Below, piece by piece: positions 1 through 64,000 of a DNA stretch of 64,000 nucleotides. Below the pieces are notes generated by a model. That model saw only the letters and a program-made list of their open reading frames with translations. It ran no database searches and was not told where the DNA came from. This stretch comes from Lama glama (lineage: Eukaryota). Position 1 is the stretch's first letter. Every line of letters starts with the position of its first letter. A program made the translations under genes and the position numbers. The DNA lies in contig CM052816.1 in the NCBI GenBank assembly GCA_028534125.1, forward strand, positions 3,536,001 through 3,600,000. Direction: 5' to 3'.

Positions 1-439
1 CAGAGGAGCGAAGCAGTGGGGAGGGATGTGGTCCTTGGAATGTGTGTGTTTCCACTTACAGGCACGAACATTCACAGTTAGTGAAATGGTATCCTAGGCA
101 AGCAAACCATGGCCCCGGACCAGAACATGGCAGCCAGTTTGAGACTCAAAGATCTAGGCAGTGGGGGGTGGGATTCACAAAACGATGAGTTAATAAACAC
201 ATAACTCCTGTACTGAGGCTCCTTGATCACAGGAGGCTGTTGGGTAGTTGGTCCTTTTTCCCTCCCTGTGCAGTCAGGATGGATTGGTAGCTGAGGACAG
301 ACTACTTCCAGTATCTGTGGGGCAGCAGGGGTGGGTGGCAGAAGCAGCACTTCCCTTAAGGAGCTTAAAAACCTAAATGAGACAAAACACATGTGGGAAG
401 TGCAGTAGCATGGAATCCCATCAGCCCAGTGAATCAGGT

Positions 440-575
440 ATATTATTCCCTAGAAAACAGAAATAGAGATAGTGGAAGAAACCTGCTTACGGTCACGTAG
501 TCCACCCCCTGGTGACAGAGCCCGGTCTGGAACCAGGCCTGAAGAACTCCATGCTCTTAACCACGACCGTGGACT
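440..575 (-). mobile_element. MIR SINE fragment
   Basis: Degenerate antisense MIR core and 5' part (ggtcacgtag...ggtgacagagcccggtctggaaccagg...atgctcttaaccac). Confidence 0.65.
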
Positions 576-1329
576 TTACAGTGAGGACGGTCCTTGAAGT
601 CTTCGTGTACGTGGAACTGAAGCCCTGACCTGCATGGATCTGCAATGGGCTTTAGTTTGCCCAGATCCATGGCAACCTGAGCGTTTTGATGGTTCTCCCA
701 CGCCAACCCCTTTATAGCTCAATCTTCCCTTGTCCCCAGCTTACTTACTCGGAATCTTATTTGCATTTGCCGAGGAAGCTGCTAGTGGAGAAGCTGGCAG
801 GAATCTTAATGAAGCCAGGTGGGACCCATTGAAATGGGCCCGTGTTGAACTAACTCATGAAGAGCTGGAACCAGCTGTCAGCAGGCTTAATGAAAGGTTA
901 ACAGGAATCTGGCAATGGGTGGCTGGGGAGGCTTTTTGTCTCTCCAAAGAAAGTTGAGACTTGCTTGGATTCTCTGGGTGGAGGCAAGAGCCAAAGGAGG
1001 AAGCCACTTGTAACCACAAGGCTGGGTCTGAAATATAGAGTTTCATTTAGATTTGTAAACACGTTACAGTCTTAAAAAAAAAAAAAAGCACCATGAGTTC
1101 TCAACTCTCCAAGCATCAAAGAACAGCAAAGGGAAGTGTTCCCGAGTAAGATGAATGCTAATGCCGTCCTGAAGGAGCCTGGGGAGCCCTGGAGATGGCT
1201 GCTCGGAAAACAGAAGGTGGGTTCACTTTCTCATTGCACTGAAAGCTGCTCTTCAGTGGTTGTAGCTTTACCCGTGTTGCATAAGGAGTAGGGGGAAGAG
1301 GAGGGGGGCCGGAAAGACCCTACACATCC

Positions 1330-1450
1330 TTCAATTCAGCTCCCGAATTTCTTAGCTGATGAAGCTGAGGCCCGGAGAGGGGGAATGAGAGCCCAGGCTG
1401 CACAGCAAATCTGTACTTGCGCAGAGACCTAAACCGTGTACCTGGGACTC
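1330..1450 (-). mobile_element. MIR SINE fragment
   Basis: gatgaagctgaggcccggagagggggaatga...cccaggctgcacagc resembles the antisense MIR core. Confidence 0.6.
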
Positions 1451-1700
1451 ACCTCTATGGCTGTGTCATAACCTTGTCCTTGAAATTTCCTAACTCCACC
1501 TGGGTCCACCTGATTATTTGCTCTTTTGAAGTCACCTTCTGTAAGTTCTCTTTGGACATGCAACTCAACACTTCTTTTCCTTAAGTTATTTCTCCCAGCG
1601 CACACTTGACTCTATGGTGGGCTCCCGCTCCCAGAGAGAGGAACCAGAATGCGGGGGTGCACAACTTTCCCGTTGCTCTTCTAGGAACACCACCCTAAAC

Positions 1701-1794
1701 TAGGGTGACCAACTCGTCCCAGTTTTAAAACTCAAAATCCTTGCACGTGGGAACCCCCTCAGTCCCTGACAAACTGGGATGGTTTGTTGACCTA
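1701..1794. mobile_element. MER81-like hAT-Blackjack MITE
   Basis: Begins TAGGGTGACCAAC and ends with a degenerate inverted copy (gtttgttgaccta). Internal gggaaccccctcagtccc...aaactggga matches MER81. Confidence 0.8.
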
Positions 1795-1967
1795 AGGCCA
1801 TGGCTAAATCAGAAATTGCAAACAACCCTTGAGTCCTTTCATTCCCAGCCCCTGCTCTTGAATTTATTGCAGGGAATATATATATTTTTTCTGTGACTTT
1901 GCAATTGGACAAAAGGGGAATTTAATTTCAGCTCCAGCATTAGAACAGACTTCTAAATCTGGATTCT

Positions 1968-2127
1968 AGACCCTTGCTATGCAAAATGTGGGGCTCAGAC
2001 CGGTATTGTCATCACCTGGGAGCTTGTTAGAAATGCACTTTGTCCCCACCCCAGACCCTCAGAATCTGCGTGTAAACACGGTCTCTGTGGGATTCCTATG
2101 CACATTAAAGATTGAAAAGTGCTGGTT
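1968..2127. mobile_element. MER5A-type hAT-Charlie MITE
   Basis: catcacctgggagcttgttagaaatgca...ccccaccccagacc...cagaatctgc...tatgcacattaaagattgaaaagtgctg is typical MER5A/MER5A1. Confidence 0.85.
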
Positions 2128-2143
2128 TAAAGTGTTGATTTTT

Positions 2144-2532
2144 GTTTCTTAATTGAAGTATAGTTGATTTACAATGTTGTTAGTTTCTGGTATGCAGCAT
2201 AGTGATTCAGTTATGCATATATATGTATATTCTTTTTCATTATAGTTTATTACAAGCTATTGAATATAATTCCCTGTGCTCTACAGTAGGACTGTGTTGT
2301 TTATCTGTTTTATACGTATTAGGATCTGCTCACCTCAAACTCCTAATTTATCCCTCCCCATCCCCCTTCCCCTTTGGCAACCATAAGTTTGTTTTCAATG
2401 TCTGTGAGTCTGTTTCTGTTTTTTAAGTAAGTTCATTTGTGTCATTTTTTTTTAGGTTCCACATATGACTGATATCATATGATATTTGTCTTTCTCTGTC
2501 TGACTTCGCTTAGTATGATCATCCCTAGTTCC
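2144..2532 (-). mobile_element. 5'-truncated artiodactyl-type L1 3' end with TSD
   Basis: Antisense L1 3'UTR (aattgaagtatagttgatttacaatgttg...). Flanked by taaagtgttgattttt (2128-2143) and taaagcgttgattttt (2533-2548). Confidence 0.9.
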
Positions 2533-2534
2533 TA

Positions 2535-2716
2535 AAGCGTTGATTTTTAAACTTGCCTGTACACGAGAATCACATGGGGAACTTAAATAATCCTGACACT
2601 GGCCTCCCCTCTGAGCTCCTGCTTTAATTGGCAGGGGAAGACCTACGCTTCAAGAGTTTTTAAAGCACCTCAGGTAATTCTAATATGCAGCCCTGTTTGC
2701 AAGCCCACGTTCTAAA
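2535..2716. mobile_element. MER5B-type MITE
   Basis: aaacttgcctgtacacgagaatcacatggggaactt...tttttaaagcacctcaggtaattctaatatgcagcc matches MER5B. Confidence 0.75.
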
Positions 2717-3169
2717 CGGAGGGCAGCTTTGCACCAGAAAGTAATGTTGCTAATTAATCAGGATAACTCTTGGCCTAAGTTACAAGTTTATGTGGGCCTA
2801 ATACCCCCACATGATTTTGCTCCAAGAAATGATCAATAAAATTGCTCAGGAAGATCTGAGGAGACAAGATAATGACCTGAATGTCCCAATTAGGATGGAC
2901 GAGGCCCATTAAAGTAATTAAAAACCAAGAGAGAATATTTGGTCTGTGGCAAGTGATAATGAGAAAACAGAAAAGATAAACAGAGAAGGAACGACTGGGG
3001 GTGTCAAGGTGGTGCTATTAATCTGTTCAGAGATTTCAGAGGGATAATGAGGAGATGGCACTAAGATTCTAAGAGAAACATGAAGGATTGGTTAAATGGA
3101 AAGCTCTGCTGCGGAGCAAGGAACTTGGTAAAAAGGCAACTGTCTGGCCTCTGGTACCTACATATAATG

Positions 3170-3505
3170 GGAGACCCAGGATTTATATGAATTTGGCACA
3201 GGGAGTACATTCCACCATGCACACATCTCTGTAGAAGGTCACTGCTAGTCATGAGGAACAGGAGTCTTGGTTGATGGTTTCAGTGTTTTTCTAAGTATGC
3301 GAAGATGCAAGAATCCATGTTCAGAAAAATGTTCTCTGGCTAACTATCTAAAGGCCTGACCTGCCAGTTTTCCCAGAGCACAGAGCGCCTCATTCCTGAT
3401 CTCCACCCTGAGCTTCTTTCAGGGTGTGTTGAAGGTCAGCAGCTGCGGTGGCTGATAACTCAGTCCTTGTAGAGCCGGATGGAGAGTGATGTTCTTTAGT
3501 TGCCA
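3170..3505 (-). mobile_element. ERV1 LTR fragment, MER41-like (artiodactyl type)
   Basis: tttttctaagtatgcgaagatgcaagaatcc...tcagggtgtgttgaaggtcagcagctgcggtggctgat resembles antisense MER41-type LTRs of ungulates. Left boundary uncertain. Confidence 0.65.
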
Positions 3506-3529
3506 ATGAGATATTAGCGATTCTGTGAC

Positions 3530-3900
3530 TTTCTTAGCTCTTCCCTCATGGTTGCAAGATGGCTGCCACAGCGCTTTGCCTCACACAAAAACATCCTAAG
3601 CAGGATGGAAGAAGGTAGATGGCAAATGGGACTTCTTCCCTAATATGACTGCTCTCTTTTCTCTAGAAGGGAAATATTTCATAGCAGTTACCTAAAGACT
3701 TCCTCATGTATTTCATTGGCCATTTATTTCACTGGGTCACAGGCCCATCCTTTGGCAAGGGGGTAATGAGCTATCTGGTACTAAGTTACACCATTTGTTA
3801 CTCAGTTCCTGCCTGGGCTGTGCACTTTGCCATTCAGCCAAAACTTAGGATCAATCAACATGGGAGAAACTGGGAATGGCTGTTGGGTGAACAATCTTAA
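3530..3900 (-). mobile_element. MaLR LTR (MLT1J/K-like)
   Basis: cctcatggttgcaagatggctgcc...gacttcctcatgtatttcattggcc...tgggtcacaggccc are diagnostic old MLT1 motifs. Confidence 0.75.
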
Positions 3901-3911
3901 TTTCTACCATG

Positions 3912-4030
3912 TTCACTCATGCAACCAAAGCTTATTGGGTGTCCCCTACATGCCAAAGGGCCCTGTTGGGTGCCGACGTAAAGCATCTAGACAGTCATGG
4001 TCCCTGTTCCCAGACAGCTTACGGTCTACA
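3912..4030 (-). mobile_element. L2 3' end
   Basis: ttcactcatgcaaccaaagcttattgggtgtcccctacatgcca...catggtccctgttccc resembles the antisense L2 terminus. Confidence 0.65.
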
Positions 4031-4325
4031 AAGCCATTTTCATCTTCATGATGCTAAATGCATAATACAGAAATTTGAATCATTTCTAATGTACCTGAGA
4101 GGCAAAAAGAATGGCTAAAAAAGAATGAAAGTTTGGAATTCTGCATGCACACCTCCTTCAAGCTGTGGAACGGTGCCTTTGATGCAAGGGTCTGGAGTCA
4201 ACGGAGGAAGGAGGTGGAAATATTCAGCCCCAGGAAGCGAAGGTAAATTAGAGCAAAAATTCTGGGCTGCAGTGAAATGTTGTAAGCTCAGTGAGGGTCG
4301 TCAGCTTGGTAAAAGTGCAATGCTA

Positions 4326-4963
4326 TGATGCAGGAAAAATGGATGTCGGGCGTGAGGAGGGCCGAGTCCCAGGTCTCGGTTGAGGCCCTGGGATGTGCCC
4401 TGCCAAGTATGGGTCCTTGGCTTCATGCAGGAAAGAATTCAAGTGCGAGCCACCGTTGAGTTAAGGTAGATTTATTGAGAGAGATGCACACTGCATAAAG
4501 TCTAGGGCAAAAGAAAGGCAAGGAAAGAGGTGTGGGAACTGGGTGCTCAGGTTAAAGTAAAAGTAGGTACACACTCCATAGACAGAGTGCGGGCCATCTC
4601 CATATGGGAGAGAGAGCGCAGAGGGCCACTAGGCATGGGTGCTGTCACTTTTTATGGTCTCAGTAGCTTCACAGGCCTACAGGTGGGATCAATCCAACTG
4701 CCCTGGGGAAGGGGCTGGGAGGCCCGGGGATGGGGCCACCGCCCATTCTTTGGCCTTTTGCGGTTAGCCTTGAGGCTGTCATGGCGCCTGCAGGCATGTT
4801 ATTTGATCTCGCTGTTAAAATGAGCATATAATGAAGCTCAAGGTCTACTAGAAGTTAAACCTCTTAATCCTAAAGGCCCACTAGGAGGTGAATCTTCCAT
4901 TTTGGTGTTAAATTGCTGTCATTCCTTGAGTGGCTGTGGCCTGCCCCCTTCCCTCCTGTCTCA
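4326..4963 (-). mobile_element. Full-length ERV1-type solo LTR
   Basis: The - strand reads TGAGACAGGAGGG...TTTTTCCTGCATCA (TG...CA termini), with a TATA-like CATAAAAA near 4650-4657 and AATAAA at 4471-4476. No clean 4-bp TSD is visible. Confidence 0.85.
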
Positions 4964-5029
4964 GAGTAATTGAAATAATCACCTCTGTATTTCTATGCTG
5001 CTTCAGAATTTTCTAAGCATTTAAGGGCA

Positions 5030-5440
5030 TGTCTCCATTTTATAAAGGAAGACCATGGAAGCACAGAGAAGTAAAGTGACAGTCTGGTTCTCCTCATCGT
5101 GTGCGAGACAGTTCTAGAATCAAACATCCTGATTCCTCAATCCAATGGGGTCAGTATCATCTTCATATGGTGCCTACCATGGGCACCCAGCTTTGCACCT
5201 GGACCCAATAACAAGGCTAGCAGTCATCACTAACATGATGGGAGCACTTCTGTGTGCCAGGCACTATCCTAAGCACTTGAATGCATTATTTTACTTAATC
5301 GTAGCAATCTCTCTATGAGGAAGCTGCCAATTTTATCCATGAGGAAATGGAAGCTCAGACACAAAGGAGCTCATCTGCTGGAAAGCTGGGATTCAGACTC
5401 TGGAGTAGCTTCAAAGCCCGGGGACTTCACCTCTGTGCTC
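5030..5440 (-). mobile_element. Two MIR fragments (~5030-5145 and ~5224-5440)
   Basis: ctccattttataaaggaaga...gcacagagaagtaaagtgac and gagcacttctgtgtgccaggcactatcctaagcact...atgaggaaatggaagctcaga. Confidence 0.75.
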
Positions 5441-6374
5441 TGGCCCCGCCTGGCATATGAAGTACCTTCATGATCTTGCAATGATTATCCTAATTGAATG
5501 CTATCCTACTCAGCTGGGGGTTATTGGTCCCCCCTAATCACCGTAGTAAAATCAGGTGTTCCCTCTGTCTGTGTCTGCAAACAACCAACCTGGAGATGGA
5601 GGAGGGGGCGTGTAAAGAACACGAGGCCAGGCGGGGCTTTGGGCCTGGGTCTCACATTCTTGAAGAGACTCAAATTTAGATTTACCACCAAATGAGGCTC
5701 TATACTCAGGCACAGAGATTGAAGGATCAGGATCAAGTATTGAATATATATTATAAATATGGCCTCGCCCTCCCTTTTAAAATGGATCCTGAAAAACCTA
5801 AATAAAAGAGAAAGAGAAAGGAAGTGGCCTGGCCCCCTCTCCCGTGGAGAACCCCGGTCCTGCGTCCTCCTCCCTGGCCCGGCCCTTATCTCTGCTCTCC
5901 ACCCGTTTATCTCTCTTCCCTTCACTCTGCTCTTTCCCTCCCACCTCTCTTCCCTCTGAGATGCCTTCAGTGTCTTATCTTCCTTCAGCAGCTCCATCAA
6001 AAAAGTCCTATCTTTTTTTTTTTCCCCTCCTGATTCAGGATGTCTCTGCCTCATTTTAATCTGTTCCTCTGAGCTTTGGTTTTCAATCTCTTCCCAAACT
6101 TAATCTCAGACCCTTCTTCATGGAGATGGAATTTAAGAAAAAAAAAAAAAGGGCCGGAATGAGATTACACGTCTTGACAATACCTCCCCACTGGGGCATC
6201 AAGATGACGAGAAAAGACCACGGAGGCTGCCTTCCCCATAATGCCCTCCGAGTGCCGCAGTGAAAAGAACTTTTAATTAACCAAAGACTCACCATCAACT
6301 CGTGGTACAATCTCCTCTTCCACTGCACCCCCCAACCACCTTTTTAAAATGATTGTTGGAAAACTTGGCAGGAC

Positions 6375-6566
6375 GTTGGCAATATGGAAAGAGCACAAGT
6401 CTTGGAGTCAAACTGGTCCAGAACCTGAAGCTGCTGTTGCCCGGCCAGAGGGTCCAGGACAAGCCACTTGGCTTCTCTCAGTCTCAGCTCCATCATCTGT
6501 AAATTGGGACTAATAATGGGGCCCTCCTCGCAAGTCAGCATTCAGTGTAGCAGTGCCTGGAACGCA
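6375..6566 (+). mobile_element. MIR SINE
   Basis: tggaaagagcacaagtcttggagtcaaac...cttctctcagtctcagctccatcatctgtaaattgggactaataat. Confidence 0.8.
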
Positions 6567-6628
6567 CCGGCACGCGGGAGGGGTTCCAGCCCCAGCCCCA
6601 GCCCCAGCCAGTTCAGAGTCTGTTTATT

Positions 6629-6762
6629 TTATTTATTTAGTTTTTTGGTCGGGGGTGGGAAGTAATTAGGTTTGTTTGTTTATTTTTTAGTGGAGGTCCT
6701 GGGGATGGAACCCAGGCCCTTGCGCATGCATGCGCTCTACCCCTGAGCTACACCCTCCCCAC
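6629..6762 (-). mobile_element. Vic-1-type camelid tRNA-derived SINE with perfect 16-bp TSD
   Basis: tRNA-Ala-like head on - strand (ggggagggtgtagctcaggggtagagcgcatgc...ctgggttccatccccaggacctcca) and cctaattac tail. TCAGAGTCTGTTTATT at 6613-6628 and 6763-6778. Confidence 0.92.
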
Positions 6763-6902
6763 TCAGAGTCTGTTTATTGAACCTTGTTGGCAGGACCTGC
6801 ATGGTCCCCTGGTGAGATCAGAGCCTGTGCGCTGGGAGAACTGGAAAGCCGAAACTGGGGGCTGTCCTACCTATCGCAGGAGCCACGTGAATATCCCTCG
6901 AT

Positions 6903-7090
6903 CTGCGGTTCTCATACTCTAGAGTGTCTAAGCGCCATCTGGGAACATGTCAAAATGCACATCCCTGGGTCCAACCCTGAAAAGATGCTGCTTCATTGAG
7001 TCAGGAATTGGGTCCTACCACTTGGGTTCTTTATAACCTCACTGGGTGGAGATCTGAAGCAGGGGCAGCAGACCCTCTGAGGGTGGCTCC
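6903..7090. mobile_element. MER5-type MITE (degenerate)
   Basis: gcggttctcatactctagagtg...catctgggaacatgtcaaaatgcacatccctgggtccaaccc. Confidence 0.6.
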
Positions 7091-8597
7091 AGAGGCTCAC
7101 GTTCAAACAGTGCTCTTATTAGCCATCCCGATTCCTGACCCCTCTGTCATACCACGCTCTTTGACACTCTGACCCTGATTTATCGTTGTCTTTGAGCCCT
7201 GTGCTCAGCTCTGATTTTGCTCGCTCCTGGTCCATCACGGTCAACCCCAGGGCACTGCCCACTCTATCTGTGGTTCTTACTCTCAGCTATTGGTCCCGGT
7301 TTGTAGCTCTTTTTGTCCAGCACCCCTGAGGATTGGCTCCGGATGAATTCTGTTTTCCATCCTAAATTCTTCCAAGGTGATGCTGGCTCACTCTTGTGGC
7401 TTCTGTACACCTGTTAAGGGCTGTCATTTGCTGTTCTCTCCTGCCTCTCATGTATGTCTTTGGTACCAGCCACCTCTTTGGATTTCCAGTATGATGGAGA
7501 ATCTTTGACCGTGGCGAGGGCACCATTTTGAACTTGAATCCTGATTTTAAAATACCAGGGATGTGGAATGTAGACAATGCATTGAGTGTTTATTTCCCCC
7601 AGGATATATCCTGGGTTACTTTCTATTTGGGTTTTAAACCCATCTTACATATTTTGGCTCATTGTGGGGGGGTTTCCACCCCCACCAAATGAAGAAGATA
7701 AGAAAAATGCTCTGGTTTCTATCTGGATTCTTGCTTTTTTTTTCAATTGTGGTAATACACATGTAACAAAATTTGCCATTTTATCCATTTTATGTGTACA
7801 GTTCAGTGATATCCCTTACATTCACAATGTTGTACAACCATCACCACTATCTATTTCCAAAACCTTTTCATCATCCCAAACAGAAACTCTAATCATTAAG
7901 CAGTAACTCCCCATCCTGCCATCCCTCAGCCCTTGGCAATCACCATTCTACTTTCTGTCCATGAATTTGCCTATTTGAGATATTTCATGTAAGTGGAATC
8001 ATATGGTATTTGTCCTTTTGTTCACGCATTCAACTGTTGATGCACAGTTGGGTTGTTTCCACATTTTTGGCTACTATGAACAATGCTGGAATGAACATTG
8101 GTGTATAAGTATCTGCTAAAGTCGTTGCTTAAGATTTTGAGGGGTTTATGCCTAAGACGATGTTGCTGGATCATATGGTAATTCTGTTCTGCTTTTTGAG
8201 GAACTGGTATGTGGTTTTCCACAGTGGCTACACTATTTTCTATTCCCACCACCAATGTTCAAGAGTTCTAATTGTTGTGCAGCCTCCCCAACACTTGTTA
8301 TTTCCCTTTGTTAAAAAGACAACTTAGTCGTTTTGGTAGGCATGAAGTGGTATCTCTTGGTTTTGATTTGCATTTCATTAATGACTAATGATGGTGGGCC
8401 TGTTTTTATATGCTTATTGGTCATTTGTGTATCTCCTTTGAAGAATTCTCTATCCAAGTCCTTTTCCCATTTTAAAATTGAGTTTGTCATTTTGTTGTGG
8501 AGTTGTAATTCTTTATATATTCTAGATGTTAATTTCTTTTCAGATATATGATTGAAAAATACATCTCCTGTTCTGTAGGTTGTCTTTTCACTTTTTT

Positions 8598-8638
8598 TAA
8601 TGTTTTTTATTGATTTATAATCATTTTACAATGTTGTA
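8598..8638 (-). mobile_element. Extremely 5'-truncated young L1 (~41 bp) with 15-bp TSD
   Basis: Insert ttttttattgatttataatcattttacaatgttgt matches the L1 terminus at 61618-61652. TCTTTTCACTTTTTT at 8583-8597 and 8639-8653. Confidence 0.85.
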
Positions 8639-8740
8639 TCTTTTCACTTTTTTGATGTCATTTGCACAAGTTTTTTTTTTGTAGATATATATTTGCACAA
8701 AAGTTGTTCATTATAGTGGAGTTCATTTTGTCTGTTTTTT

Positions 8741-9430
8741 GTGTCTACTTAGTTGTTTTTTTAACTTTTTTTATTGTTATAGTCATTTTACAATGTTGTG
8801 TCAAATTCCAGTGTAGAGCACAATTTTTCAGTTATACATGAACATACATATATTCATTGTCTTTTTTTTTTTTTTGCTGTGAGCTACCACAAGAGCTTGT
8901 ATATATTGCCCTGTGCTATACAGTATAATCTTGTTTATCTGTTCTACATTTTGAAATCCCAGTCTGTCCCTTCCTACCCACCACCCCCTTGGCAACCACA
9001 AGTTTGTATTCTATGTCTATGAGTCTGTTTCTGTTTTGTATTTTTTTTTTTAAGATTCCACATATGAGTGATCTCCTGTGGTATTTTTCTTTCTCTCTCT
9101 GGCTTANNNNNNNNNNNNNNNNNNNNNNNNNNNNNNNNNNNNNNNNNNNNNNNNNNNNNNNNNNNNNNNNNNNNNNNNNNNNNNNNNNNNNNNNNNNNNN
9201 NNNNNNTGATGGACATTTAGGCTGTCTCCATGTCTTGGCTATTGTAAATAGTGCTGCTATAAACACTGGGGTGCAGGTGTCATCCTGAAGTAGGGTTCCT
9301 TCTGGATACAAGCCCAGGAGTGGGATTCCTGGGTCATATGGTAAGTCTATTCCTAGTCTTTTGAGGAATCTCCGTACTGTTTCCCACAGTGGCTGCACCA
9401 AACTGCATTCCCACCAGCAGTGTAGGAGGG
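8741..9430 (-). mobile_element. Young camelid-type L1 3' fragment (contains a 100-N gap)
   Basis: ORF2 C-terminal remnant ([31 protein letters not shown]...CTPVFIAALFTIAKTWRQPKCP). Closely similar to 61606-62409. Imperfect TSD cattttgtct (8724) / cattttatct (9431). Confidence 0.92.
9107..9206. other. Assembly gap (100 N)
   Basis: Run of N. Confidence 1.
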
Positions 9431-9759
9431 CATTTTATCTTTTTTCCTTTTGTTGTTTGTTACCTTAGTGTCATATTTAAGAATCCATTTCCAAATCCAA
9501 GGTCATGAAAATGGACCCCTGAGTTTTCTTCTGAGTGCTTTGGTTTAGCCTTATATTGTGGTCATTGACTCCTTTGGAGCTTGCTCTTCTTTCTAATTTT
9601 TTTTTTAAATTAAGGTATGTTGAGTTTATTTTTTAATGTAGTATGAGGTAGGGGGTCCAATTTTAAGTGTTTCATATGGAAATCCAGTGGTCCCTGTGCT
9701 ATCTGTTGAAGAAACTATTCTTTCCCCTATTAAATGGACTTGAAACTCAAGCTTAACTC

Positions 9760-10510
9760 TATTTCTTTGAAAATATTAAGCGTGCTTGTCTGATAACTCC
9801 ACTATTTGAGGTCTTTCCAGCTCTGTTTCTGTTGTCCTTTGTAGGTTCCTACTCATGGTGTCTTATTTCTTGCATGTCTGGCTATCTTGATTATATGGTG
9901 GTTTTTGCATTTGAACAGTATTGGTCTGAATAATTTGAGTTCCAGCATAATGCGATCTTTTCCAGAATGAAATTTTTGAGTTGGCTTCTGCCAGGCACTT
10001 TTAGATGTCACCAGTCTAGGGCTGCCATAATTCAAGTTCAATGCTTCAAGGTTTGTGGTTGACTTACATGACTTGGAGCCAGATTGTAAGCCTGTTTGAT
10101 GACAGGGTTACTCCTGGTTCACCCTATCCTGAGGGTATAGCCCTTTTGGTCCTAACTTAAACTGGACAGTGGTCTATAAACGTCCCTGACTTTGGTGAGT
10201 TCTAGACCTTGACACTTTTCCTCTAACCTCATGAGGCAGCCAAAACCACAATCCAGCTTTGCAGTCACTCCTCCCCGATTGGAAAATGCTTCCGAAGCAA
10301 AAGCAACTTTGAGTTCTTGACGTAGCTCTCTGCTTTAGCATAGTTTTAGTTTTAGGCTTAGTGGGGTTTTTTTCCATTATTTTGTTGGCTCTTTTATATT
10401 TATGAGCTCTTTTATATTTAAAAGAATATTTTAAAATGTTTTGTTCAGGTTTTTGTGTCTTTAATTGGATGGTTGGTCTAAATTACCTAAATCCACATTA
10501 CCAGAACTGA
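9760..10510 (-). mobile_element. Ancient L1/HAL1 5'-region fragment
   Basis: tctgataactccactatttgaggtctt...tctgtttctgttgtc...ttggcttctgccaggcac resembles antisense old L1ME/HAL1 ORF1-5' sequence. Similar tracts occur at ~32050-32620 and ~63640-64000. Confidence 0.5.
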
Positions 10511-10709
10511 TTATCCTTGGAAATGTTTATTTCCCCCAAAGCCTTGCCAATGCTAATCATTATCAGATTTATTAATACAACCATTTTCTTTGAAACAAAG
10601 GTGAGCAGAACAAAAGGTTGTATTTAGTTCCACAGTAAGAGTCTAGTGTCCACTCCTTAGCATGCACTGATTTGTTTTCATTCCAAAAAGTCTACTTCCT
10701 TGTATGTTG

Positions 10710-10870
10710 ATACATTTAACCTGGGGGAGAAATTGACCAGGGAGGATATGATGTCTGTCTATAAACAGTTAAAGGCCTTCCTTAAACTGTTTCTATGTGA
10801 TTCTGGAAGGCAAAGTTAGGACTGGGAATGGAAATTCCAGAAATCAATTTCTGTCTAACCAAAGGGATGC
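10710..10870 (+). mobile_element. L3/CR1 fragment
   Basis: atttaacctgggggagaaa...ggaggatatgatgtctgtctataaa...gaaggcaaagttaggactgggaatggaaattccag resembles the L3 3' region. Confidence 0.6.
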
Positions 10871-10989
10871 TTTAGTATGGTAACTCAGAATAATCATCAG
10901 TGCTGAATATTATGAAGAGTTGGATTCTGGACACCAAGCATTCAACTGTTCTGCTTTTCCGCTTGGACTGATTCCTCTGACACCTCTCT

Positions 10990-11460
10990 TCTGTTCTCCC
11001 ATCACTGTGTAGTCCTCTTGCAGCTGGCTCATCCCCCGTGCATCCTTGGCATGGAAACTGAGCCTGGGCAGTCAGAACACTGCATTCCCATACCCCGGCC
11101 CTCACAGTAACGGGTGGGTCCGGGACGGTCACAAGCCGACAGAGAAACAGTGCTAAGAGTTACGCGTGAGTCAGCCAGGATGCTGACCTTTACCTGGCCC
11201 TGAAGGAGAGAGCGCAAGGCAGCAGCGGCCATTCTGCCACCACAAGAGGAGTCTACCTGAGAGGAAGTGGAGCTCAGAATAAACAAGCCAATAAGAAACA
11301 AACCCTGGTGACTTTGGTTGCGCCTTGATGGTGTCAAGGCTGAAAGTATGAACTTGGGCTAGTCATGCTCCACGTTATGAAGAAATAAATTCCCATTTTT
11401 TTGCTTGAGCTAGTTTGAGTTGGTTTCCTGCCATTTGAAGTGGGAAGAGCTTTAATTAAA
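10990..11460 (+). mobile_element. MaLR LTR (MLT1K-like)
   Basis: Terminal aataaattcccatttttttgcttgagctagtttgagttggtttcctgccatttg and internal gcagcggccattctgccacc. Confidence 0.75.
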
Positions 11461-12312
11461 ATGGACAGTAAACTCCCCATTCACAGTAGTGTTCACAAGG
11501 AGGAGGGTGTGACCAGCCTTTAGAGGAGGTGCAGAGGGGATGCCCGATTATGTGAAAGGTCAGCGTGGAGGACTTCCAGCTTCTACATTCTTGGCTTCTC
11601 CGAAACTCTCCTTTACCTTGCTTTTGTTCTGCCCCGTGGACTGGTAGTTTCAAAGACTGGGTTGGCTATCCCTCAGGGCCAAGCAGTATAGAAGTTAATA
11701 CATGTCCTGGCCTCGGATGCATATTTAATGGAGAAATCCATAATGTTTAATCCTGAAGTGAATGATTTATAGAGTTGGATTATTCACTTTGCACTAAATT
11801 AAGTTGTCTTGTTTAGCCCAAACAAGGCTTCCTGACAGGATTGTCGTCATAGCCTTGGCTGAGTAATGCATTTCTTAGCCAAGATGAATTACTGATTAGA
11901 CCTTTGTATCATCTGCCTGGCAGATGAAGGAAAGCTGTTTAATTTTAGAGATGTTTGTATTCAGACATATGTGCACACAAGAAGTTTTGATACCGTACTT
12001 TAACGCTCCATCTTTTGACCATCCCATGAGTATTTACGGAAACTGGATCTGAGCTACAGCACGGTGTTGGGTCCTTTTTAGGCCCAAATGAGTAATAGTC
12101 CCCATCTGTGGATATAAATGTTCTCTCTCCTTTTGTTGTTATAATTATATACGTTTTAGGTCCAGATGTTTAATTTCTTTTTTTAAAAAAACAGGAAATT
12201 TTCTTTTCAAATCAACTGACATATGAATTACATAATAATGATGACTTAACACTTGTATGATGTGTTTAATTTTGTAAAATGTTTTTATGTCAATTTCCTC
12301 CACGTGGAATAG

Positions 12313-12537
12313 TTAATTAACACTTAGCGTGCACCGAACACTTTGCTAGGAACATTCCATGGGTCATATTTAATTCTCACAACCCCCAACAAACTAGCTA
12401 CTATTATTATCTTCATTTTATAGTTGAAGAAACTGAAGCGTTGGAAGGGTAACTAGCTTATTCAGAACCACACGCACAGAGCCAGGCTGTAAACCCAGGT
12501 GTTCTGACCCTGGAACTCAAGCTTTTAACCCATATCC
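12313..12537 (-). mobile_element. MIR SINE
   Basis: atttaattctcacaacccc...tattattatcttcattttatagttgaagaaactgaag...cagagccaggctgtaaacccagg. Confidence 0.85.
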
Positions 12538-13383
12538 TAAGCAGACTCTGTACAACCCTGTGGTTATTAAAAATGTAATACGGCCATCTGCACGGGAATC
12601 TCGAATTCTCCAGGGATCTTTTTGAAGTCATGGCATTATTATCCCCATTTATTGGAGGAAGAAAGTAAAACACAGATAAAAATGACATGAGAAGTAGTCA
12701 CACTGCTTTATATTTGTTCTAATTCCTTTTATCAAGAGAAATCAAAGTATTATCTGTAGATTAGATAGCACTTTTGCTGAGGCAAGAAATTGTTCTTTTG
12801 AGTCCCTTTGCAATACTTGATACAGTTACAATGGAAATAAAATTTAAACAGTAAGTGCAAATGTAAAAAAAAATCAAAGTATTTCATTTTCTCTAAATCA
12901 GACTCTAAACCTTTAACCTGGGAGGCTGCAGGGAGAGTAGATTTCAGTCATTCGTGGAGGCTCCCCTCTCCTCCCCAGGGGTCACATCCAAGTTCTGGAG
13001 GCATGAGTGGTTGCCAGAGAGTGGAGGGAAGATTCCTTTATTTTCAGTCCATCACAGCCTCCACTGAAGTGTCCATTAGCAAGCCCGAGCTGGGGGAGTG
13101 GGGTCTCTTGAAGACAAACCAAATGTCTCAGTTGCTTTTGTGCAAAGCATGTTCCCAGGAATATTTGTTTATACAGGTGAAATCTCCATGACTAGGGTCC
13201 AGCCCCACCCCGAGCACCCCCCAGGCAGCTGCCCCCCTCTCTAAGAACAGGCCACGTCTCTTAAAGGTCTCCGCTACTCTGTGGGTTACCTCCATCTCCT
13301 GCCCATCCTCTGGGCAGCTCCTCTTTTCCTCTTGCCTCCACCTTCCTGTTGCATTGGCACTGCCCTCTCTCTGCTCTTCTTAC

Positions 13384-13415
13384 CACCCTCCAAGTTTGCC
13401 AACAAGCACAGGATC
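13384..13415 (-). other. Candidate 32-nt exon on - strand (splice motifs only)
   Basis: The - strand reads ccatccttcctctctgtctttcag|GATCCTGTGCTTGTTGGCAAACTTGGAGGGTG|gtaaga. Confidence 0.3.
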
Positions 13416-14544
13416 CTGAAAGACAGAGAGGAAGGATGGTCTGAGGACAACTTCTGCTCTTAACTTGGCAACGCAAACTTTCCCCAGAAGTCTGGAAGCC
13501 CAAAGATCACACCACATGGTCTGGGTGTCCTGGTGAGACAGATAGGAATTACAAAACACCAGCTACATCCCAGTAAACATACTGCCATATGATGGTCTCC
13601 TTTCACCCCCTTCTCAAAGGAGAGAACCAGCCAAAGGGCCGTGATTGAGTCCTGCACTTCTCTCCCATGTCCAGAATACTGGTTTCAAGCCCAGATGCTG
13701 TTCTTTTAACAGGGATGGGCGCCTCCTGCACAGATTGCAAACACTGCCTTAGGAGGAACTGGCGATGCTTACTTAGTGAACAAAAGCTAGAAGAGTGCTG
13801 AGGGGCTGGACAAGGAAGCACCGGCCCCAGCAGCTAGAAATGACCAGAAAGCAGGGCTGTGCCCTGTAACTTCAGCGAACATTTTAGAGAGCAGGTGGAC
13901 TGAGCTGACGGCCAGTGGGTTTCCTATTAGTGGTGATAATCAGAGCCTGAAAGAGAATATGTCAGGGTATTATAAAAGGGGTACGTTAAATATAATTGGG
14001 GGGTCCCTGAACTTTAAGGCAAACTGAAGGAGACATTTTACTCTGGGATTCTGTGTTAAGACTAATCAGCTGTGCTTCAGGCCACCGTGGCTTGTGGAAA
14101 ACCAAGATGCTTATTACTACGTGACATACCAGAAAAGCTAAATGTTCATCTTCGCAGACTCTTTGGGGGTGTGTGTGTGTGTGTTCCTTCTTTCTGGGAG
14201 AGAGCTGCTATCTGCAGGAAAGTTAGACTTCCAGACATCTGTGTCTTTAGACTTCCTATGCGGACTCCCTGAAGCAGAGTTCAGGGAATGCAGCCCAGCT
14301 GGCCCCCAGTAAATGCAGGGTCTTCTGGCAGAGTGATGGGCTGCTGAGCAAAAGCACAGAAGTCACAAAGGCCAAAAGAAGCTCTGGCAAGAGGGCCTCG
14401 TGGAATCCAGGGGTCCGTGAAGGGGAGAAGTGGGTGGGCATTCCTATCTGTGATCTGGGACCTCTTAGTGGACGTTCTCCGTCTCGCTGATGGAACTGTA
14501 GGCTGTCAGTGCCGAGGTGGGAACTTAGAGGACGGCCTATTTCT

Positions 14545-14660
14545 AAAGTCTCGATGTTACCCGCGGGGTAAGTGAGATCCGGAAAGGGCAGAGAACCTGC
14601 CTGATGAGACCTAAGAGCAAGCTGGTGACTGCACCTGGAACAGAGCCTTCCTCCCCGGGG
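14545..14660 (-). mobile_element. MIR fragment (GC-shifted)
   Basis: gttacccgcggggtaagtgagatccggaaagggcagagaacctgcctgatgagacc...gctggtgactgcacctggaacagagcc follows the antisense MIR core. Confidence 0.55.
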
Positions 14661-14827
14661 TGCTGGGTGAACTGGGGGCGCTGCACCTCTCTGCGGGAAT
14701 TTCTTCCCAAAGCATCAGTGTCAGGCCAAGATGTAAGAAAGTTAAATTTCGAAAATTTTGTAAGACTGGGCTGCCAAGGCAGGGACTCTCCTCCTTTGTA
14801 TTAGCTGCAGCAAGCATTTCTCATTAG

Positions 14828-14985
14828 TGCTACTCAACCTTCGAGCTCCTTAAATGTGTATGTGCATATGAATTGCCTGAGGATCTTGTTAAAATGCAGA
14901 TTCTGTGGGTTGGGGTGGGGCCGGGTGGTCCTGCATTTCTGACCGGCCCGCAGGGGCTTCTACAGCTTCTGCGTGGCTTACTGGT
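14828..14985. mobile_element. MER5-type MITE
   Basis: gtgcatatgaattgcctgaggatcttgttaaaatgcagattctg...ggggtggggcc...ctgcatttct. Confidence 0.8.
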
Positions 14986-15181
14986 GTGGGAGGTTGGGGG
15001 GGGCTGCAACCAGAGCCCAGGCTCGGCCTTGAGTCCCGGCGAGGACCAGCTGCCCCACATCTGCCTCTTTATCACCTGCACCTGGCAGACCACCTGGGTC
15101 AGGGCGGCGGGGATCCCGCGGGAACTCGTTATCGGGAGAACGAGGCGGGGCCTTCCTTTCAGTTGGCTTCCCTTCCTGCAG

Positions 15182-15220
15182 GGAGCTGCCATGTTGGTGC
15201 AAGTTCTGAAGAAGCTCCAG
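15182..15220 (+). other. Candidate exon (39 nt if internal, or the 3' end of a first exon) with ATG and strong donor
   Basis: cttcccttcctgcag|GGAGCTGCCATGTTGGTGCAAGTTCTGAAGAAGCTCCAG|gtaagg. ATG at 15191 in a GCC context gives MLVQVLKKLQ; protein not recognised. Confidence 0.5.
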
Positions 15221-15964
15221 GTAAGGCACCGTTGCTTTTGGCTCCTCCTGCGGTTTAACTCTACAGTCTCTCGGACGCTGTGGCTTAGTGATGTTGGTTG
15301 CGTGGAATCAGGGCAAAATCTCGGATGGAGGCTTTGGGGGCGTCCTCGCTGCTCTGTACAAGCCAACTGAGTGTGTCGGACCGGCACACTATTAATACCC
15401 GCCCTTCCCCATCTCTGCCCACCTTCCACCCTACCAAGAAAACCTAGTTGAAGCTTACGGACATTTGTTCTGAGAATTTCATTATCATCCCGCCATTCAT
15501 AATTCACCACTTAACCTCTGTGGATGGCGGGAAGTGCGATTTTGAACATTCTCACTGGAATAAAATCACAGGGTTAATCAGCTCTGCTCTTTGTGGGTAA
15601 TTGGAAAAATGGTCTCCCGGTAACAAGCCATTAGCAGAAAACTTTTTTTTTTTTTTAACCAATTTCCATAGAAGAGAAGTCAAGTAGTGACTGGAATAAT
15701 TTCGTTTCGAGTTTGGTTTCCCCTGATTGTGCACAACTGGGGCAAACCTGCGGGCACTGCTGAGGTTGACCGCTTAGGATGTAGAAACAGCGTTCAGCCA
15801 GAGCTATCTGAGCTACACGCAAGCGTCCGGGCCCCTCTCCTGGCTGAAAGAGTGGACTCTGTTGCGCGTTTTTCTTCTTTGCTGACCTGAGAGGATTGTG
15901 GTGCGCCCAATACCAGCGTGCACAGATCAGTGTTGAACGGTGCTCGGCTGAGAAGCCATCATTT

Positions 15965-16149
15965 TTATTGATTTATTTTGAGGAAAGGTGGGTTTGTCTG
16001 GAGAGAGAGGTGCACTGCATGGAGTGTTGGCCGTTTCCGAAGGCGGAAGGCCACGAGGTGTGGGGGATGGGCGCACAGGTGGAGGCAGCAGTAGACACGC
16101 ACGCCATAGGCTGAGCGCGGGCCGTCTCCCGAGAGGCGGGAGCGGGAAA
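15965..16149 (-). mobile_element. Retroposed ERV1-LTR R-region copy with poly(A) remnant and TSD
   Basis: Colinear with ~4455-4627 of the solo LTR. T-rich tail at 15962-15979. Flanked by ggctgagaagccatcattt (15946-15964) and ggccgagaagccctgattt (16150-16168). Confidence 0.75.
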
Positions 16150-16959
16150 GGCCGAGAAGCCCTGATTTAATAACGCACCGCAAATTGGTAGGCGTTTAGG
16201 AAGTTTCCCAGTATCTTTAACGCGCAGTTTTAAGGGGCGGAGTGGGAGAAGTGGAAGGAAGCTCGTGCTTCCCCGAAGCTAGATGAACCTGATCAGGCTC
16301 CAACTTTGGGGTGTCCTTGAGTCTTCTAGAACCTTCTACGGAGAGGAGCTGTTTCTCCCAAACTGGGGGCTGTGAAGGCAGAGGGGAACCAAGAAGGCTC
16401 TTGTGGGGGCAGAGGAATGAACCACCAGCTTTGAAGTTCTGGGAGGTGGGCTGACGGGGCGCTCTCGTGGGGTTGAGGGCCGCCGCCCTTGCTTGGCTGG
16501 CGGCGTTCGTGAGCAGGCAGCGCCTTCTCCTCGGGAGAGGCCGGAGGGGATCGGAGTCCCCTAGCAACTGGCTGGCACTGCAGCCAAGCAACCCAAGTAC
16601 GACGGGAAAGAGTTTGCTGAGGGAGGGAGGCTGGGAATACATAAAGCCGTTTCCAGGCTTGGACCACTGAGCAGGGCTGCTCCAAAGCGCCATGTGCCTT
16701 GTGGTTTTTTTTTTTTTTTTTTGCAGGAGGTTACATAATGTTTAGTTTTGCAGATGAATGTGCTCTGTTTCTATACCTTATATAGAGTTAAAGGGGTCTG
16801 GAGCCTGGTGGGAATTCAGTGACTTTTAGCTGATTCTCGGGTTCTGTGTTTCTGATACAAGTTCACCCTCGTGTCCTGCTGCTGCTGCTGCAAACAGCTC
16901 TGTTCCAAATGCCGTTCTTGGAAGCCAGCGTGTTCCAAACAGCATCTTCTCCTCTTGCT

Positions 16960-17320
16960 TCTGCTTCCAGGGCTTCTTTGTATCCATCATCTCACAAACC
17001 TACTGCCTGGGCCGCTTCAGGCCCTCATTATCCCCTGTGTATCACCTGAGCCTCCCAACTGGTTTCTCTGCCTATGGTGTTCCCCGCCCCACCGCAACTG
17101 ATTCATCAAAGGCCAGTGCTTCCAGGGAACTGTTTAAACCACAACTCCAGTGAAGGCCCTCACTTTCTTCAAAACCTTTGATGGCTCACGTTGCCCAGGG
17201 ATACCATCGCCATGTCTTAGCTGGACATCTCATGGGTTCTGTGGGCTGTACGTCCACCCTCCCCTCCCCTCCCCTTCCCGTGCACCTTTTACCATTTCCC
17301 ACCAGTCTGTCACTCTGCCC
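16960..17320 (+). mobile_element. L2 fragment
   Basis: caggccctcattatcccctg...gcctcccaactggtttctctgcct...ttcaaaacctttgatggctc. Confidence 0.65.
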
Positions 17321-18104
17321 ACATGGTCAGAATAGAGGCCAGAATCCAGGTCCTCGTCACTGCTTTTCTAGTTTCTCTCACTGCTTTTCATCCTACGAGA
17401 CAGATAATTTCCAAAACAAGCTCTACATCTTTAATAAGTCAGAATACAGGAGGATGGGCATTTCTTCAGTTAATTGCATTTCATGTATCATTAAAATTTT
17501 CTTCTTCCCTTGACCCACCCTCAAACCACAAATCTGTCTTCTGGATTTTGTGGTTAACGATCTTTCCAAATGTTCATTTCTACTCTCGGAGCATTTGCTA
17601 AGATAACTAAGAGGAAATGTTATTATAACAACTTTCTAAACCTCACTGATCACCAGAGAAGACTCTATGTGGAGAAAACTTTGAAGTGATTAGGGTAACA
17701 GTGGCCTGACCACCTTGACATTTCCTTTTTAGATCAGTTATGTGGGATGGTCATATTTTCTTGCAGTGTACCTCCCTCTCTGAACCAAGAAGATCCACCT
17801 TTAAGGCATGGTGAATAGGGGCCTTGGAAATCCTGAATTCCTGTAGCCTTGTGTGGAAGAGAGAAAGGAGAGAGAGAATTGTTGAGCTAACACTTTAAAA
17901 CAAAAAGACAGGCCTAACATTCATGCCTCTTTGAGACTTTAAAGGTCAATTAATGCAAAAAAAAAAAAGCAAACCCACAAAAAACAAACAGGTGCTCACA
18001 TACATGCCATCCATCCAAGAAACGCCCTTTCAGGGACACTTTTTCTTATTTGTTGCATTTTTGCAGTTTTGTCAAAGCAAACCAGAGCTGGACAAGTTGG
18101 TATT

Positions 18105-18417
18105 TAGAGTCAAGGGGCCAGGTAGGGGCCAGTGGATGGGAAATTACTAATCGGAAACATCAGGGGTGAAGGGAGGTCTCTGGCTCAGCCAATTTCACAG
18201 GATTCTTGCTGAAGGCAGGCCAGAGTGATCAGTTAACAGCTGGGGGCTGGAAGAGGATGAACAATTTGATCAGATATGAGTTATCCTCAGAGGACAGAGG
18301 ATTCCCAGTGAAATAGCTAGGCTCTTGCTCTTTAGAACAAGGTCCAAGGATGAGGCCTAGTTGACAGCGTCTTAGAGGACCTTGAGTAAATGTTGGTTAA
18401 GGAGAGAGTATTTGTCA
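18105..18417 (-). mobile_element. MER31-type ERV1 LTR fragment
   Basis: caggattcttgctgaaggcaggccagagtgatcag...tttgatcagatat...gaggcctagttga...ggttaaggagagagtatttgtca. Confidence 0.8.
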
Positions 18418-20979
18418 GTTTCTCGCCTTTTTTGCCCACAGTGTTTCTGATGACTTTTCTTCCAAAATGTCTTCTTCTCTGCCCTTCATTTTCCTTAAAC
18501 AGTGGACCTACTTGCATATATTTGTATTTTATGTATGTCTATTTTATATTTATATATATGGAAAAGCTTGGTGTCCTAAGGCTTTGCCGGGGTCTTAAAG
18601 GGAATACAAAAAGGATTTTCTCTTGCTTGAGATTTTCATTATTTGGGGTTGGAGGACTTGAGATCTTTATTATTAGTTAAAGGATTTTGGAGCTGAACTG
18701 ATTGAAGTTTATTCACTTACGCTTTGAAAACACTTGTCTGCACACTCTGGCAAGCCTTGCAAAATACGGTCTTCCACTCCTTTACCATCCGCAGTTTGCA
18801 GCCAGACAACAGCCTTCTCCCCGGTCATTTTGCCTCTTGAGGATGGAGGCCGGGCCTTGGGAAGAGGAGAATGAAACAGTGGCGTGGACTGAGCGGTGAC
18901 CCCATGTTGAAGCAAACCAAAGCGATACCAGGAGCTTATTTCCAAATCCCTCGCCGTGTGCGGCTCTCCATCCTCAGAGGGGAAATAATTGAGCTGAAGA
19001 TCTGTTGCATTGATTTTTGTCTGATGCAGTTATTTTGATTTGCATTCTAAGTTGTTTTTTCCACAACCGGAAAGTTTTTACTTGGCCAGCGTGCTTCATG
19101 AGAAAGAACTGGAGGCGAGTTAGAGGGTGTGGGGAAAGGGAGTTAACGCTTTTCTCTCCTGTGTAATGTTCCCAACTGTGACACCAGATTTATAACTCAG
19201 TCACTTCTAGGCACTTCTCTTGGGGTTTTACTTTTTCTCATGGGGATAACTGATATTTATATGCAAAGTAGTTTAAAATAGTTATGACTAGCTTTAAGGC
19301 ATGCCAGATAATTGCATTTTTTTTTTTTAGGGTTTCTCTTTTTTTTTTTCCCTTTTTCTGTCACCAATGGTGGTTTTTGTCCTCTCCTTGCTGACAGCAA
19401 ATTTTTGTATGCCTCTTCCTTGTTTGCGACAGGTATTTGTTGAAGAATGGATTTGGAGAAACACTTTGAGTAGCTCTCAGCTTTACAAAACGAGGGCACG
19501 TTGAGAGGACATCCTTGCGCTCAGTCGCCAGCATTTTTACAGGACGTGGGCTAGTTTCTCTGGTTCCCCAGGAAGATTATTGTCAAAAATAGAACAGGGA
19601 CTTTTCATAGCTCAAAACTGATCCTCTTTTGTTGAGGGGTGAGGGCAAAATTTTAATTTTAAGTGACCTATGTAATATGAAGGAAAATTAAAAAAAAATT
19701 TATCCCCAGGCAGCAAAACTACAATGGGATATTTTAGAGAAATTAAATGATACTGACCCCCTAATGAGTTCCTAATAGCACTATAACATATGAAAAAGGA
19801 AATCCTGCCATTACAACATGTTTCTTTAGAGTGTGCATATATGTGTTTTTTTTCATTTTGTCCTGATGGTTATTAACTATAAATTGGCACCCCCATGCAA
19901 TTTTACATACTGCTCTAAGTGCTTTTGGCTAAAAAGTATTTGAACTTTGGGGCCTTAGCTTTGTTCTCTTGACATTTCGGTAAACTTTTGAATAAATTGT
20001 TTTTTTTGTCTTCAAAATTCTTGTACAAGAAAAAAAGACTCTGGATTAAGAGAGAATATTGCTATTAAAATGCACTGGAGACCTGTTGTTCCACCAAACC
20101 TCTGAGAAAGTGACTGGGTGACACTCCATCATTGATCATGTGTGCTTGCCTGAAGCATGGCTCAAAGAGAGCAGATGCACTAAAAGAGGCTCATGGCTTG
20201 CTCCGAAAATACCAGAACACGGAGTCCTGAAGGCTCTGTCCTTTCTCACCTTCATACAATATTGATGGATCAGGTATGCACGAGGGTAAGGAGGAGTCAG
20301 AGACACATGAGATGCAGGCAGAGTTTTCTATCCTGGTTGCCAGGGACCCTAGGCAGGACAGCGGAATGCAAATGCTACTAACTTTAATTAATGGAGTGCA
20401 TTTCTTTTCCTTTCTGTTTATTTGCCCCTGTCAAGCCTAGTAACGGGATGTGATTGGGGAGCTGTAAGAGGCAAGGGAAGAGCAGATTGCAACGTAGTAA
20501 ATTATTACTGCTGGCTATTTAGACCTGGCCCTGTCTAAGTAGTGTAGGTCACCTAATAGGAGCCACTCACAGGAAAACATGAACATTGACTGAATACTGC
20601 TCCCAATGTCAGAAATGCTAGGATTTTATGGACCCTAGCTTCTGGAATTGCTGAACATCTTTGATCTCTGCCTTCTGGGTACACTCCCACCAGCTCATCC
20701 CTCTTCTCCCTTGAGAGCCAATGAGGAAGAATTAGAATGCTGCTTTTGGATTCTGATAGGCTATTCCTTGTCCACTAACTAATGCAAGTATGATGAGCTA
20801 CTTGTGGTAATGAAGACCTTCCTGAATACGAAAAACCTTGTTGAACTATGTTGTAAGAAGTGCAATCAAAGTATAATTGGGGGGTAATGGTTGGTACTGG
20901 TTTTAATATTAATAACTTGGTTCTAAGTTGTAAAGCTGCATCCACTGTGGAATTGAAACCCACAGTTATCAGAGATGAG

Positions 20980-21325
20980 TTAAGGTAGCATGAAGAAGGC
21001 TAGGGTTGGATGATCAAAATATGTGGCTTCGGATCCATTCCTTAGCCCTATCTTGTCATCTCGGGAAATCATGTCACATCCTGAGTCTCAATCTGTTTGT
21101 AAAATGAGAGTTTGAGAGAGGTAGTACTGGCCCCACTCTGGTTATTAGAAATGCACAGAAGTGTTTTTTTTGCTGGTTTGGTTTTTGACCATCAGTGATA
21201 ATGGGGGACTGCACTGCTGGCATTTGGCTAGGATGGTGAGTGTCTTGCAATGCAGGGAATGTGGATGCACAAAGAAAAATCTCATTTAGAATGCTAATAG
21301 TGCCCCAGCTGGGAAACAACGGTGA
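20980..21325. mobile_element. MIR fragment (~20980-21150, +) followed by MER20 (~21155-21325)
   Basis: cctgagtctcaatctgtttgtaaaatgagag (MIR); actgctggcatttggctagg...atgctaatagtgccccagctgggaaac (MER20 end). Confidence 0.65.
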
Positions 21326-22234
21326 TGATACTGACCTGGATCGGAGCCGGAATAGTCCATGAATAACAGAGCTCGTGAGAAATCGGCCTAAGGGTCGGAA
21401 GCGAGAAACCATAGTCAGAGAACTTCTTGATCTGATTTGATTTTTTAAAAATAAGGTGATTATATAAGAAATGAGAAAATAACATTTTCCAGCCAGCTTT
21501 AGAATCCCTCATCAGTTATGCTGGCCTCTAAGACATTTGTAAATCTCCCTTTCATACTTTGTTGTAATGTTTTTCAAGAAGCACTTGAGCTATTTCATGA
21601 GACACACGTAGCCACGGTAAAAGCAAAGTACTCTCACTCCCCTCAGCCCGCCCCTGCCGGCTGCGTGGAGGCTGCCCACGTCGGGCCGAACGAGGAGTCC
21701 ATTGTAAATAGCACCCTCCTGCCTCTGCATGTGGCTCAGAGATTAAATTTTTCAGGACAAGATCAAATAATGCTCTGTGAGAACAGTCACCTTGGTCCCA
21801 AAGCAACGAGTTAAATTAATATGCTCATTTTTTCCTGGAGGAATTGGACAGACCTAAGTTCAGGAATCAGAGAACGGGGAAGGTTGTTCAGAAAGGTCAG
21901 CGTCCTCATGTTAAGGGGGGGAGTGTTAGGGTATGAAGGACTTGTCTGAAATCACACGACAAGTGAATGCGCCAAGGCGGCTCCACAGGTAGCAGAAGGA
22001 GAATATCTAGGTGTTGACTAACCTTCCCTGGGTTCCTTCTTAGCAAGGTCTGATTGCAGGTGAAGCCCTAACAGCCAAGATCGGAGCGTCAAGGGCCTGG
22101 GTGCCCACCAACCCGCCCGCCCCTCGCGCACCAGCGAGCTGAATTTCCCTGGGACCAGGCTGAGGGTTGTGGAGATACTAAATGGCCCTGACTTGGTCCT
22201 CTTTTGGTGGAGATCATTGCTCAGTGGATGAAGC

Positions 22235-22720
22235 TTATTACTTTAGTCTGAATTCTTGTAAATGGCAGAAACTCAATCAGCTTAAATAGCCAGGATTTAT
22301 TGGCTGTGTGATTAGGATGGGAAGCCTTGTGAGCTGCAGGGTTCAGGGGACACCATCAGGACCCCAGCTCTCCACGTGCTTCTTTCTCCTGGGCCTCTCC
22401 CCTCACTGAAGGTGGGCTGTGTGTGTGTCTCCGTGAGCCACATTTGTCAGGAGGTTGGCTGTCCTAGACTTAGAGCCTTCTTAGTACCATTGCAGCCAAG
22501 TCTGGAGACAATAATTCTTACTCATTTCAGCAGAAGCCCTTGAGGAAAAGGTTCTGTTAGTGCCACGTTCTATCCCTGGACCAACTGTGGTAGCCTTGGA
22601 CCTAGGGCTCTCCCACTGGGTGAGAGGCTTGGCTGGTACCTCAGAGGGTAGGGGACAAGGTGGGATGTTTTGCGTTTTTCATAACCGTGGGGAAAAATGT
22701 ACTGGTCAGCCAAAACCATA
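22235..22720 (-). mobile_element. Old MaLR LTR (MLT1K/L-like)
   Basis: gcagaaactcaatcagcttaaa...ggatttattggct...tccctggaccaactgtggtagcc. Confidence 0.55.
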
Positions 22721-23079
22721 GATATTCATAGGTAAATCAAAGCCATAGTATTGAACATAGGGGATATTCATGGCTGGAGTTTAAAAATGTAGCATACGGT
22801 GTGAGGAAATGAGGGGAAACGGTATGGCGGGGGTAAGGACTTGAACCAGACTTGAATGTTCAGAAGGGAATGGATGAGGCATTTCAAGAGCTTTTGTAAG
22901 GGTCAGTGAGGGGATGGAACTGATGCATCTGAGAGTTACCACTTGGCCTTATATGGCATTCATATCCTGGCTCCTGTCTTTCTTCTAAGCACACAGTAGA
23001 TGTTCAGGAATTCTTGTCGGTTGAATGCTGACTAGCTACCGCCATTCAGTATTGTGGCTACTGCTGCAGGCTTCCAGTG

Positions 23080-23300
23080 CTGGGGCTGGTACATTATTCC
23101 TGTAAAGGGCCAGATAGTGAATATTTTTTGGATTCGTGGGCCATCCAGTATTTGTTTGAACCACTGAACTCTGCTGTTGCAGTGGGACAGCAGCCACAGA
23201 TGACAGTAAATAGACACAACGCTCATGCAGTGTTGCAGTAAAACTTTATTTACCCAACCAGGTGGTGCAGTGGGTTTGGCTTGCCATTAGCTGATCCTGG
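23080..23300 (-). mobile_element. MER58A hAT-Charlie MITE
   Basis: ctgtaaagggccagatagtgaatattttttgg...cagcagccacagatga...gtaaaactttatttac. Confidence 0.88.
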
Positions 23301-23344
23301 TTCTTACTCATCTCTCTGCTTGCAGTATTAGCAACGTTCGAGCC

Positions 23345-23950
23345 AAGTCTTCACACAGCAGCCAGAGCGCTCTTTTTCAACATTGAGAGCATGGTAGTCC
23401 CTTGCAACTAAGATGTGTAGTGGCTGCCACGTTTGTTCTGGCTAAAAGGCCAACTCCTTCCCGTGCGTCCAAAGCCATGCTGGTCTGGACCCTGACTGTT
23501 TCTTGAACCTCATCTCAGGTCCTTTCCTTCCTCAGCGATGTGTACCAGCCAGTCTGGCCACGCTCTGCCCTCAGACTCACACAGCCCTGTCCGGCTTCAG
23601 GGCAAGTACGTATCCAGTGGCCTCACCATTGGTTATTCTTCCCTTCTTCCTTTGGCTTCAGTTCAGCTAAACAGAAATTCCTTTTAGAAGCCCTCTGTGA
23701 TCACCCTGTCAAAACTGGGCAAGGGTCCCTGGTCTATTTCAGTGCTATTCCCTTTTATTTTTTTCAGAGCACTTAACACATGTGTAATTGTGCACTCCTC
23801 AGTTTATTTCTTGTCCATTGCTTCCATTGGATTGGAAGCTCAGGGAAGGTAGGGACCATATCTATTCTGTTCACCGTTATGTCCTTAAGACCTGGAAAAG
23901 TACTAGGTATCCAGTGGAATTCTATGAATGTCTCTGAATGACTGAATGAT
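23345..23950 (+). mobile_element. L2 3' portion
   Basis: cacacagcagccagagcgctcttttt...ggaagctcagggaaggtagggacc...tgttcaccgttatgtcc...tgaatgactgaatga terminus. Confidence 0.85.
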
Positions 23951-24466
23951 CAGAAGACTGGAGATTAAGAGTTTTGCTCCTTATCTTAATCTCACCCAAC
24001 TTCAGATTCAAAATAAGAGCAGTTTTTATCACAAAAGTCAGGCTGTCCAGGGCTGCTAGTTCCCATGCCAGCTGGTCTCCTCTCTCAGCAATTTGGGTTT
24101 ATTTTTGAAATTAGGATATGCACAGAAAAAGAGCTGTGTGCCTACCACCCAGATGCTAATACTTCCACGTTTGTTTCCTATTCTTTCTGTCTTATAAAAA
24201 TATGAAGTTAATTTTTAAAACTTGGACATTTATAAATCGAATATAAAAATAAAAAAGCAACTTTTTTCTTGGACCTTGTGTCCCTGAATGGAAATGATTT
24301 CTGAGCAAATCCTGGATAAGAAAGGACCATGTCTTTTATTAGCACGCATTTCTTGGGCCAACGGGTCTTCTCTTCATTCTAAACATAATTTATTAAGTAT
24401 CATCTACCTGCTTTTCCATAAGAGTATGAAGTCTGATCATAACAAGGCCCACTTACCTCATTTCAG

Positions 24467-24516
24467 ATAGTTTTCAATTTTATTGTCATGGAGAAACTGG
24501 TTGCCAAAAACCTAAG
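24467..24516 (+). other. Candidate 50-nt exon (splice motifs only)
   Basis: cccacttacctcatttcag|ATAGTT...AACCTAAG|gtgaga. In frame with the 15191 ATG if joined (IVFNFIVMEKLVAKNL). Confidence 0.3.
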
Positions 24517-25159
24517 GTGAGAAAATGGACTGAAATAGACCGTAAAATTTAACTGAGTCTTCTTGCTGGCAAGGTAGGAAAAACAGGACATTCATGGTCT
24601 CATAAAAACACAGCAATTCTTCAGAAGTCACACTGTTTCCCTCTTTAGCATGAAAAGCAACATTCATTGGTCTGACTCCCACGTTTATTCAGCATTTTCA
24701 CCATCATCTCCACCAACAGCCCCATTTCTCCTTATTTCTCCCTTTTGCTTTTTTTTTTTTGGCGCTGACCTGCGTGGTGGTGGCCTGAATAAAGCCCTCA
24801 GATTGGCCCCTGCTCCTTTATTAGTGACAGTGTGAAACAGAACAGGGTGATGTCTGTGGGAAGATTACTGTGAAGTTTCCCCTGTAACTATAGGAGGTGA
24901 TTTTCAGACGTTAAGTCCTCAAGACTCACGAAGCCTGGCTGAGCCACGAGAGGTCAATATTTAATATTCTCCTCATTTTAACAGGTGGCAGAGCAAACTG
25001 CAGAGCAGCCATGACTCTCACGACTCAGGAGCTGCCATCAGATTTTGATAAGTCTCAGCCTGTCGGTCTTAAGGTTCCTGCCTGTGAGGCACCTTAGATA
25101 AACTCTTTCCTGTGTGCAGGGAGAAAACAGGGAAGCTTACAGAGGATCCCAGCACAACT

Positions 25160-25380
25160 CAGTGGCAAAGACCTGGATTTAAATCTCACTACAGCCGACT
25201 ACTTGCTGTGTGACCCTGGGCAAGTTACTTAACCTCTCTGTGCTTCAATTTCCTCATCTGTATAATGGGAATGTCAGTAGCGTCACCTCTTTGGGTTACC
25301 AGGAGAGCTAAGGGAGAACACATGTGAAATGCCCAGCACAGCGCTTGGCATATTTTAAGATCTTGGTGAATGTTAGCTGT
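25160..25380 (+). mobile_element. MIR SINE
   Basis: Near-consensus core: gctgtgtgaccctgggcaagttacttaacctctctgtgcttcaatttcctcatctgtataatggg. Confidence 0.93.
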
Positions 25381-26373
25381 AAAGACACCCATGTGAAGAC
25401 TGTGTTCGAGGCCCTGCCTGCTATTTCTCCCCACTGCCCACTAGCAGTGTCCCTGAGACATTTTCGCAGAACGCCTAGGACTTTATAGAGCACATTGTGT
25501 GAACACAGCGACCTCACTGGTTTTCCCTGGAGTTTCCAGATTCCTAGATCTGCTGTGGACGAACAGGCTTGTCCCACGATCAGCTTTGAGCTGAAATGAA
25601 TGAAGCAGCTGCCCCATGGTTCTCAGAAGTTATCAGTCATGACTCCAGAGCAGAGCCAAGCCCTCCTGACAGCCCAGAGTGCGTGCCTTCCTTCCAGGCT
25701 GGAATGGGGGTGGACTGGCTGACAATTCTGGCTTGTCCACTGTTGCTGAGCACCTATAGAGAAAACTGCAGAAGCCTCCTGTTGTCCAGAGCACACCGCC
25801 TTTGGGTCTCCACAGGGGACTGGGTGGGGACCCTCAGCTGGCTGCCCTCGGCTGGCTTGCAGACCTGGCACCAGCAGAGAACATCACTTCCTGGAAGGTG
25901 ATGACGCATCATTGTTAGGACATCAGATGCCCCACATCTTCTCACAGGTGTCCTTGGAGGCTGTTTAAAAGCTCATCCACCACCTCACGCTCTTTTTCCC
26001 CTCTTCACTCTTCATGCAAGTCCGATACTCTTTGCTGCATATCCCCTGGCAGGTTGACAGCCCCATCTAACTTCTTGCTTCTCTCTCCTGCTTTACTGTC
26101 TGTTTTTGACAGTCTGGCTTCAATCATCCATCACGCCCGCGCCGCCAGCCCGCGATTCTCCCCAGCACTGGGCTGTTCAGATTCTGTCGCACCGGCCAGG
26201 TTCATCGTCTGTTTCTTCCTAAAGTTTTTCCCTGTCAGGCTGCTGCCCTTTCCTTAATCATCTGACCCTAAGTCACCTTGGGTTGTTGACATCCTTGATG
26301 CAGCCACCATTTAGGGGAGCCAGAGTGTCCCAGTATATATGAAAGTTGATTTGCATAATTGAGTACCATGGGC

Positions 26374-26945
26374 TGTCAGACTGAAATACTAAGAAACATA
26401 TACATTGGTCTTGGACTTTGAATTCCTGGGTAGGTGGGTGGGGCTTTTGTTTTAATGAGGTGACTCTCGGTGGGCTCCTGGATGGGGGATGGTCACTAGA
26501 AAGATCAAACCCATAATTAGAAGCTTGGATCTTTCAGCCCTGTCCCCCCGTTCTCCAGAGAGAGAAGACGGGCTGGAAATCTAACTGATCACGCCTACAT
26601 GAGGAAGCGTCCACAAAATCCCAGTGATATGTATCTGGGGCTGCTTCTGGGGTAGTGAACACATCTTCGTGCCTGGAGGGTGGTGGTGCACCCCAACTCC
26701 ATGGGGACAGAAGCGCCTGTGCCTGGGACCCTTCTGGACCGCACCCAATGCACCTCTTCTCCTGGCTCTTCATCTGTATCCGTTATCATATCCTTTATTA
26801 AAGTGGTGAAATTGTTTCCCCGAGTTCTGTAGCTGTTCCAAAGAGTGGAAAACAAGGCAGGGGGTGCTGGGAACCTCTGATTTGTAGCCAAGTTGGATAG
26901 AAGTTGTGGGTAGCCTAGGGACCTGGAAATTGATGTGGCCTGTGG
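26374..26945 (+). mobile_element. MER21-type LTR
   Basis: ggtcactagaaagatcaaacccataattagaagcttgg...caccccaactccatggggacagaagcgcctgtgcctgggaccctt...gggaacctctgatttgtagccaagt. Confidence 0.88.
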
Positions 26946-27149
26946 GGCTGTGGTGACCGCCCTGCTCTGGCACGTTGTCCGATGACGGAGAGCAGGTCCT
27001 AAGAACCCTGAAATTTACCATCTCTTCTTCTTACATAGTTTATGGAGAAGAAAACTTCTTATTCTAGGGAAATGTTTTCCAACTCTTGTTGGCATGTGAA
27101 TCTGTATCTCAAATGAGAACAACTCCTCCGCTGAACAGTAAGGGGGGAG

Positions 27150-27375
27150 AACACAGGTCTGGGCTGAAGAGTCGGGTATTTGTTCCATGGTCAGGGTATA
27201 TGGTTCCAGTCTACCACTCACTCAACAGGTGACTGACTCTATGCACGTCACTTTTCTTCTCTCGTTTAGTTTTAATCATTCATAGAATGAGAATTACTAA
27301 GACTTTAAGTGCGGACTCAACATGACGATGTACTTACCGCAATGTCCGGCATTTAGTAGGAACTCAGCAAATACA
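27150..27375 (+). mobile_element. MIR (degenerate)
   Basis: ggttccagtctaccactcact...caatgtccggcatttagtaggaactcagcaaata. Confidence 0.6.
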
Positions 27376-27574
27376 GTATTTCAACTGGTCCCGTATCTAT
27401 TCAAAGAGAGGATTGAACATGATGAGTTTTAAGTAGGACATCTGAGTTTCGTTGGGTGAAGAATTAATTTTTTAATTTTGAGAGAAAAAGGAAAAAATCT
27501 TTAAAGAATAACACTAAAGTTTTCTTCTCAGTAATCAAAATTAACGTGGAATGCGTGTATTTGGTTTGGGAATT

Positions 27575-27865
27575 AAGTGATTGATGCAATACTGGTCATG
27601 AAGACATGAGGGAAAACTTGTCTGGAGACTTAGAAAGAGTTTATAACTTATGAGAAGGAAACATAAGGTATTTGCCATTTTTGTCTCTGTCATTACTGTA
27701 TCTTGATGTGATGCCTGGACTGCTGGCAGCCATATTGTGGTTATGAAGACTGCCAGCCTGAGGGGAAAAGCCACCACACTGAGGATAGCAAAACAGAGGG
27801 ATAGAACAAATGATCTCGAAGTCAAACCACAAAAATCAACCCCCGAAACAATCCTACTTTTGAAC
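27575..27865 (+). mobile_element. MLT1J-like MaLR LTR fragment
   Basis: gatgtgatgcctggactgctggcagccatattgtg...ccacactgaggatagcaaaacag. Confidence 0.75.
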
Positions 27866-28740
27866 TGCTATTACCTAAATTGCAGGCTTTATTCAGATTC
27901 ACCAGTTTTCCAATCCAGGATACCACATTGCATTTAGGCTCTTCTCCATGCCCCGCTCCACCCCTCTACACATTTTTGAGAATGTCAGTTTGCATTTTCT
28001 GGATGATTTCCTGTGATTGCATTTGAATTACACACTGTTAGAACATTCCATGGGTGAGTGATGTATCCTTTTGAGGGCATCACATCTCGTGGCACCTTGA
28101 TGTTCTTCTGTGCCTCCTTGGTGGTGTTAATTTTGATCACTCAGTTAAGGTGTTATCTGATTTCTCTACTGTACTAGTAGTTTAGATATATTTCTCCCTC
28201 ATAACTAATAATAAAGCCTGTGCAAATATCCTGCTTGTCATAAAAATTTCCCTATAGGTTTAATTAACATTGATACTTCTTGCCTGATCCAATCTTTATT
28301 AGGATGGTTGCAAAATGCTAATTTTCTAACTGCTGCATACGCTCCATATTCACCAGTCCGACCTTACCATTTTACTATAATGACTCTGCTCTGTTTCCCT
28401 ATCAGCTTTTTTATAGGAATTAACTCATTCCCGTATTTTCTCTCAATGGTTTATAATTCATTACTGTTCTTAATTATTTTGGTGCCTGAAGTTGGCTCCA
28501 GTGTCCCTGTGATGTGCTCTCATCACTTTTTGAATACCTCCTTACTTTCTGGCATATTCCAGAGTTTTACAGGCTCATCTTGTCCCCAACTGGCCCAAAT
28601 CTTGGAGCTATGGAATCAGCCCTGGTTTCTTTCAGTGCAGAATGCTATTAGGGACCAATACGTAAATATCAGGTATGCCCATTGCTAGTGGGAAATCTCA
28701 GCTTCCTGATCCTTTCAGTGGGCAGAATGGGCTTATCTTT
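27865..28740 (-). mobile_element. L1MC-type 3' fragment
   Basis: ttattcagattcaccagttttcc...ccaggataccacattgcatttag...gttaattttgatcactcagttaaggtgttatc. Confidence 0.7.
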
Positions 28741-28789
28741 TTACAATCGATCTTAGGCAAAAGGCCGAGAAGCGATGGACTTGATTTTT

Positions 28790-31356
28790 TTTTAATTGAA
28801 GTAGAGTTAATTTGCAATGCTGTATCAATTTCTGGTGTGCAGCATAATAGTTTAGTGATACATATACATATATTCATTTTCATAATCTTTTTAGGTTACT
28901 GCATGATACTGAGTATAGATCCTTTTGCTATACAGAATAAACTTGTTTATTATTGTTTATTTATATATGTTAGTATCTGCAAATCTCGAATTCCCGGTTT
29001 ATCCCTTCCCACCTCCTAACTCCCGTGGTAACCGTAAGTTTGTTCTCTACGTCTGTGAGTCTCTTTCTATTTTGTAAATAAGTTTGTCTTATTTTTTTTT
29101 AGATTCCACATAAAAGTGATATCATATCATATTTTTCTTCCTCTTTCTGCCTTATTTCACTTAGAATGATGATCTCCAGGTCCATCCATGTTGCTGCAAA
29201 CGGCTGAGTAGTATTCCATTGTATAAATATACCACAACCTCTTTCTCCATTATCTGTCAGTGGACATTTCTGTTGTTTCCATGTCTTGGCTATTGTAAAT
29301 ATTTCTGCTGTGAACATAGGGGTGCATGTATGTTTTTGAATTGAAGTTCCCTCTGGATATATTCCCAAGATTGGGATTACTGGATCATATGGTAATAATA
29401 CGGTACCATATCATTCCATGAATGGTAATGGTATGATGTGGTAATGGTAATTACCAAAGTGGTAAATACCAAATTGTTCTATTTTTAGTCTTTTGAGGAA
29501 TCTCCATACTGTTTTCTATAATGGTTGCACCAAACTACATTCCAACCAGGATTGTAGGAGGGTTCCCTTTTCTCCACACCCTCTCCAGCATTTATTCTTT
29601 GTGGACTTTTGAATGATGGCCATTCTGACTAGTGTGAGGTAATATCTCATTGTAGTTTTGATTTGCATTTCTCTTTTAATTAGCGATACTGAGCATTTTT
29701 TCATGAGCCTTTTGTTCATTTGTGTGTCTTCATTGGAGAATTACTTGTTTAGGGCTTCTGTCCATTTTTGGATTGAGTTGTTTGTTTTGTTATTAAGTTT
29801 TATGAGATGTTTATACATTCTGGAAATTAAACCTTTGTCTGTTGCATTATTTACAAATATTTTCTCCCATTCTGTAGGTTGTCATTTTGTTTTGCTTATG
29901 GTTTCCTTCGCTGTGCAAGTTTCTAAGTTTAATTAGGTCCCACTTACTTATTTTTGCTTTTACTTCTATTGCCTGGATAGATTGCCCTAGGAGAACATTG
30001 CTGAGTTTTATGTCAGAATAATTTGCCTATGTTTTCTTCTGAGAGGTTTATAGTGTCTTGTCCTATGTTTAAGTCTTTAAGCTATTTTGAGTTTATTTTT
30101 GTGTATGGTGTGAGGGAATGTCTTAACGTCATTGATTTACATGCAGCTATCCAGTTATCTCAACACCATTTGCTGAAGAGACTCTCTTTACTCCATTGTG
30201 TATTCTTGACTCTTTTGTCAAAGATTAATTGACCAAAAGTCTGTGGGTTTATTTCTGGGCTCTCTGTTCCAGTTATCCATATGTCTGTTTTTGTACCAAT
30301 ACCATGCTATTTTGATTGTAGCTCTGTAGTATTATCTGAAGTCTGGGAGGGTTATTCCTCCAGCTTCATGCTTTTTCTTCAGTATTGCTTTGGCAATTCT
30401 GGGTCTTTTGTGATTCCATATAAATTTTAGGATTATTTGTTCTAGTTGTGTGAAAAATGGCCTGGGTAATTTTATAGGGATGAAATCTGTAGCTTGCTTT
30501 GGAGAGTATGGCCATTTTAACAGTAGTAATTTTTCCAATCCAAGAACTTGGGAAATCTTTCCATTTCTGCAAGTATTCCTTAATTTCCTTAGTCAGTGTT
30601 TTGTAGTTCACCTGTAAGCCTTTCACTTCTTGGTCAGATTTATTCCTAAGTAATTTATTTTTTGGATGTGATTTTAAAAGGGATTGTTTCTTCACCTTCC
30701 TTTTCTGATACTTCATTGTTAATGTAAAGCAATACAACTGATTTCTGTATGTTAATCTTGTATCCTGCTACCTTGTCGAATTATTTTATCAGCTCTAGTA
30801 GTTTTTATGTGGAGATTTTAGGGTTTTCTATATATAGTATTATGTGATCTGCATATAGTGACAGTTTTATCTCTTCTCTTCCAATTTGGATGTCTCTCTC
30901 TCTCTTTTTTTTTAATTGTGTAATTGCTGTGGCTAGGACTTCCAATATTATATTGAATAGAAGTGGTGAGAATGGGCGTCTTTGTCTTGTCCTGGATTTT
31001 AGTGGGAAGGCTTTCAACTTTTCAGTATTTTGCTGGCTGTAGATTTGTCCTAAATAGCTTTTATTATGTTGAGATATGTTCCCTCTATACCCGCTTTGTT
31101 TAGAGTTTTTATTGTAAATGGATGTTGAATTTTATCAAATGCTTTTTCTTTCTCTATTGAGATGATCATGTGGTTTTTGTCCTTTTGTGGATGTGGTGTA
31201 TCACAGTGATTGATTTGCGTATATTGAGCCACCCTTATGTCCCTGGGATGAACCCAACTTGATCATGATGTATAATCTTTTTTTTAATGTATTGTTGGAT
31301 TCTTTTGCTCATATTTTGTTGAGGATTTTTGCATCTATATTCATCAGTGGTATTGG
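28790..31356 (-). mobile_element. ~2.6-kb 5'-truncated L1 (ORF2 RT and C-terminus, 3'UTR) with TSD; ORF disrupted
   Basis: Frame-shifted ORF2 pieces ([73 protein letters not shown]). tggacttgattttt (28776-28789) / tggacttgtttttt (31357-31370). Confidence 0.95.
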
Positions 31357-33078
31357 TGGACTTGTTTTTTGCCTTGCTTTTCCAACTAGAATTCCCTTTT
31401 AATATAAAATAGAAGCAGTGATGAACTTTACTCTGACTTTTAAAGCAAGTATCTCTTTCCTTTCAGTACTGAGTTTAATATCTGTCAGAAGTTTTTATTA
31501 TATTTCTTTTATCAGATTGAGGAATTTCTATTTGTGTTTTGCTGACTGGTTTAATCATAATTGGTTTTTTATTTGAGTTTTTAATGTTATAATAAAATTA
31601 TCTTTTTCCCCCTGTATTTCTCTGTTAAACAGTTTTCGCTTTCACATAATCATGGTTAATTAGTTGCTAAAAATCACCTTGCTCTTATTTTATTCTGGAT
31701 TTTTTGATCTCTCTCTTTTTTTTTTTTCCATTTTATCCTTAATCTCCATTTTGGGAATTTTTGTTCCTGTCTTTCTATGCTGCATTTTATGTGGTTTCTC
31801 CAGATCTATCGTCCAACCCACAAATTTTCTCATTAGGGGTATTTAGTCTCTATTTGTCCTACCCTGGGAAATAACGTATAGTAAATATGTACAATCATTT
31901 ATATACTACATTTTTTGTGTAAGTAATAAAATATTTTTATTTCTAAGAGTTGCTTCATTTTTTTAAACTACCAGTTTATTTTTGTTGGTCTTCTGATTCT
32001 CTTACTTTTAAAATCACTTCATAAACTAATATTATAAATTATAGATCTGATTCTAGTATATCTAGCCCTTGGGGAAAGAAGAGTTCAAATCTGTTACTGC
32101 TTTTTTCTGCTGACTCTCCCTCACGGTGATTCCTTTCCTTGTACGTCTGATAATCTGTGATTGTAAGAATATATAAGGTTGATTTTTAAATTGAAGATGG
32201 TTTCTTCCAGAGAGAATGTGTAATAACAATTACTTACGATGTGAAACAAGGCGTGGTACCACTATTGAGGCCACTTCAGTTCATTGCAGAATCACTGGCT
32301 TATTTTGTGAAATTCTGACTTAGCCTTCACATCCAATTTGCTGTTGACTTAAGTCTGACAGTGGCAACACTGACTGTAAAACACCTCCTCCTCACTGTAG
32401 CCATAACCATTCCTATATGCTTACTGCTCATGGCTTTCATTCAAGTTCTGCTTGGTGGTGGGGGTAGATATGTGAGTTACTTCCTCTTGGTGAATGACTT
32501 TCATTTCCTATGGGCCCAGCAATGAAATTAAAAGTGCGCTGTATGTGGGATCTCGTTGTTCTGAGGCGGTGGGCCTTCAAGAATCAATGTGTAACACTGC
32601 TGCAGACAGAAGTTTATAATTCTTCTTGATTATGCTTTCAGGACTTTTTCTTAAAAAAACAACATTCTTTTTCACCTAAGTCTGCAATACACAGTGATGA
32701 AAGAGGCAAGGTCAGGATAATTTTAATGATCATTTCCATTTGGAATGGGGGGAGAATGGGAGATACACAGTCGTCAGTGGTGTGGGGCAATTTTGAAAAC
32801 TCTCGGGCTCACATGTTTGGGACTTTCTAGAATGTGATTGGAGGATGTTCCTTCAAGAGGTTTCCATTCTGCTCCCTGGGACCATTTTCATCGTACAATG
32901 TTCTTCCCAGACCCTGTCTCTGCCTTTTGGGATATTCTTCTGCTGGCAGTGTTCTCCTTGGTCCCAAGTGTTGTTGGGGTAAGGATTACATACTTTACTT
33001 GGGAGCTGGCTCAGCTCCTTTCTTGACAAGTGATGTTTGGAGGTCCACGTATGGTTTTAAGTCTTAAATAGTTGCTTT

Positions 33079-33253
33079 AAAAATTTTTTTTACTGAAGTA
33101 TAGTCAGTTTACAATGCTGCGTCAATTTCTGGTGTACAGCACAATGCTTCAGTCATACGTGAACATACATATATTTGTTTTCACGTTCTTTTTCACCATA
33201 AGTTACTACAAGATACTGAATATAGTTCCCTGTATATATATATAGTAATATAG
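33079..33253 (-). mobile_element. Short L1 3' end with TSD
   Basis: tactgaagtatagtcagtttacaatg...; taaatagttgcttt (33065-33078) / taaatagttacttt (33254-33267). Confidence 0.88.
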
Positions 33254-33414
33254 TAAATAGTTACTTTTAATCCAGGCTCTTGACAATACAGTGCTCTTAA
33301 AAAACTCATAGTCATCTTAGCCATTGGGTTCCACTTGGTTCCATGTGCCAGTAGCCACCCTCATCTTGTAGTAACGTCCTTCATAAGGACTTTATCAAGC
33401 ATTTGGAGGAAGAG

Positions 33415-33650
33415 ACTTAACTGTTGGGCTCTGGAACCAGAATGATTCATGCCAAGACCCTGTCTCTGCCATTTATTCTCTCTGTTGACCTGGATAAATG
33501 ATTTAACTTCTTGATGCTTCAATTTCTTTGTAAGATGGAGACAATAAAATAATAATAGTACCTCTTTGTGGCTTGTAATAAGGATTTAGTGAGAAAATGC
33601 ACGTAAAAGAGCTGGTGCAGGGTAAGTACTCAGTAAATGACAGCTGTCAT
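33415..33650 (+). mobile_element. MIR SINE
   Basis: gggctctggaaccaga...tctgccattta...ataatagtacctc...gtaagtactcagtaaatgacagct. Confidence 0.85.
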
Positions 33651-34061
33651 TTAGTGTTGATGTGATCAGAGCAGATAAGGAGCCCTTCACCTGCCATTCT
33701 CCAGCACAGCTGCAAACCTCTGTTCATGCTGTATCTCTAGCCTGTAGGCTCTTTGGCTATAAAAATTCTGTTTATTTTTCAAGGCTCAGATGAGATACAG
33801 ATTCTGCTATTAAACTTTCCCCCATGGCCAGTCAGATTTCATTTTTCCCTCCCTGTTTCTACAGCAGTTGTTGGCACTTCCGTTCATCACTTACTTAACT
33901 CTGCTTTGTATTAGGGTGGGTTATGTATCTGCATGTTTTACCCACAAGAGGGCGGACCTGTCCTCATGTCATTATTTCCTTCCCTGAGTCAACTTGAACA
34001 AGCAGATTCTCTCCTAATACTTACTTTGAAATTCACAAAAGAGACTTCACAAAAGGACGGG

Positions 34062-34550
34062 TGGTTGGCCCTTGGGATGGCGTTCAACTGTTTGTTTCAG
34101 AAACCTGTCCAAAGTGCTTAACCAAATGAGGGTTTATCTTTCTCACATAGAAAGTCATGAGGTGGGGCTAGTGCTGCTGTTCAAGGATGTCTTCAAGAAC
34201 AGAGGCTCCTTCTCTGATCCTGTTCTACCATCCTTAGTGTGTGGCTCTCAACCTCAGGGTTACAAAATGGCAGAGCCACCTTGGGTCGTCGTATCTGCAT
34301 CCCAGCCAAGATAGAGTGAGAGCTCAGGATGAAAGGACCCAGCGTCCAGTCACTTTTAAGGAGGTCCTCAGGCAGCACCACCAGTGACTTACGTTAGTCT
34401 CGTTGGTGGGGACTGGGTCACGTGACTACCTTTAGCGGCAATGGAGGATGGGAGATTGAGTATTTAACTGGGTATTTCTTTGACAAAACAAAATCAGGGT
34501 TCTGTTAACAAGGGAAGAGGGAGATGAGTATTGGGTAGGCAATAAGCAGA
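34062..34550 (-). mobile_element. MLT1J-like MaLR LTR
   Basis: gtttatctttctcacatag...ccatccttagtgtgtggct...caaaatggc...aaaatcagggttctgttaacaagggaagagggaga...tattgggtaggcaa. Confidence 0.85.
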
Positions 34551-35829
34551 GGCAGATTGTTCATCCTGTTTTGTTGTTGCTGAAAATAAACTGGACAGTC
34601 TGAGGAGAAAGGACACGGAGAAGGCTCACGGGATGAAATAAGCATTGTCCAAGCCTGAGGCGGGTGGGTGCCAGAGTTGCTCTGGGAACTCCGGCAGCAC
34701 GAATTCTCTGGACGGCACTGTCATTATCTGACTGAGTTTTAAACCAGGCTCCCGGCTGCTTTGTTCTAAGCTTCAGATTCCTGGGATGGGGAATTGGATG
34801 GGCTCAGCTGAAGCCCCTGGTGTCCCTCACTCTGCTTCATCTGGGTGACAGGATCACAGGGCGTAGAGATGGCCTTTGGGCTCTGCCTACCCCTGGGTAT
34901 TAGAATTTGTTCCTAAAGAAAAGTGATTTCTGAGGGCTAGGCAGCTACCATGATTGGTTTGGTGTAGAAAAATTTAACCCAAGATCTGGAAAGCAATTTT
35001 TGCCAGGACCTAGGGCTGCAAATTTCAGACCTCATCTAAGGGAATTTTCACTCCTTCCCAACGAGCTGGCTGTGTGTTGGAAGGATGTTTATATATCTGG
35101 CGATAGATAAGTAGGTTTTTTTGACACATAAAGCTGTCAAACAAGCTGGAGATTTATTTATATTTTAAACCAGGTAGAATTGAGTTGAAGCTAGCAAGGA
35201 AAACAACAGGTCTCATGGACGGCCGGTAGGTGAGAATTCCAGTCTGATGGGCTTTGTACCTAAAACTCATGTTAGTGACAAAATCCTCTTTTTTATCTTG
35301 ATGAATTCTGGTTGTCTTTTCCGAGTATACCTGGGAGGCGGAGACAGGGCTAAACATTCTTCTACTGTATCAGCTTTTTCCCTTCAAGGACTTAAAGATG
35401 AAAATGCCTTCTGGTAAAAATTCTATTCGTTTCTTGATTAGCACTCTGCTCCTTTTTACACCTTGCGGTTTGGGAAGTAGATGGTAGGAAGAAACGTCTT
35501 GCCATTTTTTTCCTTGCTACTTGGGTCCTTTTAGCTTTTGTTAAATGGCGTCTAGCGTCATGATGAGCAGCATGAGATTAGGAGTCTGACAGATCTGGGT
35601 TTGAGGCCTCGCCTCCCTGCTCACTGGCAATATGATCATGGGCTAATGAAGCCACTGACCTTTGGCCACATCGGGAGTGACAGATGTTTTGCGGGGTTAT
35701 TCTTGCTGGTGTGTTTCCTTGCGTGTGTTGGTATGTGCATATTGTATCTGTAATACCTTTGTCTTGCTTTTATTATTTACCATTGTATCTTGGAAGTCTT
35801 CCTGCCCATATAAGTTGCCATAATCTTTT

Positions 35830-35960
35830 TCTTTCTCCTTCTTCTTTTGGAGGGGGATGTAATGAGGTTGGTATTTATTCTAATGGAGGTACTGGGGATT
35901 GAACCCAGAACCTTGAGCATACCAAGCATGTGCACTCTACCGCTCGGCTATACCCTCTCC
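35830..35960 (-). mobile_element. Vic-1-type SINE
   Basis: aatggaggtactggggattgaacccagaaccttgagcataccaagcatgtgcactctaccgctcggctataccctc. Confidence 0.9.
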
Positions 35961-36769
35961 GTCCCAAGTCGGCTTAACCTTTTTAATGGCTGCACGATAT
36001 TACAGTATATGATTGTGCTGTCCTGTGCATAACTCATTCCTCATTAGTGAATGTTCAGGTTGTTTCAAATTTTTTGTTAGAAATCATACTGCAGCCTTAG
36101 CTATTCGTCTTTACACGTGTGAGGACATACATAGTGGGATAAATTGCTTGAATTATATAATGGCTACAACAAAGGGCCTGAGAATGTTAGATTGTTAGGG
36201 TTGTAGCCAAACTGTCCCCCAAAAAGACTGTCCCAGTTGACACTTGCACGAGCAATCACATAGGAAAGCCTGTTTCTTATACCCTTACCAACACTTTGTT
36301 TTCAGAACTTTTTAGTATCTGTTAATAGAACAAAATGATAGTTCACAGTTTTGAATGAAATTTATTTGGTTTTGACTGTGCATTTGTTTAAAAGCCTATT
36401 TGCATTTTTTTTTTCCTGCCAAGTGCCTATCCATGCTACTTCCACTTTCGGAGGAGTGAGCCTCTTCTTCTGACACTGGTTTTGAGGAACTTTGTGTGCA
36501 CGGAGGAGTTTCTCTGTACTGTCACGTGTTTCCTTACCAGCTTTGTCTTTTTATTGTGTATGGTTTTGGAATTTTTATGTACTCATAGCTATTCATCTTT
36601 TCCTTTGAGGCTTTTGGGTTATATATTTTGCTTTAGCTTTGCCCACTCTGATGTTATTTTTTTTTAATGCAATGTTTTCTTTGACTTACACAATTTTATT
36701 TTTTTCACCTTTTGATCCACTGGATTTTTTAAAAATTTTTATTGTTTTTGTGGGTTTTTTAAAGCTGTT

Positions 36770-36907
36770 TAGGGGGAGCAAATAGGTTTATTAATTTTTT
36801 TAAATTTACTTTTTACTTTTTTTTTTTTTTAACACAAACCCTGGGGATTGAACCCAGGACCTCATGCATGCTAAGCACGTGCTCTACAGCTGAGCTACAC
36901 CGTCCCC
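36770..36907 (-). mobile_element. Vic-1-type SINE
   Basis: ctggggattgaacccaggacctcatgcatgctaagcacgtgctctacagctgagctacaccgtcccc. Confidence 0.9.
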
Positions 36908-37044
36908 TGGTAGAATCCATTTTGGTAAAAGAATGCATTTATATTTTACCCCAGTGTCTTGCCAGTTGTCCCATCAACATTTATTGAACAATTCATAATT
37001 TTCTTACTGCTTTTAAATGCGACTTTTTATCATGTAAGGAATTC

Positions 37045-37067
37045 TGTGTGTGTGTGTGTGTGTGTGT
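37045..37067. repeat. (TG)n microsatellite
   Basis: Directly visible. Confidence 0.95.
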
Positions 37068-37559
37068 TGTGTATAGGATGGTAGGGTACCTTGGACTTTA
37101 AGTTCTATTCCATTGTTACATCTGTTTTTTCCTGCAAAAGACAGCTTGAAAGTTACCTGTACTGGCTGGTCTTGATCCCAAGTTTACACTTTAAATTTTG
37201 TTGACAGCCTGAGTTTAAGAAAAGACATTAAAGCTGCTTTGTTTGATTATTTTTTGTGAGTCTCTGGTCATTATGTATCAAATCCATAAGCAATGGGCTT
37301 GTTTGACAGATTGAGTGTTTGACCTGGCAGATGAAGTAAGGCAGGTAACACAGAGGGAAGAAGAACATTTTGCTTCCAAATAACTGCTCACTATTTTCTA
37401 ATAATAAAATACCCTGGAGCATTGAAAAATGACGGGCACATGACAGGAAAGGGATTTATGACGATCGGTGAGTGTCATGGACTCAGGACAGTTGTCCATC
37501 ATTCACAATGTGCTTTGCTAATCCAGATCAAGGCCCGTTTTTCACTCCGTGACATTAAC

Positions 37560-37865
37560 GTCTTAGAAACTACCTTGCTGGCATTGTCATTCCTCAGGGC
37601 CTTTGCACGTGTGGTTGAGCCCTGTCTGTAATGCGCTTTTCCCAGATAGTGGTCCCTTCCTGTTCTTCAGGCTTCTGCCCAAATGTCATCATATCACAGA
37701 GGTCTTTCCCAATCGGACTACCTGAAATGTATTCTTAGCTTGTGTTCTTTTTCTTCAAAGAACACATTACTTCCTGACATACTTACTCTGGCCTCCCCGT
37801 GAGCGTGGCACATAGACAGCCTGACACAGGCTCACCGAGATACTTGGGGAATGAGCAAATACGCG
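37560..37865 (+). mobile_element. L2 fragment
   Basis: cctcagggcctttgcacgtg...ttcaggcttctgcccaaatgtcatc...cagaggtctttccc. Confidence 0.75.
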
Positions 37866-38415
37866 TTGTCGTCTTCTGATCTTGACTACTTACTGCTAGT
37901 GTGCAACTGAGAAGTTACTGGAATGGAAAGGGGATTGAAATTCCTTCATTTTAAACCAAAATACTGGATTACATCTTCCTGCGTCCCTCTGTCTCAGATA
38001 AGTGTGACCCAGGCATTGAGTCCCGAGAAAGTTAACTCTGCTCTGTTGGGTGTTTGTATCTGTTAAAGAGAGGTTGTTATGTCCAGAAGAGGGAGAGCCG
38101 GACTAGGAAGCACAGAGAGCCATGACCACAACCACTTGGAAAGCCAGCAGCTGACAGCCAGCTCTCAGCTTTCCTGCACACGTGTCCAAAGCCACGCACA
38201 TGGAAACCGGCACATTTTTCATAGTACATGAGCGCCGCACATCAGCAAACCCCAGTCTCTACTTGTCCGAACCTACAGCAGTTTGTTATTTGTCCACTGG
38301 TACAGTAGAGGAGGATGAGAAATACAGAGCGCATTTCATGAATCATACTTGGATATTGCTTTTTAATCATTCAGAATCTCTGCTTTCCTGGAAACTTCTA
38401 AATAAGAAGGATTTG

Positions 38416-38540
38416 GAGGGAGGGAGGGAGGGAGGGTACAGCTCAGTGGTAAAGTGTATGCCTAGCTTGCACAAAGTCCTGGGTTCAATCCCTAGTACCT
38501 CTGTTAAAAATAAATAAATAAAAACATAATTATTTTTTTA
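38416..38540 (+). mobile_element. Vic-1-type SINE (only + strand copy) with (GGGA)n-expanded 5' end
   Basis: gggagggtacagctcagtggtaaagtgtatgcctagcttgcacaaagtcctgggttcaatccctagtacctc followed by (taaa)n. Imperfect TSD aagaaggatttg / aaaaaggatctg. Confidence 0.9.
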
Positions 38541-38877
38541 AAAAAGGATCTGTGGTGAAAATTTACTTGTAAGTAGTGGTTAGGGGCTTGTCTTAAGGCT
38601 GTGTTTGTGAAGCAAGATTGAAAGTTAATTTCGGAGTGATGATTGAGAAAGACTTCAGCATCTGCAGACCCCGTTGTCCCGCTGGACCCCTGGCTGGGAG
38701 AGATGGATGAGGGGAGTCAGAACGGGAAGTCTCGTAGTTCAGAGCCTCCAAGCCCATGCATTGTGCTCCCAGGTGACTGCCTATGTAGTTTGATGTTTTC
38801 TGAATTCTCAGAGCCTCAGGTGGGGTCTCCTCTGGCCTCCAGAAGTGCACTTTGCACATTCTTCTGCAATAATTGCC

Positions 38878-39410
38878 TTAGTTACAGCGTTTCAAGGTGC
38901 AAGGGAAATTCTTCCTCTTGTTGCAAAGAAAGGAAGCTTTATGGACACCTTCAAAGTCCTCATGGGACCTAGGGGCAGTGACCCACAAGTGTGCTTTACA
39001 AGGCACCGGGAACAGGAGTGCAGGGGCATGAATAGAAATCAGGTAGCCGTTCTTTGTAGCTCTCTGGGGGCTTCACCGACTCTCATCTTCCCTCTGCACA
39101 GCCCCCATGCGCTCCCTCTTGGCCAGCCAGCTTTCTGTGCCTCTCAATTGCACATGGTGACATGGTGCAAAATGGCATCTCAGTTCCCGAGCTTACACGT
39201 CCAGCACCAGGAAAAATTAATGGGTAGATTGTAATTTAATTCTGACCTCATGAAAGAGACATCTGATTAGACCATCTTGGGTTCATCCTAGTTGGCCTTG
39301 CCTGGAGGCTTGAGGTCAAGCAGAAGAAGAACTTTCCTGGGTTTACACCCCTATGAGGAGCCTTCTCCAGGGAGGAAGCCATTGGCTGGGCAGACACCCC
39401 AAAGCTGGCA
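38878..39410 (-). mobile_element. Old MaLR LTR (degenerate)
   Basis: ttcaaggtgcaag...aaagaaaggaagctttatgg...caaaatggcatctcagttcccgagcttacacgtcc...tctgattagaccatcttgggttcat. Confidence 0.5.
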
Positions 39411-39429
39411 TTACAACCAGCGATATGCT

Positions 39430-39568
39430 TGCTTGCTTGCTTTATTTATTTATTTATTTTATAGTAGAGGGGAGGCAATTAGGTTTTATTTCTTTACTTT
39501 AATGGAGGTACTGGGGATTGAACCCAGGATCTTACACATTCTAGGCACTCAGTCTGTCACTCCTCCCC
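39430..39568 (-). mobile_element. Vic-1-type SINE (5' end damaged)
   Basis: ggggaggcaattaggtttt...aatggaggtactggggattgaacccaggatcttacacattctaggcac. Confidence 0.88.
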
Positions 39569-40119
39569 AACATATTTAGGTATGTGGATATTCACTCTTT
39601 CAGGAATATTTTGAGGAAAGGGACTCAACTGTGTTCATTATTATCCTCCCCCAGCAACTAGTAGAATATTGATTTTAACTGAAAAAATTAGGCAGATTAT
39701 TCTCAATATTGTAAGAGCTGACAGCACAGAGCAACAGGCTCAAGGGAGGTGCTGAATGTCTCTGAGCTGTGAGGGCCAGAGCAGACGGACACGCTTGTGT
39801 TGTGTTCCAACACACGTATCATTACATACCACACTGAGCTCACTTGTGGCTGCTTTGGGTCATTACTTCCCCTGCCTGTGTAATTTTATTTTTGACGGTA
39901 TTGCATTTCTTAACTTTCATCTTCCTCCCTTTCAGAAAGTGAAAGTCTCCCTATTCCTCAGACTAAACTCCCCATTCCTCAGACTTAACAGCAAGTAAGT
40001 CTCCTGTCTGTCTGCCCAGAAATCTCACACACGCCCCTGTGGGTGTACGTGTATCTTATTTTTCTCCACATAACTATATTGCTTGCTAATCTTTCCATGT
40101 CCACACACATCTTTCTCAC

Positions 40120-41000
40120 TTTTCCCAACAGTTCAGTATGAAAAGAAATTAAACATGCAGGAAGGTTAAAGAAATGTGACCCACTACATAAGTTCCATCA
40201 TTAACATTTTACTTCACTATCACACATCCATCCCTCTGTCTCACAGTCCATTTTATTTTTTGATACATTTAAAGTGGCAGACAGTGATTCACTTACCCCT
40301 GAATACTTCCTATGAGTATCATTAACTAGAGTTCAACATTGGCCTCCATTTTTCCTGTGGGGAGATAAGTTTTACATAAAAGGAAATTCACAAACCTTAA
40401 GTGTAACATGCGATGAGTTTTGATGCATGCACCCGCCTTTGTGACTCAAATCCCTATCAAGAAATAGGAAATTATGTAAGTCTTCTTTCAACTCAGTATG
40501 ATGTGTTAGAGATTCATCCATGCTGTTGAGGGTAGCAGTAGCCTGCTTTTTGTTTTACTTCTTTATTGTTTTTACAGTTGCTGAGTAGTACTACATTGTA
40601 TGACTACACCACAGTTTGCTCACCCATTTTCCTATTTGTAGGCTCTTGGACTTAACAATTTTTGGCAATTGTGAGTGAATCTGTTATAAACATACTTGCA
40701 TAGGTTTTTTGTTTTTTGTTTTTGTTTTTTTGAGAGGGAGTGTTTTACTTCTCTTGGGAAAACACCGAGAGTTAGAATGGTTGGATCACAGGTAGGCAGC
40801 TTTTAAAAAGTGACGTGCATTGCCTTATACGGATAAACCATAATTCAGTCATTCTCCTGTTGATGGACATTGAGTGTTTCTATTTTTTTTTTCTTTTGCA
40901 ATTATATGATTGTTATAGCAAACCCCTTTCTGTGTCTGTTTTTCCTTTCTTGACAAAGTGAATCCACAGGTAAATTACTAGCACTGGAATGACTGAGAGT
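40120..41000 (-). mobile_element. L1ME-type 3' fragments
   Basis: cacaaaccttaagtgtaacatgcgatgagttttga...ctttcaactcagtatgatgtgttagagattcatccatgctgttg...ttgctgagtagtactacattgtatg. Confidence 0.75.
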
Positions 41001-41044
41001 TGAACTTCACTTTAAATGACAGTCCGCTGAGAAGCTGCACTGAG

Positions 41045-41215
41045 GCCCTGCAGCTCGGAACGTGGTCCTTGCCGCAGCGGTCGCAGCCTCACCTGGGAAC
41101 TTAGTAGAAATGCAGGCTTTTAAACCCTCCTCCAGACCTACTGAATCAGAATCTGCATTTGAACCAGATTCTCAGGGGAGTCCTAATGCACTCCCTAAAT
41201 GGAAGAAAATTGGAG
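41045..41215. mobile_element. MER5A-type MITE
   Basis: tcacctgggaacttagtagaaatgcagg...ccagacctactgaatcagaatctgcattt. Confidence 0.9.
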
Positions 41216-42054
41216 GTAGGAGAGCTTCATTTTTGCTCAAAATACTTAATTAGCTCTCTAGTAGCTTTTCCTGGAAGGTGTGGGACTTCAAGTGGTTGAG
41301 GGTGGTTTTTACATAAAGGCAAAGCCATCGAGTCGTGAACAAATTTTACAGTGAGTCAAGAAGCATAAGATCGTAGATGCTCAGGATGGAATAAGACCTT
41401 CAAGGTGATTTATTTTAGTGGCTTTCTGTGTTCTTCGTGAGGCCTTATTTCCACAGTGCCTTCCAGCTGCGCTGAGGGCCGAGGGCTGACTGGGGAGGGC
41501 TCTGGAGTCAGTCCCTCACCATGGAATCATTTTCACAAATTCTGTTTTGATACTGGAAAATTCCAGCAATATTCATCCTAAATACATAAACTTCTAGTTT
41601 GAAGAATTAAAAACCTACAGAAGAGTCTTAATTTAATTTAATTTAATTTAAAAGAATTTAAATTTTAATTTATACAGTGTTATTTTGAAACTATATAATA
41701 ATTTACCTAATATTGATGCACACAATGACCATCCATATGCCTTTTATGTACTTTTACAAATTATTAGCATTCTGCTCCCTCTCTTTCCATATACACACTC
41801 AGCCACACACTTATTTATGGGTGCATTTTGTTGCGCTTTTGTTGGTTGAACTACTTGAAAGCATTTTCCCCTAAATATTTCAGCACACGTCGCCTAAGAG
41901 TTTTTTTTTTCCTTACAGAGCCCCGACAGTATTACTACATCAAAGAAATTCCACATCAATACCGCATATGCAAAATCAAACGTCTCTAATTGTCCAAGCA
42001 CTGCCTTTTGTATCTGTGGTTTGTTTCCTACAGATCCAAAAAAGAATCACAATT

Positions 42055-42250
42055 AACATGTTACCCTAAAACTTCGTGGCTTAGGCAAAATTTTGTCACC
42101 TCACAGTTTCTGTGGGTCAGGAAATCTGGGCAGGCTTAACTGCATCCTCTGCTTCAGGGTCTGTTTCAGGCCACAATCTAGGTATCCGGGGAGGTTCTGG
42201 TCATCTCAAGGCTCGTGTCACGCAGGTGGTCGTTGGCAGGATTCAGCTGT
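42055..42250 (-). mobile_element. MLT1 (D-G type) LTR fragment
   Basis: ccctaaaacttcgtggcttag...ctcacagtttctgtgggtcaggaaatctgggcaggcttaactg...gttggcaggattcag. Confidence 0.8.
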
Positions 42251-42261
42251 GTGGTGAATTC

Positions 42262-42935
42262 AGTAGGCTGCCTTTTCGTTTTGTTGAGGTTTCCTTTGTT
42301 GTGCAGAAGCTTTTTAGTTCGATGTAGTCCCACTTGCTTATTTGTTGTTGCCTTTGTTTTTGGTGTCTGATCCCAAAAGTCTTCGCCTGGACTTACGGCA
42401 AAGAGCTTAACCTATGTTGTGTTATAGGAGTTTTATGGTTTCAGATTTTAAATTCAAGTCTTTAACCCATTTTGAGGTCATGTTTGTGTATCGGGTAAAG
42501 TCGTGGTCCAGTTTGATTCTTTTGCGTGTAGCTGTTCAGTTTTCCCATCATCATTTTATTGAAGAGATTGTCCTTTTCTCATTGTAAAGTTGACCCTTGA
42601 AAAACAGGGGTTTTTGGACTGCATGGGTCCACTTATATGTGAATTTTTTTCAGTAAACACACAGTCAGCTCTGTGTCTGCAGGTTCTGCAGCCGTGGAAT
42701 CAGCCAACCTGCAAACTGATCACATGACCTGTGGTTGATTGGATCCAAGGTTGTAGACCCCGTGGATGTGGAGGGCTGACTGTGGGACTTGAGCATCCAC
42801 AGATTTTGATATCCATGGTAGGTCCTGGAACCAACCCCCAACAGATACCTAGAGAGAGGTATCTGTTGTATATTCTTGGCTCCTTGTAGATTATTTGACC
42901 GTATATGTGTGGGTTTATTTCTGGACTCTATTCTG
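42262..42935 (-). mobile_element. L1MA-type ORF2 fragment interrupted by a Tigger element
   Basis: gtttcctttgttgtgcagaagctttttagttcgatgtagtcccacttg...ttctcattgta | tattcttggctcc...gggtttatttctggactctattctg. Confidence 0.85.
42587..42868. mobile_element. Tigger2/MER8-type TcMar element with TA TSD
   Basis: agttgacccttgaaaaacagggg...actgcatgggtccacttatatgtg...ggtcctggaaccaacccc. TA at 42585-42586 and 42869-42870. Confidence 0.88.
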
Positions 42936-43627
42936 GTAAGTTTTTCCTTGTGAGTCAGTATGAAAATCTTTTTCTTCTAATAGGTAAATCAAGTCTTTTT
43001 TATATTTACTGACATGACTGTTAAGTTTGGCATCAAATATATTATTTTGACATATTTACTGTATATTTTTCGATGTGATCTTTTCTCTCAAATTCCTTGT
43101 TTTTGTTTTGGAAGGTATATATTTTGTACTATTGGTTATCTTTATACTAATTCCTCTCAGCACCCACCTGTCTCCTCTGAGGTAATGATTATTATACTTT
43201 TTCTTCTTCTCTTCTTTTCTTTTTAAAAATTGTAATATTTCTACCTTGACAGAACAGTTAACATTCATGTACTTTCCTTCTACACTTAGCCACTTTGTTT
43301 TAGTCTCAGATCTAAAATTAAGTATATTTTTCATCTGTAAATAAAAGGACCATTAGTTTTTTGCCAAAGTTTCCTCAATCATTTTTCCATTTGGATGGTG
43401 ATAAGTTCTATTTCACATTTAAAATCCATAACTGGTAGTTTTTTTGTTTTGTTTTGTTCTGTTTTGTTTTGATCTTCAAGGACTGCAGTTATATTTTTGG
43501 GGTCTTTGCTTCTCTTCTGTGTCTGTCATTTTCTCTCTGATTCATTTTGTGCTAGTTCATTTTTCATTGTTTTGGTTTTTTCCTTACCCGCTGAGTACCT
43601 CCACCTCCCCTCTCTGTACATACGTGG

Positions 43628-43669
43628 ACACACAGACACAGACACACACACACACACACACACAGACAC
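43628..43669. repeat. (CA)n microsatellite
   Basis: Directly visible, with interruptions. Confidence 0.95.
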
Positions 43670-46600
43670 TGGCCTGAGCTATTTTAGACCCCTTCCCATC
43701 TATTTCCCAGTAGCCAGTGCTCTGATACACTGGTCTGTTATAAGAACGTTGCCAGTCGGGGTGGGATCGTCTTTGTACAGAGGCACTTTCGTCTGTGTTC
43801 ACCAGTGTTAGCATCCCATTGTGTCCTCTTGTTTCCCACACACTCTGTGTGGGACTGTGCTCTGACATGGGCTCCAGCTTGGCTCTGCTGGTTTCAAAAT
43901 GGTTATTTCCCTACCTGCACATAACTTGAACTTTAAAGCATTGATCTGTTTCCTAGTTTTAACAAATGGATTTTTACTTGTGTTCTGTCTATTGGGATGG
44001 TTGTCAGAGGATTTTTCAGACGATGGGTGGAAAGATTTTCATTTCTGTAGTTGACAGAGTTGCTTTAGGAAATCCAGAAATCAAGACTTGTATTTTCAAT
44101 ACAGACTTTTCCAACTAAAAATACAAAATAAGCTTGAAATTATTTACCTATTTTAATAGCTCATGTTTGAGGGGCCAATGAAGGATCAGTGTCTTATGAT
44201 GAAATACCTTCAGTGAATATCAATTCAAAAATTGGTTACTTTTTTTTTGATAATAATGTTCTTACTTGTTTTTAGACAAATTATTTCTCTGTATAGCTTT
44301 TTTGGATAATACCTAAATTCAGACCTTTGGGGTTACACAGAGTAAGTGTAAACTTTTTTTTCCAGCTAATGGATTTTACAGTGTTTGATGGTTAAAAATC
44401 ATGACCACAGTGTTCTCTTTTTCAGAATAAGTGATTTTAATTACTTCAACTTTCTTGTTTCTGTTAGTGTAGGAATGAAGTTTAATACTTGATCAGGTTA
44501 TAGGAATGGATCTTTGTGTTCATTTCATTAGCTGTCTTTAGCCAGACTGCTTTCTCCTGAACGAGCCTTCTGTGTAAATTTTTTTTCTTAGTTTCCAGAT
44601 GCCTATTTTCTTTATAGAACAAAATTTTAATGCATATTTTATAAAGCCAAAATCTGGCTTTTAGGACTCTCATTTTTCACGTGTATAATTTCAAGTGAGC
44701 CCTGGAAGACTCGCAACTTTATGAGTTTAGAAACTGAGTAGGTGGAGCTGTTTATCTTCTAAAATGCCCATTTTGAGCGTTTTACTAGAAGATCCCAACT
44801 AAGAAAGTACTAGTAGATGGGAAACCAGAGCAACAATAGTGACTCATAATCAAAGGAAAGCCAGGAAACGTGTTAGCTTTAATATTTACTGTGGAGATCA
44901 GCAGAGGCCTAGAGATGAAATCTGTTTCAACTTCATCCAGTTTTCTCACTTGTGCTTTTTATAGCTTTCTCAGTCATTGTGTTTGTCTGCTGTAGGAGGC
45001 TTTTGTTTGCCAAGAAGGGCTGTTACAACCAATTTCAAAGTTGGCGAAATAAAGTTAGCATTACACACAAGGCTGTGCGTTGCCATCCAGAGCGGCACTG
45101 ATCCTGTCTTAGGGAAACCAGTGGAGGAGAGACAAAGGCAAGGCCTTCAAGGGAATGTCCCGCAGGGGGAGCACCCCAGCAGCTGTGCAGCCAGGGAGAT
45201 GCTCTTGTACTGAATCGAAGACTCCGCTTCCTTGCATCATTTTCTCATTTCCAAGTAAAGGCTCTAAAACCCTAATGAAAAGATGATTTGTAAGAAACAC
45301 AGACATTAAAACTTAGCCCAAGCTTGTCTGCTAACCTGCTGACCGTAGAGCTGCCGAAGAAGTTAAGAACTCTTTTGAGGCACGATCCCCTGTTGCTTTG
45401 CTGCTGGAAGTGACTTCCCCTTGAAGGCCCTCTGTCCTTCTCTGCACTTCCTCAGGGGCATAAGTTTTCAGTTCCTGCCATGCTGGCCTCCTTCCCCAAT
45501 AGCCCTGCTGCTGGCTCTGCGGCAGGTGACCCTCAAGGCATCCCGACTGCCCTGGGTCTACTTTCCTTTCCCTTTCTCTTGGTCCCATCCCTGCGCAGGC
45601 TCAACAGAGGTGCTTAACTGTTGGCTTAGACCCTCCTAACTCCAATCCCCGCCACTGCCCCGGCCCAGTACAACTGAGACAAGTCATGCCCAATGCTGAG
45701 CTGTAACTGAAGGGATTTGGAACATACTCAGGGAAGAACAATCACATTTGCCTGGCATCAGCCAGCATGGCAACTTGACCCCTTCCTGGCTCTAGTCCAT
45801 GTGGCCTAAACCAGTTTGCTTCCCATGGTTAAAAACCGCTGACACTTTGTGCTCCAGAGTCAAGGCCAAAATCATACCCCACTGTTCCATTCTTCCTTCT
45901 CCCCTTATCCCCCGAAGAGAAGAGAGGAAACATTTCCAACTCTTTGCCTTATAATTAGTATTTTACAGGAGAATTGCCAGAGTGAATAGCCATTCCCTCC
46001 GAGAGAGTCAGTACCCTTTCCCACAGTCGGGTTACTTGGTCTTACAGAGCACCTGTGAGCCCAGAGGGGCAGTACCAATTCAGTTCAGTTTATTTACAGC
46101 CTCGTCTCATCAAAGATGAAAATCTCACCTTTACTAACCTAATAGCATGACTAGTACATGAAGAAAGGGGTGACAGAGGGAGTTTCATGAGGCTGGAATG
46201 ACAGGCTTTGTTGAAAGATAACATCCTGTACAAATCACCTTCTAAACATGTGCCATTAATAATTTCTCAATATTTCTTCACTTTTAATCCTTACTTCCAA
46301 TTTCTGTCTTTTATCCACTCACACTGCCTACTCTTCCCCCACCCCCTTTTTTTTAAGTGTAACCCTTTCTCCTTTCATATCAAAGTACATTTTAGACATG
46401 AAGGCAATATAAGTGATCTATTTGTCTATTTCTCCCTTTGGGCAATAGTATCTGTAATTTAAAGTAAAAAATGTCTCTCTTCCCTTTAATTTTATTTCGC
46501 CATCACCTGAAACCAAGTTTATCTCTTCCATTTATTGCTCCCTCAAGTCATGCTCTGGATATAATCATCTTCCGCCTTAAGTGTGTAAATGGGTAATGTA

Positions 46601-46959
46601 TAAACTAAGATATATCTCAATGGATGTAATCTAGAGATACCATAGGAACAATTAATCATATTAAGGGGATGAACAAAGAAGTACTCATTAAGAAATGAAG
46701 AAACAAAGCAAAACCAAGGCATGACTTTTCTTTCTGTTTAAATATTTGTTGTCAAGACTTACTACAGTCCTGAGGGATTTACAATCTTGAAAGCATTTGG
46801 AAACACAACCTCCATGAATGTATAAAAAGTAACAACAGTAAATTTTATATATACGGTGCCAGGGAAATGCAGAAATATTTTAAGGCAGAAATTAATCTGC
46901 TTGGTAATGAAACCCTTTTTTTTTTTTTTAAAACCTCCGAGGGACATCTTAGTATTTTC

Positions 46960-48790
46960 ATCATAATAATAAGGTGTTCTTTTCTACCATGTTTGACATT
47001 TGTACTAATGGTATAAAGGAATGGTATAAAATTGCTTGTACCTTAGAGAAAATCAAAGTAGTGGCACCAGATCTTACTGGTAATCACTGAATTCTTTACA
47101 GCCATACACGTACCATTTGTATATTTAACACATAAACACATTTCCGTATATACATGTGTATGGGGGATGCTCATTACTCACCATGGTAAATCAGTACAAG
47201 CAGAGTCAGTGAACACTGACCCATTCCTGGTAGACGAAGTGTAGGAGTACGTCCCTCTGAGCCTCCGATCATGACATTTTCATCAACCAGTCAGCATATA
47301 ACCTTATTATATGTGTGTTTCAGTTTAAAGACACCTTATTTAATATATATTGTTGATTCATTACCATTGAACTCTTGGATAACAGCATAATAATTGGTGC
47401 CTGAAGGAAGCCTGCCTGTCACATGTTTTCCTCCATGAGGCACGTCACAGCCTTTTTGTGCTTAGGAAAGCTAGACAGCACTTCAGCACTGTGCTTGAGG
47501 GCCATTTTAAACAGCAGAATCTCCAAGAAAAAGCATAAAAATGCAAGAAAGCATCCATGAATAGACTGTGTGAAGGACATTTGTTTACATGACAACAGCC
47601 GAACCAGAAGGCAGAGTGTTGCCTTGTTCTGTCTCATCTGGGACTGTGTGCGTTGGGTGGCTCAAATTTTTCTCCACACTGCATGGGTCTATGATTGACC
47701 GTGAAAGGACCACAAGTAGTGATTTTGGAGTTAAAAATAAGATTTAATAAATAGGCAAAATCACAAAGAAGAATCTGTGAATAGTGAGGATTGACTGTAT
47801 ATGTGTGTATTTAAATATATGCATTTATGTATGCCAGCCAGTTTCACCGAAGTACGTTCTTGATGAATCGCTAAAACATAGTAATTCAATTTTGATCCTT
47901 GAAACGTGTCTTTTTAATGTTCTGGGTGACAAAATGGGAACTACACAGAAAGTGCTTCTACTGGTACCAGAGCACACGTGTGATTGGGTTGCAAGCTGAA
48001 GTGGCCACTGATTTCATGCAACACCACTGTTACTTGAAAGAGTACCTTGCATATATTATTTTTCAGTCTTTATCCCTGGCAAACATTGTCTTGAAGATGA
48101 AAAAAGTGAGCTCGAGAAAAAAATTGATGATATTTGCTGCCAATAAGAAAATTCAAGTTCTGGCAAACACACATTTTTGCCACCAAGAGTCTGAGATCTT
48201 TTCAGTACTTAAACTTGTTGGATGAGATGGTGGTGATATTAACAAATGTGTTTTTTAACATATGGTGCAATGTTTCAACATTGGAAAGATCTGTTTATTT
48301 TGGTTAGCCAATATTTTCCAAATCACCAAGGTATAATGTTACCCATCGTTCATGAGTAAAGTATCTTTTAAAGTGCAAGACAGACCACTAGATATAAATG
48401 TAACAGTAAAAAAAAAAATTTACTGATACAGTTTCAGATTTCACATTGCAACTAACCATTAAGAAACCCCTCCTCCTCTAGTTTAGCTGTAGTATCAAAC
48501 AGAAAAATCCATAGTTATCTGAAAAGACTGTTAAGACACTCTTCCATTTTCACTTACACATCTATGTGATGCTGAATTTTTTTCATATACTTGAACAAAA
48601 ACAGTATATGGCAACAGATTGAATGCAGAATCAGGTAACAGATCCCAACTCTATTAAGCTAAACGTTGAAGATATTTGCAGAAATGTAAAATGATGTAAT
48701 TCTACCAATTTTTTATGGGAAACAGGGTTTTTCATAAAAATATTTGTTAATCTATAATGGCTTTATTATTGGTACTTAGTGTTTTCATTA
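46960..48790. mobile_element. Charlie1-type hAT transposon remnant interrupted by MER82
   Basis: tttgacatttgtactaatggt...aatcaaagtagtggcacca; aaagtgcttctactg...gggttgcaagctgaa; tttaaagtgcaagacagacc...gtttcagatttcacattgcaactaacc. Confidence 0.85.
47162..47799 (-). mobile_element. MER82 (Tigger-derived) element
   Basis: Ends gaatctgtgaatagtgaggattgactgta. The - strand encodes a Tigger transposase N-terminal remnant (MALKHSAEVLSSFPKHKKAVTCL). Confidence 0.88.
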
Positions 48791-48819
48791 TTCTAGACAG
48801 GGGAAAAAAACCAAAATTG

Positions 48820-50340
48820 TAGCTCAGTTGAGACCCCGAAGGGGTGACTATACCCTAGGAATATAGGTGAATCAGGAATATATCAGGTTTTCGAAGACTG
48901 AAATTCAGCATTGAATTGCTTAGTTCTTGACTGAGTTAAGGTGAGCAGTTTCAGTTTTAATTGCCTGCCAGAAGCTAAAAGAAAATCTCCTCTGGAGAAG
49001 CAACACTGTCCAGAGCTTCAGGTGAAAATACAGTAGAAACAGACTCACTGGTGGCCCAGATATTGGCGTTAGCAAGTACAGATGTTAAAATAGTGGAGAA
49101 GGTCGCCAGAGACCTGGAACTCATTTTTATATTATGTACACATTCTAGAGCTGAAAGTTGTAGCAACTGAAATTAAGAATACAATTAATAGCTTTAACAA
49201 CTGATTAAACATAGGTGATCTGGAAGGTAGGTTGGAAAAAAATATTCACATTTCAGATATAGCGAGAAGAAGGATAGAAAACAGAAAACGAAAGACATAT
49301 AGAACAATGTGAAAAGGTGGACTGTGCATGTGATGGAAGTCCTGTATAAGAGGAGAAGAAAGGGACAGAAAAAATATTTGAAGAAATATTGGCTGAGAAT
49401 TTCCCCAAACTGATTAAAAATATCAAGCCACAGATTAAAGAATAATAAGGATACACCAAAAAAAAAAAAAAACTAATACACACAGTAAAATTGCTAAAAG
49501 CCAAAGACACAGAGAAGATTATAAAAGCAGCCAGAGACAATAAAACAAAATAAAAATAAATGTAATGGAAGGCAAAAGGTAATTAAATGACATTTTTAAA
49601 CTGCTAAAAATGAACTATAGTCATTGAAGATATTCAAATATGAAGTCAAAACATAAAGCTGTCACAAATAAACAAAAAAGGACAGAATTCATCTTTAGGA
49701 GAACCACACTGAAAGGAAAATTAACAAAACTTCAGAAGGACGGAATGTAATCTCAGACAGAAACCTGGAAATACAAGAAAAGACTGAGAGAAAAAGAAAT
49801 GGTAAATCCATGGGTGTATCTAAAGGAATATTGACTAGGTATAAAACAACATTAACAGTATCTTGTGGTGGTTGAAATATAAGTGAAATAAAATACATGT
49901 GGACATCAGTACAGAATGTGGGAGGTCCGTGGAGATAGTGTTCACAAATTCTTCTGTTATCTGGGAAGCAGTAAAATGAATTTATGTTGGTTTACTACAT
50001 TAATGATGCGTGCTATGATGTCTAGGGTAAATGCTAAAAGAATAGTGAAGGCTGACAAACAGATGAGAAAAAATGGAATAATGTATTTTATTCAAAATAA
50101 GACATGAAAGATGAAAAATGAAAATCTCAACAGATAAGTAAAAAAAAAGGAAAATTGTATATTTAAATCCAACTATTGGTAATTAAATGTTGATAGTTTA
50201 AATACTTCAATCAGAAGTCAAAGCTTCTCTGACTAGGTAAGAAACAAAACCTAACAATATGTTACTTAGAGAAGACATCTGTTAGATACAAGTGTAGTAA
50301 GACTGAACAAAAAGTTGCAGAAAGAAAATATTTCAGGTTT
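48820..50340 (+). mobile_element. Old L1M 5'/ORF1-to-ORF2-start remnant (only clearly + oriented L1)
   Basis: A-rich; gaaaaaatatttgaagaaatattggctgagaatttccccaaactgatt encodes the ORF1 motif EKIFEEILAENFPKL. Confidence 0.8.
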
Positions 50341-50562
50341 GCATGTTTGGGAATGTAAACTTTGTATGCCATCTTTTGTGGCTATCAAGGGTCTGCTTTT
50401 AATTATTTTTAGGGCTCGTATTGGGTTTATCTTAGGTAGATTTGATTAAAATGCTTTCTCTGAAATTTCATTTGTCAGATTTTTTAGTTAAGCTTTTTTA
50501 TATGGAGAATTTCAAACAAATACAAAATAGAAATACTACCTTAATTTATAATTATTGATTCA

Positions 50563-51062
50563 NNNNNNNNNNNNNNNNNNNNNNNNNNNNNNNNNNNNNN
50601 NNNNNNNNNNNNNNNNNNNNNNNNNNNNNNNNNNNNNNNNNNNNNNNNNNNNNNNNNNNNNNNNNNNNNNNNNNNNNNNNNNNNNNNNNNNNNNNNNNNN
50701 NNNNNNNNNNNNNNNNNNNNNNNNNNNNNNNNNNNNNNNNNNNNNNNNNNNNNNNNNNNNNNNNNNNNNNNNNNNNNNNNNNNNNNNNNNNNNNNNNNNN
50801 NNNNNNNNNNNNNNNNNNNNNNNNNNNNNNNNNNNNNNNNNNNNNNNNNNNNNNNNNNNNNNNNNNNNNNNNNNNNNNNNNNNNNNNNNNNNNNNNNNNN
50901 NNNNNNNNNNNNNNNNNNNNNNNNNNNNNNNNNNNNNNNNNNNNNNNNNNNNNNNNNNNNNNNNNNNNNNNNNNNNNNNNNNNNNNNNNNNNNNNNNNNN
51001 NNNNNNNNNNNNNNNNNNNNNNNNNNNNNNNNNNNNNNNNNNNNNNNNNNNNNNNNNNNNNN
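50563..51062. other. Assembly gap (500 N)
   Basis: Run of N. Confidence 1.
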
Positions 51063-51780
51063 AGAGACTATTCCAGGCAGAGAGGATGTCAGGTGCATAT
51101 GTCTTAAGGATGGAATTACGCTGGCAGATTCAAGGAACAGAAGACCAGGATGGTTAGAATAAACATGTGAAAAGGGATTAAAAATTGAGTTTGGAGGCGC
51201 AGATAGGACCAGATCATGGAAAGGCTGGTAGGCCAAGCAGGGATAGGAAGCTGGATTTTATTCTAACATGTCAGGAAGACATCTGGAGAGTTGGAGCAGT
51301 GTGATGATATGATCTGCCTTACATTTTTTAAAAGGCTATTCTGGCATCTGTACTAGAAATTGATAAGTAAGGGGAAGGAGGCAAGAATAGAGTAAAGAAG
51401 CCAGCTGGAGGCTGTTTTGATTGTCCAGATGAGCACTAATTGAAGCCTGCAGCCAGGGGTTGGGGACACCAGTGGTCATGGTTGGAAGTGGTTTTCTGGT
51501 GGATGTATATGAAAGTAGATCTGAAAAGTCTTGCCAGTGGACTGGACACTGGTGAGATGCTGCATACAAAGGGAGTGAGGGTTTCAGGAGAGTGTTCACT
51601 TCTTGCTGGAGAGCTGGGTTTGAAGGGGCGCTCAGAGGAGGTGGTAGGAGCTGGCAGTCTTTGTCGGGACCTGCCATGAACAAAGCCACGGCAGCAGAGA
51701 CACGAACGTGACATCAAGAGAAAGGCAAAGGTGGGTCTGGGGTTCCCATGAGAGAAAAAGGGTGCGATAAGTCTGCAGAG
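51063..51780 (-). mobile_element. L2 fragment
   Basis: attccaggcagagagga...gaccagatcatggaaagg...tggattttattctaa...gatatgatctgccttacatttt. Confidence 0.85.
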
Positions 51781-51859
51781 GGAGCTCACGGCTGGACCTG
51801 GAAGCACCTTCCATGCCGTGTTCAGGTATTTGATTTCCTAGAGTGGGCATTGGGGAGCC

Positions 51860-52165
51860 GTATCTGTCAGGAGTGCATTTAGTGGCAAGTAACTGAAAAC
51901 TTTTGAAGTACCTTAAAGAGGACTTGAATTTTCTTTCATCATAAAAAATCTGGAGGGAGTTAGTTTGGGACAGTGAGGCTGCTCATACCATCGGGGACCC
52001 TGATACTGTCTCTTTTTTCATCTTTAACATGTGGGCTTCCATCCATGTGCCTGGTGCCTCATGGTGACTAGTTGGCTCTGGTACGAATGTGGGCATCATC
52101 TGTACCCTGGACAGAAAGAAGGGACCAAGAGGGCATGAAATAGCAAAGGCTGTGCCAATCTCCTC
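51860..52165 (-). mobile_element. MLT1J-like LTR fragment
   Basis: tgcatttagtggcaagtaactgaaaac...ccatcggggaccc...gcctcatggtgac. Confidence 0.65.
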
Positions 52166-52167
52166 TT

Positions 52168-52545
52168 CTTTTCTTGTGGTAAAATATATATAACATAAAA
52201 TCTGCCATTTCAACCATTTTTTAAGTGTACAGTTCAGTGACATTAACAACACATAAAGTTGTACACCGTCATCAGTAACGACTTCCAAAATGTTCATCAC
52301 CCCAAATAGAAGCTTTTAAGCAGTAACTCTCATTTTTTCCCTTTTCCCAGTCCTGTGAAACCTTGATTTTTTTTGGTGGAGGAGGTAATTGGGTCTACTT
52401 AATTATTTACTTTTTAGAGGAGGTACTAGGGATTGAACCCAGGACCTGGTGCATGCTAAGCATGTGCTCTACCACTTGAGCTATACCTTCCCCCTCCGTC
52501 AGCCCTGGGAAATCCTGAAGCTAGTTTCTGTCTCTGTGAATTTTT
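52168..52545 (-). mobile_element. L1MB-type 3' end hosting a Vic-1 SINE
   Basis: ttgtggtaaaatatatataacataaaatctgccattt...taagtgtacagttcagtgacattaa. Confidence 0.85.
52368..52495 (-). mobile_element. Vic-1-type SINE
   Basis: ggaggtaattggg...gaggaggtactagggattgaacccaggacctggtgcatgctaagcatgtgctctaccacttgagctatacc. Degenerate TSD cagtcctgtgaaaccttga / cagccctgggaaatcctga. Confidence 0.9.
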
Positions 52546-52838
52546 TGTCAGTCCCTGTTGATCAGGAAAACAGATACTTCCAAGAATCTCCGTTCAGGAA
52601 CCTTGTATATAATATTTTGGTTTTGCCTTCTGTGAAATTTCCTTTTCCTCCACACCTCCTGCTCCCTTCTGTCATGTCTCTTCGTTCCCTTCCTTGTTGG
52701 TCAGTAAGGGGATCACTGAAGACCAGGATGGTCTTTGGAGACAGATGATTTGGAAAGGAATGTGACTGACTTGCAGAGAATGAAAAAAAAAAAAACAGTG
52801 GAAGCATATGTAACAGTATAAGCAGAGGAAAGGAAGCG

Positions 52839-54285
52839 TGTAAGGGTTCTGGCCACCAATTCTGATTCATGAAGTGGGGTGGGGCAATTCTCCAATATCA
52901 GCTGAGTGTCCTATGGATTAACTCAATTCTGACATTGTCTCCCTGGAGATCCCTTCATAATCCCACAGGTTAAGGGCCCTGTCCCGTAAGAATGCCATTT
53001 GCAAGTCCACTTTGTCGCCTGTGCTTCTGACTAACTGGCTATAGATCAGAGGTTCCCTCTCCTCAGGCTCCGTTTATTTGCTAGAGTGGCTCACAAAACT
53101 CAAGAGAAACATTTTATCTACTAGATTACCTGTTCATTATAAAATGGTACAACTCAGGAACAGCCAGATGGAAGAGATGCGTCAGGGCAAGGCATGGGGA
53201 AAGGACCCCAAGCTTCCACGCTTTCTGGGCACGCCACTCTTCCCAAACCTCCACACTGTCACTAACCTGGAAGCTTTTTAAACCTTGTCCTTTTTTTTTA
53301 AATTTTCTATATGGAAGCTTCATTACATAGGCATGATTGATAAAAATATTGGTCACTGGTGATGATTCTGTTAGCATTACATCATGTAGCAAAGCCAATC
53401 GGCTAACACTGGGTTGTAGTGAAGGAGAAAGTAAAGCATTTATTGCAAGGTACTCAGCAAGGAATATGGATGGCGAATGTTCAAAAGACCTGAATTCCTT
53501 GATGGCTTGGGGGAAGGGATTTTAAAGGCAAAGTGAGGCACCAGGTCATGGGGAACATGATCAGCTTGTGCACATTTTTCTGTTTGATGGGTGGTGAGGT
53601 AACCCAGGTGAGGCCACAGGGCTGAACATTATCAGTCCTCAGGCTCCAGCCAGCCTGAGGGCTACATGCTCAGGGTCACCCCTCTCCATCCAGTTGGGGT
53701 CAGGGCTTTTGCATAACAACTGAGGAATGTGTGTTAGAATTTATCTTTACTTTTGAGATAGAACTGGGAGCCCTTGCGGCTGATTTATTTAAGTTGTGTT
53801 TTTTTTTCTCTGCCTGACTGTCCTACCTTTTTTTTTTCTGCGTTCGTTGGCTTTTTGCATCAACTGCTGCGGCTTGCTTCTCTCTCTGTCTCCCCCCTCA
53901 TGAAGGGTCTAGGTGGCCCTGGTGTAGTTCCGCAGTTTTTTCTCATCACCAGTAAGCAGAGGACACACTAGGCAAGCTTGTCACCGGGATGGCCCCTATG
54001 TAGGTCTGCTTGGTTTCAATTCAACCTCTAGTTCCTCTTCCCTCCCTAGAGGGTGGGAGAGATGAGGGTGGAACTGGAAGTTCCTTCCTCTCATCCCTTG
54101 GTTGCGTCTCCTGGCAGCTACCCCTCATCCTTAGGTGCCATCCCTGGGTGTGGTCTGAAAGCCCCTCGTTAACGTAAGAGAACACTTTTATCTTCTCATC
54201 ACTCAGGCAATTCCAAAGGTTCATTGCCAGAAATGGGGATGAAGACCAAATGTATATTTCTGACTATAAATCCCAGCATGAGTCA
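52839..54285 (-). mobile_element. MER21-type LTR split by a nested ERV1 LTR
   Basis: cagctgagtgtcct...aattctgacattgtctccctggagat...atttgctagagtggctcaca...caggaacagccagatggaagagatgc. Resumes at 54023 and ends gaagaccaaatgtatatttc. Confidence 0.88.
53369..54018 (-). mobile_element. 650-bp ERV1-type solo LTR with 4-bp TSD
   Basis: TG...CA termini, ATTC at 53365-53368 and 54019-54022, and tttatt (AATAAA on -) near 53439. Confidence 0.88.
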
Positions 54286-54439
54286 GGGAGATTTTGGTGG
54301 GTAGTGTGGAGGTAGGTCTGAAGGGGGATGAAGGGTTTGGTTCTGGGCAACATCAGGTTGTGAGCTAGAGACCAGAGAGAAAGGGGCAGACAGGTGTAAG
54401 CAGTGTTGTTTGGCGCACTGTGCTGGTCTGCAGGTGCGC

Positions 54440-54692
54440 ACTCCGGCGTCTGCTTCTGTGTTCCCGTGGCGCTCTCCATGTGTGTCCCTGAGTCTCCACA
54501 CGGCCTTCTCTTCCCAGTGTCCGTTTTCTCCCAAGGACAGGTCATGTTGGATTAGGTTCCGCCTAGTGAGCATGACCTCCTTTTGGCTTGGTTGCATCTG
54601 CAAGGCCTCTGTCTACAAATGAATTCACATTCCCAGGTACTAGGGGTTAGGACTTCAGCAACTCTTTTTGGGGAACACAGCAACCCACAACA
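54440..54692 (-). mobile_element. MLT1A-C-type LTR fragment
   Basis: gtcatgttggattagg...catctgcaaggcctctgt...cacattcccaggtactaggggttaggacttcagca...aacccacaaca. Confidence 0.85.
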
Positions 54693-57186
54693 CTACCTCA
54701 CGGATTTTCTCTTTAAAAAGCTGCTTCTTTGGTATCTGCTATCTGCTCTTTTGATTCCCCCCTCCTTATCTACTATGATTATCTTAAGCCTTCTTTCTCT
54801 GTCCTGAATTCATCTTCATTTGTTTCTGTTCTTCTTTTGCTGCCTCTAATTTATTCATTAGTTCGAAAATGGTGTGCTTCTAGTTTGGTTCTTAATTGGT
54901 TTCCTTAGGTTTACCCTATCCCTTTATGTTTACTTCTGTAGCTTTATTGGCTAGACTTGGAGAGGTTTAAGTTTTTTGCTTTTCGCTCCCAAATAATCTT
55001 CCTCTCATTAATCTCTTCTCCTGGACAGAGCACTTGGGAGTGATCCTCGGGGTATGCTTTCGGTGAAACCGAGATATTAATCTTTTGAACGCCATATTTT
55101 CTTGAGAATTTTCATTACGACCTTGCTTCTTTTTGCATTATTCTTGCTTAAGAGAGCTGCTCCGTAGACTCCCTCCCTCCTCGGGCAGCTTGAGAGGAAA
55201 CCCCCCCCCCCCGCCTTCTTCCCACTATTACCTGAGACTTGACTTACCCTCCAGCTGCAGCTGGAAGATACAGGTTGTGCCCCGCCCCGACCCTTCGCTG
55301 TGTTCTGTGGGTGTGGGGGCGGGGAGGAGAGTTCAGCTGGGGTGGGCCTGCAGCCTTAGAGGAACTGGTTTCTGGGCTTTTTTCCTTAAGTTTCATTTTC
55401 TGTCCTGTGCCTGGGATTGCTGCACTTGATGAAAGGTAGGGTGATAGATATGCTCTAGATGGTTCTTGCAGTGCAGCACGGGGGCCAGGAGCCTATGCTT
55501 CTGCGCAAGCAGGTCATGTGACTGCTCACTTCCTTTTTATTTCTCCTCACCCAGGCCATTTCTAAGCACTTCCTTGATGTCAAAAGAGACAAAAAGGATA
55601 CCATTCTTCCATTGTTTGTCCAGTTTGTGGGAGTATCGAGGGACATTCTCAGGAGTTGTAGTAACCTCTGGGGATTGGATAGGAACTGATGTCCCTTCTA
55701 CCCTGTAGAGATTTTGGCATTTGATTTCCTTGTTTGTTTTAGGCTGTTTTTTTTTCCCCGGTAACTGTTCTTTTTCTTGCTTTTATTGTTTAGGAGAGGA
55801 GGGAGACTCTCCGAATCAGTTCTCTCTCTCTCTCTACCTGAGTCTATGTCCTGAGCCTTTTAGTGATGCCAGGCTGCCAGCTGGTGATTTTTCCACTAAT
55901 AAAAAGGCAAGCTCCTTAGATATTTTTGTAACTTACTTTAACTCTTCGCACGTTTCTCCCCAACGCTATTATTCTGCAGTCTGATTTAGAGAACTCCATT
56001 GAGATGTCAACTTGTGTTATGATTGAAAGGCCAGGTTGCTGGTCTTCCTCCCCCGCCCCCAAAATCAAAGGCTGTAGATGTGAAATAAGAAGCATTCAAA
56101 TTCATTGTTCACTTACCTTCTTTCATTCAGCAGTCAGACTGAAGTCACCAAAGGTTATATTTTAGATCTTGCTGATTTTTAAAACTCTGGGAACTGTTAG
56201 CTCGTTGGAAATGAAAGAAGCTCAAAATGTGTTTCTCGGGCCAGTTCTGCAGGAGAACCTGTAGTAACCTGGTCAATATTTCTGAAGTGAAGGGTTTGGG
56301 GCTGTGCTGGGAGGTTCAGAACTAGTCAGACAGAATCCTGTCCTTGTAACCGGAGGTGTTTATCAGTTACTTTTCAGGGCTTAGGAGACTGATTAATAAA
56401 TCAAAGAAATCGTGATAGATGAGTTCAGGGTGGCTGGGCTTTTACCTCCTGGGAGATAAGCCTTGCGTCTTCAGAAGCATTTTTGTTTCCCTTATGTAGG
56501 AGAAATACAGTGTTGAATCCAAATGCTTTGGTATAATGGATATACTTAAGTCAAACCAAGATTTGGCCAGATCCCCATCAGAAGCGTTTAGAAGACAAAA
56601 CAGCACAGACCGGGGTTTTTGTTTGTTTCTTTGTTTTACTGCTTCTAGCTTTTGGTGGCCTCCTGTTTCTGGTGTCTTTAGGACGCGAAGAAGGTTCTTT
56701 CTGAGCCTGAGCACCCAGTCCTGCTCAGGAATTTCAGGGCATCAGATTCGAGCTGGTTAATAATGGACCACTGGGTGTCAGTATTGTCTGTTCATACCTT
56801 TAGCCAGACTTAGACTGAGTTGTCCTTGTCAGAGGCTGTCTGGCTTTGTTGGAATCTAGGATCTTGGATTGTCTGTCCAAGCCAGGAAGGACCATCTAGT
56901 CCAACCAGCTTTCTTCAAAGATGGAGACTGAGTCACGGAAAAGGGACAGCAGATCCACATTCAGGTTGGAGTCTCCACCCCGAGCTCCCCAGACTGTCTC
57001 ACACTCAGATGTCCATGGGACTGGGTAGATAAGAGTCACATGGGTTCACATTTGCCTAAGCAAGAAGCAATGCTCTCTTCTTCCCCATAGAAATCAACTT
57101 TTTCCCATTTTTCTTGATACACTTAGTATATTTCTGGTTTTACCAGTATTGATACAAATTTTCTTCTGTCTTTTGTTTTTAAAACT

Positions 57187-57337
57187 CTTTTTTTTTAATT
57201 TATCACATCGGAGGAGGGGAGGTAATTAGGTTTATTTATTTATTTACTCATTTATTTTTAAGGGAGGTACAGGGGATCGAACCCAGGACCTCGTGCATGT
57301 TAAGCATGCACTCTAACTGCTGAGCTATGCCCTCCCA
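57187..57337 (-). mobile_element. Vic-1-type SINE
   Basis: gggggaggtaattaggtttatttatt...ggaggtacaggggatcgaacccaggacctcgtgcatgttaagcatgcactctaactgctgagctatgccctccc. Confidence 0.92.
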
Positions 57338-58559
57338 ACTTCCTTCAACAGCGGCAACAAAAAGGCTGCAGAAGCATGATGAAGCATGCTTTCCCTTGGC
57401 AACATGTCGGGGAAACAATGGGGAAAGAGTAACGGGCCAGGGTGTTACATGCCAGCAAGGTGATGGGGTCCTGGCACAGGTGGGTCTTCAGATTTTTCGA
57501 ACGAAGTCGATCTGGTGTGTTCTGTGAATTTTTCTCATATAATTTGACTCAGACTTAAAGAAGAAAGCATTTGTGGGTTAGATATGGAACTTGTAGAATA
57601 ACAGGCAACAATCTCTGAAGTAAAATGTGGGAAGTGTTCTCTTCGGACGTGGATTCTTTTGCCTACATTATCCAGTCTCAGTTAATTGATCAGTTCCAGC
57701 AGGATGAGGGAAGGTCTCTTGGGAGATGCACAGGGTTTACGTGTCTTTAGGGACTGAAACCCTTTTTTCTTCGGAAAAAGAAATGTTCTGTACGGCTGTT
57801 GGAGGGAATGGTTTAGATCAGAAAGGTTAAACATCTAGACTCGACCTCACTTGATCCAGGAGAGCCTGGGGAAGTTCATTGAGTACCACGTGCTCAGTGC
57901 TGCATAACTTTCTGTTGGGACTGTGCTCGGGCAGGAGCCATGGGAGGGACAGCATCTTCAGGGCTCTCCAACCCTGAGGATTTGCCCCTTTAAGGACTGG
58001 CATCCTAAAGGGATGAAGGAGCTGTTCTCGGGCTCACAGAGATGGTACAGGCTTTAGAGAGAATGTACTCCAGACACCTTCATCAGACACAGACGGTAGG
58101 AAGCACAGATGGGGCAGTGCCTACTCAAAGCCACACAGCTGGTGGCCGAGGACTCCTGATCCCAGCTCTCCTACGTCCTGGTCTGGCATTGCCACTGGGA
58201 GCTGGTGAGGACGAGCCTGTTGCCCAGCTGTTGGACAGCACCGCCAGCTGTGTGTGTGCAAATAGCCATGGTCAGGAGGCAAAAGAGAACAGTTATATAA
58301 AAGGAGGAGTAGGCTCTGGAAGAAAGAACCCATTTAGCTTTAGAAATAGTACTTATATCTAGAAAAGAACAGCCCCTGGAACAAGTACCCAGGAAGCTGA
58401 ATAGTTCATTGTTTTCGGAAACATTTGAGTTTGGAAATCAGTGGATTCATTGTGTTCTCCGCCTGCATTTCTCTGGTGTATTGGTATTTACTTAGAGTCC
58501 TCCTGGAGTCAGCAAAGGGGGAAAATACTCGGCTGTCATAATAATCTGCTGGGTAAATA

Positions 58560-58700
58560 ATGTTAAATTGTACAGGAGGATGCGCAGGGGCTACATGGAC
58601 TTAATCTGCAGCAAGAAGGACTTAAGTTAGACACTTGGAAGAATGTCTTGGCAGGAAGGATTTAAGATTAGAATGTGTTCTTGGCAGAGATTATGGTTCT
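58560..58700 (+). mobile_element. L3/CR1 fragment
   Basis: atggacttaatctgcagcaagaaggacttaagttagacacttggaagaat matches the CR1 3' region. Confidence 0.65.
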
Positions 58701-59631
58701 TTTAAAACCCTATTATTGTGGCTATCATAGTTCAAGGAAACTGTCTCTATTGTCACAGTTAGCTTCCTAAAACATCAGTATGACCATACAGATAGTCCTT
58801 TCATAAAAACTTGCATTATTTTTTAACTGTCGCTTTCTGGGTTTGGCACACAAGTTCACTCCATAATGTGACCTGAGATCGTTTTTCTTACCTGGAAGTA
58901 ATTGAGGTTTTTTTCGATTGAAAACACTGAAGAGAGCCATCTGTGATCAGGTAAGATGAGGAAATGTTAAACAGGTCTTTCTGATGGAGAATCACAAAGC
59001 ACGGATGGAAGTCTTTGAAAAATCCTGAAGTGAGGAAAGTGGTGCCAGCCACTCGCCAAAACATGCTTAGAAACTGCCGCCTCCTTACCTCCCATCACGT
59101 CATCAGATTTCGCTTGAGCCCCAAGGACCTTTCTCTCAGATAAACACTAATCTTGTCCTTCGTTGCCCTGGCTGATAAACTTCTCGTTAAGTCCCATTCA
59201 AGTGCCAGGTGTACTAGTTTGCCTCTTCTCTGAAGCTTTTCCAAACTTCCATGAAAAGGGTTCGATGCTTCTTTCAATCGCTGTCCGAGCCTTTGTCCAT
59301 AGTGTGCTTGTCACACATATCATGTGCAATGAGAATGTCCGGGCTGCTTCCCTCTGTAGCCTCATCTCGGAATCCCCAACGCCCAGCAACGCGCCTGCCA
59401 ATGGTTGGTACCGATGGTACCTCATGCACATCTGTTAAATGGGTGACCACAGCCTAACTCCAGGAGCCAAAGGCAGCAAGTGGGTTAGTGATTATCCTAA
59501 CCCTTTTTGCTTTGTGAATATGGACTAAATTTTTGGGGAAGGAGGTGGTACTGAGTGCGCCATCTGTGCCCAGTTCTGTGCTGGGCATTTCCACTGAAGG
59601 ACCAGACATTGCTGTAGCATTATAGAAAGTC

Positions 59632-59747
59632 TTTTTTTTTGGTTGGGGGAAGATTAAGTTTATTTATTTATTGGAGGTACTGGGGATTGAACCCAGGACT
59701 TTCTGCATGTTAGGCATGCACTCTACCACTGAGCTATACCCTTTCCC
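59632..59747 (-). mobile_element. Vic-1-type SINE
   Basis: tggaggtactggggattgaacccaggactttctgcatgttaggcatgcactctaccactgagctataccc. Degenerate TSD tatagaaagtctt / tctagaacgtcct. Confidence 0.92.
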
Positions 59748-61605
59748 TCTAGAACGTCCTGAAATTTAGTAGTTTAAGTTGTTGAAATTTATCTTTTCTC
59801 AAGATTTTCATAGCTGGGCTAGATCTTTTATATTTTAAGGAAATTTAGTACCCTCTTGTCAATTTCTGCACACACACACACACAAACACACACACAGAAA
59901 CCTGTAAGGATTTTGATAGTGATTGCACTGATTTTATACCTTATTTTGGGAGGGAGGGTAATTGATATCTTAAGAATAATGTCTTGTAATTTATGAATAT
60001 GGAATATATCTACTAAATGGATTTTTAAATATTAACCTTGCATTGCTGAGATAAAGCTCACTTGGTCATTATATATTATCCTTTTTCATACAGTGCTCTA
60101 TTCTATTCGCTGATGTTGTTTAAGGGGTTTTATATCTCTATTTAGTTCTTTTCCTATAAAAAATGTTGGACGTTGATATCGGGAAAATGCTGGCCTCACA
60201 CCAGGCATGGGGATAGTTTTCTCTCTGGTCTCTGAATGACTCTGTAAAATTGGTATTATTCCTCTGCATGAGGGTTTGGTAGAGTTACCACTGAAGCTAT
60301 CTTGTCAGGAATTTACTTTGTGGAATGGTTTTAACTTACAGATTCTAAATCTTCTGATACAGAAATACTTAGTTTTTCTTCTTGTGTCCATTCTGGTAAG
60401 ATGCGTTTTCAAGCACTTCGTTCATTTCATCTAGCTGCTCAAATGTATTGGCATAACATTGTTCATAATCTCTTGTTTATCTTTTGATGTCTGTAGTGAT
60501 GTCCCCTTTTCCCCCTGATAGTCACATTTTTAATTTTATCTTTTTTCTTGATGAGTCTTGCAAGGAAGTTAAGTTTTAATAATTTTTTCAAAGAATTCGT
60601 TTTTTACCTTATTGATTTTCTCTTTTCTATTTCATTGATTTCTGCTCTTCATTTCCACGTCCCCCCCCCAATTTTATTGTTAGATTCATGAGAAGGAAGC
60701 TTAAATAATTGATTTGAAATGTGTTTTTAATATACTCAATGAAAGCTGTAAGATTTCCTCTAAACTCTGCTTTAGATCAATCCCACAAATTTTGACATGT
60801 TGAATTTTCATTGTTTTTCCTTCCAAGTTTTACGGACTTTAAATATTATTTCTTCTTTAACTCACGGGTTATTTAGAAATATATTATTTAATTTTCAAGC
60901 ATTTGGAGATTTTCTAGCTGTCTTTATACATTGATTCCTGGTTCAATTCTATTACGGGCAGGCAACTTTTTTGTTTCTTTCATTGCTTTTAAACTTTTGA
61001 GACCTGCTCTACATAGTGACGTATAATCTACTTTGGAAAATATTACATGTGCCCTTGAAAAGACCGTGTATTCTGAAGTTGTTGTTTGTCATATTTAATA
61101 CATATCTATTCGGTAAAATTGGCTAGTGGTATTGGTCAAACTCTTCTTGGCCTATAGTGAACATTACTGAATACTTTTGTTAAGTTGATTAACTGCTAGT
61201 TTACAGAGATATGTTAATACCTCCAGCTTTGTGAATGTATCTTTCTCTTCTTAGTTCCATCAAATCTAGCTTTGATTTCTGCTCCATGCATTTGGAAGTG
61301 ATGCTGTTATTGGCATATGTACTTGGAATGATACCTTCTTGATTAACCCACTGTTGTGTTATTATGAAATTCTCCTTTATCTCTAATAATACTCCATGTT
61401 TTGAAGTCTACTTTGTCTGATATTTACATAGTCACACAAGCTTTAACAATTAAGAGTGTATTGCATATTTTTTCATTCCTTTTGCTTTCAACCTATCTGT
61501 GCATTTATATTTAAAGTGTGTCTTATAAACAAAATATAGTTGTTATTTTATTTTTTCCAGTCTGTCTGGAAAACCTGTCTGCCAGATTGTCTGACAGTCT
61601 GTCTT

Positions 61606-62409
61606 TTTTTTAAAACATTTTTTATTGATTTATAATAATTTTACAACGTTGTGTCAGATTCCAGTGTGGAGCACAATTCTTCAGTTATACATGAACATAT
61701 ATATATATATTCATTGTCACATTTTTTTCTTTGTGAGCTACCATAAGATCTTGTATATATTTCCCTGTGCTATACAGTATAATCTTATTTATCTATTCTA
61801 CATTTTGAAACCCCAGTCTATCCCTTCCCACCTCCTGCCCCCTAGACAACCACAAGTTTGTATTCTGTCTATGAGTTTGTTTCTGTTTTGTATTTATGGT
61901 TTGTTTGTTTGTTTGTTTTTTATTTTAGATTCTACATATGAGCAATCTCATATAGTATTTTTCTTTCTCTTTCTGGCTTACTTCACTTAGAATGACATTC
62001 TCCAGGAGCATCCATGTTGCTGCAAATGGCGTTATGTTGTCAGTTTTTATGGCTGAGTAGTATTCCATTGTATAAATATACCACCTCTTCTTTATCCAGT
62101 CATCCGTTGATGGACATTTAGGCTGTCTCCATGTGTTGGCTATTGTAAATAGTGCTGCTATGAACATTGGGGTGCAGGTGTCATTTTGAAGTAGGGTTCC
62201 TTCTGGATATGTGCCCAGGAGAGGGATTCCTGGGTCCTATGGTAAGTCTATTCCTATTTTTTGAGGAATCTTCATACTGTTTTCCACAGTGGCTGCACCA
62301 AACTGCTTTCCCACCAGCAGTGTAGGAGGGTTCCCCTTTCTCCACAGCCTCTCCGGCATTTGTCATTTGTAGATTTTTGAATGATGGCTATTCTGACTGG
62401 TGTGAGGTG
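61606..62409 (-). mobile_element. Young camelid-type L1 3' fragment with perfect 13-bp TSD
   Basis: ORF2 C-terminus (MFIAALFTIANTWRQPKCPSTDDWIKKRWYIYTMEYYSAIK). GACAGTCTGTCTT at 61593-61605 and 62410-62422. Confidence 0.95.
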
Positions 62410-62656
62410 GACAGTCTGTCTTATTATGAACCTCCTTATGCCAATAGATGGAATATCTGTCTATTAAAAGATTACATGTAATCTTTGATATAATTGCTGT
62501 TACGGCTAGTGGCTTGTTACTTTTTTTTATTTGTTCCATATTTCCTTTGTCTCTTCTCTTGACTTTTGGATTAATCCTATGTGTTTTAATTATCCCAGAT
62601 TAAGCTACCCGTGCCCTCCACCCCCTTTAATGGTTACTTTAGTAACCAGTTTGAAC

Positions 62657-62857
62657 TTTGGCTTCCTCGACCTTGGACCTGTTGACATTTGGGGCCAGAT
62701 CCTTCCTTGTTGTGAGAGCTGTCCTGGGCACTGTAGGATGTTAGCAGCCTCCCTGGCTTTCTCCTGCTAAATGACAGTAGAAATGCCCGTGCGCCCCTCA
62801 ACCAAAAGTGGCTCATGTCCCTTTGGAAGAAAATTAACACTGATAGAGAACCATTGC
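62657..62857 (+). mobile_element. MER20 MITE
   Basis: ttcctcgaccttggacctgttgacatttggggccagat...ctgtcctgggcactgtaggatgttagcagcctccctggc...gagaaccattg. Confidence 0.9.
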
Positions 62858-63361
62858 TCTAGGAATTCCTGTACACATCTTCAGTTTATTACCCCAAGTT
62901 ACCAAGGTAATTGAGTGAGTATTTTGCCACTCCATGAGCAAACACTTTGTAAGACTATCATCGCGTTTATTTTCTCTCCCGTTAATGCTGTTGGTGTCAT
63001 GTGTGTTATTTCTACATGTATTATGAACTTCTCAATGTATTGTTCTTACTGTGGGTTTTGATAGCCAGTAATTTTAACTGTTAAAAAAATATTTTTTTCA
63101 CTTATGGACATATATGACCTTTTCCGGGTTCTTCGTGCCTTCCTGCAGATCTGCGCTGACGCCATGTGTCATTTCAGCCTGAGAAGCGGGGGATGTATTG
63201 TACGTTTGTCTAAAACAGTCATTCCATAGGCTTTTTTGAATTTTAGATTTTTTTTCTTTGGGCACTTAAAGAAGTCAATTCTATTGTCTTTTATCTTCCA
63301 TTATTTTCTGATGAAAAGCTAGTTAAGCACTTTTATTCTTCTCCTGGATATAATCTACCTA

Positions 63362-63468
63362 TTTTCTCCTTCCTTCCTTCCTTCTTCTTTTCTTTTCTCT
63401 TTTCTTTTCTTTCTCTCTCTCTTTCTTTCTTTCTTTTTTCTTTTCTTCCTTTCTTTCTTTCTTTCCTT
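63362..63468. repeat. Polypyrimidine (CT-rich) simple repeat
   Basis: Mixed (TTCC)n/(CTTT)n/(CT)n, directly visible. Confidence 0.95.
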
Positions 63469-64000
63469 ATTTAAGAATTTATTTTATACCTGTGTTGCAT
63501 TTTTTCCCTTTATTTTTGGTTTATATCCAATTTGTGATGACCTGGATGAAATAATTGATATGTTTTTCTCTGCTATGTCCATTCTGCTTTTGGTCCAGTA
63601 AATAAATTCTTAATTTAATATATAGGTTTTTTTTTCTCCAGTTTTAGAATTTCCTCTTGGTTCTGTTGTAGAGATTTGATTTTTCTCTTAGAGTTCTCAT
63701 TCTTTTTATCCATTTTGTCTACATTTTCTTCTGATCTCTTTAATATATTTAAGTAGTCATTTTAAGGTCTTTGCTAATTCCAGTATCTGAGCCATTTAGA
63801 AATCTGCTTCTATAGACAGTTTTTTTTCCTCTCTTAATTAGGAGTCATATTGCTTCCCCACTTGTCTCATAACTTTTTATCACGTTCTAGAAATTGCATA
63901 ATGAAAAAACTGTAGCCCTGGAGTAAGTATTATCTTCTACAAGGGAGGGCATCCTTATAATCCAATCAGGATTAGCTCTAGTTGGGTTCTTTTCACCTGT

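Follow-up and report, generated by a model that had tools for sequence, protein, structure and literature searches.

An old copy of the R region alone of an ERV1-type LTR, very probably made by L1

How could the R region of a long terminal repeat (LTR) come to stand by itself in a genome, and does such a copy belong to a family? The question is raised by a 185-base R-only LTR copy, the A-rich tail included, on the - strand at 15965-16149 of the window, i.e. the whole stretch of 64,000 nt that was analysed. A sequence-only reading had proposed that a short LTR RNA was retroposed here by L1, and that a SINE-like family might lie behind it. The locus was compared at 80% likeness with four public runs, X1 and X5 (DNA), and X15 and X17 (RNA). 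The element proves to be genuine and old; it is an ERV1 LTR copy of R only, made by L1, and represents an unusual form of a known by-product.

Anatomy of the element and of the reference LTR

A solo ERV1-type LTR at 4326-4963 (- strand) was used as the reference. It has TG..CA ends, but its flanks (GCTA and GAGT) form no matching 4-bp duplication; this absence may reflect decay, an end that was misplaced, or two insertions that recombined. The LTR contains a TATA-like motif (CATAAAAA, 4656-4649, - strand) and a poly(A) signal AATAAA (4476-4471, - strand). Transcription starts about 30 nt from a TATA box, which places the predicted LTR start near 4625-4626. We take this LTR to be a MER41-like ERV1, and the parent of the R sequence is probably an LTR of this type. 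In the available text of one study (PMC9435751), the MER41-like LTR lineage is dated to the cetartiodactyl ancestor, and consensus sequences of Vicugna pacos are named. The MER41-like LTRs are U3-R-U5 units made by integrase, whereas the element here has no U3 or U5 and carries L1 hallmarks. The terms MER41 and solo do not occur in the available part of a camelid repeat survey (PMC8605555).

Local alignment of window positions 15978-16164 with 4456-4637 gave 125 identities, 56 mismatches, and 7 gap letters in 188 columns; the score is 106, and the maximum reached by 300 shuffles is 37. For R alone (15978-16153 against 4456-4627 of the solo LTR), the score is 303, against a maximum of 107 in 200 dinucleotide shuffles. 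The colinearity of 15978-16149 with about 4455-4627 that had been claimed from the letters is thus borne out. The R-region copy at 15978-16149 (- strand) is about 68-70% alike to LTR 4456-4623, and is shifted towards G/C. Parts of the element are matched more closely by other loci, and the earlier caution that the source need not be the copy at 4326 was right.

The ends of the element coincide with features of the LTR. The 5' end corresponds to LTR 4623 by the repeat boundary, or to 4627 if a shared GGCC is counted, in either case no more than about 3 nt from the start that the TATA-like box predicts. The 3' end corresponds to LTR 4456, i.e. 15 nt past the AATAAA and near a CA, and is followed by the A-rich tail. 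These positions match the ends given in the earlier reading, past the TATA-like box and about 15 nt after the AATAAA. An LTR-family contig in X17 aligns to 16154, and then continues into the TATA-like motif (judged by eye). The poly(A) signal of the element is eroded, and reads GACAAA at 15993-15998 (- strand) where the LTR has AATAAA. The homology does end where it was said to end relative to the LTR's signal, but the element's own AATAAA has been lost; the AATAAA motifs at 15964-15977 belong to the tail, not to R.

R also contains an internal duplication (16022-16142, - strand), in which 16022-16049 resembles 16113-16142 at an offset of about 83-91 nt. The LTR R carries the same duplication at an 83-nt offset (4482-4582). 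In contigs of X1 and X5, loose ends at 16093 lead straight into an R end (by eye), which suggests that there is an LTR subfamily with a single unit and a shorter R.

The element is flanked by direct repeats at 15946-15964 (its 3' side) and 16150-16168 (its 5' side), which match at 16 of 19 positions, and the match ends on both sides. A match of 16/19 or better occurred in 1 of 295 random position pairs, even with a search of +/-20 on each side. We regard these repeats as the target-site duplication. In X15, record 9 spans 15946-15964 with no change there among the differences listed; in the other repeat, X15 and X17 differ from the window at 16164 and 16166, so that the match there falls to 15/19. 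The first 4 nt of the right repeat (GGCC, 16150-16153) are common to LTR 4624-4627, and form a microhomology at the junction. A degraded A-rich tail (- strand) is read at 15965-15977, its borders with the duplication and the R end being uncertain by 2-3 nt. An L1 endonuclease-type site, ATTT/AA, is located at 16165-16170 on the + strand, as required for an insertion on the - strand; it agrees with the L1 nick consensus TTTT/AA at 5 of 6 positions. The A tail, the 16/19 repeats, and the ATTT/AA end, all noticed before, are real and lie exactly at the junctions. It is established that a tail, a long duplication, such a nick, and 5' microhomology together indicate L1 target-primed reverse transcription, and the insertion of the R-only sequence by this process is very probable.

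No LTR homology was found beyond the element. The LTR U5 against the left flank gave P=0.51-0.58, the LTR U3 against the right flank gave P=0.16, and none of five junction-anchored extensions was significant (P from 0.10 to 1.0). Homology past either direct repeat had been named as a sign against an L1 insertion; the homology extends 4-5 nt into the right repeat and stops within it. These few nucleotides, and 7 nt beside the LTR R end that resemble the end of the left repeat in a permissive alignment, might suggest that the element is what remains of a solo LTR after decay or deletion, or a patch at the DNA level, with a coincidental tail and repeats. However, the anchored extension at the left repeat is not significant (P=0.23), and the duplication, tail, and nick are placed exactly at both junctions. 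Between the repeats there is a single R, the U5, internal, and U3 parts of the viral RNA being absent; the U3-R-U5 order with TG..CA ends and a 4-6 bp duplication, which marks a solo LTR made by integrase, is not present. A decayed LTR is hardly credible, and was rejected because neither the flanks nor the anchored extensions hold U3 or U5 homology.

Age, base composition, and folding

X1 and X5 each contain one near-identical contig across the whole stretch, and may be close to the source of the window. X15 and X17 represent a relative about 95% alike to the window. Both element junctions are present in X15 (records 9 and 16), and the right junction is present in X17 (record 23). No joint, the signature of an empty site, was found in any of the four runs: the element is spanned in X1 and X5, and is present in X15 and X17. 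Since both junctions occur in a relative about 95% alike, the insertion predates the split from this relative, and is old. The split is probably that between the South American and the Old World camelids, because the SINEs of the window look camelid. In X15 and X17, the cover by contigs is equally even over the flanks and over the element, which gives no sign of transcription either way, and gaps inside the element are uninformative. Across fourteen DNA runs from five organisms, 0.88-0.96 of the sampled window words were present.

The element has 65% GC and 13 CpG, whereas its LTR counterpart has 47% GC and 2 CpG. A/T in the LTR is G/C in the element at 35 positions, and the reverse is found at 7 (p=1.5e-5); the skew is polarised against one LTR copy, in which CpG decay accounts for part of it. 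Without the CpG-type changes (4 of the 35), the skew is still 31 vs 7. Among control repeat pairs in the window, none of seven is more lopsided than 9:3, with small counts. Inside the element, five alignable differences separate the window from the relative, and three of them are A/T to G/C gains in the window alone. The poly(A) signal is GATAAA in X15, which has kept the A at 15996, and GACAAA in the window. These two observations show that the drift continued after the insertion. Over 15500-16600, at 20 of the 37 differences from X15 the window has G/C where the relative has A/T (8 the reverse, unpolarised, among the differences listed, 3 of 40 being set aside because X15 lacks them); this pattern fits a local G/C bias.

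The probable causes of the drift are GC-biased gene conversion and a shielding of the CpGs from decay; the drift eroded the AATAAA and created the CpGs and hairpins. The element is the regional CpG peak; its O/E is 0.95-1.04 when measured over 200 nt from 16000 and from 16100. It had been described as sitting inside a promoter-like CpG region; the CpG peak there is formed by the element itself.

The - strand of the element folds better than its shuffles (z = -2.82), whereas the LTR R does not (z = -0.02). Among 13 neighbouring segments, the one over the 3' half scores lowest (z = -3.41). The main hairpin, at about 16029-16054, contributes much of the fold signal; it is broken in X15, the contig of which leaves at 16045 into an LTR-like variant. 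The hairpin therefore looks recent and local, and a conserved RNA structure was rejected. We read the CpG richness and the structure as products of local G/C-biased change, not as marks of a master gene.

Copy number and the question of a family

The interval 15944-16014 takes in both the tail junction and the R end, and its depth in X1 and X5 equals that of the locus's own contig. No other locus at least 80% alike over this interval was found in either of the two whole-genome DNA runs, among the matches listed; the comparison lists 32 of its 65 records and all but 13 loose ends, and sees likeness of at least 80% only, so that siblings of the family average escape it (the window's own LTR is about 68% alike), and it is limited by contigs that break inside repeats. 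The other X1 and X5 matches, among those listed, are pieces of 35-58 nt within 16015-16146, and their loose ends mostly lead into LTR-type sequence (by eye). The summed depth at 16018-16091 is high in all four runs; it is made of short LTR-family pieces, and is not a copy number. Within the window, no second R copy was found by BLAST or nhmmer. A family motif scan gave no hits in viral contigs or prokaryote genomes, and a BLAST search of a phage collection with the LTR gave no match; these collections are poor in mammalian DNA and silent on copy number. The same kind of scan in metagenomes gave none, and then two with a shorter motif; both were rejected as chance 19-mers with no further homology.

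One contig deserves separate mention. X5 record 31 matches 16100-16146, and then departs from the LTR family at about the predicted start site. Beyond the departure it runs for 845 nt, the first 30 letters of which are unlike U3, and its 3' part lies outside the contig. This record may be a second copy beginning at the R start, either R-only or longer, or merely a rearranged LTR.

The element shows no features of a Pol III-transcribed SINE. No tRNA, 7SL, or 5S head was identified, as none of the six Rfam hits in the window (gathering threshold) falls at 15946-16168. No Pol III A or B box was found at up to 1 mismatch, a weak test by SINEBase's own account. There is no TTTT run in the element or in the 265 nt downstream. 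An R-only copy without the U3 promoter would not readily reproduce itself. The best explanation is that only a few recognisable copies exist at most, of which the element is one, and that it is not a self-propagating SINE.

The folding of the - strand and of the 3' half, and one candidate second copy, X5 record 31, might suggest an undescribed family of SINE-like elements that stem from a structured, G/C-rich master copy of their own. Against it stand the depth over 15944-16014, which is that of the own contig only, the continuation of the short matches at other loci mostly into LTR-type sequence, the lack of head, boxes, and TTTT run, and the break of the main hairpin in X15. We consider such a master copy very unlikely. 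The idea of a SINE-like family, as it had been put forward, is not supported by the sequences compared, with no sibling of at least 80% likeness over 15944-16014 in two whole-genome runs, and with no tRNA, 7SL, or 5S head or Pol III box.

A hidden camelid class might also be imagined, in which tens to hundreds of R-only retrocopies all run from the LTR start to the poly(A) site; we think this doubtful. It is equally doubtful that such a class would have been fed by solo-LTR promoters, its members being pasted by L1 after the internal duplication had made R about 175 nt long. The single hint of a second copy for it comes from X5 record 31. If the class were real, the starts and poly(A) sites of the LTRs could be read from its copies as from a fossil map, and L1 would have repeatedly mobilised a second ERV1 family, this one outside the primates; repeat annotation would conceal the copies as 'LTR fragments'.

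Proposed origin and known systems

We lean towards reading the element as an old, fixed, promoterless processed copy of a short RNA that ran from the LTR start to its poly(A) site. An ERV1-family LTR, either solo or a 5' LTR whose transcription stopped early, would start Pol II transcription at the U3/R border. The RNA would be cleaved and polyadenylated at the LTR's own signal about 175 nt on. The L1 ORF2p would nick the target at TTT/AA and prime on the poly(A) tail; reverse transcription would reach the 5' end of the RNA, and joining via the GGCC microhomology would leave the 19-nt duplication. The inserted copy would later drift towards G/C and lose its AATAAA. According to the available text of PMC10760643, LTR-initiated transcription starts at R, and terminates efficiently at a nearby poly(A) signal. 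In the part available of PMC3694450, the poly(A) site of the HIV 5' LTR is suppressed by a downstream splice donor, and MoMLV is prone to premature polyadenylation; a solo LTR would presumably be without such a viral splice donor. Other poly(A) RNAs are described as mobilised by L1 in the available text of PMC5753468. The earlier proposal that L1 retroposed a short RNA is upheld for an L1-type R-only insertion, by the ends, tail, duplication, and nick and by the absence of U3 and U5; the start-to-poly(A) RNA itself is what these features would suggest.

Two routes absent from that proposal give the same product, and neither needs an R-only RNA: an R-R collapse or template jump of the HERV-W type, and a chance 5' truncation. 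In the first, L1 would have made a full R-U5-internal-U3-R-poly(A) copy that later underwent an R-R deletion, or the L1 reverse transcriptase would have switched templates during copying, leaving the 3' R for the 5' R. Both variants would yield exactly R, tail, and duplication, and a single sequence reads the same for an R-only RNA as for the R-R collapse of a longer copy. HERV-W processed pseudogenes show R-U5 and U3-R ends, poly(A), TT/AAAA, and duplications of 5-15 nt in the available text of PMC5016936; there, R is about 70-90 nt, and the R of about 175 nt here would offer a longer substrate for recombination. X5 record 31, which departs at the predicted start with its 3' part unseen, is as expected of a longer processed copy. 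However, two steps are required, the relative has the short form at both junctions, and no full-length processed copy of this ERV family was seen in the contigs available (X1, X5, X15, and X17). Moreover, solo LTRs usually exceed proviruses, by 2.3-3 times for ERV-W in two monkeys (available text of PMC6995185). An origin by collapse or jump seems unlikely.

In the second route, the element would be a 5'-truncated retrocopy of a long RNA, viral or read-through, that ended at the LTR poly(A) site, and the break near the R start would be due to chance. Pieces of 0-0.5 kb were the commonest HERV-W class in one earlier data set (PMC5016936, in the part available). The GGCC microhomology could fix the break point, and the element was singled out for looking exact. 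However, chance alone would place the break this close (about 3 nt) to the predicted start in something of the order of 1% of copies (a rough estimate, not from data), and a second contig, X5 record 31, breaks at about the same place. We regard this route as distinctly improbable.

SVA and SINE-R have an LTR-derived 3' end with a poly(A) signal and are mobilised by L1; they are composites with hexamer, Alu-like, and VNTR parts, and form a true amplified family. The element resembles them in its LTR-derived 3' end and its mobilisation by L1, but consists of the LTR R alone. HERV-W processed pseudogenes are the closest described system, on which the two papers named next also cite Pavlicek et al. 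2002. Their number is given as 135 copies in the available text of Grandi et al. 2016 (PMC5016936). HERV-W is termed the sole HERV group mobilised by L1 in a review (Grandi & Tramontano 2017, PMC5537654, as far as its available text goes), and platyrrhine ERV-W is described as having no processed pseudogenes in the available part of PMC6995185. Like the HERV-W processed pseudogenes (PMC5016936, same text), the element derives from an ERV1 RNA, runs from R start to R end with poly(A), has a TT/AAAA-type site (ATTT/AA) and a long duplication, and lacks a U3 promoter. Its 5' end lies at the predicted R start with U3 missing, and its 3' end lies at the R end with U5 missing and a tail added. Unlike them, it has a single R without U5, internal, or U3 parts, and thus lacks the R-U5-internal-U3-R colinearity; its duplication is 19 nt, beyond the HERV-W range; and it comes from a different ERV family and host order, with one proven copy here. 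The element works like a HERV-W processed pseudogene without being the full form.

The primate retro-DNAs, in the available text of PMC11195612, are pieces of another mobile-element class retroposed by L1, with a long duplication, TT/AAAA, often a tail, and a low copy number; the element is like them in these respects. Twenty-two cases in promoters are given for them. They have no end hotspot and need host transcription, whereas both ends of the element match signals predicted for the LTR itself, its promoter and its poly(A) signal. Compared with SINEs as defined in the available part of SINEBase (PMC3531059), the element is likewise short, non-coding, A-tailed, and LINE-dependent; it differs in having no tRNA, 7SL, or 5S head (60% or more identity), no Pol III boxes, and no evidence of 100 copies. 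A literature search, limited to text available outside Repbase, Dfam, and most subscription papers, gave no description of an LTR-derived SINE or an R-only LTR retrocopy, as far as the search listings show.

Even as a single copy, the element is a clean fossil of an LTR start-to-poly(A) unit, and suggests that L1 in the germline can use as substrates the short RNAs that solo LTRs should produce. It also represents an inserted repeat that was turned into the CpG peak of its neighbourhood via G/C-biased change. If there were many copies, L1 mobilisation of ERV RNA would not be peculiar to HERV-W, some annotated 'LTR fragments' would be retrocopies, and solo LTRs would be able to seed SINE-like sequence without Pol III.

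In the neighbourhood, 284 of the 309 ORFs of at least 62 aa were compared with Pfam (the 25 left out lie mostly in known repeats), and no host gene was identified; the matches are a piece of L1 reverse transcriptase and one sub-threshold DUF only. Patterns for KRAB and zinc fingers gave no match. A moderately CpG-rich segment at 15185-15225 carries two features: at 15195, on the - strand, a YY1-like motif with an ATG, and near 15220, on the + strand, an ATG with a splice-donor-like CAG/GTAAG after it. Judged from these motifs, it is possibly a promoter or first exon of a putative gene. Assembly gaps are located at 9107-9206 (100 N) and 50563-51062 (500 N). L1 fragments lie on the - strand at 28781-31262, 8750-9430, and 61605-62408, with the reverse-transcriptase piece at 31053-31262. 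The window also contains eight copies of a tRNA-derived SINE, six of them with Rfam tRNA hits, at 6628-6763, 35842-35965, 36810-36907, 38420-38538, 39441-39561, 52381-52500, 57188-57340, and 59634-59749; these are presumably of the camelid Vic-1 type.
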